DNA from: Octopus vulgaris
Taxonomy: Eukaryota
DNA length: 64,000 nucleotides
Direction: 5' to 3'
Assembly (NCBI GenBank): GCA_951406725.2
Contig: OX597819.1
Coordinates: 72,850,001-72,914,000, forward strand
The stretch's first letter is position 1. Each line of letters starts with the position of its first letter. This document shows positions 1 to 64,000 of the stretch, in pieces. Made by a program: the position numbers and the translations under genes. A model generated the notes under the pieces. The model saw nothing but the letters and a program-made list of their open reading frames with translations, had not been told where the DNA came from and searched no databases.

Positions 1-286
1 GTAATTACTCTATTGTTTCCTTTGCCAAACCATTAAGCTACAGGGACATAAACAAACCAACACCCATTGTCCACCAATGGGATAAGGGGTAAACATCAAG
101 ATACACAAACACACCCTATACGTACAACAGGTTTCTACACAGTTTCTATCCATTAGAATCACTCATAAGTATTGTTTGGTCCAGGGCTATAGAAGACACT
201 TGCCTGTGGTGCTGTACAATGAGATTGAACCTGAATCCACATAATTAAGAAGCAAACTTCTTACCCTCACAGCTACATCTGCACCT
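1..286 (-). mobile_element. tRNA-derived CORE-type SINE (family A), cut by the window edge
   Basis: The reverse complement matches the family-A body seen many times in this window (tRNA-like head, agtgtcttctatagccctgg, gaaactg, tgtttgtttatgtccctgtagcttaa). Confidence 0.8.
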
Positions 287-1500
287 ATATCGGTAACTAC
301 CTCAAACAGAACAGAATTGCAAAGGCACAAAGAAGACGCGAACTACACAAGTCCAGAGCCAACCCCTTGTCTTAAATCCCAACACAACACCAGTACCCCA
401 TCTGCAGCAGAGCCTCCCAAGCATGCATTGGACTGATTGGCCACAGCCAGACACACAATGCCCAGTCATCTTCTGCTATGTGATGTCATTGATCATCACT
501 AACAACAAACTAATAATAACTACTTTAAATCAATCACCAAACAAGGAGACATTTGTTTTTCTATATCACCTTGTGTCATTCATTCTCACCCAATTTCTGA
601 ATTGCAGTAAACTCTTATATGCAACAATCAATACCTCTCTCGACCAAATCAGTCTCACCACATGCATGCACGTGCACTCGCGCACACAGACACACACACC
701 ATTTTACAAACTCCCACAAAATATACTTTCACTATCAATTTACGACATTGATAATTGGCTGATAACAAGCATTTGGAACATTAAAAAGCTGTAAATAACA
801 GCTAATAATTAGTTTTAATATTCAAATAACCATGAACTTAAGTTATATACTTAACTCAGTCCAATAAAATTACATTAAAAAATTGTCTCCTACAACAAGA
901 ATTAGCCGAGAGCCATGTTTTGCAAAAATTACAAAGTAACCATTATGCACACCATTATTACACCAGTGACATGGTTAAGTTGCTTCATTTTCTTTTTTTC
1001 TTTAATTAATTATTTGTTCAACTCGTATAATTAAAATTAATTAACCGAGTCTCAACGACCAAAATATTTTGCCACATTGTCTATTATTACTTGACTCAAA
1101 AACAGATTCTCTAAGTGGATTTATTATATTTTTACGTACATCAAATGAGAAGAACAGATAACACAAAAGATTAGTGATATGTTTAAATGTTTCTATTGTT
1201 CAGTTAGTTTTTCTAGCAAAAATAAAACAATGTCAGTGCATACTAACACACACACACGTGAAGAATGCATGTTATTTGATTTGTCACCCATATGTTGTTG
1301 TGGAACAAATGTAATTCCAACAACTTTATTCACCACTTATTATTTATACTCCACAACTTGAAGGTTTTCAGTTAGTATGAAAGTGTTTTTGCTTCATACA
1401 CATTCAGATAGCCAATGCTTGCAAGAATGCTGTCTCAGGTAACTACCTAAATTTCTGAATCCTTTCTCACCTATTTTCTCTCTCTCTCTGCATGCATAGG

Positions 1501-2390
1501 TACAGGATATCTCAGTAATTTGGGAACAAAACATTTTAAGAACCATAAGTGGCCCAAACGTTAAATATCCTCTCTTTTTTATTTTTATTAAAAACAATTT
1601 TTTTTTCAGCCCCAACATGGAAGGGTCAAATCTTAATGCAGATGACAAAATATAACATTTTCATCACCTTAGTTGGTATTCTGAGATTGCAACCTTCTTA
1701 AATGTCACCAGGTCCTTTGTGTTTAAGATTAGAAAAGAGCTTCTGACCTTTGGCAGGAATATGTCTTTTGTGACCAAAAGGAAAAAGCATTCACAACAGT
1801 CAGACATCATCAGAAGATTCAAGGGCATCATCAATGAGAATCCTAGCAAGCCAATCAGGACCACTACCAATCATTTCTATGTAACAGAGTCAACAATTAG
1901 ACATGTGGTGCACAGAGATCAGGCACAAATCTCTTATTAAGAAAAGGGGGAAGTTCATATCCAATAAGACTTGGGATAACTATGTGACCTAGTCAAAGCA
2001 GTTACTGAACAAACTCATACACCCTGAGGAGCTTGACATGTTCTGGTTCCTCTCAGATGACAAGTGAACAGGAGGAATGACAGATGGCTCTGTGCCAGCC
2101 CCACTAAAGTCCCCAGTTATTATGCACAAGTTTTCATTGTCTGTGATGGTTTTCGAGCAGTAAGAGCTATCTCATGCCTCCTCACTTTTTCCACAAGGTC
2201 TTAGGATCAATGTGGCAGCCTACATTAAGATAATGGAGACAACTCTTAAGCCGTGTATCGAGACAGTTCCTTGGTAGAGGCCATACATGTCCCAGCAAGA
2301 AGCTGCTCCTTCTCACACAGCCTGCCTAATCCAAAAGTGGATGGCCAAAAATTTCTATGATCATGTTACCCCCAAAATTTGTCTCCTAGC
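1501..2390 (+). mobile_element. Degenerate Tc1/mariner-superfamily transposon, DD37D (maT/Bmmar1-like) transposase pseudogene
   Basis: Starts TA-CAGG. Frameshifted translation gives KIRKEL..KRKKHSQQSDIIR..INENPSKPIR..ESTIRHVVH, then FWFLSDD, VNRRNDRWLC, MPPHFF-QGLRINVAAYI, RPYMSQQEAAPSH, WMAKNFYDHVTP. The 3' part is replaced by a SINE tail. Confidence 0.85.
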
Positions 2391-2611
2391 ACATGATAGC
2401 TGTAAATGAGTGCCACAGTTACACAAGCACACAAGCCGTCATTCATTTCCAGTCTTCCATTAAAAGCATGTCTCAGCAAGGAGAAATATTAGCTTGCATG
2501 GAAACAAGTGCAGGTTGGCAACAAGAACGCATCCAGCAATAGAAAATCTGCTTCAATGAATTCCATTTGACCAATATAAACACAGAGAAGTGAAAATTAA
2601 AATGGTGATGA

Positions 2612-2614
<3 letters not shown>
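2390..2614 (+). mobile_element. SINE family B 3' part (RTE-type tail ending in (GAT)n)
   Basis: ggaaacaagtgcaggttggcaacaagaacgcatccagc..aaaatctgc..ttaaaatggtgatgatgat, as in other copies. Confidence 0.75.

Positions 2615-2655
<41 letters not shown>
2614..2655. repeat. (TA)n microsatellite
   Basis: Direct reading. Confidence 0.95.
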
Positions 2656-2659
<4 letters not shown>

Positions 2660-3595
2660 CATGTATTTCAAAGTTTCACCAAGTAGACTTAAACTATTTA
2701 CATAATTTGACATGTAACTAGAATCTGTTCATTGCTACTAGCCAAATGCTTACTAATTGGGGTGCTGCCAGATGTGTTAAGAGAAGCTGCAAGATTTGCA
2801 AGACTGAGGGAATATTAATAAAATGAAAATAAACTTCTAAAAGAAAATTAACAAAAGCTACCACAGTTAAGTTGACTTTATGGGGAGAGGACTATCATCA
2901 TTGGTTAAGGATTAGAAAAGGTAAGGGGTAACTGACAAATTAAGAAGAAAAACACTGAACAAATTCCTAAGACTACAACCTGTTAACTGAATATGCGACA
3001 TATTGTATAGAAAAACTCTCGGGTTGTCCTTAGCGATCTTTGATTAGCAAAACAATAAAAATTCAATTGAAGAAAATAGAGTAAAAATATTATTTTTGCT
3101 GTAACTTAGAGAAAAATAAAAATTGTGATTACTTCCCTTGATACAGAGTGAAAGTTTCCTTGGTACAATGTTTTAAGCAGGTAATATTTTCAACGTCCAA
3201 AGTGAATGGACTATAGTGACTAACAGTACTTCATATTCTGTGGCATCATAATTCACATGAATTAATTCTAAGAGCACAGGGAGTGACAAAAAACAAAAGC
3301 AAAAAAATATTCACTTGTCTATTAAGAAGACCAGTCAACACAGGATGGCACCACATTTACCCCTAACATCACAATTGTCCCCATTCAATGATCAATGGGT
3401 GCAATTGGGATTAGAAATATTTATTTCTTCCCTGTATGCCAGTCTTACATGAGACAAACCAAATCTTAAGTCATTACAACATGTGGCATTTAAAAAAACA
3501 AACAGAAACCAAACTGTTTGTAGAGCCATAAATGATTGTAATTTCATTTTTTTATTCACTTTGACACACAGAGACCATTTCCAATCTGATCTTAC

Positions 3596-3905
3596 CATCA
3601 TCATTTAACGTCCATTTTCAATGCTGGCATGGGTTAGACAGTTCAACAAGAGCCAATTAGCCAGGTGGAACCCAGCTCCAATGTCACATTGACTGATTTG
3701 GCATGGTTTCTATGGCTAAATGCTTTTCCTAATGCCACCCACTGTACATAGCGTATTGGATGCTTTTTACATGGCACCAGCTCTAACGAGTTCACCAAGT
3801 AACTTGCAAAACAAGATCCCTCAACTGACTGGGGATGTAGTATTGAGGGAGGTGGCCTTAAGCCAAATATTGACAGATTAAAATATGATGGAGGGAGAGG
3901 AAGAG
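3596..3905 (-). mobile_element. RTE-type 3' tail repeat (family E)
   Basis: catcatcatttaacgtccattttc..gctggcatgggtt..cctaatgcca; the same motif recurs more than 10 times. Confidence 0.75.
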
Positions 3906-4207
3906 TAGTTTTGTGAAATGGATATACGTGCCTCTAGATTATGGTTCCATCCAGGTGGAAAACTGGAGAATACTTCTAAAAATACTGTATTTAGCTGATG
4001 TTCAACAGAGTTTTAAAAAGCTGGCATTCACCAATCTACATAGTTTTCTTAGAATGGAAACCAGTTTTATCATACACAGTTTTCTAAAGATTGCAGAAGC
4101 CACATATTTTTAAAGACAACCTTTTAACCACCACAATTTTATTTTAACATTGAACGAAACAGAAATTGTTTCAGAGAGAAAATACATATATATATATATA
4201 TATAGAT

Positions 4208-4208
<1 letters not shown>

Positions 4209-4257
<49 letters not shown>
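4209..4257. repeat. (TAG)n microsatellite
   Basis: Direct reading. Confidence 0.95.
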
Positions 4258-4584
4258 ACAGAATTACAGAAAAGAGGAATTTCGATTATCCCCACGTGGT
4301 GGGTTGTAATGTATATAAGAAATTAAAAAAGGAAAATATGCACACTTACACAGTTTTAATATAATTTTTAATATATTAATGTATATACATATATATATAT
4401 TTAAAATTTTTTAAAAATTATTTTGAAAACAGTGAATGCTATAGCATATCAAACTAAAAGTGCGGGAATTTTGTCTGCTACACTGATGTCAATGGAACAG
4501 GCCAATACACCTAAAGCTTCTTCACTACCTGATGAGACATTGACTCTGCATCTGGAGACAGAGTGCAACACTCTCCTCCTCCTC

Positions 4585-4880
4585 CTGTGATTAAGAAATT
4601 TATTTCCCAAACACATGGTTCCAGGTTCAGTCTCACTGTGGCACCATGGGCAAGTATCTGCTACTATGTCCCCAGAGTGCATCTTGCAGATGGAAACTGA
4701 AAGAAGTGTGTCGCGCACATGTGTGTGTGTGTGTATATTCCCTCCCACCACTTAACAACAGTATGTTTAAATCCCCCGTAACTTAGCAGTTTGGCAAAAT
4801 AGACCAATACAATAAGTACCAGCTTAGTGCCCCAGTATGGCTGCAGTCTAATGACTGAAACAAGTAAAGACAAAAGAAAA
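4585..4880 (+). mobile_element. SINE family A
   Basis: B-box-like ggttcagtc, CORE-like ggcaccatgggcaagtatct, tail gactgaaacaagtaaaga. Confidence 0.8.
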
Positions 4881-6904
4881 AAAATGGTGAAAGTCTGTTC
4901 TTTTGAAGTATATCTTGATATATCTATATATCTTGATATATCAGATAGAAAAGTTTTCCACTGTCTTCATTATGATGTGAGAAATATTGGAAAGAGGGAG
5001 ATGAGTAGGTAGTTAAGTGAATGCTTTTGCCATATCTGTTACTGATTGAAATAAATCAATATTATTGCAAATCTAAACCAGATCATTGATTGATTATCTA
5101 CAAATATTTGGGGGGGAAAAATTAAAATAGTAAAAAGAAATTTGTTTTTGAAATTATTTTTTTTACTTGCGTTTACTACATAAAAAATGTGTCAACCCTA
5201 CAACCAGTCCATGAAAACAAACCGTTTCTTTAATTTGATTAAAGCTGTTGGAATTTGGTTCAAATCTTTCAACCAAATACAAAGCTGCAGTTTAGAGATA
5301 CAGAAGAAGGGAAGTAACTCAGCTATTGCAAGTGAATCAGAAACAAAACATTTTCTAAGGAAAAAAAAAAAAGAGAAAAATTAATTTACAAGGGAAAATA
5401 ATTAGCAATTGATTTCTTGCTTCAGCATAAAGCCACATACGTTGTATAATGAATGGTATCTACCACATATATTACTGGTACTTATTTCATCAGTTTCTGA
5501 GTTTTGAATGGAGAACTAAATACAAAATATTTAAGGCTAATAAGCTATTTAGATCCACTAACTCAAAAATTGACTGATTTAAAAAAAAAAAAGGTTGATT
5601 CTGAATAACATTGTTTTACTCTTTTAGTGGTTTCAATCATTGGGCTACAGCCCTGCTGGAGCATCACTATCAAGGGTTTGAGTCAAATCAAATATTTGTA
5701 AAATGGTACTTATTTTATCAAATTTCAGGAGATGAAAGACCATGCCAACCTAAGTGGGATCTGAAATCAGAACAGATGTTTGATTGTTTTCCATGTCAAT
5801 ATGGGTCAGATGAATGTATTATGGCTGTCCCCTAAGATATCTCTTATTTCACACATCAAAGGAGCGAAAGCCAACAGACAATTTGTTGACGAGGGAACAA
5901 CAACAACGTTGCCATTTGTATAGTTCAAAAACTTTTGGAGCAGCACAGATGTAAACATGTATGTACAGCAAGCTTCTTCCAGATTCTGTCTTTCAAGTCA
6001 ATTCATAAGGTTTTGGTCAGCCCAGGACTATAAAAGATAACACTTGCCCAAGGTTACTGCACAGTAAGGTTGAAGTCAAATAGAGAGAAGTGAGTTTCAT
6101 AAACACACAGCTACGCCTGCACCTCAAGACTAAAATCAAATACCGCAGAGGATTTTGTGCAGTGCTCTACCAATTCTCCTAAACCACTGGCAAATGTTAC
6201 TGAATCACCCATGCTGGCATGGAAAACAGACATTAGATGATGATGATGGGAACCCCCCCCTCCTATTTTAATATAAATTTATTGTTAGTTTTATGAGAAG
6301 AAATCCACATCATATCAACACTTTTCTTCCAGTACAAGATCTGAAATTTTAAAAGTTTTAATTCAGTGGTCAAACATTATTTCTGCTCAACAATGATGAA
6401 ATCCCCATCAGATCCTTTCCAACCCCATTTTACCTTTGTCTTCTAGGTTTGCATGCACACCAAAGACGGTTCTTGTTAAAGCAGTTTCTTCTCCAGCTAA
6501 ATGTCCTTCCAAACAACTGCTAAAGCACTTGACTGTGAAGCTGTTATAGAATCTGTTCTAGTTTTTAGTCAGGCAAATGGGAGCAAGAAGAGTATCCATA
6601 CTTTGCTCAAGGCTACAACATCATGTCTATTGTTGTAGTAGTAGTAGTAGTAAAAAGACCCAAGTCTGTAATCAGCAGTCCATAACTTTCACATTCCTTG
6701 TGTCCCAGTATTTAATTTCTTTTACTTTGTTTACACTCAAGAAAATGCATGAATGTCACAACATCTCATTTAACAACCACCCTGAAAAGGCTTCAGTTTT
6801 TTTTATGTTGACTCCAAACTCTCGGTTGAACAGAAGAAGCAAATTGTGAAAATTGATAAAATGGTCTAATTTCCCATACTGGAACCATTTAAACCATTGT
6901 TAAC

Positions 6905-7510
6905 ATGGTGCAAGTGTGGTTGAGTGATTAGGAAGTCAGCTTCCCAACCATGTGGTTTCAGGTTCAGTTCCACTTCATGACACCTTGAGCATGTGTGTGT
7001 GTATGTGTTTGTGCATGCGCCAGTATCTTGATAATGTCATCATGTAATGGCTGTAAATAAATATCACCGTCATACAAACTATGATGTTTGTCTCTGGTTT
7101 TCCATGGAACATGTCTGGCCTGGGGCAAATATTCTTTTCTATTCTAGGCACAAGGCCTGAAATTTTGGGAAAGGGGGCCAATTGATTAGATCAACCCCAA
7201 TACACAACTGGTGCATAATTTATCGCCCCCCCCCCCCTCCCCAGAAGGATGAAAGTCGACCTCAGCGGAATTTGAACACAGAACGTAAAGACAGATGAAA
7301 TACCGCTAAGCATTTTGCCTGGCATGCTAACATTTCTGCCAGCTCGGCACCTTTGCCTGGAGTAAAATATTACTTTACTTGGGAACAAGTGAAGGTTGGT
7401 GGCAGAAAGGACATCAAGCCGTAGAAAATCTGCCTCAGTAAATTCCATCAGACTCATGTAAGCATAGAAAAATAGCCATTAAAATGATAGCGATCATGAT
7501 GATGATAATG
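6905..7510 (+). mobile_element. SINE family B interrupted by a family C SINE
   Basis: Head at 6907; body is broken at 7133 and resumes at about 7355; (GAT)n tail at about 7500. Confidence 0.8.
7134..7353 (-). mobile_element. tRNA-derived SINE family C, nested
   Basis: The reverse complement reads gagctggcagaa..atgcttagcggtatttc..gttcaaattccgctgaggtcgactttcatcctt..accagttg..ggccttgtgcc. Degenerate flanking duplication gcctggggcaaatatt / gcctggagtaaaatatt. Confidence 0.85.
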
Positions 7511-7856
7511 ATGTATGAATATCAAGCTTCTCCAACAACTCAGTCTATGTAAAGAGCATAAACATTAAAGTCACTTCCTTTTTCTCTTCTTCTAAACACA
7601 CAGACATGTGCTTATCAAAAGAGACAATTGTTATTTTGTTTTTATTTTTAGTAAGGTTGTGTGTGTGTGTGTGCGCGCGTGCATGCGTGTGTCAAGAGAG
7701 TTCTGCATTGTTTGTCACTTGTAAAATCTTAAACATCTCCAGAGACAATATTTACACTCTTATCTTCTGGCAGAGACTTCAAATCATCTGAAGCAGGATT
7801 TTGACTAGGGTGACTAGGAAGGGGACCTCTCAGTAACTTCAGTGAAGATACCAATA

Positions 7857-7859
<3 letters not shown>

Positions 7860-7896
<37 letters not shown>
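7860..7896. repeat. (TA)n microsatellite
   Basis: Direct reading. Confidence 0.95.
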
Positions 7897-7904
<8 letters not shown>

Positions 7905-10100
7905 TGAGAAAGAGGAGGAGTAAAGGAAGTGCGCTATCAAATGACAGAAGAGATGATAATAAAAGTCAGATCTAAGTAAACCCCCACCACCACAACCACC
8001 ATAGCTCATGTGCCCACCCATTGTGACAGTGTAGTGTCTACTTCCTGTGAGCTGATTAAGAGAGAACTTAGAAAACCAGGTGAGAAGTAAGAGGAAACAC
8101 GGTGGAGAGGGTCATATTAGTGGTAAATAAAAGTTGACATTGAACTTCTAACAAGGCTAAAAACAGCTTAAAAAAATGAAAACAAAACTCCCAAGTTCAC
8201 TGTATAAAGTCTCAATCATCAAGGAGAAAACTAGAACATTTATTCTGATTTGTTGATAATATTATTAGCATAGGAGAAGGTGGATAATGCAAAAATACAT
8301 GAAGCAAATGATAATCTCCAGTACCTTCAACCAAGCTGATTTAATCTGTTTTTATTTTCTTTCTCTCCTCTTTGCTTGCTTTTCTTTTATAATAATTCTT
8401 TTTCCACACATATAAGAGGAGATTTGGTAGTCAGATATTTTACACCTGACTGCTCACTTTGATGCTAGATTTTATATATATATATATATTTTAACTGGTT
8501 GCAGGATGGCAGCATGATTAAAAACTTTGTTTTACAACCATCTGGTTTCTGAGGAAAACATTGAGCAAAGGTGTCTTCTACCAAGAATCTCAGGTTGACA
8601 AATGCCAATGAATTCTGAGAGAAAGTTGGTAAATGGAATCCCATCTATTTGCAGAAACCTGTTCCCCACCACACTCTAGCAACCTACCCAACCAAATCTT
8701 TCTTTATATCTCTCTCTCCCCCTTCCCTGTCCCCCTGTCTACTGAATCAACTTTACTCTGTTGCTTTTCACCCCTTACCTTCCTTATCCTCCATTCAATA
8801 CTGGTTCTCCATTCATTATATTCACCCCCTTTTACAGGGATATCATATTTCCACACATCTTCAAAGAATAAAGCCAGCAGAGATATTTGTTGACAGAGGG
8901 AATGAGGGAAATATTACCACCCATAGTCAAGTGACTTTCAGAGAACTGCAAATGTAAACACACATCTATCATCATCATTTAACATCTGCTTTCCATGCTG
9001 GTATGGGTTTGACAGTCTGAGACAAGGGCCAACAAGTCCAGTGTCACGTGCCAAATGTCTGCTTTGGCATAGTTTCTGTAGATGGATGCCTTTCCTAATG
9101 CCAACCACTTCACAGATAGGGTGCTTTATCAGATGGTTACAAAGACAAAAGCTGCTCCAATTTGCATTGTCTAAATCGGCCCAAAGTATTTCAATCAAAA
9201 ACTCTTACAGGAGTTATCTCCCTTGTGTTTTTTTCTGTTTTTATCTAAAAATGTTTTTAATCCCATCCCTACTTCACCCAGATATTTTGACAACTGATCA
9301 AGTGGATAATTCTCAGTTGAACAAACCTTCGCAATTCCCTACATATCACACAAAGCGGTTTTCTCAACTCTCTACATTACACATCTGTGTTTAGTATTTC
9401 CTTCAGTAACATCTGCTTTCCATGCTAACATGGCTTGGACAGGTGGTCTCTGGCCCATCTCGCCATTTCTTGCAGTCCCTTATCATCTCTTTCATCAGCT
9501 TTCACCACATCTTGTCTCCTTCCACTTGAATCACATTGTAATTCTTTATCCCCTGATCTACTATGTGCATTAGATGTGCACATTACAACCAATTTCTCTA
9601 ACATCCACCTCCCTAAGATTGTTTCTCCTCTTATTCAGATTATTTGAATCTAAGTTTTGCTTCAACAACCAAGTTTCTTTTCTAATTCTTCAACAGATTT
9701 AATTGTGAGAATTTGGTCATTGACAAAAACAAATTCCCATAACAGTCAGCTTTAGATTCCTTTGATGTGGCTCAGAGGGGTTGAGGACTGAGCCCAAAGG
9801 AACAACAACCTACATGATAAATTCTCATTGAACTCCCTCGACTTACTGATTGTATTTTTGCTTATGGCTTACACAGCTCCCACATGACATATAATCTACA
9901 TCCAGTTTTCTTAGCAACCAACAGACTAAAAAACAATTAAGAAAAAGCCTTCTCCAGGGTAATGAATGGTAGGTATAATGGCTTATTCTTAGCTAAGAAC
10001 TTCTGTAGTTATCTCACTATGAACAGGGTATTGGTGGCAATCTGATCAGGCATAAACACAAATTGCATCTAATCTAATTTGTTACTTTAATAATCTAGTC

Positions 10101-10396
10101 CAGAGGTTCTCAAACTTTTTGGGCCACCACCCCGCCCTCTCCTGACCACATAATACCCTCAGCACCCACACCCTATTCTCCTGTATAAATAAATATTTTA
10201 TATTTTACTAATTTATATATACCATGAATCATTTGATATTTAATATATTATATAATTTATATACAATATTGTAATAAATTCATATCATCCCTAATCCACT
10301 GCCTTCCTCCCAATGCCCCCTTTTTCTCTACTGCCCCCACCCCCTTAAGCACCAGCACCCACCAGGGGGTGGTAGCACCCACTTTAAGAACCTATG
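10101..10396. mobile_element. hAT (Charlie-like) MITE with a perfect 8-bp TSD
   Basis: TIR cagaggttctcaaa / tttaagaacctatg. TSD atctagtc at 10093-10100 and 10397-10404, resembling the NTCTAGAN target preference. Confidence 0.9.
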
Positions 10397-10414
10397 ATCT
10401 AGTCCATCAATTTG

Positions 10415-10920
10415 ACACTTCTGTAGTTGCCTCTTCTAAGAAGATCATCTTTACCCTAGTAGCAGTTAACAATGATGATGACTGTAATACTGCAAAACTA
10501 GCCCTGTATTGTCTGATTCACTATGTGAATGACTACTGTATGTCTTACTTTACCAGATATCTTCAGCAATTATCCATGAAGACCCAGCTGCTCTCTCTGC
10601 TGATAGCATTAATAGTGTTTTTAATCATATAGCTGTCCCCTCAGTTGGTTAAATTCTCTGCCACACCTTCTCCTTATAACAACATTCTATACTTTTTCTT
10701 CTCAGCATTCATGAGGGCAAATGCACTACTATCATTCTGTAGTTACCTAATACTAAGGGCATCTTGATCTAGACTGATATACTTCTTTGAAATCCAAAAT
10801 ACTTCATGCTTCTGACTCGCATATTGTAAACCTTGACAAAACCCTTACTTTCCTCTTTCTTTCCCTCTCTTACTAAGAATACCTGACATCAGACCTTTTT
10901 TCTTACTTACCAAATATTGT
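10415..10920 (-). pseudogene. RTE-clade LINE ORF remnant (region preceding the RT domain)
   Basis: Minus-strand fragments EVFWISKKY..NDSSAFALMNAEKKK, AAGSSWIIAE, LKISGKV..IVNQ, IIVNCY*GKDD..GNYR. Confidence 0.7.
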
Positions 10921-11349
10921 TCCTTGTTTCATTCCTTCTCCAACTTTTTCTTACTGTCTTTTAGTCATTATTGCTCCATCTACTTGGCTATTCCACCACT
11001 ATGTCATTTTCCATTGGGCTGGAACCGTGTTCCATTCACAGATCTAATCTACGACTCACAGTAAACTATCTTTTAGAGCACCCAAGATGACTTTTGTCAT
11101 AAATCTATTTCCTCTTTATCATAGGCATCAACTAATATTTCCATTAACCTGTGCCCTGTTGAGAGAACCTATCAGCTTTTATATTTTCCTCTCTAGTCAC
11201 CTCCATCTCCAACTATTTGTCACTCTTCCTCCTCCCCCATTTGTATATTCTCTCATTCTCAACTTTTTGTACCTCACAGGTTTGTTCTGGAACTTAGCTG
11301 CTTCCATCCACCCTTATAAAATGCAGGGTAGCCAAGTATTTCCTCTATA

Positions 11350-11665
11350 GCAAGACACCTGTGTTTGTCCCTCTATCAAACTTTAACCTCTCAACACCAG
11401 GCACAAAGCCAGCCAACTCAATACTCCTTCTACTCCACTTAGTCAAGAAGTCTTGCTTTGAAAATTTACTGAGCAACATCACTAGTGCTGGTGGCACAAA
11501 AAAAAAAAAACCCATGTAGCCTATGATGGCATTAGGAAGGGCATCCAGCCATAGAAACCATGCCAAACCTGACATAAGAGCTCTGTGCAGCCCTGCAGCT
11601 CACTAGATCCTGTCAAACAACCAGCCTATGCCAGAATAGAAAATGGGCTTTTAAATGAGGATTAG
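11350..11665 (+). mobile_element. RTE-type tail repeat (family E)
   Basis: ggcattaggaagggcatccagccatagaaacc..ctgtcaaac..atgccag. Confidence 0.7.
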
Positions 11666-12359
11666 CTTTGTCTCTCTAAATCTGTCTGCCTTTTAACCCA
11701 AGGTCAATGAATCACTACTCTAAGTTGGGAAAAGACTTAGAATTTACAACCAATTACCTATCCAATTTCTTGGTGACATAGTCAGCTAGACTTACATATT
11801 AGTTTCTTGATATGTAGATAATCTTAGAAAAAAGTATTTTGCAAGGATATCTAAATTGATTATTGAAATTATATAATTCTCAATGTGTGCCTGTAGTGAA
11901 GGAGGAAGTAGATTAGAGTTTTTTTTTTAATATTTTAAAATTAAGTGTTGATACAGAGGGTAATGTGAAGGGGAACTGAAAGTGAGTACCAGATGGAAGT
12001 TGAAATCATTTTTGATCCCCAACTGTTATCAACATCTGCTCTTTCATATGTCCCATGTACTTCTATTCATACCATGTACGCATGAAAATATGTAATATTA
12101 ATTTGTTTCTAAAAGACAATAAAAAAAAAAAAAGATATACAATACATCGTTATACACAACAAACATAATTACAGGTTCAACAGGTTAGACATTCTAAATG
12201 CATCGTCATTTATGTGTGGTGATATCACCAAGGGATATCATAACCACACATACTCATGGAATCATACTATTATATACTTTTTTGAGAAAGTTAGAGTGTG
12301 ACTTTTTATACACAGGATGAAACTAAAACTATAGAGGGAAAAATTTTCTATCAAAATCA

Positions 12360-12848
12360 AGGGTGTGGACGGTCTTAGAACAATGCAGAAGTCAACCCTA
12401 CCAGGTAAATTGAAGGACAGTTCTTCAGACCAGTTGTTGAATTTATGCTTGTATATGAATCTCCAACTTGGACTCTCACCTAGAGATTCAGGTGCATGCT
12501 GGACAGTGCCTACACCAGAATATTACGTGCAGAGCTCAACATCTCTTGTAGGGAGCGCCCAACAAAACAACGGTTATATGGAAATTAATCAACATTCTCA
12601 TCAACCATCCAAGAGCGGAGATTGAAGTTTACTGGCCATTGCTAGAGAAGTAAATAACTTGTGAGTAACGTGTTGCTGTGGACACCAAATCATGGTACCA
12701 CAGCAGCTGGAAGACCATAGAGGATGTATATACAACAGTTTGTAGATGTTGGATGCCAAGTTGAAGACCTAAAAATACTATTGGAAGAGCAGGAGGGGTG
12801 GAGGGGGTAGTCAGGCTGATCCAGGCAATCAGTCTAACTGGATGATGC
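12360..12848 (+). pseudogene. RTE-clade LINE 3' end remnant
   Basis: LDSAYTRILRAELNISCRERPTKQRLYGN..IQERRLK..GHC..LLWTPNHGTTAAGRP..YIQQ..VEDLKILLEEQEGWR, ending in gatgatg. Confidence 0.85.
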
Positions 12849-12907
12849 CACGTTTAAAAAAAAAAATATCTTATAGGTAAGATTTTTTTTTTTTTTACAG
12901 GTGAAAT

Positions 12908-13090
12908 AAGGTGGCAAGCTGGCAGAATGTTTAGCAACGTTTCGTCTGTTTTCAATTCTGCTGCGGTTGATTTTGCTCTTCATCCTTTCAGGATCAACAA
13001 AATGAGTACCAGTTGAACACTGGGGTCAATATAATCAACATACCCCCTCCCCTGAAATTGCTGGCCATGAGCTGAAATTTGAAATCAATA
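12908..13090 (+). mobile_element. SINE family C
   Basis: aaggtggcaagctggcagaa..ttcatcctttcaggatcaacaaaatgagtaccagttg. Confidence 0.8.
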
Positions 13091-13439
13091 TTTTACGGGT
13101 AAAATTAACAAAGTACAACACATACAGGACACACCAACGGCATGTTCCAATACCATGGCCTTTCTTTATGCAGGCAACTTATTCTATACTAGGCAACTTT
13201 CTTGTAAAATTGTCTATTTTTGAGTTTTGGAAATCCCAGTAATCTTAAATCATTCAAGTCTTGAGTGAGACTATTTCTGCTCCAGTTATCAGTCTGCACA
13301 GGTCAAGTCTTCTCTACCGTAACCAACCCCATTAAAGAGAAACTTTTATCTTATCTCAACATTCTTCTCAATTCCTCAACATCCTATCTTTATCTCATTT
13401 ATCCCATATTTCATCTCACCCTCATTTTAATTGCATCGT

Positions 13440-14455
13440 TTTAGAAGCTTTCCTTCCAACTACACGGTTTCAGGTTCAATCCAACTGTAAGGCACTTTGG
13501 GCAAGTGTCAACTACAGCTCTGGGCCAACCAAGTGAGTGGATGTGATAGACAGAAACTGAAAAGAAGCCCATTGTGCATGCTTGTGTATGGTGTACCCTT
13601 GAGCAACATCATCATAAAAGCAATGTTTGTTTTCAGTCTTCCATGAAAAACATGCTTGGCTAGGGAAAATATTACTATGCTTAGAAACAGGTATGGGTTG
13701 GCAAGAAAATCTACCTCTGTATGGTAAGAACCTTGTTTCCCAACCACATGGTTCTGGGTTCAGTTCTGCTGTGTGGCACCTAGGGCAAGTGTCTTCTAAT
13801 ATAGCCTCGGGTCAACCAAAATCTTGTGAGTGGATTTAGTAGGCGGAAATTGAAAGAAGCCCATCGTGTGTATATAAATACGTATGTATGTGTTTGTCCC
13901 CCCGCCATCGCTTGACAACCAATGTTGGTGTGTTTACATCCCTGTAACTTAGTGGTTCGGCAAAAGAGACTGACAAGTACTAGGCTTAAAAAGACTGTAA
14001 CTTAGCGGTTCGGCAAAAGAGACTGACAAGTACTAGGCTTACAAAGAATATTTCATGCAGTCGATTTGTTTGACTAAAGGCAGTGCTCCTGCATGACCAC
14101 AGTCAAATGACTGAAATGAATAAAATAAAAAATATATTTATAGATGGTATAGCCACAGGCATGGCTGTATGTTAAGAAGCTTGCTTCCTAACCACATGGT
14201 TCCAGGTTCAGTACCACAGCACGGACATTGGGCAAATGTTTTATATGTGTGTATGTGTTTATTCCCCACCACTGCTTGACAACCAGAGTTGGTACTTACA
14301 TTGCTGTAACTTAGCAATCTGGCAAAAGGGACCAACAAAATACATATCAAGCTTAAAACAATTTTAAAAGGTACTAGGGAAATTTGACCAATCATTTATC
14401 AAGAGGGTGCCCTAGCATGGCTGCAGTCTATTGACTGAGACAAATAAAAAGATAG
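13440..14455 (+). mobile_element. Cluster of three SINEs (B at about 13440-13720, A at about 13718-14135, A at about 14155-14455)
   Basis: Three tRNA-like heads, each followed by gggcaa(g/a)tgt. The middle copy contains a 53-bp tandem duplication (13942-13994 / 13995-14047). Confidence 0.8.
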
Positions 14456-14846
14456 GTGTGTAATTTTGTGGGGACTAATGGGTATATGTGAATTATTGTA
14501 TTGAGTAAAGCACATTCACAGTTTGGGCTACCTGGTGTCATCTACAGTTAGGACATATTTCCTCTGGATCTACATCAAAAATCCCAAAATGTTAGTCGAG
14601 ATAATAACTGATGAAAGGAACGGGAGATAGATTTAGCACTCATCTTTAGCAGGACATCTATATGCATGTACCTGATGTGACACAAACTGCAGATTGATGC
14701 AACACAATTAGATGCACAACATCCTACCTTGAATGAACAGTTGCAGCATGGATCAAAATGAATAAGACTAATGCTAAATCTATTTTCCATTTTCTTCATC
14801 ACTTATGAGAGGCAGACATGTAAATGAGTGAAAATTAAATCGGTGA

Positions 14847-15049
14847 GTGTGTTAAATAATAAGGCACTGAAAGAGAATAACTCTCCCCAGACACAATATG
14901 TGTGTGTTTGTGTGTGTGTGTATAGATAGATAGATAAATAGAAACAAAAAAAAAATTTAAAAAAGAAAGATAAATAGATAGATAAGTAAATGAGTGGAAA
15001 TCGAACTGGTGTGTTAAATAATAAGGCACTAAAAGAGAATGACTCTCCC
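14847..15049. repeat. Direct repeat pair of about 41 bp separated by GATA/CA microsatellite
   Basis: gtgtgttaaataataaggcact(g/a)aaagagaat(a/g)actctcccc at 14847 and 15009. Confidence 0.8.
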
Positions 15050-15492
15050 CTATATACAATATACACACACACACACAGCACTCGTGAAGCGCTAGTGCCC
15101 TTTGAAAAAGCATGAATATCACAATTTGTTTAATATAGTCTCTTCCTCATATAATTAAATAATCAACTTGTATATCCACACAACTTTCTACATTAAGAAC
15201 TAATCTTTTGTTATCAGTAACAGAGATTTCAAACTGCTTAACACTAACAACCTGAACTTTTCTACTATTTGAATTGGCACATCACTTTTTACTGTTCGCT
15301 ATCAGTGTTCTCAAAATGCTGAGGTAAATAAATTATCAATGTACCTCAGTAGCTGCTATGTCTAACGGACCTGGGTCTTTTCTACCTATCTATTCTATTC
15401 AAGGTTACGAAACTGATCCTAATTATATTCCTTTCCAGTTGAAAATAATTTAAGAGTTTTTTCAGAACTCCTAAAATATTAAAAACAATAAT

Positions 15493-15870
15493 AGGTGCAT
15501 GTGTGGCTGTATGGTTAAAAAGTTACTTCCCAACCACATAGTTTGGGGTTCAGCCCTAGTATTGCTCTACTCTGGGCCAACCACAGCCTTGTCAGTTGAA
15601 TGGGTATATGGAAACAGAAAGAAGCCCATTGTGTGTGTGACACTTGTCTTGACTTCATATGACAGGTGTAATCAAGAGGCACTGTAATACAAGCAGTGTC
15701 CTTCGTTTCCAATCTTCTGTGAAAACATATCTGGCCATGGAAAAATATTACTTTACTTGGAAACAGGTGAAGGTTGGTGACAGGAAGGGCATCTGGCTGT
15801 AGAAAATCTGCCTCAATAAATCTCATGAAAGCCAGGCAAGCATGGAAAAGTGAATAGTGGTGGTGATGGC
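15493..15870 (+). mobile_element. SINE family B
   Basis: Complete head to tail: aggtgcatgtgtggctgtatggtt..ggaaacaggtgaaggttggtgacaggaagggcatc..gcatggaaaagtg. Confidence 0.8.
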
Positions 15871-16184
15871 AAAGGTGATAGAATGGGTGAGGCAACATCT
15901 CGTGGAAATTATTATTTTGGGGTAAATCCTAAATCCAGACAATTTTGCCAAACAGTTACCTCATGCTGGACACAGTTAACGAATTTGCAACAACTTTATG
16001 CACGCTTTCCTCTTGAAAATTCTTTCACTGATTGCTTTTCTATCTTTTTTGTGTTCTATTCTGTGTACTATGTGCTTGTAATTCTAGCTGTCATGGCTGT
16101 CTTTCTGTCATTTCTATTTATCATTTCTGTGGAGTTGTCGGGCACCTGACTGCTATATATGATAAGTTCATTCCTGTTATTACC

Positions 16185-16935
16185 ATGTGGTTGTCTGGTA
16201 AGAAGCTTGCTTCCAAGTTCAATCCCACTGCATGGCACTTTGGGCAAGTGTCTTCTACTACAGCTTCAGGCTGGCCAAAACCTCGTGAGTAAATTTGATA
16301 GACGGAAACTGAAAGAAGCCCATTGTGTGTGTGTCTTTATGGCTGCATGTGTTCCCCACCACTGTTTGACAACAAGTGTTGCCATTCGTTTATTCTTTTA
16401 CTTGTTTCAGTCATTTGACTGTGGCCATGCCGGCGCACTGCCTTTAGTCGAGCAAATCGACCCTAGGACTTATTCTTTGTAAGCCTGATACTTATTCTAT
16501 CGAATTCTTTTGCTGAACCACTAAGTTATGGGGACGTAAACACACCAGCATTGGTTGTCAAGTGTTGTTGGGAGAACAAGCACTGACACATAAATATGCA
16601 TACATATATACGACAGGCTTCTTTCAGTTTCCGTCTACCAAATCCACTCACAAGGCTTTGGTCGGCCTGAAGCTACAGTAGAAGACACTTGCTCAAGGTA
16701 CCACGCAGTGGAACCGAACCCAGAACCATGTGATTGGCAAGCAAGCTACTACTTACCACACAGCCACTCCTACCATTTCCACGTCACTGTAACTTAGTGG
16801 TTCAGCAAAAGTGATTGATAGAATAAGTAGCAGGCTTAAAAAAGAAAATTAGTACTGGGTCAATTCATTAACTAAAAATTCTTCAAGGTGATGCCCCAAA
16901 AGGACTGCAGTCAAATGACAAACAAGATAAAAGAC
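16185..16935 (+). mobile_element. SINE family A carrying an inverted nested family A copy at about 16390-16770 (-)
   Basis: The outer body stops at about 16386 and resumes at about 16780 (ctgtaacttagtggttcagcaaaag). The insert is a less diverged, CpG-retaining reverse-complement copy. Confidence 0.85.
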
Positions 16936-17789
16936 ACCAAACATAATGAAGAGGATTTTATATACAGCACATTCAAAAGATAGGGAAGCTTAAAACATAA
17001 ACTAGAAAACTAATGTAATCTAAGAACCAACAATAACGCGCAAACACAATTTACTGACAGTTACTTTTCAATACACATAAAGGGAGCTGAGAATATGATT
17101 CTTATCCCCCACCCAAAAAAAAAACAACAGATGCAATGTTAATGATTCATAATCATAAGGGTGTGAGTGAGCATAAAACAGTTGCCACAAGGATGGGCAC
17201 CAATTTTAAAACATTATTTCCAGCACTGGAAATACTGTAACATATATCTATCTAACATATATATAATAGACAGATATTGGTAAATAGATTCATAGATATA
17301 GTTTTATATATATATATATATATGAATGAATGTATGTATCCACACATACATATATACAAATATATATCTTGCCACACCCATTGTATGATCAGAATTAGCT
17401 GGAGGCAAGCCTATGTAGCTAATGGCAGAAGAAAAAGAAATAGATAAGCTACTTAAGACTTCCTGGATTCTAAAAGTGGAAACATGTCCCGCCAACACAA
17501 TATTGAATTTCTAATGTACACGAATAGTTCATGCCAAAAGAAAGGGAAGAGGATAATTATAAGTGGTTTAATAACATGAGAGAGGGAGGAGGGGAAGGGA
17601 GAAGAGGTGAGAAGAGAAAGAATAGAGAAAGATCATGGAAAAGAGATTCTCCTCTGAAGATTAGTACTATCGGTCATCAACAACAAAATCACAATTTTAG
17701 TTTGAAAACTAAAGCGATACCTCTACAACATTTGGAGGAGTGGGGGAGAAAAACACAGTTGGCTGATTCATATACTGATGTCAGTTATT

Positions 17790-18315
17790 GGCAGGTGTGG
17801 GTGGGTGGATTATGAAGCTTGCTTCCCAACCATGCACTCTTGGGTTCAAGTCCCACTGCATGTATAACACTTTAGGTGAGTGTCTCCTACTATCACCTCA
17901 AGACAACCAAAATCTTATACAGTTGATTTGGGAGACAGAAACCAAAAAACAACCCATTGTGTGAAAACATACACACACACATATAAACGTCTGTTTCCCA
18001 TGCTGTCATGGTTAAACAGTTTGAGAGGAGCTGCTAGTAAGACAGAGGACTGCACCAAGCTCCACTGTCTGCTTTGACATGGCTTTTTTTTTATGGCTGG
18101 ATGCCCTTCTTAAAAACAACCCCTCTACAGAGTGGACTAGGTGCTTTTCATGTGGCACCAGCACTGGTGAGGTCACCAAGTAACTTGCATGGCAAACATC
18201 CCTCAACTGAGATGGAGAGTAATATTGAGGGAGGTGGCTTTATGCATGCCAGGTGATGAGAGGCTAGAGTATGACAGAGAGACAGAAACAGGTGTCGTGC
18301 TGTAGAGGAGAGACA
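17790..18315. mobile_element. Family A head (+, about 17790-17985) abutting a family E tail (-, about 17990-18315)
   Basis: Motif match to other copies. Confidence 0.7.
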
Positions 18316-18395
18316 GACAGACAAACATAGAGAGAAAGAATGAGAGAAAGCAATAACTGCTGCTGTTAAGTTTAGAGGTCAATGTAAATTATCCT

Positions 18396-18492
18396 GTATA
18401 CAGGACCTCCGTAATGCCATGATGGACCGTAAAGTCTGGCGGAGCATGGTAAATTCCATTGTCTCAACCACGGTCGAACAATGATGATAATG
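18396..18492 (+). mobile_element. 5'-truncated RTE LINE insertion with a perfect 14-bp TSD
   Basis: Encodes QDLRNAMMDRKVWRSMVNSIVSTTVEQ* and has a (TGA)n tail. TSD atgtaaattatcct at 18382-18395 and 18493-18506. Confidence 0.9.
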
Positions 18493-19143
18493 ATGTAAAT
18501 TATCCTCATCTAATCTACTCCCAGTATAATGGTTAACCAATTACTATGCTTAGTAGCATTACTAATCATGATACACAAAGTAAATATCAGAGAAATTACA
18601 GTAAACACAAGTGCATATTATTTCTTCCAACATACATTTTACCATTGTAGATTTTTGGAACTCTGCATCGGCTGTCCCAAGCACAACTGGATGTTCCAAA
18701 CACAATGGATGATCGAGGAAAACTTTCCATTATGTTAGAGAGAACTAATATCTAGACATCGGTTGTCAACACAGGAACAAATAACATAAACAATAAACTA
18801 CACACGCACAAGAACAGAGATTAGAAGAATCCAACAATGCTCACTGTAAGCTCTCATTAACAGATGTGGGTTGGTGAGAGAAAGGGCATCTGGCTGTAGA
18901 AAATCTGCCTCAACAAATTCCATCTGACCCATGCAAGCATAGAAGAGTGTATGAAGTTTACTTGACTCAGTCTGAACTTGAACTTAAAACAACAAAGCAT
19001 TGGCGACATTGGATATCATAAAAGATTCAATAGAATCCATTAGTATTTTGGATTGAGGCATCTTGGAAAAATGTTTTCTGTGATAGAACTCAAGTTGACC
19101 AAAGCATTGGGAGTTGATTTGGCAGTAATTGTACAGAAGCTAG

Positions 19144-19144
<1 letters not shown>

Positions 19145-19198
<54 letters not shown>
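19145..19198. repeat. (TG)n microsatellite inside a degenerate family A SINE (about 19040-19440)
   Basis: Direct reading. Confidence 0.95.
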
Positions 19199-19199
<1 letters not shown>

Positions 19200-20341
19200 A
19201 TGTGTGTCAAATTGTGTGCAAGTCATTGCATATATTTGTGTTAGTCTCTCATTGCTTGACAACCAAACTAGGTTTACTGTCACTGTAGCTTAGTGTTTTG
19301 ACAAAAAACAAGAGACTGATAGAATAAATAACAGCATTAAAATAAGAAAGGGGGTGGGGACAATCTGACTGGCCATTGAAAACCCTTCAAAGTAGCACTC
19401 CAGCATGGGCAGAATCCAACAGCTAAAATCAGGACAAAAATATAACTTTTGATGAAACACAAGATCAATTTGTGAAAGGAGGGAACACTGTCAATTCCAA
19501 AGTAACATATAACTAGTACATATTTAATGACCTCTACAATATGTGAAGATGAGCAAAACTGAATCCAGACTAGAATATAAAGGAACTGGAGACACCATCA
19601 TCATCATCATTACAGGAGGAGCAGTCATTGCTGTATCATAAGATTCCCAATGGGATTGAGATTTCCAAGGGTTCCACTCCACCCCGTTTTCTGGACAAAA
19701 TAAAAAAAAAGTTTTGTGGCATATTAGGAGGTCACTGAAATTCATTCAATGGGGGGGGGGGGAATCCAATGATTCCGGAATGGGGAGTTAGTTTCCCCTC
19801 CACCCTTTTTTCTGAACAAAAATAAAGGGTTTGTAGCACATTAGGAGATCAGGGTACTTGATTCCATGCAAAGTTTTTTCTTAATGAAAACATCGTGCAG
19901 GTGTACTTCCCAAAATTTAGATTATCTATTTTATAAAACCACTATAAGTCACAAAATTATATTCATACATACCAACACCCTGGACCCAATCCAAAAATGG
20001 CCACTTCACTGATTGGCCTTAGATCACTCACAGACATTCCCTCCTCTGACCCACAAGCATGCTGTTCTCCTCTCTCAGTATATTTCATTATTTATTACAA
20101 TAATGGCCTCTGTTCCTTGGATCAGGTTGGTGTCATACCACCTCTGTTCAAACACTCTCAACTCACTCAGCTCTCCATCTCTCATCACATTTGTTGTATC
20201 CCCCTTCCATACCCTCACCACTATATTCAATTGTTCCTACCTCAGATGCTGGCCTTCTGCCTTTCTTGTAAGTATTTAGGGGTCAGCAAAAAATACTCAC
20301 AAACCAACATGCAATTGCACATACCTAAATACATCTTAGAT

Positions 20342-20601
20342 CAGTGGTCCCCAACCATTTTTGCCTATGGGCCCCTTTGATTCCTATTTTACTCTACCAA
20401 AACAGCCCCCCCCCACCCCACCCCTGTTTTAAAAAATCATATCGTATTTTTGTAATTAAATATTAGGAATTGTATAAAAACATTATTTAAATATTTTGTA
20501 TATTGTAGAAGAATCACCAGTTTATTTCATATAAATTTTCACAACAAAATTTTATATGAATCCCCAAGAGCCCATATACGAACCCTGGTTGAGAATCACC
20601 A
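20342..20601. mobile_element. hAT-type MITE (same family as 44668-44929)
   Basis: Ends cagtggtccccaacc / ggttgagaatcacca; flanks tcttagat / tcttagca; internal match to the 44.7 kb copy. Confidence 0.8.
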
Positions 20602-22124
20602 TCTTAGCAGGACATAACTTGTCTACTCCACCATTATCTACACTGACTGATCAATCTTAACATTTATTGGCCTTACACACACACACACACTCATCCTGTA
20701 ACTCTAACAGAAATGACATCATTCGGTCATGTTCAAGCCAGGTTGCCAGTTAGAAGAGACTTTCTTTAATCCCTCCCATCCCTCTAATCTGTCCCATCCC
20801 TCTCGTCCATCCCAGAGGCCAATAATGAGGATGTGTTGACTGACATCCTAAGAATTTATGTACTTCAAGATAATGTGTAATAATGCTTTTTTGGAACAGT
20901 GGATTTCAAAGCTGATAAAGCTATAAATAATAGCACGCAACTACAATTGGAGCAAATTCTTGCTCTCGTTACTTCTGTCAGTCAGCAGAGAATATGGATC
21001 ACACCAATACTACAAGGGTTTGAAAGAGTGACCAGCAGTAATGGACTCATGTCAACACTGAATTTCCATATTTTATTCAATCCAGACCAGACTGTAACAG
21101 GAAACTAATAACAATATTGATGAAAATATTTATGTTATTGATTCCCTTCTCAACAAAACTAATCAAACAAAAGAATATTAAAAAAAAAATGAATCATCAT
21201 TGTTTTCTTGTTTAAAAGCCTACTCTTGATGGGAGTCTGTTGGGGCAGAGCTTTTCTACATCCAGATGTGAACTTGTGTTCCCACTGAAACTCCAAACAT
21301 GAACTCAACACATCAACAAATGACAACTACAGCTATGGCATCTGTGCGGTCCAATGCACTTGCTCTCCCGGTGAGGCATTTGTCAAATTGGAAGCTGGAT
21401 TTTGGGGCCACAGGCAGAGAAGCATTACCCTTGCTGCTGCTGCTGCTGCTGGAATGTTAGGGTTGGCCATTGGATGTGGTCAGCTTTTGTGAGGGACATA
21501 GTGAACTCTTTGGAGTCAGTTTGACCCACCCTGAGTGAATTAAGTCACAAGTACCAGTCCATCCAGATGCATTTCCTGTGACAGCCCAGACATGTTTTAT
21601 GCAGAGAATTGGAAACAAACAACATTGTTTAAGGAGCCTTTTGTTTACAAAGATCACGCAGCATTTGAAGATATATCAGGAAGCCCAGACATCCGTTCAT
21701 GATGGACTGCAACCATGGACACTGGCAAGAAGCCATTGTTTACAAAGTAGCAAATGTGAAGGAAACACACAAATACACATAGAAGATAGGTTTCTTCAGC
21801 TGCTATCTATCATATCCACTCACAAGACCTTGGTTGGTCTGGGGCTGTAGTACAAGACACTTGTCGAAGGTGCTAAGCAGTGGGACTGAACCTCCAAAGG
21901 GATATGGTATATAAATAATAATAAAGCTGCAGAATTTCAGATGAAATAAAATAAAATTATATTAATAATATAATTAGGATGGTCTCCTACAATAAAATCA
22001 ATGTCCTGGCATTAATGGTGCAGAGAAAATGGTAAACTGGTGGCAGAAAATACTCCAGACATGGCCTGCTTTATAGATGACACTGATACCAAATTCACCC
22101 CGACAACAACAACAACAACAACAA

Positions 22125-22335
22125 TAGTACTTTCTATTATATGCACAAAGCTGGCAATTTTGTGAGAGGTGTAGGAGAGGGTTAATCAATTACATTGACC
22201 CCAGTGCTCAACAGGTACTTATTTTACAAGCCCCAGAAGAATGAAAGGCAAAATTGACCTCTGTGGCATTTGAACTAAGAACATAAAACTAGAAAAAGTG
22301 CTGCTGCCAAGCACTTTATCCAGCATTCCAACTAT
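22125..22335 (-). mobile_element. SINE family C
   Basis: gaccccagtgctcaacaggtacttatttt..atgaaaggcaaa..ttctgccagtttgc. Confidence 0.8.
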
Positions 22336-22475
22336 TCTGCCAGTTTGCTGCTTTAAGTGTGTAAATATTAGGTTTAAAAATCCTTTGGTTTGAAAGATAT
22401 TAAAAATAGCCAGTGAAACTCAAACCCTTATCTTCTGTAAAGGTAACAGGTGTTCTACCATTGGACTAAAACATC

Positions 22476-22906
22476 GCTCAATACCACAGATTTGCTTGTC
22501 AGTTGTTTGGCCTTAACCAGTTGAACATGTCCCTTACTGGCTGACGATATGTGCATCACTGACCATGAACAGAAGTAGTGGTGGAGCATCATAGTCATGT
22601 GTTGAGAGGAATTCTTTGGGGTTTAGATAATTCACCTTTGGAAACGTGTGTTTCATTCAACATTCTTAACCCTTATTCAGAGACCTTTTGAGCGGGATTA
22701 CCTGAAGAAAATTCTAACTGGGTCCCACCTGCAAGGTTATGCGCTGTTTATCTTGATATGAGATCACCATGTCGCACATATATGGTTGTGATGCATGTGC
22801 CTGGTGTACCCTTATCAGACAGGTAGTCATGATGGGTATACTGGGCTTCGCATATTTTACCCCAGTGTCACTTTGATGGCATGCACTACTCTCTCACTCA
22901 ATAATA
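22476..22906 (+). mobile_element. Unclassified interspersed repeat resembling a LINE 3' end
   Basis: Relatively GC-rich block ending gatggcatgcactactctctcactc-aataataa (AAT-type tail). No ORF; family not assignable. Confidence 0.45.
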
Positions 22907-23859
22907 AGTTGACCTTGGTGGAATTTGAACTCAGAACATGGAGACAGACAAAATGCTTCAGCATTTTGTCCAGCAGGCTAATGATTTTACCAGCTCACCA
23001 ACTTAAATAATAATAACAATAAAAATGATAATAATCCTTTCCACTATAGGCGCAAAGCCTAATAGTAATGATAATGACGATGACTTCTTGTATTGACTGA
23101 AGGCCAGAAATCTATTGGGAAGGGGTCAACAGAAGTGATTCCAGTACATACCTGCTAATTATTTTAGTGATACCATAATGGCTGAGAAAGAGAATGTCAA
23201 ACCCGACTATATTTCAGTTCAGAAAGATGAAATACTGTAAAGCATTTAATCTGGCATACAACACAGGAGAAGGGCATTTTACTTTTCAGTGGTTCCACAT
23301 CTAATGAAATAAGAATAATAGACTAGGACTGATTCAATCAAGCTAAACTTGTTTCTTTCAAAAATTAGAAGTACATGTAGCCTCGCTTGTCACTGATTCA
23401 TTCACCACTGATCTGAGATAACATATTACACTCTATTGTGGAGCATGCTATGCTTATTGCGGATTGATCAGTGATAACACAGGTCAATGATCAGCTGAAG
23501 ATTCTGTTTGTACTGCAAAAATGCATCCCAGCAACCACCCACAATGCTACCCAGAAGGCGGTGACTATAGCTTGTGATTATATCTCCTTACTGGGAGTAT
23601 TTTTTCATATGGATTTACATACTCATACCCATCGACATGGGATTGGCGAACAGGGAAAAATATGAAGGTACCTGATCCTAACAAAGCATTTAAGTATATT
23701 CCCCCTAGGAACAGGAAGAGATGCTTGAGAAAATATATGAGAATGGAAGCTTCACTCCTGTGATCTTCATTTATGCAGCCAGAACAAATAATTATAAAAA
23801 TGGTAACTGAGATACAACTGCACTAACCCAAACTACAATCTAATATAATATGCTTTGCC

Positions 23860-24075
23860 AAGACAGCAAGCTGGTAGATGCATTAGCAGGCTAGATAGAA
23901 TGCTTACCAACAGTTTGTCCAATTTTATGTTCTGAGTTCAAATACAACCAAGGTCAACTTTGCCTTTCATCCTTTTGGGGCCAATAAAATAAGTACCAGT
24001 TGAGTACTGGGATCTGTGTAATCAACAACACCACCCAAATAAAAAAAATTGGCGGCCTTGTGCCAACATTTGAAA
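23860..24075 (+). mobile_element. SINE family C
   Basis: ggtcaactttgcctttcatccttttggggccaataaaataagtaccagttgagtactggg. Confidence 0.85.
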
Positions 24076-24110
24076 CATATATGCTTACATTATTTAAAAA
24101 AAAAAAAACA

Positions 24111-24500
24111 GCACATATGCTAGGACACAACAACCTACTAATCAGACCAAGTGCAGATATGAACAGCATATGGGAACCAGTATTAAGGAAGGATAGGAAA
24201 ATATTAGATTTATAACCCCTAAAATTCACTCCATAATTGCCCATGGGCATGTGGCGTAGTGGTTAAGAGCATGGGCTACATATATCCGAGTTTGATTCCA
24301 GGCAGTGACCTGAATAATAATAATAATAATAATGACAATGAAAAATACCTTAGGAATGAGACCCGGGTTCGAAATTTCCCCAAGACACCTGATGAAGGCT
24401 GGAGGGTATATCAGCCAAAACGTTTTAACAACAAACAAGATGAGGACAAATATCTGTCAAATGTAAATAATGTACATAATTCCTCATCTCTTAAATATAT
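24111..24500 (+). mobile_element. Penelope-like element 3' end (ORF tail, tRNA-like module, degenerate minimal hammerhead)
   Basis: ORF end AHMLGHNNLLIRPSADMNSIWEPVLRKDRKILDL*. CTGATGA-A-GGCTG..CAGCC-(A)AAA-CGTT at 24389-24424. A second copy lies at 34389-34685. Confidence 0.65.
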
Positions 24501-25279
24501 ACTTTGCCAGATAAATAAATAAATAAATTTTAAAAAAGGTTACTGTAATTACAAAGGTAAACATTAGCAAAGTCAAACTTTGAAGAATTTATTGAAAAAT
24601 CCCAAATGAATTTTACTTCAATAAAGTACTCGTACATGTGTGCATGTGTGTGTGTGTATAATATTTCTGTATACATCATTATCAGCATTAGGTGTAAATG
24701 TAAGAGAATGTGTATACACTCCTACTTGTGGTTTCATGCTATTGTAGTCATTCGTGACACCTACAGAATCAAACATAGCAACAGAATAAATCATCAGCTT
24801 CAAAGGTGTGTGTGTGGCTTTCTATATAATAACCAATATAAATGTTGGTTGCTTTATTTTTCTAGTCATGCTTCACAGTGTATAGAGAGAGAGAGAGACG
24901 AGGAAGAGAAAATAAAAGAGAGATACAAAATTAACAATAAGAGGTGCACGATGAATGCAACACACATTAGGCTTGGTGGCAGGTAATGAGTAAAGGAATG
25001 CTACACACACACAGTGAGAGAGAAAGAATCATAGTATTTTGGATTTGAAAATTAATATACATTACATGTATAAGCACCATGGGTAGTTTGCTAAAAGTTA
25101 AATTATAATTATTGTAGGTATGCCATACATACAATATATCCTGATAATAGCAGTTAAAATAATCATCATATTTACAGAGGCAAAAGTATGTTTCTGTAGC
25201 CACAGTTACCCATTATGACAGGGGACTCTCTAATACATATATATGTAGAGGCAGAGCTACCCAGTATTCACTGGGGAAG

Positions 25280-25647
25280 TGCAGACATGGCTGTGTGTTA
25301 AGAAGCTTGCTTCTCAATCACATGGTTCCGGGTTCAGTTTCACAGCATGGCACCTTGGGTAAGTATCTTCTACTATAGCCTCATGCCAACCAAAACCTTC
25401 TGAGTGAACTTGGTAGATGGAAACTGAAAGAAGCTTGTCGTGTGTGTGTGTGTTTGTCCCCTACCACTGCTTAACAACTGGTTGGTGTTGGTGTGTTTAC
25501 ATCACCATAAAAGACACCAATAGAATAAAATACCAGGCTTTAAAAAAAAAATTAGTACTGGGGTCAATTCATTTGACTAGAACCTCTTCAAGGCAGTGCC
25601 CCAGTATGGCCCTAGTCTAATGACTGAAACAAGTAAAAGATAAAAGA
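25280..25647 (+). mobile_element. SINE family A, full length
   Basis: tggctgtgtgttaag..ccgggttcagttt..ggcaccttgggtaagtatct..gactgaaacaagtaaaagataaaaga. Confidence 0.85.
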
Positions 25648-26239
25648 CAAACTAAATGACTTGACATATAGCAATATTCTGTATAGTTTTATTTACATAT
25701 GTAGATCTTATGTTTGCATATATTTGTCATTGTAATGCATGTTTTAAGTTGGATTTCTTTTCCCAGGCTTCTCTGACATACGAAGCTCTTACAATTGGGT
25801 TTCTATTAAACAATAGTTTTAATTTTGTGACTCAAGAAAATATCTTTACATTTTACTTTATTGTTTTGTCATACCAAATAGATATGCCACATACAAAACA
25901 GAAAGAAATCTAATAAACTGTGTTTATATTTAGCAGGCTGTCTGAGATAGACAACATTTCTTGTTCTGCAGTTAGGTGCTCCCGTGAAAAGTTGAATGCA
26001 GGCTCCAACATGCAAGTGTACAAATTAGAGGCTGACCATGAGACAAACATGACCTTACTGATTCAACCCCAGCAATCTTCAGGACTGTCCCTCAGACTTG
26101 TTGATCATCACAAGACAATGATGTCATAAGAAATGAAAAAGCACTTGAACTAAAATAGCGCATATGTTCCACCTTTCTGGTCATGGTACCTTGAGGACAC
26201 AAACCAATCTCAAAAGTACTGGAGTCACAATAAAAAGTA

Positions 26240-26790
26240 CGAGGACAGCTGTGAAAAAGTGTCACACCCTAGCAGTAGAGGGAACCTGTGGAAGAGGTAG
26301 ACCCAGGAAGACCGGGGATGAGGGGGTGAAGCATGACCCTCAAACATTGGGCTTCTGAGACCGTTGGATATACATTGTGCTTGAGAAGACTTGGCAAGCC
26401 AAGAGAGACCGTAACCATGGCCTATGCCAGTGCAGCATAACTAGCCCTTTTAAGAGTACCTTTTAATCATTGGGCAATAAACTGCGCTTGCGAAGACCTA
26501 TTGAGGAAAGTGAAATCGTCGTGGCTGATGACAGTACAACCCGACTAGCATGTAAAAAACACCATTCAAACATGGTTGATGCCAGGCCTGCCTGACTGGC
26601 CCTCATGCCAGTGGCACATACAAAGCACCCACTACATACTCTGAGTGGTTGGCATTAGGAAGGGCATCCAGCTGTAGAAACATTGCCAAATCAGACTGGA
26701 GCTGGTGCAGCCTTCTGCCTTGCCACCCCTCAGTCAAACCATCCAACCCATGCCAGCATGGAAAGTGGACGTTAAACGACGATGATGATG
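26240..26790 (+). mobile_element. RTE LINE 3' end (ORF C-terminus plus 3' UTR)
   Basis: VKKCHTLAVEGTCGRGRPRKTGDEGVKHDPQTLG followed by the family E tail and ttaaacgacgatgatgatga. Confidence 0.85.
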
Positions 26791-27744
26791 ACACACATGA
26801 CATACAGAGAGTGAATGGACAAAACACTGGATTTAGAGAATGATTTATGCCTGTTTTGTTGGAGACATCACAACTCCTCTATAGCTGGTAGTTTAAAACA
26901 CAGTAACCAGGATGCATTGTAAACTGGTTGCTGTTAGGTATCCAGCCATAAATACTTTGCCAAAACTGGAATATTTTCCATTTTTGGTGAGACATGATCT
27001 TCCAACACATCTTAAAGTTAAGTCACACCAAATAAAAACAGACTAGATCACAATAACCCTTACAGCCTGAGCCATCATCAAAAGCTAATGTTAAATCTAT
27101 GACGATATATATGCATGCAAATACGTGTATGCATGTGTAGATAGATACAGACACATATCTACATATATGCAAGCAAAGCAGCACATTTTCTATATATATG
27201 CCCTTAACCCACAAATGAGCAGTGTCCTCAAAAAAGACAATAGTTATAAAATAATATTACAAAATCTAAAGTTTTCAGGTTAATAACGTTCCATTAATCT
27301 GAAATATAATTATGCTTTAATGATTTATCCATCCAACACTGATTCTTTTCTTATTATGCAATTGTAATCATAGAACCAGAATTATGTTTTATGCATCAGT
27401 GGCTAAATATTTAGAATATTTATTTGTGTATTTACTACACAATAACAGCAATAATTGTTTTGTTGTTTTACTCACTGGAAAGGTATTGAACTTAAGTCAA
27501 AGCCTCTCACATGCTGTCTTCACTATCTTGCTCTATCAACATAAATGAGTGGAAAAAAAGGTGGGGGAGCTTCAATGTGTTTACATGCTAGGAACAGCAA
27601 TCAAATCTCTCTCAAATCCCACTATTCCCTTAAAAAAAAAAAGACACATTGGATAATCTTATCCAAAATACACTGTCTTAAAAAAAATGAGATGATCATT
27701 TTTTTTTTTTTGCAATATATTATCATTACTATTATTAATTATTA

Positions 27745-27955
27745 TTAGGCAAATTGGCAGAATCATTAGCATGCCAGGCAAAATGCTTAGCAACATTTCA
27801 TTCAGCATTCATTCTCAGTTCAAATCCTACCAAGGTTGACCTTGCCTTTCATCCCCTCAGAGTCAATGAAATAAGTACCAGTTGCATACTGAGGTTGATG
27901 TAATCCAGTTACTCCTCCCCCCAAATCGCCAGCCTTGTGCCAAAATTTGAAATTA
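27745..27955 (+). mobile_element. SINE family C within (ATT)n flanks
   Basis: ggcagaatcattagcatgccaggcaaaatgcttag..cctttcatcc..aaataagtaccagttg. Confidence 0.85.
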
Positions 27956-28139
27956 TTATTATTATTATGATTACTATTAAATATACTTTCTAAAACGTAG
28001 TTTATTCCTTACCATAAAGAGATTAACTCTTAATACCAACTTGCCCCATATCAAACTGATTCAATAATAAAAACATCCTATTTTAAAATGATTTAAAATA
28101 AAATTTTCTATCATATCTATGTGTAAGTGAGCATGTGTG

Positions 28140-28745
28140 TGTCCTTGTTTTGACTCTGCTTGTGTAATGGTGACACTTATTTACAACCACCATGCAGTGT
28201 CATTCATCTCCAATATTCTGCAAAAGCATTATCTGGTCATGGTGAAATATTACTTGAAAACAGTTGAGGGCATCCAGCCCAAGAAAATAAGCCTCAATAA
28301 ACTTCACCCGATCCATGGAAAAGTGGGTGTTAAAATGATGATGAATCAGAAAAACAAATGAAAAACACCTACACAACATGTTTGGTTAGAAACTGTTTGT
28401 GGTAAGAAGTTCTAGGTTCAATCCCATTGATTGGCACATTGAACAAATGTCTTCTACAATAGCCTCATATCAACCAAAGCCTTATGAGTGAATCTGGTAT
28501 ATGGAAACTGAAAGAAGCCCACTGTGTATGTGTGTGGGTGTGTTTGTGTCCACCACCATATGGCAACTGGTGTTGGTTTGTTTGTGTCCCTATAACTAAG
28601 TGGTTCAGCAAGAGAGACCAATAGATAAAATACCAGATTTAAAAAAAAAAAGAAGTACAGGGGTCAATTCATTTGACTAAAACTTCTTCAAAGGCAGTGC
28701 CCCAGCATGACCACAGTCAAATGGCTAAAACAAGTAAAAGATAAA
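28140..28745 (+). mobile_element. Family B tail (about 28140-28345) and family A SINE (about 28395-28745)
   Basis: Motif match. Confidence 0.75.
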
Positions 28746-29659
28746 CGATATTGTCTGACATATATTTCAAAATCGACTGAAGCAGATACTGAAATGTTAA
28801 TTTTTTTTTTTCTTTGACAAATTTAATGATTAAATTTCAGTAGAATCAGATCATTCTGAATTTCTCTCAACAATAGACACTAGAATTCAAAAGCTCATCC
28901 ATTTGACTGGCAGAAAACTTGATGGCATTCAACTTAGAAGGATTCGACAAACTGCTTAATTCAACTGATTTACAATAACTTAATCAATCAAGAAAACTTG
29001 CCCAAAATGTTCATCATACGCTAGTATCGCAAATGTAATTGATTCTAAATGCAACAAAATCATTCTCTGGAATACGAATTGAACGGAATTTAAGAAAAAA
29101 AAACTATTACTGCATGTTGCTTTAAGCATGGAGAAAAATCAACCTTTCCTCTTGGATACATATTGGATATTCTTGTTTTCATTTCCTTTTTTCTTATCCA
29201 AGTTATATAACCAACAGCCCCTTATTTCTCTGCAAAAGTGTAAGAAACTAATATCAACAAAACATATTTTTAGATACTATATTAAATTCTATAAATTTTC
29301 TATTGTACTGTATCAGGTTCTTATATGTTATATCGTTACTATTATGAACTTCAAAACTGAGGTAGTCTACAACACTAAAGATTGAAGTTGTAAGAACCCT
29401 GATATATAAACACCCTAATCCTTGGACATATTTAGACCTTATAACAAAAAAAAGGAAAGTATCTACATTGTAGTTTTAGCACCAATAAAAATAGGAAGAT
29501 TCTAGGAAATGTTACAACAGAAAGTATATATGAGTCATAAAAAGAAGACTTTATGAGAATTTGGGGCATTTAACAAGGATATGACACAGATCATTGTTTT
29601 AATTGACATGAACAGGATTCCATTATTATTATTATTATTATTGTTATTACATTTGTTAT

Positions 29660-31120
29660 GAAGGTAGTGAACTGACAGAATAGTTAACAAGCTGAGAAAA
29701 ATGCTTAGTATCATTTTGTTCGTCTTCAAATTTCGCCAAGATTGACTTTACCTTTCATGATCGATAAAATAAGTACCAGTTGATCACTGGGGTTGATGTA
29801 ATCTAATTATTCACTACCCCAAAATTGCCAGCCTTGTGTCAAAACATGAAGCCATTATTACATCTATTATTAGAGTCAAAAGAAATCCTCCTCTCTCTTT
29901 CATGGAGACCAAGTAAACCAGACTTAAGTAGTTACTGCAGTGACCTTAACTTTTTTTTATAAATCTACAAAGAAAAAATAGAAGGGGAAATATTTATTTT
30001 ATGCTGTAGACCAATGCCACAAATCTTACCCTGCTAATCAGACCAATGTTCAAATCTTTTCCCAAAACTATTTTTTAATATTTCCAGTTTATCGATTTGC
30101 ACTTTTCTACTTATAATCTCCCTATTATTCAAACGTTTACAATGTGAGCAACCAAATTTTGTTTTTATACATATATATATAAGGTCAGGTCAGGGGATTG
30201 TCAGAACTGTTAGAGCATTGTGAAAAATGCCTTGCAGTATTTGTTCTGATTCTTTACAGAGTTCAAATCCTCTCAAGGGCTACTTTGCTTTCTATTGCTC
30301 TGTGGTTGAAAAATAAACACCATTCAAGTACTGGGGTTGATATAACAGACTAACTTCTCCCCTCAAAATCACACCATCTCGTACCTCTGTTAGAAATAAT
30401 TATGAAAAATCAAACCAAGGAACATAGCTGAAAGAAGACACTTACCCGGGTTAGGGTAATCTTGGGTCTGTGGGGTTGTTTGCCTTGGTCCCTATATTGA
30501 GTTGCTGTCCCTAAACTGGAACACCTCTTTTCATATCTTTTGCATATTTTTCTTTCCTCTTTTCCCTATATACCAGCAACCCTGTGCAACCCCAACTCCT
30601 GCTGCTTTTCTAATTAGTCCTTGAATGTTCCCCCATTAGTCACTCTTGTGGCGAACAAAGAAAACCATTATTGTAATTATTCAGGCAGTGAGCTGGCAGA
30701 ATCAGTAGCATGCTAGACAAAATGTTCTGCAGCATTTCTTCCAGGTTTGTATTCAGAGGTCAAATTCCACCAAGGTTAACTTTGCCTTTCTTCCTTGCAG
30801 GGTTGATAAAATAACTACCAGCTGGGGGATTAGAACTGATGCAATCAACTCATCCCTTCTCTTAAAAATTGCTGAAATAATTGAAATTATTTTAGTTAAT
30901 TAAGACAGAGAGCTAGAAGAATCATTAGTTCACTGGACAAAATGCTTAATAACATTTCCTCTGGTTTTACAAACCAAGTTCAAACCTTGCCTTAGTCACC
31001 TTTATCTTTCCTCTTTTCAGGGTCAATAAAATAAGCACCAGTTGGGCACTAGGGGTTCAACGTAATTGATTTATCCTCTCCCACTATAATTGCTGGCTTG
31101 TGCCAAACTTGAATGAATAT
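29660..31120 (+). mobile_element. Four co-oriented family C SINEs (about 29660-29855, 30180-30400, 30682-30880, 30900-31120)
   Basis: Each has an agaa..ttag head, a gttcaaa B-box region (partly lost in the first copy) and an aaaataa..acca central motif. Confidence 0.75.
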
Positions 31121-31561
31121 TTATTACAACCACAGATAACATGATCTATTTTTGGTATCAATGTTCCCAGAACATAAAAATGTGCAGTTAATACCTTTGA
31201 GATTAAATATATAAAAGTAGCTGAGAGAGAGAGAGTGTCCCATCACCACTTGATAACCAATGCTTGTTTACACCCCTGTGACTTAGATGTTCAGCAAGAG
31301 AGACCAATACAATAAGTACCAGACTTTAAAAACAATAATTACTGAATTCAATGCATTCAACTAAAAGAATTCTTCAAAGCAGTGCCCCAACATGGCCAGT
31401 CTGATGACTAAAACGAATAAAAGATAAGAGATGAAACCATTTTCTCAGTCGAGCATCCACATTCTTGTAGATAAAAGGCTGTTGTCTAGAGTCTACTGCC
31501 ATCAGCATAACTGCTCCACTACAGAATGACGATGATATAATTTAAATGGTATTCATTTCAA

Positions 31562-31890
31562 CATTATCATTTAAATGTTCAAGTTCCATGTTGGCAAGGG
31601 TTGGATGGTTTGACAAGATCCAGTGAGCTGCGGAGTTGTGCTAAGCTCCAGTGTCAGCTTTGACACTGATTTCTATGGCTGGATGCCCTTCCTAATACCA
31701 ACCACTTTACAATGTGTACTGGGTGCTTTTTGTTGTGCTATTGGCACCAATGATGTTGCCAAGTAATTTGCAAGACAGAAAAAAGCCACCACTACTGAAT
31801 GAGGGAAGTGTTCAAGAGAAGGAAGTGGCTTTATGCCAAATGTTAAAAGGCTGAAGTATGATAGAGAGAGACAAGCATAAACGCCTTGCT
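31562..31890 (-). mobile_element. RTE-type tail repeat (family E)
   Basis: ttctatggctggatgcccttcctaataccaaccac. Confidence 0.75.
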
Positions 31891-33664
31891 ACTCTACATC
31901 ATATAAAGGAGAGTAGTTAAAAAGGAGATAAAGATAATAGTAATGGGGCACCAAAGCATTCATCAGAAATTCACTTCAATGGAATCAGATATTTTTTTAT
32001 GCAGTAAGCATTCATGAACAATAGCTCTATTGGAAATCTGAAATCAAAGGAGGTAGGCAGAGAGCTTCAACAAGAAAAATGTCTTCCTTGCCCTACTAGT
32101 CCACTCTACCATCATGTTTGTGATATCCAAATATTTTCTTGTTGGTTAAATTGTGCAGTATACCATGAAGTTGGTCTCCAACCTAAGGCTATGTGAAGTA
32201 ATCTTTTCCAAATATTACCCAACCATCAGCATCAATTCCATCTTTGCATGGGCCAGATGAAATTTGTTGAGGTAGATTTGCTGCTAGATCTCTTTGCTGC
32301 CAACCTTCATCTTTCATAAGTATGGTAATATTTCCCTAAAGCTAAATACTTTTTTTTTCATCTGAAGACTGGAACTGAATGACATTGCTTGTATGGTGGT
32401 GGCACAATTATTATGCAATGTCAAGGCAAGGACACACACACATATAGTGAATTAAAAGTAGTGCCCAGTTTCTGGAAAGTCCTATCTTTCTTTGTTGTTT
32501 TGAAAGTTATTACTGACAGTTTTGAAAGGTACTAAATTTGGATTATGTTGTATATACTCTTTGATATCTCAACCTGCAAAACAAGATTTAAAAGTCAAAA
32601 CGTATCCCCCAATTGGAAAGTCATACATATCAACCTTAAAATAGCAAGTGGGTGCTGCTTTTGACTTACCCTGTATGTATACAGAGAGGGGGGGATTCTT
32701 TCAGTTTGCATCTACCAAATTTATTTGCCCAAGGTGCCATGCTGTGGGACTGAATCTGAAACCATGGGGTTGGAATGCAAATTTTTTAACTACACAGCTA
32801 AATCTGCACCATACCCACCCAATTTTTGTATTGTGCATGTGTTTAAACATCCTTGGTTTCTCGCATCAAACTGGCATTAATTCAAACTTTGGTAAATCTA
32901 TTTGGCTTTAATTTTATTCTGGAAGAATAAAAATTTTGTTTTTTCAAAATATTCAGGTGTTTTGAGCTTTAGTTTGCATTAGCCATCATAGTAAAGGCTA
33001 AGCTCCAGCTTAGCCTTTTAAAGTGAAGGTTCAATCGTGGGTGCCACACAGTTATCAGTGAGCTAAGCTTACAGCTGGATTTTCATTGCTAGCTAGAGTT
33101 GTCTGTTGCCAATATCCGTGGAAAAGGCATCAACATCACAATTCTCCAGGTCAAGACTGCTGAAGACAAATCAGTCTGTGTAGAGAAATCATTATTTTCA
33201 ATTGTATAAAATTATAAAGAAACAAAAGAAAGCCACAGCAGAATGATAGTGATAATCAATATAACAGACTTCATCAAGTGAAATCCTGTTGGGAACAGTG
33301 TCCTAGCAGAAAGTTACAATAAATATCAATAATAATATCATTAGACTTGCTGAAGAGACTGCTATGAAATACTAAACATTAGCATAAGAATATAGTCATT
33401 TGTCAGTTTTACAACAGAATGAGTGAATAAAATTGAAATTATATTCCGTGTTAAGTATGTTGAATTGTAAATGGCACAGCAAGCAACATGCTTCAATCAT
33501 CAACAAAAAAAAAACCTATCAAAGATTTATAAATTTTTTTTTCCCCGTAAATAATTTTGTTTACAATTTTACAGTCAGGTTATTTAATATATTTAAAAAG
33601 ATAAATAAACAGGCAGCACTTAAATTCAGGGAGGATTAAATTTTATGTATATTATACAACCTTA

Positions 33665-34320
33665 GATTGGGTTGTCAGATTAACTTGTTCATTTCTTTTC
33701 AATACATTTTTTTTGTGTTTTTTTTGGAATTGACATGAAAAATATTATTGTAGGGTTTTATGGTTCTTTATAACTCTCTTCTCCCTCTACAACTTTTGTT
33801 TATTGTTTTTGAAATTTGAGTAAATTCTACCTCTTTTCAGATATATAACAATGGAGTGTTAAATAGAAAAAAAAAAGGGGGAGAGCCTTTTCAACACCTT
33901 CACTTTCAATCAAGCTGTCAAAGCTACTCAAGACATTTCTGCAGTGTATAGAGGAGGTACTAATACCAAATGAGCTACATACAAATGGTTATCATGCTTC
34001 AAGGAAGAGAAATTCAATCTCACAGACTCTCTACATTCTAGCTGACCTGTTCAGTTTAATGAGGATATCCACAAAGATTCACATCAATACACTAGGGAAT
34101 TGGCCCTGCAGATGGGATGTTCTCATGATACCATTGCCAACCAACTCTACACAATGAGTAAGGTCCAAACAACCAGATCAGGCCTTTCCCAATGACATTT
34201 ACTGACCATCTCATCAATAACAGTATCCTAAAGACCAGGCTTCCTCTTGAGAGTGAAAAAATATTTTCAACAGTGCACAGTTGCTGTCCCTCTACAAGAC
34301 ATGTGCAGCTCACTTGTAAA
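33665..34320 (+). mobile_element. mariner (DD34D-type) transposase N-terminal fossil
   Basis: TIR-like attgggttgtc. HTH-region translation ATQDISAVYRGG..YKWLSCFKEEKFNLTDS..PVQFNED..HQYTRELALQMGCSHDTIANQLYTMSKVQ, with stops. Confidence 0.75.
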
Positions 34321-34388
34321 TATTACTCATAAGGTCTGAGGTAAAGCAGCTTTTACACACATTTTTGAGAATATAAAATAAATATATT

Positions 34389-34685
34389 GTGCAGATATGA
34401 GCAGAATATGGGAACTGGTATTAAGGAAGGATACAAAAATATTAGGTTTATAAACCCTAAAATTCACTCTATAATTGCCAATGGCAATATACTGTAGTGG
34501 CTAAGAGCATGGTCTACTAACCCCAAGATTCCGAGTTCAATTCCAGGCAGTGCCTTGAATAAATATAAAAAAAAAACAACCTTAGGAATGAGAACCCAGG
34601 GTTGGGTTCAAAATTCCATCAGGATGAAGAGTAAATCAGCCAAAACATTGTGGTAACAAAATGAGGACACATCCATCCAAATTAA
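34389..34685 (+). mobile_element. Second, more decayed Penelope-like 3' end with tRNA-like module
   Basis: Colinear with about 24150-24460 (gtgcagatatga..attaaggaaggata..aaattcactc..ccgagtt..ttccaggcagtg..ccttaggaatgaga). Confidence 0.7.
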
Positions 34686-36959
34686 TTGTCAAATTAATTA
34701 ACAGACTTCTCTTTCCAGCTGGAGTAGTCATGTATCTCCACCATGGCTAGACACCTGTTTCTGTCCTACTTTCACACATTTGCCTCTCATGACCTAGCTC
34801 AAAGCCATCTCCCACAATATTGCATCCCAGCTCTGTCTTCTTAGTTACTTAGTGCTAGTGCCATGAAAAAAAAAGCACCTGGTACACTCTGTAGAGAGGT
34901 TGATGTTAAGAAGAGTATGACAAAGCAGACACTGAAGCACGACACTTCACTGTGGCTCATCAATTCTTGTCAAACCATCCAACCCATGTCAGCATGAAAG
35001 AAGGATATTGAATGATGACAAAACTCACCAACACACTATAACCGTTAGATCATGAATGTGCTCCTTCAACGGATCCTTGTTCCTCTGAGCTACCAAGTTG
35101 TTTGCTATCACCTACAAATCCTACCCACTCTCCACTTGCTCCTTAGTTTACATCATCTGAAAAGATCAAGACTAAACACTTGTAATTCTCCCTAAAAGGG
35201 AAACTACCTGGAATCCCCTACCAGCCCGCATTTCCCTTACAGGTATCAACTAAAAGGATTCGAGTGAAACATCAATTGTATTGACCCCACCAATCAGTAT
35301 GTGCCTATAAAAGCTACATGCACTGCCCTTCTCTTTCGCATTAAAATGATATGTGTAATACCAAGGCGTAATCAAAATGATCAATATCAAGCCCTGGCAG
35401 CAGTCTATGTGGTTCTCCAAGTGGCTGACAAACAATTTTGAGTATTCTAACCGAATCTAAAGGAGCATAGGTAATTTAAGGGTAAAACTCATTAATTTCC
35501 AGCCAGATACTGATGCGATAACGAGTATTCATCAAATACATATTTCACTTTAAATATTCTGACTATATCAATATAATAATATCACTGAATTTTTATTATC
35601 TTCAACTTTATTAAGTTCTTCAATTAAATTTCTTTAAAATATTTCTTATTAAAAAGCTTTTCTGGCCCAAAAACTGAAGGAATTATTGTTTTTAAATCAA
35701 GAAGTTTTTTTTTATTAATTATATTCTTTAATTTTGATGAAGAAATTTACATGATGAGGATGAATTAGTTATCAATGAGTTCAAGAATACATGAATGACA
35801 CAAAAAGTTGGCCAACTCCTGAATTGGACAAATCTGCAACATGTTCACTATGTAATATTTGTATTGAAATAGCAAAATTCCAATAACATGCATTACAAGT
35901 CATATCAACCACCAAACACATTCTTTTACAAAATACATGTTGCCTCCCCCATCCACCCACACACATTTTTTTGGTTTATTTTTTGAGAAACAACAATTTG
36001 TGTAAGAATCTGACATCTAGCTTGCTCTTCTAGATTGCCTCTTAATGATCACATGATTCCAATATTGGTACACTTAGTTCCACTTCAAAATATCATTACC
36101 CTGAAGCTGACTCACTCCATTCATACAATACTGAATATATTGGTCTTTGGCCAAAGGAGGAAAAATTCAATGTTAAATGATAATGAGATTTGTACTGTTC
36201 TTGCTTATACATCAACATATGATAGAACATTCTTTAGATTTGACAATTTTACAGAATTTTCTGCTCTTTTCAACTTGCTCAGCCACCTTTTTATACTATC
36301 ATCATCTCTCACATGTGCTCAGATTCAGTCTTAACTATTCTGCCCAATACTCTTTCACACATGCTTCCTCCCCAAATTTCTCTATGTTCACATTTTCCCC
36401 TCTAACTACTAATAATATAAAAAGATTCAAAATATTCTAGGAAGACACATGGCTCAAAAGTAGGACGTTAAACTCACAATCTTAATGTTGTAAATTTAAT
36501 TCCTGAAGCAGGTATTGCATTGTGTCTTTAAGCAAGCTACTTCACTTTACTTCACATTAGTCTGCTCGGTTGGAAATAAATTCCAACTAAATACTGGTGT
36601 AGCCCTCTCTCTCTTCAGTTGTCACTTTCTGAATGTTTTCTTGGATCAATGAGAAGGGCATCCAGCTGCAGAATTCTCCCCTAACAAGGCTTGCCCAACC
36701 CATGCAATGCTGAGAGATAATAATGTAAAGGTGACAACAATGGCAACAGAGATAGGACCTAATAAAAGACAGTCATTGATGAAAGTGTACAATACCAGCC
36801 GTGAGCACATTGTAGGATTTCAAGAAGATAGAATTTTGTCATGGTTTTAGTCATGATTGACAGAAAAATCATTACTAAATAGGAGCAAGTTATTATGATT
36901 TACCATATTTTCCTGTCAATACGTCTCCCAAAATATGGAGACAAATGTTATAGATATCA

Positions 36960-37860
36960 TCATCATTTAATATCAATGTCCCATATCGGAATTCATTGAA
37001 TGGTGTGACAGGATCTGATGGGTCCAAGGACTGCATCGTGCTCCAGTGTTATTTTGGCATGGTTACTATGGCTATATGGCCATCCTAACACCAATCACTT
37101 TTACAGTGTGTACTGCCTTTTTTTATTATTATTATTTTGAGTGCCACTAGTACTAATGAAGTTGCCATGCAGCTTGCAGGACTACAAACCTCAAGAGAGG
37201 CAACTTTATGCTAAGAGATGAGGGGTCAAAAGTATGAGACAAGGGCCTAGATCAGAACAGGTTTCTTGCTATAGAGGAGCCACATTGCTACTTATATTCT
37301 AGAAGAGGAATGAGGAAGAAGAGAAGAGATGAAATACACATTTGCTGAATAATCCAAATTAACAAAATCATCACAAAAAAAATCTCAGCAGAATCAATGA
37401 TATTAAATATAAATGACAGGAAATAATGATAACAAATAAAAGGTCTTTCAAAGAGTTGTATTGAAAAAATAATCTGTATTTTAAAATGATACATATATCA
37501 TCATCATAATTTAACATCCATTGTCCATGCTGGCATGGGTTGGACAGTTTGACTAGGCTGGCACGCTGGCAGGCTGCACCAAACTCCGGTCTGATTTGGA
37601 ATAGTTTTTTTACAGCTGGATGCCCTTCCTAATACCAACCACCCTAAGAGTGTAATGGGTGCTTTTAGATGCCACCGGCACAGGTGCCATTTGCGTAACA
37701 CCAGGGTGCATTTACATGCCAATTTGCATGACACTGGTATCTGCCATGATGCAATTTTGTTTGGCTTAATGGGTCTTCTTCTCAAGCACAACATAATGCC
37801 TAAGATCTTGGTCATTGCCTCTGTGGGGCCCAACATTCGAAAGGAACTCCACCACTCTGT
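36960..37860 (-). mobile_element. Two family E / RTE 3' ends (about 36960-37290 and 37497-37860)
   Basis: Both begin with a (CAT)n tail; the second extends into RTE coding-like sequence (reverse complement FRMLGPTEAMT). Confidence 0.75.
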
Positions 37861-38384
37861 TTCCAATACAAATCTATATTGCTTCTCATAAAGTGGCAGG
37901 GAACTCTACAAGACTTATAACCGAATATCAAATTTATATACACAAAGAACAATCATGATTGTATGGTTAAGAAGTTTGCTTCCCAACCACATGATTCTGG
38001 GTTCAGTTCCACTGTGTGGCACCCTGGGGAAAGTGTCTTCTATTATAACCCTAGGCAAACTGAAGCCCTGTGAGAGAAACTGAAATAAGCCCTCTGTGTG
38101 CATGTGAGTTTAGATATTCTCTGAATGTTGCTTGTGATGACTCAGTAGTCATCACTTCTGTTGACAAATCATCCACTGGCTCAATACCTTCAATGATGTG
38201 TAAATAAGAGGTCTTTTACTTGAAAACTAGCTAAGGGTTAGTAGTAGGAAGGTCATAGAACTGTTAAAACAATGCCTCAATAATATACTTGTCTAACCAA
38301 TGCTGACGTGGCAAAATGGACATAAAAAAGAAACTAATGAAGGCAAGCACGCATACACACACACACAAATATATTCATAATAAT

Positions 38385-38580
38385 GATTTAAAATTTTGGC
38401 ACAAGGCCAGTAATTTTGAGGGAGGAGATAAGTCGATTACATCAAACCCCAGTTTTCAACTGGTACTTATTTTATCGACCCCAAAGGGATAAAAGGCAAT
38501 GTCAACCTCAGCAGAATTTGAACTCAGAACAAGAAAATGGATGAAATACCACTAAGCATTTTGCTTGGCATGCTTAATTC
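38385..38580 (-). mobile_element. SINE family C
   Basis: aactggtacttattttatcgacccc..aaaggca..gaatttgaactcagaac. Confidence 0.85.
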
Positions 38581-39986
38581 ATAACACCACCACCACAATG
38601 CTGCACGCACCCAAGTAACATGGAATGTAGCAAGTAATGCAGTAGAAATTTGCCTGAACCAACCAAATGTTGAATAAAAATGTATAATGAATGATAATAA
38701 TAATTTAGTCTGTGTAAGATGACAAATGAAATACGTGTTCAACCTGTAATCACACAGGTGTCATTTCATTGAATTGGACCATGACAAGGATATAATGAAT
38801 CAAACACCTGACGGGATACATAAGAACATAGAAGTCTAATTATTGAAAGCTCCCTGCCAGCTGTTTTATTGACTAATAAAAAGGTGAAGCCAATTCTGCC
38901 AAGTAAATTTACAAAAGTTATTTACAATAATTGCTATGAAATTTCTCAATGTAACTTGGTAATAATGGTATATTATTTTTTATTATTTTCTACCTCACAT
39001 TTAAAGCTACATAAATTACTCAATTTGAACAAAAATAAGGTAAAGGAAATGGAGTGTATTTGAAGAACATGGACATATGCAGGTGTATCAAACTCACTCA
39101 TCACAAGGCTTTGGTTGGTCCAGGGCTATAGAAGAAGACACTTGTCTAAGATGTTGCATAACAGGACTGAATCCAAGATCACATGGTTGGAAATCAAGCT
39201 TCTTACCCACACAGCCACACCTACAGTGCTCACTCACTCTAAGGGTTCCAGTTGAAAATATTAAAGGGTCATATGTTGAGTTATTTACTCAGTTGGTGAG
39301 GGACTCCAAGAAATGATCCACTTCCTCTAAATAATGGCTCTATTTTGTATGCAAAGAAGCCAGTCCTTTTGCATAGTCCAGCTTTCCTTTACTGGTCTCC
39401 TGAATTCTTGGCAGAACCTTATTTTGTATTCAATATCGTCATATTTTTAACTTTTTTCTTCTTTCAGTTTTTTTTTTTTTTTTTTGCTCCTATATCCTAT
39501 TTTAGAGTTGTCAGTCTCATAAGAATCAGTCTTTCTTATCCTGATATTGAAAATTATGACTAAACAAAAAAGAATTGATATCAGAATAAGAAAATACCTG
39601 ACAAACAACAACCTCACAAATAATAAATAGTAAAGCCTCATGAATTCTCTTGCTCTTTGGAAGACCAAGCCCAAGTGACATCTCACATGTTCATACTACA
39701 GAGTAATTTTTAATGAAAAAGAAGTGAGATAATTAAGTAATATATCAATCACATTTAATTTTCTATTCAGCAATGCAAACTGGGAAAAACATAACTTGAG
39801 AAATATTAAACCATGACATTCTTGGTTTCACAAACGTCCCTCTAACACCCATATGAACTTGGCATCAAGACTAATATTTGGCCAAGTTGAAAGGTGTTGT
39901 CCTATGGGTATTTAGTGACACCACCAGTGCTGGTGCCACAGAAAAAGCACCCACTACACTATGTGAAGTGGTTGGCATTAGAAAGG

Positions 39987-40365
39987 TGTTGTAGTGGGAA
40001 TGGTACACCCCTCCTATGGGACAAGTGGTATGATCCAACCACTATAAAGTGAGATGACATCAACTAGTACAGGGAGTCATGTGTCAGTCGGTTGTAGAGT
40101 CATACGAGTTCTCAGTTGGAGCTAAGTGTCAGTTACGTGTTATAGTCAAGTTCAAGCCACAGTAAAGGTAAACGGTTCAAATTCTGTGTCTTGCAGAGCT
40201 ATCAGCAATAGCACAATAGACAAAGCAGTGTATTGCCATTCCTGTAGAGAAGAGATACACTGTATCCCATACCAAGAAAGTATCATGGCTACTAGAGTAA
40301 ATACAACAGCTACAGTCAGAACAGTGGTCACACATTTTAACTGTGGATAACACCACATTATAACA
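39987..40365 (+). mobile_element. Solo LTR (TG..CA; BEL/Pao- or Gypsy-like) inserted in a family E repeat
   Basis: Ends tgttgtagtg / cattataaca (imperfect inverted repeat); flanks gaaagg / gaaaag; TATA-like ctataaa at about 40042. The host repeat (about 39920-40500) is split at ggcattag|..cagctgtagaaacc. Confidence 0.7.
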
Positions 40366-40888
40366 GAAAAGTAGCAGCTGTAGAAACCATGTCAAAGAAG
40401 ATATTAGAACTTGGCACAGTCCTCTGGCTTATCTGTTTCCATCAAACCATCCCATCCATACCAGCATGGAAAAAGGGATATATGATGATGATGATGATGA
40501 TAGCAATACTCATCATTACCACAAATTGTCCATTAGAGAGTCTTTCATCTTCAACCCATGAATTATGGTTTTACCTCTTTCACTATGACAGAAAATTTAG
40601 ATCTTGAACATCTTTCCAAACATAATCAGCTGTAGCTTGACAAAGAATATCAATCAAACCTTAATCACTCCCTACAGAGAAATTAATCATCGTTAAAACT
40701 CAATTAAGATTTCATCAACATTTCTACAAATTTTGAATGATCTCAGGAGTCAACAGCAACTCTGTACAGTCATAAGACATCCTAGTCGGCTATCTTAGTT
40801 TGTTTTTTTTGTTTTTTATTCTAGCCCACAACGAAAAAAAAAATCACATCTAAATGTTCAAACAACATGAAAAATAATTCGTCTTTAA

Positions 40889-41928
40889 CCCTTTCGTTAC
40901 TATATTTCTGACCAAAATACACCCCTCATGAGTTTCAATTAAATTCTAAAATAATCATGAATCTAGGCTTGTTTCATTAAATAACTGTAACTTATTTACT
41001 TATCAACATATTAATGTGATATTTGGAACATAATTAAAGAAAGGGTTCTTAATCAATTCTATCACATAACTTTTGTCTCAAAGTGACTTTAATTACAGGT
41101 AAATCCAGGTAAATTGAGCAAAAGGTAAAAATATAAAAATTTTGTTTAAACATCACCATAGAAAATGAATCATCAGCTAATATTCAAATGGGTATGCAAC
41201 AAAATTTTGATAAAGAAGAATTGTGCACATCACTATATCATCAGTTGAATTTAATGCACAACAGGTGTACCATAAAGGTGGAATAAAGTGAAATACTGGA
41301 ATCCACCGCAAGTTTGACCGAACTAAAGAAATCGGTCAAAAAATAATATACGGCCCTGGTTATGGTATGGAAGTGATAAATTCCAGACCACATCGTCCCC
41401 TAGGCCATGCTGACTAACATTATTTTCCCTGTATAAAAACTAAATCCACGCAGTACCCCATATTTGCTTCACAAATTTTACGAAATTTGAACCCCCATTT
41501 TGTGTTTGTTTACATTCTGCGTAATTTTGTTTCCGCATTGATCACTTCAAACAATAACTTCCAGACCACATCGTACCCTAAGCCATGCTGATTAACATTA
41601 GTTTCCCTGTATAAAAACTAAATCCACAACAGTACCCAGTATTTGCTTCACAAATTTTCCAATTCGGAATCATTGCTTGATAACATGAAACTCCTATCCA
41701 TTTTCAAAGTTGAAGAAAATTCGATGCCGAAAAAAATGTGGAAAAAAATCTCCCAAAATTCAGGGAATTAAAATTACACGTCGATCGTTGTACAAAACTG
41801 TAGATGAACTGTTTACGAAGTGTAATCACATGTTTTCACGAATGTACTAAAGAGATTTGCTCTGATATTCTCATTTAAATATGAATAGGTAAATACGGGC
41901 GGGTTTGGGCGGTTTGGTAACAAAAGGG
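40889..41928. mobile_element. piggyBac-like non-autonomous element with TTAA TSD
   Basis: TTAA-ccctttcgttac ... gtaacaaaaggg-TTAA. Internal direct repeat of about 100 bp at 41381-41479 / 41559-41658. CpG-rich relative to its flanks. Confidence 0.9.
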
Positions 41929-42046
41929 TTAAGAGTCAGTTGTCACCCATGAACAAGTATGATTAAGTAACATATACCAAGCTTTCACTAATTGTTTTAA
42001 GTGCTGTTTAGTCAGGGGTATCATAGCCACACACCCAACTCTCCTA

Positions 42047-42257
42047 CCCTTTTAATATCAACCCAGTTGAAACTGCTTCTGGCTCTGTATAACAAATGTC
42101 TTGTTTTCAAAAGTTATGAAAGTGTACCACCAAACCTTAGTCACAATTTACGTTCCTAACACCAGCTTAATAAGTTATTTTACTAAATTCTTTGTTATAT
42201 TTAAAATTAATTGAAAGAAACACAGAACATCTCAACAAAAATATGATAACAAAAGGC
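42047..42257. mobile_element. piggyBac-like MITE
   Basis: cccttttaatatc ... gataacaaaaggc-TTAA; the right end resembles the left end of 40889-41928 in inverted orientation. Confidence 0.7.
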
Positions 42258-42329
42258 TTAATCTAGTGGTACATTCAGGGTGACAGATGAAGTGGGGTGG
42301 TTGCATCAGCACTTGCTCGTTTACTAGTA

Positions 42330-42755
42330 CTCCATCAGTTATGACAAAGAGGTTTTCCAGTGGATCCAATTAAGAAAACAGCCTGCTCATGAAACTAATG
42401 TGCGAGTGGCTAAGCACTCCACAGACACATATACCCTTAATGTAGTTCTCAGCATGGCACAGAACATGACAAAGCTGGACCCTTTGGAATTAAAGGTACA
42501 ACACATTTTTGCCAGCTGAGTGGACTGGAGCAACGTGAAATAAAGTGTCTTGCTCAAGGACACAACACACTGGAAATCACACTTGCAACCTTAAAATTGG
42601 GAGCCAAATACCCTAACCACTAAGCCATGTGCCTTTACTGGTACTCATTTACAAAGTGCCTTGCTCAAGAACACAATGCACTGCTAGGTTCAGGAATTGA
42701 AGCCATGACACTATGATCATGACCCAAACTCCCTAACCACTGTGCCACACACATT
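42330..42755 (-). mobile_element. tRNA-derived SINE family D (copy at about 42330-42635 plus a second head at about 42655-42755)
   Basis: Reverse complement ggcacatggcttagtggttagggtatttggctc..gtgtccttgagcaagacactttatttcacgttgctccagtccactcagctgg. Confidence 0.8.
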
Positions 42756-42862
42756 TACATGATGACAATCTCTGAAAATATGAGGGAATGGCAACCAGTT
42801 TAGAAAAGCAGTCAATGGAATCAGAAAGGGTGACTGGCCACACAACATCCATTACGATCAAA

Positions 42863-43064
42863 CCCTTTCAGATTACCCTGTTGAATGTAATGATTATTTA
42901 TTCACATTGAAAATTAATTACGCATTATCTTGTAACTAAGAGATTTTGATGTGCTTGTTTCTTTCACAATGATATTGTAGGGTAAGTATAATAGGCCAAA
43001 TATAGCTGGTTTGAAAACAGGTAGAATATTTGGGCTGGATTTGGCCAGTTTCAATGCTAAAGGG
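42863..43064 (-). mobile_element. piggyBac-like MITE (ccctttagcatt family), inverted copy
   Basis: Ends aatgctaaaggg-TTAA; reverse complement of the 46387 and 49211 copies. Confidence 0.8.
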
Positions 43065-44667
43065 TTAAACATCTCTCAATTAGTATGCTGGTAATATTCA
43101 CACACATCCAATTAGTTACTGCTAATATGGACTATTGATTATTAAAACAATAATGATGAAATTGAAGAAAATATAAAGATAAATAAATTACTATGAAATA
43201 CACATTTAAATTGAGCTGTTTTCAAATTTAGCCATAAATCTCAAAGGTGAAGAAATCCTTAGACTTTTAACAATATCAATCTTCTGTATATAAATCAGGT
43301 TTTTTTTATAAAAGTTAATTCTAAATCAACTTTTCAGTTTTAATGTATGTATATTATAATCAAGTTTATATACAAATAATTTTTTATTTTCCAATTTTCA
43401 ATAATGACTTTCTTTTAATTTATTAATATCCACAAATTTATAGATATGAGATTGCATGACAGCTTTATCTCGAGACAGCCAGAAACATCACCACCATACA
43501 AGTGGTGTGATGTGTTTCCAGTCTTCTGTGAAAAACATGTCCAACTGTAGGGAAATATCTTCTTGAAAACAGGTGAGGGTTAGCAACAGGAAGGGCATCC
43601 AATCATTGAAAATCTACCTCAACAAATTTTGTCTGACCCATGGAAGCATGGAAAAGGTGAACATTAAAAGAAGAATAATCATGATCTATATTACTTTATT
43701 TTTCCCATGTTAACATGCTGAGAATCATCTCTACCCCCATATTTATTTGAGTTGTAAATGAAAAATATTGGAAACAATTCTAGCCCAGAAGTGAGTTTAT
43801 GGTTTAATCAATAATTAAGTAGCTTAATCATTGAGCTAAGTAACACAGTTTTTCTTTTGAAATTAATCTAGAGGAGAAATATATTGCAAGAACATGACCA
43901 CAAAGGACATGTAAATCATCACTTGCAATATACTGGTGTTCAGAAATCCTCAGCATTACATAAGGATTTCATTCCTAAAAATAAATTACCACACACACAG
44001 AGCAACGAGTTTCAAAACAATGATGTCTATATATGTATTTATGTAATGTATTCATTGTTAAAGCATTCTAGCAGAATCAAAAGTTAATGGAATGAGTTGA
44101 AAGCTGTATAGTACTTTCATCTTCAGAGAGCAACTTCTCCCTCTAAACGATGTGCATTCATAAAAACAATTCACTGACATAAGACTTTGAGACACCAGGC
44201 TGTTTCAACTTGGTTGTGTCTCCTCAGTGAAAGCTACCCCTGGATGAAACTAAACAAGGGTGATGGCTTTTGTTTATAGATTCAGCAGATAAACTATTTG
44301 CTGTTATATGTTGATGCATGCTGAGCCGATGATGAATTATATCAATGCATTAAGTATATCATGAACACACATTATCTAAAGGTAGAAGCTGTTCTCGGAA
44401 AATGAAAAACAATAGCAATTTACATAGTCGTTCATATTAACGTCTACTTGAACACATAAAGAATGAATAAGTACATTACATTTCTGAAAAGCTTTGCCAT
44501 AAGGAGTCAAATTCCAAATTACTGAAACCCTATTTTCTGATTGATTTCCAGGTTGTACATTGCCTTGCATTTCTACATTGATTTTTTGGGAGGTGGAAAA
44601 AAATCCACTTCTCTTACCAGCATAACCAGAGTTTCCCTAATATACAAGGGATGGGGTCCCTCTACAA

Positions 44668-44929
44668 CAATGGTTCTCAGTCATTTTTTGCCTATGGACC
44701 CCTTGGATTCCTATTTTATTCTACTGGCCACCCCATAACCATTTAATGGATATAAAAACAATCTTACCGTATTTTTATAATTAGATATTATCAAGAATTC
44801 TGTAAAAATAAAATTGTTTAAATATTTCATATATTGCAGATGTATAACCAGTTTACTGCGCATAAACTTTAACAACAAAATCTTACAATGACCCCTAAGG
44901 GCTACATGGACCCCTGATGAGAACCACTG
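44668..44929. mobile_element. hAT-type MITE
   Basis: TIR caatggttctca / tgagaaccactg; 8-bp flanks ctctacaa / atctacag. Confidence 0.85.
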
Positions 44930-46386
44930 ATCTACAGTAAACTAAAAATATGACAGCTACCTTAATCACATTTTTAGAACAATTTTCCAAGGGTGGGGAA
45001 ATAAAAGTTCCAGTTTTCTAAAATTTCTTCTCAGATGAATTCAATTAAATTTACACTTTCTCTATAAAAATAAATCAGATTCCATTTTTATGAAAGAAAA
45101 TATCTCAAATCTACATATTACACATACAGAAACAGACTTGATCTATTACATTAGATTCTTCGCCAGTTCTCACTCGAAATTCATAGTATTAAAATATAAC
45201 AAAACAAACCAGATACTTCCCCCCACCCACCCACCAATTATCTTGAGTCAAGTTTTAACAAAATACTTCTCTTGTATTATTACTTCCTTATTAAATCTAT
45301 ATTTATCTTATTTCAGACATTGGACTATGGCCATGCTGGGGCACTGTCTTGAAAGGGTTTTAGTCAAACAAATTGAACCCAGTACTTTTTTTTAAAGCCA
45401 GGTGCTTATTCTATTAGTCTCTTTTGACAAACCACTAAGTTATGGGAACATACACAAATCAACACTGTCTTGTATGGTAATATGGGTCTGACAGAACCCG
45501 ATGTGTCATGTTCCATTTGTCTGCTTTGGCATGGTTTCTACAGTTGGTTGCTGTTCGTAATGCCTTTCTGTACTGCCAGTCACCACTTCTGGGCCACTTC
45601 TATCAACATCCATCCCTGTTTCTTGTCACCTCACCACCCATAAACTCATATTTATCACTGACCACTTCTCCTCTACCCTTTTCACCATCCACTTACATTC
45701 ATCCTCTCTCTGTCTCTAATCATTTTTTACTCTCCTCCCACACTCTTGCAACCTTTACCTACTCACTTCCTTCATACTAGTATTATTAACAATAATCTAT
45801 GTTATTATTAATAGCTGCAGTATTATTAATAATTATCATTATAACAATAATGAGAAATACTATAAAAAGACAAAGTAAATCTATAAGGCCAAACATACAC
45901 ATCAACTCTGAACGCTTTATACAGCTTCAAGAGTAATGGACAGTAACGACAACAGCTCTTAAAAGCCCACTTAATGCAGTCGACAACATTATCAATTGAA
46001 CAATTCTAAATCCCGAGAAATATTTCAGATCTGACAATCAATCGTTAGTAAGTAGTCAGCAATACATAAAATCCAGTCAACTCAAGATCTGAAAAAGTAA
46101 TAGTCAATCAGTAAATGAGCACTTGAGATGGTTCGCAAGTAAGCCATTTGTCTACAAATCATTTCCTTACAAAAAGGGGATGTAAAGACTCAAATTTAAG
46201 GAGTGATAAGGCAGTCAGACACAGCTTAGTGATGGAAGCCCCTGTCTGACTGCAAGTATCTTTCTATTTTGTCAATGAAGTATTTAAAATATATACAAGA
46301 TTAATAACAATCAGCAAAAATTAGTCTAGCACATATGCAAATGAAATGTAATTATAAAAACAGGATTAATTTCTAATTAACTTTAA

Positions 46387-46605
46387 CCCTTTAGCATTTA
46401 AACTGGTCATAACCAACCCAGATATTCTACTAGTTTTATATTTAAACCAACCAGATCTGACCTATCTCACCTAACCTACAAAGTCATTCTAAATATAAAC
46501 AATCATGCCATTGAAATCTCAAAGCTCCAAGATGATTCATGGTCAATTCAAAGCAATGTGAACAAATAAGCATTGCATTAACAGAACAATCTGAATGCTT
46601 AACAG
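46387..46605 (+). mobile_element. piggyBac-like MITE (ccctttagcatt family)
   Basis: TTAA-ccctttagcatt ... aatgcttaacag-TTAA; colinear with 49211-49439. Confidence 0.85.
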
Positions 46606-47479
46606 TTAAATATTTCAATGTCAATGTAAAAAATATGAAAGTGTTTTTTAAAAAAGTAAAGAATATCATTTTTGGACTAAAATCTAATTTTATGATTAAA
46701 ATCTAATATTCAAGGATAGTCAGCTACATTAGATTCATTTACATTGTTTACACACAGCATTTGTATTACAATAATGTCTCTTTGATCTAAAAAATAAGGA
46801 ACATGCTTTGGGTAAATAATCAGAGTAGTAATTAAGAAAAAATTAACAAAATGCCTTACCACCAGGAGACCATATGCAAAAATATTTTGCCAACAAATAG
46901 TACTTTCTTTACACTTGAGAAAATGAACGATATGTATACATAGTCAATAGGCCTGTTACTATGGGTTTAGTACTGACATGACATCTCTTATGGACATGCT
47001 GTGTTAAAAGCACAAATATTAGAGGGAGAGAAAAGTTTGTCCCAGCAGCAAGCAAGAACATCTGATAGATTTTTTTGCTTTTTTTTTTTTTGCCTTTACA
47101 ATGGCATGTACTTGCAGATGTTATCTCAGGACAAATACTGCAGCAACTGGCCTATTGACAGTGTGTATGCATTAAGTACATCAGAAGGCTATTTAAATTT
47201 AACACTGTCTCAATTGTATATACCAAATATATATATATATGTCTGGTTTTCCCTGACTTCATATTACTGAGGCAGTGTTTTAAAGTCTGGTATCCTTCTT
47301 GTCACTAACCCATACCTGTTTTTCAAATAAGTGAGTTTTCACTACATTTGTCTTTCAACTACCCAAGACAGACAAATGGTATGTAAGAGCCATACAGGTG
47401 CCATCAGTAAGATCAGAGTTAAGGAGGACATCAGTAGGAAATTAGTATTAGAATTAGATGGACATTAGAGCTGTTGTAA

Positions 47480-48290
47480 GTCCCTTTCTGTATATTATTA
47501 TAGTGTTTCAGGCCCCCACATAGGAGTTTAAAATTGGCTGTCCATGGGAAACTCTATATGCCAATGACCTGAATCAGTCAAAGATTTAAAGAAAAAATTC
47601 CAAACTTCAAATAAAAACTTAGAATCAAGAGACTTGAAATGAAAACCTGGTGAAGACTAAACTTTAGTCAGTAGTGAAGACAGGACTTTACCACTATCAG
47701 GAGAGTGGCCTAGAAATGCCATGTAGTAACATTTGTAAACTATGAATATATTAGGAGTGTAGTGATGTTACAGGTAGAGAGAGGGGTGAATTCACATGTG
47801 GCAGATGCACAAGAGTTGTTGGTAGTAAGAGTGTATGCAGTTCAAACAAAGCTCCTTAAGAGTAGGCAATAGTTTTTGTCACCTAAGAGATGTAAATTAG
47901 CAGTAGTGGTGGGTGTTCAGGAAGCATAATTGCTACAATGAGATGTATGTCATGAGGATGGAGAATTTTCAATGGATGGAAAAGAAACGATGCATGCACA
48001 CACTGTTAGATGTTATTGTGCATGAACAATGAAGTACAAATGAGAAGACTAGATACAACAAGAAAGGATGCAAGAAAGAAGATTATATTGGTATGGGTAT
48101 GTCTGTTGTATAAAATGCCAAGTACTCCAAGTGGATGGAACCTGTGAATGGGGGAGAGAGAGAGATCAAGGAAGGTAAGGAGCAAAGTGCTGAAAATTAA
48201 TTTCAAGAGGCTGAGTTTAACAAGGAGTTGACAAAGAAGCACATGTGGTAAGGCAACATGCTGAAGGAGAAGTAAAATGATGGAGACTGG
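47480..48290 (+). pseudogene. Highly decayed RTE reverse-transcriptase remnant
   Basis: EFKIGCPWETLYANDL (decayed YADD), KKKFQT..NLESRDL, FTCGRCT, VGNSFCHLRD..SSSGGCSGSIIA. Confidence 0.75.
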
Positions 48291-48717
48291 GTTATATAAT
48301 ATCTCCACTCAAGTTTCTCTTAACTATTATATTTACATTAATTGCTCCTTCTCTCTTTGTTATTCTCTCACTCATCGCTTACCAGTGTTGCCCAAACACT
48401 GAGGGATACTATCACATATAGATATCTGTCCTTTTATTCTTAACATCACCCTTCAGCAGTTGTATTTAGAATGAAATATGCAAATGGATTATGATGATGG
48501 TAATGATTAAGCAATGGAGATAGAGAAATGGTTTGTAAATGCTGTCAATCAAATGATGTTTGAATCAAAGTTACTATTAGCAATTGAAAAAAAGAGGTAA
48601 GCATGTTTCACTATGTGAAACTTAAAAGTTCCATTCCCAAACATCTCTCCCTATAAATTAGAAAATTACTATTTTTAAAGCTCACAATGTGAGATATTCA
48701 GCAATAGTACTTTGTAG

Positions 48718-48904
48718 TAAAGATTGTTTGCTAAAATAACATGGCAGTCCTGGTTTAGGACAAATGTTGCTGTAATTTAGCCCCACGAGATTTCATCTCC
48801 AGCTGGCTATACAACATGATTTGTGTCCTTATATTTTCAAAGGGAATCTAGCACCCCAACTCAGCTCAATGGAGCTGCCATGTTATGTTGGCAAACAATC
48901 TTTA
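48718..48904. mobile_element. MITE with TIRs of about 30 bp, TA-bounded
   Basis: taaagattgtttgctaaaataacatggcag versus ctgccatgttatgttggcaaacaatcttta. Confidence 0.85.
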
Positions 48905-49210
48905 TCTCTTCCTAGTTTTGTGAAACTATAAACATAGACAAGGATCACTATTAGGAAGGGCATCCAGCTGCAGAAACCATGCAAAAGCTGACACTGGAGT
49001 TCAACACAACCCTGTGGTTCACCAGTTTCCATCAAACCATCCAACCTATGTTGGACTGGAAAATGAACATAATGATAATTTTGTCAGAGATACTATAGTT
49101 CTCATCACAGCATTTACAACTAGGAACTTTAAAAGGAAACCCTTGAAGAATTATCATGGCTAGAATTAGTGTTTAGTGCCTCAGTCATCCCAACAGCAAA
49201 CTTGATTTAA

Positions 49211-49439
49211 CCCTTTAGCATTTAAACCAGCCATATCCAGTTTAAATAAATTCCATATATTCTATCTTTTTATGTACAAACTGGCTAAATCTAACCTCTC
49301 ACACCTATCCTGCAATGATATTCTAAAAATAAACAATCACATCATCAAAATCTTGAAGCTACAAGAATGCTTGATTAATTCAAAACAATATGAAAGAAAT
49401 AAGTATTACACTTGACAGAATAATCTGAATGCTAAAGGG
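49211..49439 (+). mobile_element. piggyBac-like MITE with perfect 12-bp TIR and TTAA TSD
   Basis: TTAA-ccctttagcatt ... aatgctaaaggg-TTAA. Confidence 0.9.
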
Positions 49440-50034
49440 TTAAATAGAAGAAAATAGCACCAAGTCAATGCAATCTGGATCACTGTTTCAAAGTGACAAA
49501 ACAGTGAAACTCAATCTAAAACAACTTCATAACTTATGATTAATGATTGATTCAATGAAGAAGTAGATTAATCATGCAATGAGGTGACTTATCAATATTG
49601 GTGATGATACACCATACATAGCAGAGCAGTAGTGGTGGTGGTGGTGGTGATAGTATAGTCTTCAATTTTAGAAGTTTTGGATGACTACTCATTACAGCAA
49701 AAGTATACTCTCTACCAAAGAAACATTCAAGTGAGAAGAAGAATGCCAAATATTATTGAAAAGCCACCACCCTTCAACAGTAAATGAACAATGTCTGTTA
49801 AAAGTGCACCAACAGCAAGAATTATACAAGTAGGAACAAAGAAAATAGAAGTATTATGAATTGGCAGCTGAATGAGTAATGTGCAGAAACCATAGCTCTT
49901 AGGCTTATGACTTACAACCAAAACATTGTACTCAGCTCATCTTACTTAAATTTTCCTCAATGAGAAACGGTTATTACAATGCTCATCATCATCGTTTAAC
50001 ATTCGCTTTCCATGCTAGCCCAATATCACAAATT

Positions 50035-50390
50035 CATCATCATTGTTTTAATGCTCACTTCTCTATGCTCGATGGGTCAAACAGAATTCATTGAGGTAGA
50101 TTTTCTAAGGCCAGATACCTTTCCCGTCACCAACCCAGCCTGTTTCCATGTAAGATGATATTTACCCATAGCCAGACATGTTTTTAAGGAAGACTGAAAG
50201 GACACTGCTTATATGATGGTGATGCTTGTTTACAACTATCATACAATATCAAGTCATTAACACACACACACACGACAGGATTCTTTCAATTTTCAATCAA
50301 ATTCCCTCACAAGGCTTTGATCAGTAGAGGCTATAGCAGCAGACACTTGTCCAAGGTACCATGCAGTGGGACTGAATCCAAGACCATTTT
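50035..50390 (-). mobile_element. SINE family B
   Basis: Motif match on the reverse complement. Confidence 0.75.
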
Positions 50391-50844
50391 AAATTAGAAA
50401 GAGAATATTAAAATTTGTAATGAAAATGTTTTCAAATACATTTAGTCATAAAACTTCATGGCTATTGAATGACACTTGAAAATAAAGTACTAATTAAATA
50501 TCCATCTAATTTGGAGAGATAATTAATAATTTCCTTAAAGCACAATACACACGCCGTACAATCAATACAAATATCATTATTATAGTGGAAGGAATTACTT
50601 ATAGTCTGTTACTAGTAAGGTGAAAGTATTCCAAACTGTGAAAATGAGGTTGCTCATATCAAAATGGTAATGGAGTTTATTGAAGAATTAATGTAAATTT
50701 TGAAGAGTTGGGAGTGAGTAGATTGCAAGAATACTGAAAGCATCCCATTAGATGCAACTTATAAAAATAAAAGAATATGTAATGTTTAGTCCAATATATT
50801 TTTGAGAAACCTAATAATAACAGGTAGTAGTAATAGTAGTGGTG

Positions 50845-51030
50845 GTGGTGCCACATAAAAAGCACCCAGTACACTCTGTAAAGTATTTGGTGTTAGGAAG
50901 GGCATCCAGCTGTAGAAACCATACCAAAACAGACAATGGAAACTGGTGCAGTTCCTGACCTTGCCAGTGCCAGTCAAACCATCCATCCCATGCCATAATG
51001 GAAAATAGATATTAATGATGATGATGGTAG
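50845..51030 (+). mobile_element. Family E tail
   Basis: ttaggaagggcatccagctgtagaaacc..(gat)n. Confidence 0.8.
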
Positions 51031-52879
51031 GGTAGAGCCAGCAACATTCCAATATTGACAATAGGTTTACATCTACTATTGATTTGATGGTATATAAGAC
51101 TCACTTTTTTAATTGATGCCATCAAATAGGATATATATTCCCAATGCTAAGTCAAGAAAATATTGGAAAACATAACTATCACTAAATGCAGAAAATACAA
51201 AGACTTGAAGAAGAAATCCAGTAATTGTATAGAATGTAGGAGCACAGGGAAAAGTGAAAAAATAGATGGAGAAAAAGAAACAAATATCACAATACCAAAT
51301 TACTGTAAAACTGGAGTTTGGTTCCACATGCAACAAAGACCTGTCTCTATCATTTCCAGAAACAAAAGTTCGATTAAATTACCAGGTCTGGAGCTTAGTT
51401 ATTATAGAAAAGCTCAAGAACTTGAAAAAAAAACAACATACAAAATTTCCTCAGTTCACCTCAAATGACTTAACAGAATCACTAACAACAGAAAGGCTAT
51501 CAGGATTAGAACTGTGAATGAAAATTCTGTCCATAAGTTAACTCATCTTATCAACGCAACATGAATAATAAATATAGGTTGCATGTTATGATGAAAAATT
51601 AGGAAAAATTAGACGACTTTGTAGCTATTGTGACATTGTTTCTCATTGTTGGTGGCTTGGTTGATTAAACTCCATGTCACATGCTCACTCAACCAGAACC
51701 ATGTGGTCTTACCAAACCATCCATAACAAGTCTTATTTCCATATCAGAACCTAGTAGTATTGTAGAATTTAGTAGGTAGGTGCAGATGTGTCATTGACAA
51801 GATTCCTCCTAACCATGTGGTCATGAGTTCAATCCCACTTCATGGTACCTTGGGTAATTGGACATGACGATGTTAGAACCTATTTATGGAAGGTGGGTAC
51901 AAGAGAACAGGGATGTTCTCCAATGACAAAAAAAAAGTAAATCTCCAGAACATTGAAAACAAGTACATTATCATTTTATAATCTTATTTTTACTGTAATA
52001 TTCAACTTTACTGCTCATACAATTTGGTGACTGAAATTATTCTTGCAAAAATATGTGCAAGTAACAAGGAAAATTTCTTTTATAGTTCAAAACCAGGGGA
52101 TGAAAAAAAAACTTATTTACAAAGTTGTGCTCTTAATATACATTTTCGTAAAGATGAGACAGTCATCAGTAGAAAAAAAATTAAATAAATAAAAAATAGC
52201 AATTTGACATACAGCCTCACCCTGTATGTATGCAAAATTAACCTAGCTATACTTGTGTGATATGCCTACTGAGATAATATCAAATTTAGCCAATGGAGAT
52301 ATAAATACATATTACATACATTCATATATGTGTGTGTGTGTGAAATTATCTTTAAAATATTGATGGTGTGGACTACAGATTAATCTTAACCATTAAAGGC
52401 TGAATCGACATAAAAGTTTTCCAATCAGAAAACATCTCTTCTACAAAAGATTTTCCAATGACTTCAAAGAACATGTCAAACAGTGACATTTTTAACACTG
52501 AAAACTATACAAATCAATAGACTTAAAACATTCATTTACAGTTTCTGATAAACACTGCTTTCTGTCATCTACTGTCTAAAACTTTGTTCTGTTAGGTCAT
52601 ACTAATTGATAAAGGGACTTTTATCTTTTGTTAATTTTGTCTCCAAACAAAAGATTAAATAAAGATGCAAGATAATGGAAATATTCATTAATAAACACAT
52701 AATCAAAAGCTTTTTATACAAATGTTTTTGTTGTTTTCTTTTTCACAAGTTGAAGTGAAGATGACAAATAGAAATGGGTATGGTTTACTGAAGATGTTAT
52801 AAAACTGAAGATAAAACAACTCAATCAGAAATTATAGTACTACTGAGTTACTAAGTTGTTAATTACAAAAATTTCATTA

Positions 52880-53250
52880 CCAAAGACATGGTTTCCAGTT
52901 CAGTCCTACTTTGTGACGTTGGGCAACCAAAGCCTTATGAATGGATTTAGTAAATGAAAACTGAAAGAAGCCCATCATATGCATATGAATGTGTGTGTGT
53001 GTTTGTATGCATGCTTCTCCTTGTCTTGATATTGCGTGATCAGTGTAAATGAATGCCACTGTTTATGCAAGCTGTATCATTTATTCTGCAAAAACATGTC
53101 TGGCCATGGGAAATTGTTACCATGTCTGGAAACAAGTAAGCGTCGTTGAGAAGAGGGTATCTTATCTGGTCATAAAAAAATCTGTCTCCTCCATAAACTC
53201 CATGTGACCCATGCAAGCATGGAAAAGTGGACATTAAAATTATGATAATG
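52880..53250 (+). mobile_element. SINE family B
   Basis: aaactgaaagaagccc..aaaacatgtctggccatggg..cccatgcaagcatggaaaagtggacattaaa. Confidence 0.8.
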
Positions 53251-54797
53251 ACTTTTAAATAAGTATCTGTTATAAGATGAGATTATTTTCAAAATAATCT
53301 CATTATTTTGAATTTTTTCCATAAACATCAAACCATGGTGTTTATTTTTAATTATTTAATTGATCAGAAACAGCCCACGAAATTCAAAGCTAGCCAGATT
53401 TCTGGATTTCGAATAAGAGGTTTGGTACTGTACCTTTTTTTTTTGGACAAATTAAGACCAGATTCATATTCTCAAATGTAAACTGATTCAGTTACTTGTC
53501 TTAGCATTGGATTATAGGGATGCACAGCTATGATATGATATACTCACCAAATCAATTGACTGAACCACCATACTTAACTAGAGCATGTCAAAAAAGTATA
53601 GATGCAGGTTACTCATCAGAGCTGTTTCCAAATATGTAAGATCTGGGGGCTTGCACACAATTAAGTATTATTCCCCTCATACAGTATATTTCTTACTTTG
53701 CCATTGTTATGTGGGTTCAAAGCATACATTACATTTCTTTCTACAGGGTGTATCTGTAGAACTTTCAGACGATGGATCTGTTGGATCTACCATTTTTTCT
53801 TTCTCATGTCTTCAATACTAAGATTAATATCTGAAGAATTACTTAAACCTGTCAGCTATTTTACTATTGAGCATAGAATCAGTGAAGACCATTGCTATCA
53901 ACTTTTTTTCACTATAGTGGAGGTCACAATCACATGTTGCCAAACTAAACATCTTAATATCTCTCCAGATAACTTTTCCCTGAGGAAGGACTATAAAAAC
54001 ACACACATACACACACCCAACATTAAATTTACCACTCCACAGTAAGTTCACAGTATTCTTTTTGTCTTTTTTAATTCAATACAGGTCTTGCTGACTCAGA
54101 CTAACATTAGTCCCTTTGGATTTTGTTTTATCACATAAACATCTTAATGGCAAATTTTGTAAAGGTAGTGAAAACTATTTCACAAATGTACCATCCTCAG
54201 GAACAGTGGAAACATATCAAGTATTTTGTTCCACATGTAGGCATCTGGGACACACAAAAGGATATGTTTTCATTTTTTGCAACAAGCATGCCAAGGAAGA
54301 TTCAAAACAACAGGCACAACTTGTACGATGGTGACACTTGTTTACAACTATCATATGCTATCAAGACAAGATATAAAAACATATATACAACAAGCTTATC
54401 AAATCCACTTACAAGATGCCGTACAGTAGGACTGAACCTAAAGATCACTGGGTTGGGAAGCAAACTTCTTAACCACACAGCCATGCCTATGCATGGAATA
54501 ATCCAAGATTTATACTTTGTGTAGATATTATAAACATACTTTGACAGTTTATAAATACATAACAGTAATAATAATTTTTTTATAACCTAGGCACCAGGGA
54601 AAGAGTTTAGTTGTTTAAGCTGACTGGTACTTTATTTCATCAACTCCAGAGGCTTGAAATAACAGCAAAGTTAAGCATGATGGGATTAAGCATGGAGAGA
54701 TAGAGAGAGAGAGAAGAAAAAGAAAAGGGAATTCAATCTAAAACCATCAACAGAATTACTTGAGATATCAAACTGACTACAGTCATGGTTGATAAGG

Positions 54798-55203
54798 GCG
54801 TCCCCAAAGTCCATCCCCTCCTCACCGTGGTGGAGATGCTGACAACGGGTAGTGTCAGAGCTATGCAGTCGGGAACTTCAGTTCCTGGTAGTGCCACCCA
54901 AGGCAGATTGGTCTGACGACGAGTGGTATTAGGGCCACAACCCGGCAGACCGGGCTCTGGTGAAAATCCACGGAGTGTCTGTTTCGGCAACCAGTGGCTC
55001 CTCGGTCGTTCTGTCCCCGCGTCTGCGGACAATCTGCGGCAAACAGGATGTCTCTACATGCGTGATTGTTGAGGACCGCTTATGAAATTCATATTCCCAC
55101 GAAACTTCTTCCACTGCCATGATTTGAGATGCCTCGAGGGTGGTGGAAGAAGCCAACTCAACCTGCCCAGGGTGAATGTCGCCACAAGTACAAGTAAGTA
55201 AGT
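54798..55203 (+). mobile_element. Young non-autonomous RTE-derived retroposon (RTE 5' leader plus 3' end) with 13-bp TSD
   Basis: TSD atggttgataagg at 54785-54797 and 55204-55216; (AAGT)n tail; CpG-rich. The leader motif cc..cgtggtggag..gagctatg..ggtagtgccacccaaggca..ggtc resembles Expander/Rex3/BovB 5' leaders as I recall them. Confidence 0.85.
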
Positions 55204-55369
55204 ATGGTTGATAAGGAACGTGAAGGACAAAAGAAACAAAAAGAAAATTCCCATGGCTTTAAAATCTCACGTAACTTTTCAATAGTAGAGGTGGCAATGT
55301 ATCAGTGGTTAGTTCACAGAGGTGAGCAAACTTTGGACATTTCACAGAGAATGGTCATAAAAAATAAAA

Positions 55370-55810
55370 GAAAGAAACAATTTCCATTATCCATCCATCT
55401 GTTTTCTCTGCCTGAGAGGGTGATGGAGAGAGTCCTCCATAGAGTACTATCAGAAGCAATCACCATTATACTTTCTGGCCAGGTTCCCAAGCATGACTCA
55501 GACTGTAAATATTATGCAACCAATCTTGTTCTTGGTCTGTCGTGAGGTCTAGCTGGGTTTGAAGAATCCATCATGTAATTCTTTCCCAAGACATTCCAAT
55601 CACGTATCCATAGGACCAGAGATGTGACCTCCACCTGGAGAGACAGTCTGATCTCCAAGCTACACACACTATCAAGTAATATCACTCTAGAGATCCTTCA
55701 GGAACCCTATTTTGGTCGCTTGTATTCACAATCGTAATCTTTCGGTCGTTACCTAACATTTATGACCATGAGTGAGGATAGACACAAAAACTGAAGCGAA
55801 TATAGCAAGT
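55370..55810 (-). pseudogene. RTE (Expander/Rex3-like) LINE C-terminal remnant
   Basis: LAIFASVFVSILTHGHKC*VTTERLRL*IQATKIGFL..LLDSVCSLEIRLSLQVE..RPRTR..IASDSTLWR. Confidence 0.75.
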
Positions 55811-57284
55811 TTATGGCTAGACTGACTTAATGATATAATTATGTTAAAGTTCCTTAATTCAAAAAAAGAAAAATGAAAAATCAGCTATTTTTTCTATGGT
55901 AAAATAACTTCTCACAAAATAAAATGTATATGAATACATGATTCACATTAAATTTTAAATAAATTATAAACAGGAATTGTAAAAATTTTTGTACTCAATA
56001 CTTTTTATATAGAGCAAGTATTTCCCTTTAAACTAAAATATCACATTACTATAACAGCTTAAAAGCAATGCTTATTATATTAGGATAATAATGTTCAATA
56101 GAAAATTATTTCTACATGCAAATAGGTTCCATTAAATGTGTAAAAAGTTACAAGGATATTTTCCAGTAGATGTCATTCAGCTATACCAGGGATAATCAGA
56201 GTATCTTTAAGATTTAACATGCAGTCTCGAAGCTGGTTAAGTATAGAATCTCCAGTTGATAGTAATCCTTATTCTTAAGTGTAATAATTTCAAATGAAAA
56301 AGAACAACCTGTAAGGAATTCTGTTCCAAAAATATCAATTCTTTCATGGAAACCAACACAATAAATATTTAAATAGAGAATCTCTGTAATAGCTAGATTC
56401 CATATGATAATATCACAAGGGTGACAATTTTCTGAATTTAAATTTGTAAACCATTTTCACCAAGAAAGGCAAACATTAATAAAACAAAGCAAAGTTCAAC
56501 AATTGGAAACACACCAAAGTTAGTAAGAGTTGGACAGAAAAAGTAATGTCAACTTTAATTTTAAACTCTGAACCTTGAAAGATGAAACTAGATATGACAA
56601 ATAGGGCTGCATTTGATGTGACATTGCAGCAACAAATATGGGAGTCAATTTTAACATGTCTGACTTTGTTTTCAACAAACTTTTAGAGGACGAAAAGAAA
56701 GACAAAAACCATTGAAAGAATAAAAGATCAAATTATTGAGAAAAAAACCCCATAAAACTACCTCACCGAGGAAACAAAGAAAAAGAAGGGGGATGGAGCA
56801 ATGGGGTGTACACACCCAGAACAAATGGTTTCTTTAGTTGCACCTCAGACGTAATTGCAGAGGTGTTGCTGCAGAGAATGGCCAGTGACACTCATTGCAG
56901 CATCTGCCCCACCTCAAAGGGGATCATTTCTCAGACAGACTGTAATTATCCCGATTTTGTGGATGAAATTGACAGTGTTGGGTCTGGTGCTGGTCTAAAG
57001 AGGTTTCAATCCACCCGAAAGAAGACAAAAAAATAAAAACAAATGGAATTTTTCAAGCATATGCAGTCAGTGCTTTGTGTTATCAAATTATTATAGATGC
57101 CAAAACCTGATAGAAACTGGATCACAAAGTAAACTGTGTGAATATTTTTTTCACATAACATAATTTTTGTTTTCTTACAAATCCACATTTCTTTGGCATT
57201 CATTTTTACTCTTAGTGATTCTATTTTTTGTCTCTTTATCTTGTTTTGCATAATCTATAGGTTCTCCAGCACAGAACCGAATAT

Positions 57285-57600
57285 CATCATTTAACATCCA
57301 TGTTTACGCTAAGATAGGCTGGACGGTTTGACAAGGTTTGATGGACTGAAGGTCTATCATTCTACAATGTCTTTGGCATGGTTTCTGTGGTTCAACGCCT
57401 TTCCTAATGGCAACCGCTTTACAGCAGGCACTGAGTGGTATTCTTTTGTGCCACCAGAACTAGTGAGGTTGCCATGCAGCTTAAAAAACTAAGATTTTCA
57501 ACTGAGCGGAGTATAAACAGACAGGGAGGTGATTCTATGCTATAGAATTAGCACACAAGGGGCCTGAACAGCTTTCTTCTTGAAGAAGAGTTTCATGGCT
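57285..57600 (-). mobile_element. Family E tail
   Basis: atcatcatttaacatccat..tggacggtttgac..ttcctaatggcaacc. Confidence 0.7.
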
Positions 57601-58194
57601 ACTAACATTATAGAATAGCTGGGGTGGAGCCAGAAAGAGACAAAAACAGTGGTGATGAGGTGTCCTGGTAGACTCTCAGCATACAAGGTGTATAGGAGTG
57701 GGTGAAGTCAGGAGAACATTAAGTGGATACTGGATGGCCTGAAACTATGTGCAAACCAACTGGAAGAAGCTTTCTTATTATTTTATGGAGGGTGGTACAC
57801 TTAATCCATCTGTTCCTTTTACCACGTCTTCCCACTAGTCAAAGAGACTCCGAAAAAGGCCAGGGCCGCTGCTTTTCAAAACTAAGCCAATGCAGTAAAA
57901 AGTAAATAACTAAACAAATACATGATGGTACCCTGGTGCCAAACATCTATCATCAGATTGAGTTGGAAATAATGATTTCTTTTGATTAGGTACAATACCA
58001 ATTTTTATAGAAGGGAGGGCAACGGTCAGTTTATTACTGTGACTTTACTGACTATACAAAGATGAAGGATACAGTCAACTTCGATGGGGATCTTAACTGA
58101 GAATGTAGAGGCATATGCAAGACTAGTGTGATGGGTAACTTTAGAATACGTTTCCCCATCATGGTAATATCAGAAAAAAGGGCAGACATACTTT

Positions 58195-58595
58195 CAGTCT
58201 TTTATTTGTTTCAGTCATGTAACAGCGGCCATGATAGAAAACCGTCTTAAAGGGTTTTCATTTTAGTCGAAGAAAATCAACCCTAGGACTTATTATTTGT
58301 AAGTCAGGTACTTATTCTAACAGTCTCTTTTACCAAACCACTAAGTTACAGGGATGTAAACACACCAACATTGGTTGTCAAGCAATGGTGGGAGGACAAA
58401 CACAGACAAAAAGACACACACATAAATATATATGACAGGCTTCTTTCAATTTCCATCTGCTAAATTCACTCACAAGGCTTTGGTAAGCCTGAAGTTATAG
58501 TAGAAGACACTTGCCCAAGGTACCACGCAGTGGGACAGAACCCAGAACCATGCGGTTGAGATGCAAATTCCTTGCCACACACCCATTGCCTGCAT
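58195..58595 (-). mobile_element. SINE family A, full length
   Basis: Colinear with 16390-16770. Confidence 0.85.
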
Positions 58596-59316
58596 AATTT
58601 AACTTTTATCAAATCAACTGATGAAATTAATAATTTTCAAAAAAAAAGATATTGCAATAAAATTTAAAATAAAAAAAACACATTTCTCATTTGTGTAACT
58701 CCTCCCATAACCCATCATCTTTTTTGTCTCTCTCATTGTGCAATGACTGCATGTAGAGCTCTTTTTTACTCATCCTAAACCTCTTTTGTTAATTCTTTAT
58801 ATCTCCCTTTCACTTTCCATATGATGTAAAGCATTACTGGAGAAATCAACCAGCAAACATACATATTAACTATTCTATACAGATTATCTACATTAAACTA
58901 ATAACCTACCCAGAATTTAAGAAATTACCTGACATTACATTTACTACAACAGACTAATAAACTGCTGTAGTTTGCCGAATGATTTAAAACACAATAAGAA
59001 TGCCTGAACATTTACTAGGTTATGTTAGGAATAAGCAGGCATAGGAAAAATTTTTAATTCCTCAAAGGAAAAAAAAAAAATAAATAAAATGAAATAAACT
59101 ACCCGTGCAAAGTTAAAAAACTTGAAGTACATTTCTAAGTATTTGGTCAGAAGTTTTTACCGAGAAAATGCAGGTCATTGCAACATAACAATTTACTATG
59201 TTATCAGTAACAGTAATAAAGATTGAAGTGCTATGGTGATAATGAAAATTTAGAATTCACTGCTTATGAAGATATTGGAATTCAATACTTGGAGATATAA
59301 TTCTATTAACTAAATA

Positions 59317-59480
59317 GGTGCAGGTATGGCTCTGTGGTAAGAAGCTTGCTTCCCAACCACATAGTTCTAGGTTCAGTCCCACTGCATGCCACCTTGGGCA
59401 AATGTTTTCTACTATACCCTTGAACCAACCAAAGCCTTATGAGTGGATTTGGTAGGCAGAAACTGAAAGAAGCCTGTCAA
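59317..59480 (+). mobile_element. SINE family A 5' half
   Basis: aggtgcaggtatggctctgtggtaagaagcttgcttccc..accttgggcaa..gaaactgaaagaagcc. Confidence 0.85.
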
Positions 59481-59642
59481 ATATATATATATATGAGTGA
59501 AAACATTTGAGTGTTTACACATGAAATAAAATGCCACTACTGTTAATATTATCTGTGGTGAATATTTTTAATTGATAATATTTAACAGCAATAACACAGG
59601 CAGTTCAACAAGTCAAATAATATTATATAGCTATAAAATTTG

Positions 59643-59780
59643 AAGTTGGCACAAGGCATGACGATGTGGAATAAGCATTGGTCTGTTTAGAAATGGGAGC
59701 TAAATTCCTAATTAGGAATTTAGCTCCCATTTCTAAACAGGTCAATACTTTTTCCGCATCTTCACACCTTGTGCTGACTT
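59643..59780. repeat. 138-bp palindrome (foldback, probably a MITE) with a perfect loop-less 58-bp core
   Basis: 59683-59740 ctgtttagaaatgggagctaaattcctaa|ttaggaatttagctcccatttctaaacag; the outer 40-bp arms match at 30 of 40 positions. Confidence 0.9.
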
Positions 59781-59785
59781 TACAT

Positions 59786-60180
59786 ATCATTATCATCATT
59801 TAAGGTCCGTTTTCAATGCTAGCATGGGTTGGAGCATTTGACCGGGATCTGGGAAACCAGGAGGCTGCACCAGGCTCCAGTCTGATCTGGCAGTGTTTCT
59901 ACAGCTGGATGCCCTTCCTAATGCCAACCACTCCATGCTTTTTACATGCCACTGGCACAGGTGCCAGGGAAAGCTGGCAACAGCCACGATCCGTTGGTGC
60001 GTTTTATGTGCCACCGGCACGGAAACCAGTCAAGGCAGTGCTGGCATCAACTATGTTCAGATGGTGCTTTTTACATGCCACTGGCACGGGCATCTCAACT
60101 ACAATTTCCATTTGATTTTTATTTTGATGTTGATGTACTTGATTCAATAGGTTGTCTCAAGCACAGCAGGTCGCCCTACG
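59786..60180 (-). mobile_element. Family E / RTE 3' end with internal repeats
   Basis: (CAT)n tail; repeated tgctttttacatgccactggcac units. Confidence 0.8.
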
Positions 60181-60182
60181 AT

Positions 60183-60226
<44 letters not shown>

Positions 60227-60594
60227 TTCACAACAAGAAATAATATTTGTTACCTGTTACAGAAACAAAAAGGTTTATAGGACTGCAAAAGAAGTGCTCA
60301 AATATAAATGAGATGAAGATAAGGTGCCGGTGTAGTACATGATCTACAGCAACTTAAATTTACACTAGCTTATGATCTACATTCAAAATTTTGTTGTTGA
60401 CATTAGAATGGATGTAATATCTATTTGGATCCAAATATGCCAGCCATTCATCTGAGTGGATGACAGAGCCTACCCGCACTTCTTTTAAGATGGCTCTGGA
60501 GTAGCTCTGTCTCTTTTTGGAACATAAAAATAGCGACAATCTAAGCCAATTTATATGTGTGTGTGTGTATATATATGATTGCACAACACAAACC

Positions 60595-60720
60595 CTAGGA
60601 AATTGATGAGTTAACCTATTTGGACTGCGTTGATGCCAACAATGGAGACACCAAACGCGGCGTTAGCCAGCCAGATTGAGAAGGCCTCGGCTGTCTTTCA
60701 AAGACTCAAAACCATCTAGG
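60595..60720 (+). pseudogene. RTE reverse-transcriptase fragment
   Basis: Frameshifted IDEL-TYL-DANNGDTKR..IEKASAVFQRLKTI*, the RTE post-RT FxYLG..RIxKAxxxF motif. Confidence 0.6.
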
Positions 60721-61638
60721 CAGGAAGGGTGATCTTCTTCGTGTAGCGTCGTTGCATTGCCTCAAGTTCTGAGATTAATTTGACTCTAGTTGGTGAACAT
60801 AGCTGAGAGCAATAGTCAAAGTGGCTTAGAACAAGTTTCCTCCAGTGGACCATCATGGTTTCCTGATCTCTTGTTCTAAATGTTCTAAGAATCAATCCAG
60901 TCAGCCACCTCCATTTCATTGCCAATTTAGCAAGATGCACATAGAAGGATGCATCATTACTGATGTAAATGCCAGGTCTTGCACTGACTTTGCCTCTGGG
61001 AATGCAATCCCTCCAGGTCCAGTGTATTCATTGGGTACTGCATTTAGTTTTGCATGCTGAGAGCACAAAGCTTGAAGCTTTTCAGTGTTAAACTGCATGC
61101 TATTCTTTTCCACCCACTTGTATATTTCATCCATCTCACATTGCAGGTGCATAGTGCCTTCAGGGTTCTGTATTATCTGTGAGACTTTTGTATCATCTGC
61201 ATAGCTTGTGATCATGGCTCTCTGTGTGGCTGCAGGCATGTCTGAGAGGGCCATTATGAACAGTAGTGTTCTCAAAACAGTGCCTTGAGGAACACCGCTT
61301 ACAATTTCCGTATCATTGGAGGAGGTGACATTTGCTACTACCACCTGACTTCTGTCCTTCAGAGAGTCATGCAACATATTCTATGATTGACTTTATCAAA
61401 GGCCTTTGCAAAGTCGCGATGTATCACTTCCACATTTGTGTGGTTGAGCAGCTGTTTCAGCACCCAGTTATAGTGTTGTAAAAGCTGGGTCAAGCAGATT
61501 CTTCCTGGTCGGAAAGCATGTTGGGTGCCAGGCAGCATATCATTTTCTTCAAGGAAAGTGATTAGTTTACTTCTGACTATTCATTCCTTGACTTTGCTGA
61601 TGTGCAAGGTCAGGCACAGAGGTCAGTAGTTCTTGACA
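60720..61638 (-). pseudogene. CR1-group LINE reverse-transcriptase remnant
   Basis: QHAFRPGRICLTQLL, DFAKAFDKV, SGVPQGTVLRTLLF, YADDTK, NSMQFNTEK, LVLSHFDYCSQL, LEAMQRRYTK, with frameshifts and deletions. Confidence 0.92.
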
Positions 61639-61656
61639 TATATACATACACACATG

Positions 61657-61698
<42 letters not shown>

Positions 61699-62031
61699 TA
61701 TATATATATATATATACATACACGCACACATATATATATATACATATACATACACGCACACATATATATATATATACATACACACACACAAACATATATA
61801 TATATATACATACACACACACACACATATATATATATACATACACACACACACACATATATATATATACATACACACACACACACATATATATATATACA
61901 TACACACACACACATATATATATATACATACACACACATATATATATATACATACACACATATATATATATATATACATACACACATATATATATATATA
62001 TACATACACACACATACATATATATATACAT

Positions 62032-62062
<31 letters not shown>

Positions 62063-63823
62063 CACACATACATATATATATACACACATACATATATATA
62101 TACACACATATATATATATACACACACACACATATATATATATACACACATACATATATACACACACACATATATATATACACACATACATATATACACA
62201 CACACATACATATATATACACACACACGTACATATATACACACACACGTACATATATACACACACATATATATATATATATACACACACACAGATATATA
62301 TATATACACACATATATATATATACACACATATACATATATATATATACACACACATACACATATATATACACACATACATATATATATACACACATACA
62401 TATATATACACACATACATATATATATATACACACACACACACACATATATATACACATACATATATATACATATACATATATGCACTTACACACGTATA
62501 TAGACAAATATGTACATACATACATACATATATACATATATATATGCATACATACATATATACATATATATATGCATACATACATATATACATATATATA
62601 TGCATACATACATATATACATATATACATACATATATACATATATATATGCATACATACATATATATATGCATACATACATATATATATGCATACATACA
62701 TATATATATGTATACATACATATATATATGCATACATACATATATACATATATATATGCATACATACATATATACATATATACATACATATATACATATA
62801 TATATGCATACATACATATATACATATATACATACATATATATATGCATACATACATATATACATATATATATGCATACATACATATATATATGCATGCA
62901 TACATACATATATACATGTATATATGCATACATACATATATATATGCATGCATACATACATATATACATGTATATATGCATACATACATATATACATATA
63001 TATATGCATACATACATATATACATATATATATGCATACATACATATATACATGTATATATGCATACATACATATATACATATACATATGCATACATACA
63101 TATATACATGTATATATGCATACATACATATATACATATATATATGCATACATACATATATACATATATATATGCATACATACATATATACATATATATA
63201 TGCATACATACATATATACATACATACATATATATATGCATACATATATATATATACATACATGCATGTATATACATACATGCATGTATATACATATATA
63301 TATAATTATATACATATCATTTAACATCCGTTTTCCATATATAAGTATATACGTACATATATATACATATATGTATATACATATATGTATATACATACAA
63401 ATATGCATGCATATATATACATATATGCATGCATATATATACATATATGCATGCATATATATACATATATGCATGCATATATATATATATATGCATACAT
63501 ATATATACATATATGCATACATATATATACATATATGCATACATATATATACATATATGCATATATGCATACATATATATATATACATATATGCATACAT
63601 ATATATACATATATATACATATATGCATACATATATATACATATATGCATACATATATATACATATATGCATACATATATATACATATATGCATACATAT
63701 ATATACATATATGCATACATATATATACATATATGCATACATATATATACATATATGCATACATATATATACATATATGCATACATATATATACATATAT
63801 GCATACATATATATACATATATG

Positions 63824-63865
<42 letters not shown>

Positions 63866-63890
63866 TACATACATACATATATGCATACAT
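61637..63890. repeat. Compound purine-pyrimidine micro/minisatellite of about 2.25 kb
   Basis: (TA)n(CA)n blocks at 61640-62480; units of about 28 bp at 62510-63300; 22-bp units gcatacatatatatacatatat at about 63490-63830. Confidence 0.97.
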
Positions 63891-64000
63891 CATCATCACC
63901 ATCGTTTAATGTCCATTTTCCGTGCTAGCACAGGTTGGACGGTTCAACCAGGATCCAATGTAAGCACAGCAGGTCTTTCTGCAATCCAAAGTACTTTGGA
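63888..64000 (-). mobile_element. Family E tail, cut by the window edge
   Basis: catcatcatcaccatcgtttaatgtccattttcc..ggttggacggtt. Confidence 0.75.

What the first reader, a model, noticed from the sequence alone, without database searches (positions are those of the whole stretch)
54798..55203. Young ORF-less RTE-derived retroposon that begins exactly at a candidate HDV-like ribozyme
Seen: a 406-bp CpG-rich insert with a 13-bp TSD and (AAGT)n tail, no tRNA head and no long plus-strand ORF. From its first base a nested double pseudoknot can be drawn: P1 GCGUCCC(54798-804)/GAGAUGC(54833-839) with one C-A mismatch; P3 CUCC/GGUG around L3 UCACCGU(54822-828); P1.1 CA(54823-824)/UG(54840-841); a large branched P4 closed by CGGGU(54846-850)/ACCCG(54940-944) and containing GUCAGA/UCUGAC and GGGAAC/GUUCCU stems; J4/2 GCAGA (C-N-R-A, putative catalytic C54946); P2 CAAAGUCC(54805-812)/GGGCUCUG(54952-959). 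Known: HDV-like ribozymes process the 5' ends of R2, RTE and other non-LTR elements, and bipartite RTE derivatives exist. Inference: a promoter-independent parasite that excises itself from host transcripts and uses RTE machinery. Caveat: the P2/P3 junction has extra unpaired bases.
Basis: partly seen in the sequence, partly recalled or inferred. Interest (0 to 1): 0.75.

Follow-up and report, generated by a model that had tools for sequence, protein, structure and literature searches.

The report
Ribozyme-headed shortened RTE retrotransposon
This is one worn copy of an abundant 406-base jumping element made of the two ends of a longer retrotransposon in the same genome; its first 160 bases are predicted to fold into a hepatitis-delta-type self-cutting RNA that likely frees it from host transcripts, a known strategy whose cutting is untested here.

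Summary
Confirmed, with corrections. The 406-bp insert has a 13-bp TSD and many copies (1678 candidates, 40 scored). It joins bases 1-316 (5' UTR, up to the AUG) of an endonuclease+RT LINE found full-length here to that LINE's last 90 bp. 12 of 19 copies picked by their 3' end start within bases 1-5. The consensus repairs P1 to 8 of 8 Watson-Crick pairs. Across four related families, 16 of 17 changed pair states still pair, and C-N-R-A is kept. The window copy is decayed (21 changes) and fails my descriptor. Rfam finds no HDV family and cleavage is untested. The class is known (Kojima 2018; R2 SIDEs). Extra: a predicted stem pairs the AUG region with the 3' end in all four families, and the deletion junction sits in register with it. 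Energy tests of that stem are mixed. This scan noted both ideas before on other genomes.

The parts
54785..54797 (+). left target-site duplication (13 bp)
   Evidence: 100% identical to 55204-55216
54798..55203 (+). bipartite ORF-less retroposon, family A (406 bp)
   Evidence: multi-copy, 94.8% identical to the family consensus
54798..54960 (+). predicted HDV-like ribozyme; predicted cleavage 5' of G54798
   Evidence: covariation across families A-D; cleavage not tested
54798..54805 (+). P1 5' strand (8 nt)
   Evidence: 8 of 8 WC pairs in the consensus; one C-A and one G-U in this copy
54832..54839 (+). P1 3' strand
54811..54818 (+). P2 5' strand (distal CCA 54811-813, core CCCC 54815-818)
   Evidence: core C-G becomes U-A in family D, with insertions on both strands
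54819..54831 (+). P3 (UCC/GGU) and L3 (UCACCGU, 54822-828; CA 54823-824 = P1.1 5' strand)
   Evidence: U-C-A...G kept in A-D; U-U becomes A-U in D
54840..54841 (+). P1.1 3' strand (UG)
   Evidence: 2 pairs in A-C, 1 pair in D
54846..54944 (+). branched P4 with a UUCG-capped hairpin in the consensus
54945..54950 (+). J4/2 with predicted catalytic C54946
   Evidence: CAGAC / CCAAC / CUAAC / CUAAC in A-D
54951..54960 (+). P2 3' strand
   Evidence: 54951 is G in 28 of 30 copies and C here
54961..55113 (+). rest of the LINE 5' UTR, ending at the A of the LINE's likely start AUG
   Evidence: 96.5% identical to full-length copy L096 over bases 1-316
55105..55152 (+). inverted repeat across the deletion junction (55105-114 / 55143-152); predicted remnant of a 5'-3' stem of the full-length RNA
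55114..55203 (+). last 90 bp of the LINE: end of the ORF (stop 55173-175), terminal hairpin, AAGT tail
55204..55216 (+). right target-site duplication

Best explanation
This is a decayed copy of a non-autonomous retroposon made of the 5' UTR and the last 90 bases of an endonuclease+RT LINE of the same genome; its first 160 bases are predicted to fold as an HDV-like ribozyme that likely cuts the RNA out of host read-through transcripts just before the first G, and the LINE's protein likely recognises the 3' end and pastes the RNA back by target-primed reverse transcription. Shown: two-part structure, shared ends with a full-length LINE, TSDs, 5' pile-up and covariation of the fold. Inferred: cleavage, dependence on host transcription, trans-mobilisation and the RTE clade label (recalled motifs, no tree). 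Inferred with less confidence: the family arose when reverse transcription jumped across the loop of a stem that pairs the AUG region with the 3' end.
For: Shared ends: L096 starts at base 1, matches bases 1-316 at 96.5% and the last 90 bp at 89%; L092 gives Pfam Exo_endo_phos and RVT_1. 10 of 30 loci fetched with the 3' tip were LINE 3' ends with another upstream sequence. 5' ends: 12 of 19 short copies picked by the 3' tip start in bases 1-5 and 15 of 19 in bases 1-13; 7 of 10 family-A loci picked by the endonuclease start in bases 1-5; inverted arms of L047 and L091 end at bases 3 and 2; upstream flanks share nothing. Fold: consensus P1 8 of 8 WC. Against family A, families B-D show 17 distinct changed pair states; 16 still pair, 11 of 11 double changes pair; null mean 6.9, 0 of 200000 draws. 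The catalytic motif varies only at N and R. The base before G1 is G in 4 of 20 copies, so no excess of the extra G expected from capped RNA (expectation recalled from L1). Two chimeric groups that put another sequence in front of family C have lost part or all of the P1 5' strand (4 and 7 loci), as Kojima's argument predicts.
Against: No cleavage data. Rfam reports no HDV-type family on the window copy or on 5 other loci. Nested MFE z-scores are about -0.5. Departures from the usual fold: 8-bp P1 in A (6-7 typical for R2, PMC3774820 section 16), U-U at the start of P3 in A-C, a 4-bp P2 core, C rather than G at +1 in B-D, and L3 UCAAAGC in B. My descriptor misses family C, takes another J4/2 in D, passes 9 of 26 A copies and fails the window copy. 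The structure was drawn while looking at these families; the null ignores relatedness and transition bias; P4a was left out of the tally (indel in C, one A-C mismatch in D). No intact family-A ORF was seen among 150 scored endonuclease hits (longest open frame among close relatives 490 aa).
Confidence: 0.8

Rival explanations
1. Same bipartite element, but the 5' end is set by an internal Pol II promoter that starts at G1; the fold is vestigial or serves stability, translation or protein binding.
For: A start site at +1 would give the same pile-up. Dual promoter and ribozyme activity is reported for the 77-nt L1Tc/ingi 5' piece (PMC4758252, passage). Kojima writes that bipartite LINEs are very likely Pol II transcripts (PMC5786205, section 23). 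Families B-D begin with C, unusual for this ribozyme (recalled).
Against: Pairing, including the pseudoknot and the C-N-R-A motif, is kept while sequence changes. P1 begins at the first base in every family. No excess G before base 1 (4 of 20).
Confidence: 0.15
2. The pseudoknot is a chance drawing on a GC-rich 5' UTR.
For: Rfam is blank, z is about -0.5, and RNAalifold does not recover P1 or P3.
Against: 11 of 11 double changes keep pairing; 0 of 5000 shuffles match the descriptor; matched indels occur in P2 (family D) and P4a (family C).
Confidence: 0.03
3. The short copies are independent deletion products of the LINE, not a family that copies itself.
For: Family B shows many different junctions (13 direct deletions among 30 loci).
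Against: All 46 distinct family-A short copies examined align to the consensus across the 316/317 junction, each at its own site.
Confidence: 0.02

Closest known systems
Bipartite ORF-absent non-autonomous RTE elements (RTESINE1/2, WALLSI3, MAR4_MD, Bov-A; Kojima 2018, PMC5786205: first part of the text, passages and section 23 read)
   Same: 5' end plus 3' end of an RTE-type LINE, no ORF, no tRNA head, microsatellite tail. Kojima already suggests that a 5' ribozyme explains why such elements keep the LINE's 5' end.
   Different: Here the fold is drawn and supported by covariation across four families. The octopus word does not occur in that paper's main text. Supplements and Repbase were not seen, so this family may already carry a name.
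[quoted passage not shown]
   Same: Internally deleted non-autonomous elements that keep an HDV-like ribozyme; self-cleavage shown in vitro there; template jump named as one possible origin.
   Different: SIDEs are rare and confined to rDNA. This element is dispersed, abundant, and relies on an APE-type LINE.
HDV-like ribozymes of RTE and other non-LTR elements (Ruminski 2011; Webb 2009; neither held, known through PMC6765202 and PMC5786205 passages)
   Same: Nested double pseudoknot starting at the element's first base, L3 U...G, catalytic C in J4/2.
   Different: 8-bp P1, U-U at the start of P3, about 100-nt branched P4; not matched by Rfam models. Whether Ruminski's set holds a close relative could not be checked.
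NARTc and RIME of trypanosomes (named in PMC5786205 and PMC3414825 passages)
   Same: Non-autonomous derivatives that share the ribozyme-bearing 5' end of their LINE.
   Different: Ingi/L1Tc clade, 77-nt head.

Membership tests
Bipartite non-autonomous LINE derivative | 5' part matches the 5' end of an autonomous LINE | tested here: met
   bases 1-316 are 96.5% identical to L096
Bipartite non-autonomous LINE derivative | 3' part matches the 3' end of the same LINE | tested here: met
   last 90 bp, 89-98% identical to family-A LINE ends
Bipartite non-autonomous LINE derivative | no ORF, no small-RNA head | tested here: met
Bipartite non-autonomous LINE derivative | amplified as a unit with TSDs | tested here: met
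   46 distinct copies share the junction; TSD candidates of 7 bp or more in 29 of 46 with a permissive search
RTE clade (partner LINE) | APE endonuclease plus RT, short tandem-repeat tail | tested here: met
RTE clade (partner LINE) | placement in the RTE clade on an RT tree | not tested
   label rests on recalled C-terminal motifs and the tail; Pfam gave no family for the C-terminal piece
HDV-like ribozyme | nested double pseudoknot P1, P2, P3, P1.1, P4 in the HDV order | tested here: met
   family consensuses A-D; decayed in the window copy
HDV-like ribozyme | P1 of 6-7 bp starting at the cleavage site | tested here: inconclusive
   8 bp in A, 7 in B and D, 6 plus an unpaired A in C; G at +1 only in A
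HDV-like ribozyme | 3-bp P3 stacked on P2; L3 U...G | tested here: inconclusive
   U-U first pair in A-C, A-U in D; L3 U and G kept in all four
HDV-like ribozyme | catalytic C in J4/2 (C-N-R-A; motif recalled) | tested here: met
   kept in A-D with change at N and R only
HDV-like ribozyme | match to an Rfam HDV-type model | tested here: not met
   no such family at E up to 5 or 10; a library match, not a defining biochemical feature
HDV-like ribozyme | Mg-dependent self-cleavage that needs the C | not testable with these tools
   needs a bench assay
tRNA-derived SINE | tRNA head | tested here: not met
   the head is LINE 5' UTR

The most novel reading that the evidence does not exclude
These RTE RNAs pair their two ends. 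A stem joins the bases just before and in the start AUG to a coding stretch 4 nt before the terminal hairpin, about 2.6-3 kb away, and its sequence has changed in concert across families A-D. The stem parks the 5' UTR beside the site where reverse transcription starts, so copying often jumps the loop. That gives ribozyme-headed bipartite elements (family A's junction lies exactly where the stem meets a local hairpin; two family-B copies delete exactly the loop) and frequent 5'-inverted copies whose second priming falls just after the AUG. This would answer why RTE is among the few clades that produce bipartite elements.
Probability: 0.5. Interest if true: 0.65.

Novelty: new member of a known kind. 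Interest (0 to 1): 0.42.

Why it matters
It gives a well-supported, untested set of four natural HDV-like ribozyme variants that Rfam misses, with built-in compensatory changes. If the 5'-3' stem is real, it makes directly testable a question that Kojima 2018 leaves open (why few LINE clades generate internally deleted derivatives). It also bears on RTE template design, where cognate 5' and 3' UTRs flank the payload (PMC13708176, passages). Without the stem it is one more example of a known class.

Tried and rejected
Rfam: no HDV-type hit on the window stretch or on L004, L043, L139, L198, L203. Nested folding: uninformative. RNAalifold on the MAFFT alignment: P1 and P3 not recovered; C and D are out of register in P1, and D in P2. 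Free duplex test of the 5'-3' stem: the 3'-terminal window was not among the six best partners along three full-length copies, and shuffles did as well in 572, 257, 33 and 177 of 2000 (the family-A 5' window in that call was contaminated by B copies and was redone). Expression: no RNA holder listed; all runs are contigs, so RNA ends could not be read. Empty site: no joint across the insert was shown in 4 runs (24 joints not shown). Papers not held: Ruminski 2011, Webb 2009, Cerrone-Szakal 2008. Protein atlas unavailable. Paper searches listed no paper on this family's ribozyme or on RTE end pairing; the library lacks most subscription papers and Repbase. Look-up of earlier findings by sequence: none.

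Full report
Observation. The insert spans 54798-55203 between identical 13-bp repeats and ends in AAGT repeats. The window holds no tRNA gene and no ORF of 120 aa or more covers the insert. A search of the own genome (2.8 Gb; I take it for an octopus from size and a recalled repeat, untested) gave 1678 candidates, 40 scored, 91-94% identical to this copy. The 30 loci fetched are 1.1-5.5% from their consensus, mean 3.1%; the window copy is the most diverged, with 21 changes. Its 3' junction is also on a contig from a second organism label (X16). It is a fairly recent family, but this copy is worn.

What it is. A search with the 3' tip returned 40 hits, of which 30 were fetched: the window copy, 19 short copies and 10 LINE 3' ends that share only the last 90 bp. 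Walking upstream found full-length or near full-length LINE copies L096, L092 and the 5'-inverted L091. L096 begins at the same G and matches bases 1-316 at 96.5%. L092 has an APE endonuclease and an RT by Pfam. Base 316 is the A of the LINE's likely start AUG. The element is therefore the whole 5' UTR plus the last 90 bp. The RTE label rests on recalled motifs and the tail, not on a tree. All LINE copies read were broken, and no long family-A frame appeared among 150 scored hits (only best candidates are scored).

5' ends. In the sample not selected on the 5' end, 12 of 19 short copies start in bases 1-5, 15 of 19 in bases 1-13, and 4 are truncated further. Of 10 family-A loci picked by the endonuclease, 7 start in bases 1-5. 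Two inverted copies run to bases 3 and 2. Upstream positions show background composition. Over all 46 distinct short copies, 26 start at base 1, but 30 loci behind that set were chosen by whole-length score.

The fold. The consensus turns P1's C-A and G-U into Watson-Crick pairs, 8 of 8. Three related families (B, C, D; 30 of 40 hits fetched each) gave consensuses from 13, 13 and 19 copies with intact 5' ends, against 26 for A. P1 pairs in all four with different sequence. P3 is U-U, C-G, C-G in A-C and A-U, C-G, C-G in D. P1.1 has two pairs in A-C and one in D. J4/2 reads CAGAC, CCAAC, CUAAC, CUAAC. Against A, 16 of 17 distinct changed pair states still pair and 11 of 11 double changes do; a random-substitution null averages 6.9 and reached 16 in 0 of 200000 draws. 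P4a was left out of that tally (indel in C, one mismatch in D). The null ignores relatedness, and I drew the structure while seeing the families. A descriptor written afterwards hits A and B, misses C, picks another J4/2 in D, hits 0 of 5000 shuffles, passes 9 of 26 A copies and fails the window copy. R2 ribozymes usually have a 6-7 bp P1 and tolerate mismatches in P2 and P3 (PMC3774820, section 16 read), so the 8-bp P1 and the U-U are unusual but not excluding.

Mechanism. Likely sequence of events: host transcription reads through a copy; the ribozyme cuts 5' of G1; the LINE protein binds the 3' 90 nt and carries out target-primed reverse transcription, leaving a TSD. Structure, shared ends, TSDs and covariation are shown; cutting, promoter independence and trans-mobilisation are inferred (0.8). 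An internal promoter remains the main rival (0.15). The base before G1 is G in only 4 of 20 copies, which gives no sign of a copied cap (expectation recalled from L1). The window copy has a P1 mismatch and a broken P2 pair and is probably weak or inactive.

A possible 5'-3' stem. An inverted repeat spans the deletion junction (55105-114 / 55143-152). Earlier notes of this scan proposed end pairing in other genomes, so I tested it. In each family a strand ending 4 nt before the terminal hairpin pairs with the bases at the AUG: contiguous helices of 10, 8, 5 (interrupted, longer overall) and 7 bp for A-D; shuffles did as well in 46, 129, 6315 and 604 of 20000 (anchor chosen after inspection; D's AUG is not shown to be the start). 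The cognate duplex is the best in its row for A, C and D; B pairs slightly better with A, whose stem is nearly the same. In full-length L094 the AUG site is the best anchored helix, but in an unanchored energy scan internal windows beat the 3' end in all three full-length copies. In the A consensus the junction joins the last base of this stem to the first base of a local hairpin, making one continuous helix. L130 and L137 of family B join the AUG straight to the 3' strand. 5' arms end within -15 to +50 of the AUG in 24 of 29 B loci and 25 of 29 C loci; the lower bound comes from my queries, the upper does not. The script counted 8 B and 16 C loci as 5'-inverted, with TSD candidates in 5 of 8 and 10 of 16 (permissive search). 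Short templates being copied more completely could produce part of this clustering without a stem. I put the stem model at 0.5.

Comparison. Bipartite non-autonomous RTE elements are known, and Kojima links their intact 5' ends to ribozymes while leaving the cause of the clade bias open (PMC5786205; first part, passages and section 23 read; supplements not seen). Ribozyme-headed R2 SIDEs cleave in vitro (PMC3414825, passages). HDV-like ribozymes in RTEs and SINEs are reviewed in PMC6765202 (passages); the primary papers were not held. Two octopus repeat papers do not contain the word ribozyme in their main text (PMC13282606, PMC9115989). The scan index lists 29 findings with these words in at least 11 genomes and none by sequence.

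Verdict. New member of a known kind; interest 0.42. The 5'-3' stem would deserve 0.65 if true.

Noticed in passing
L113, L117, L118, L121, L126, L133-L135 (family B); 16 of L172-L200 (family C); L047, L091, L161 (family A): 5'-inverted copies are frequent: an inverted, nearly complete 5' UTR joined to a short 3' end. In B and C the inverted arm begins close to the AUG. They resemble twin-priming products (mechanism recalled from L1).
   Followed up: partly
L112, L114, L115, L122, L123, L125, L130-L132, L136-L139: Family B has 13 direct internal deletions among 30 loci with many different junctions, so bipartite forms arose repeatedly.
   Followed up: partly
L179, L182, L184, L186 (about 1100-1400) and L175, L178, L181, L185, L188, L190, L193 (about 1190-1400): Two chimeric groups place another 160-300 bp repeat in front of the family-C 5' UTR; the second has lost the P1 and P2 5' strands, so its ribozyme should be dead. 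Heads not identified.
   Followed up: partly
G000, e.g. C16:4915898, C1:21288628, C17:1306745, C3:74085309: Other LINE lineages, 30-38% identical in the endonuclease, have many copies with open frames of 1000-1123 aa; their 5' ends were not examined.
   Followed up: no
L148 (973-1029), L149 (1323-1489), L029: Tandem duplications of the first 10-120 bases at the 5' junction, consistent with repeated template jumps at the RNA 5' end.
   Followed up: no
window 54445-54490: Piece of a very high-copy short repeat upstream of the insert (depth and loose ends).
   Followed up: no
window 60916-61380 (-): Reading frame with a YADD reverse-transcriptase motif, a fragment of another LINE.
   Followed up: no
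window 61566-63928: About 2.3 kb of AT/AC-rich microsatellite.
   Followed up: no
runs X15-X20: The family is held by runs under five organism labels (A-E); a full-length copy starting at base 1 lies on one contig of X19.
   Followed up: partly
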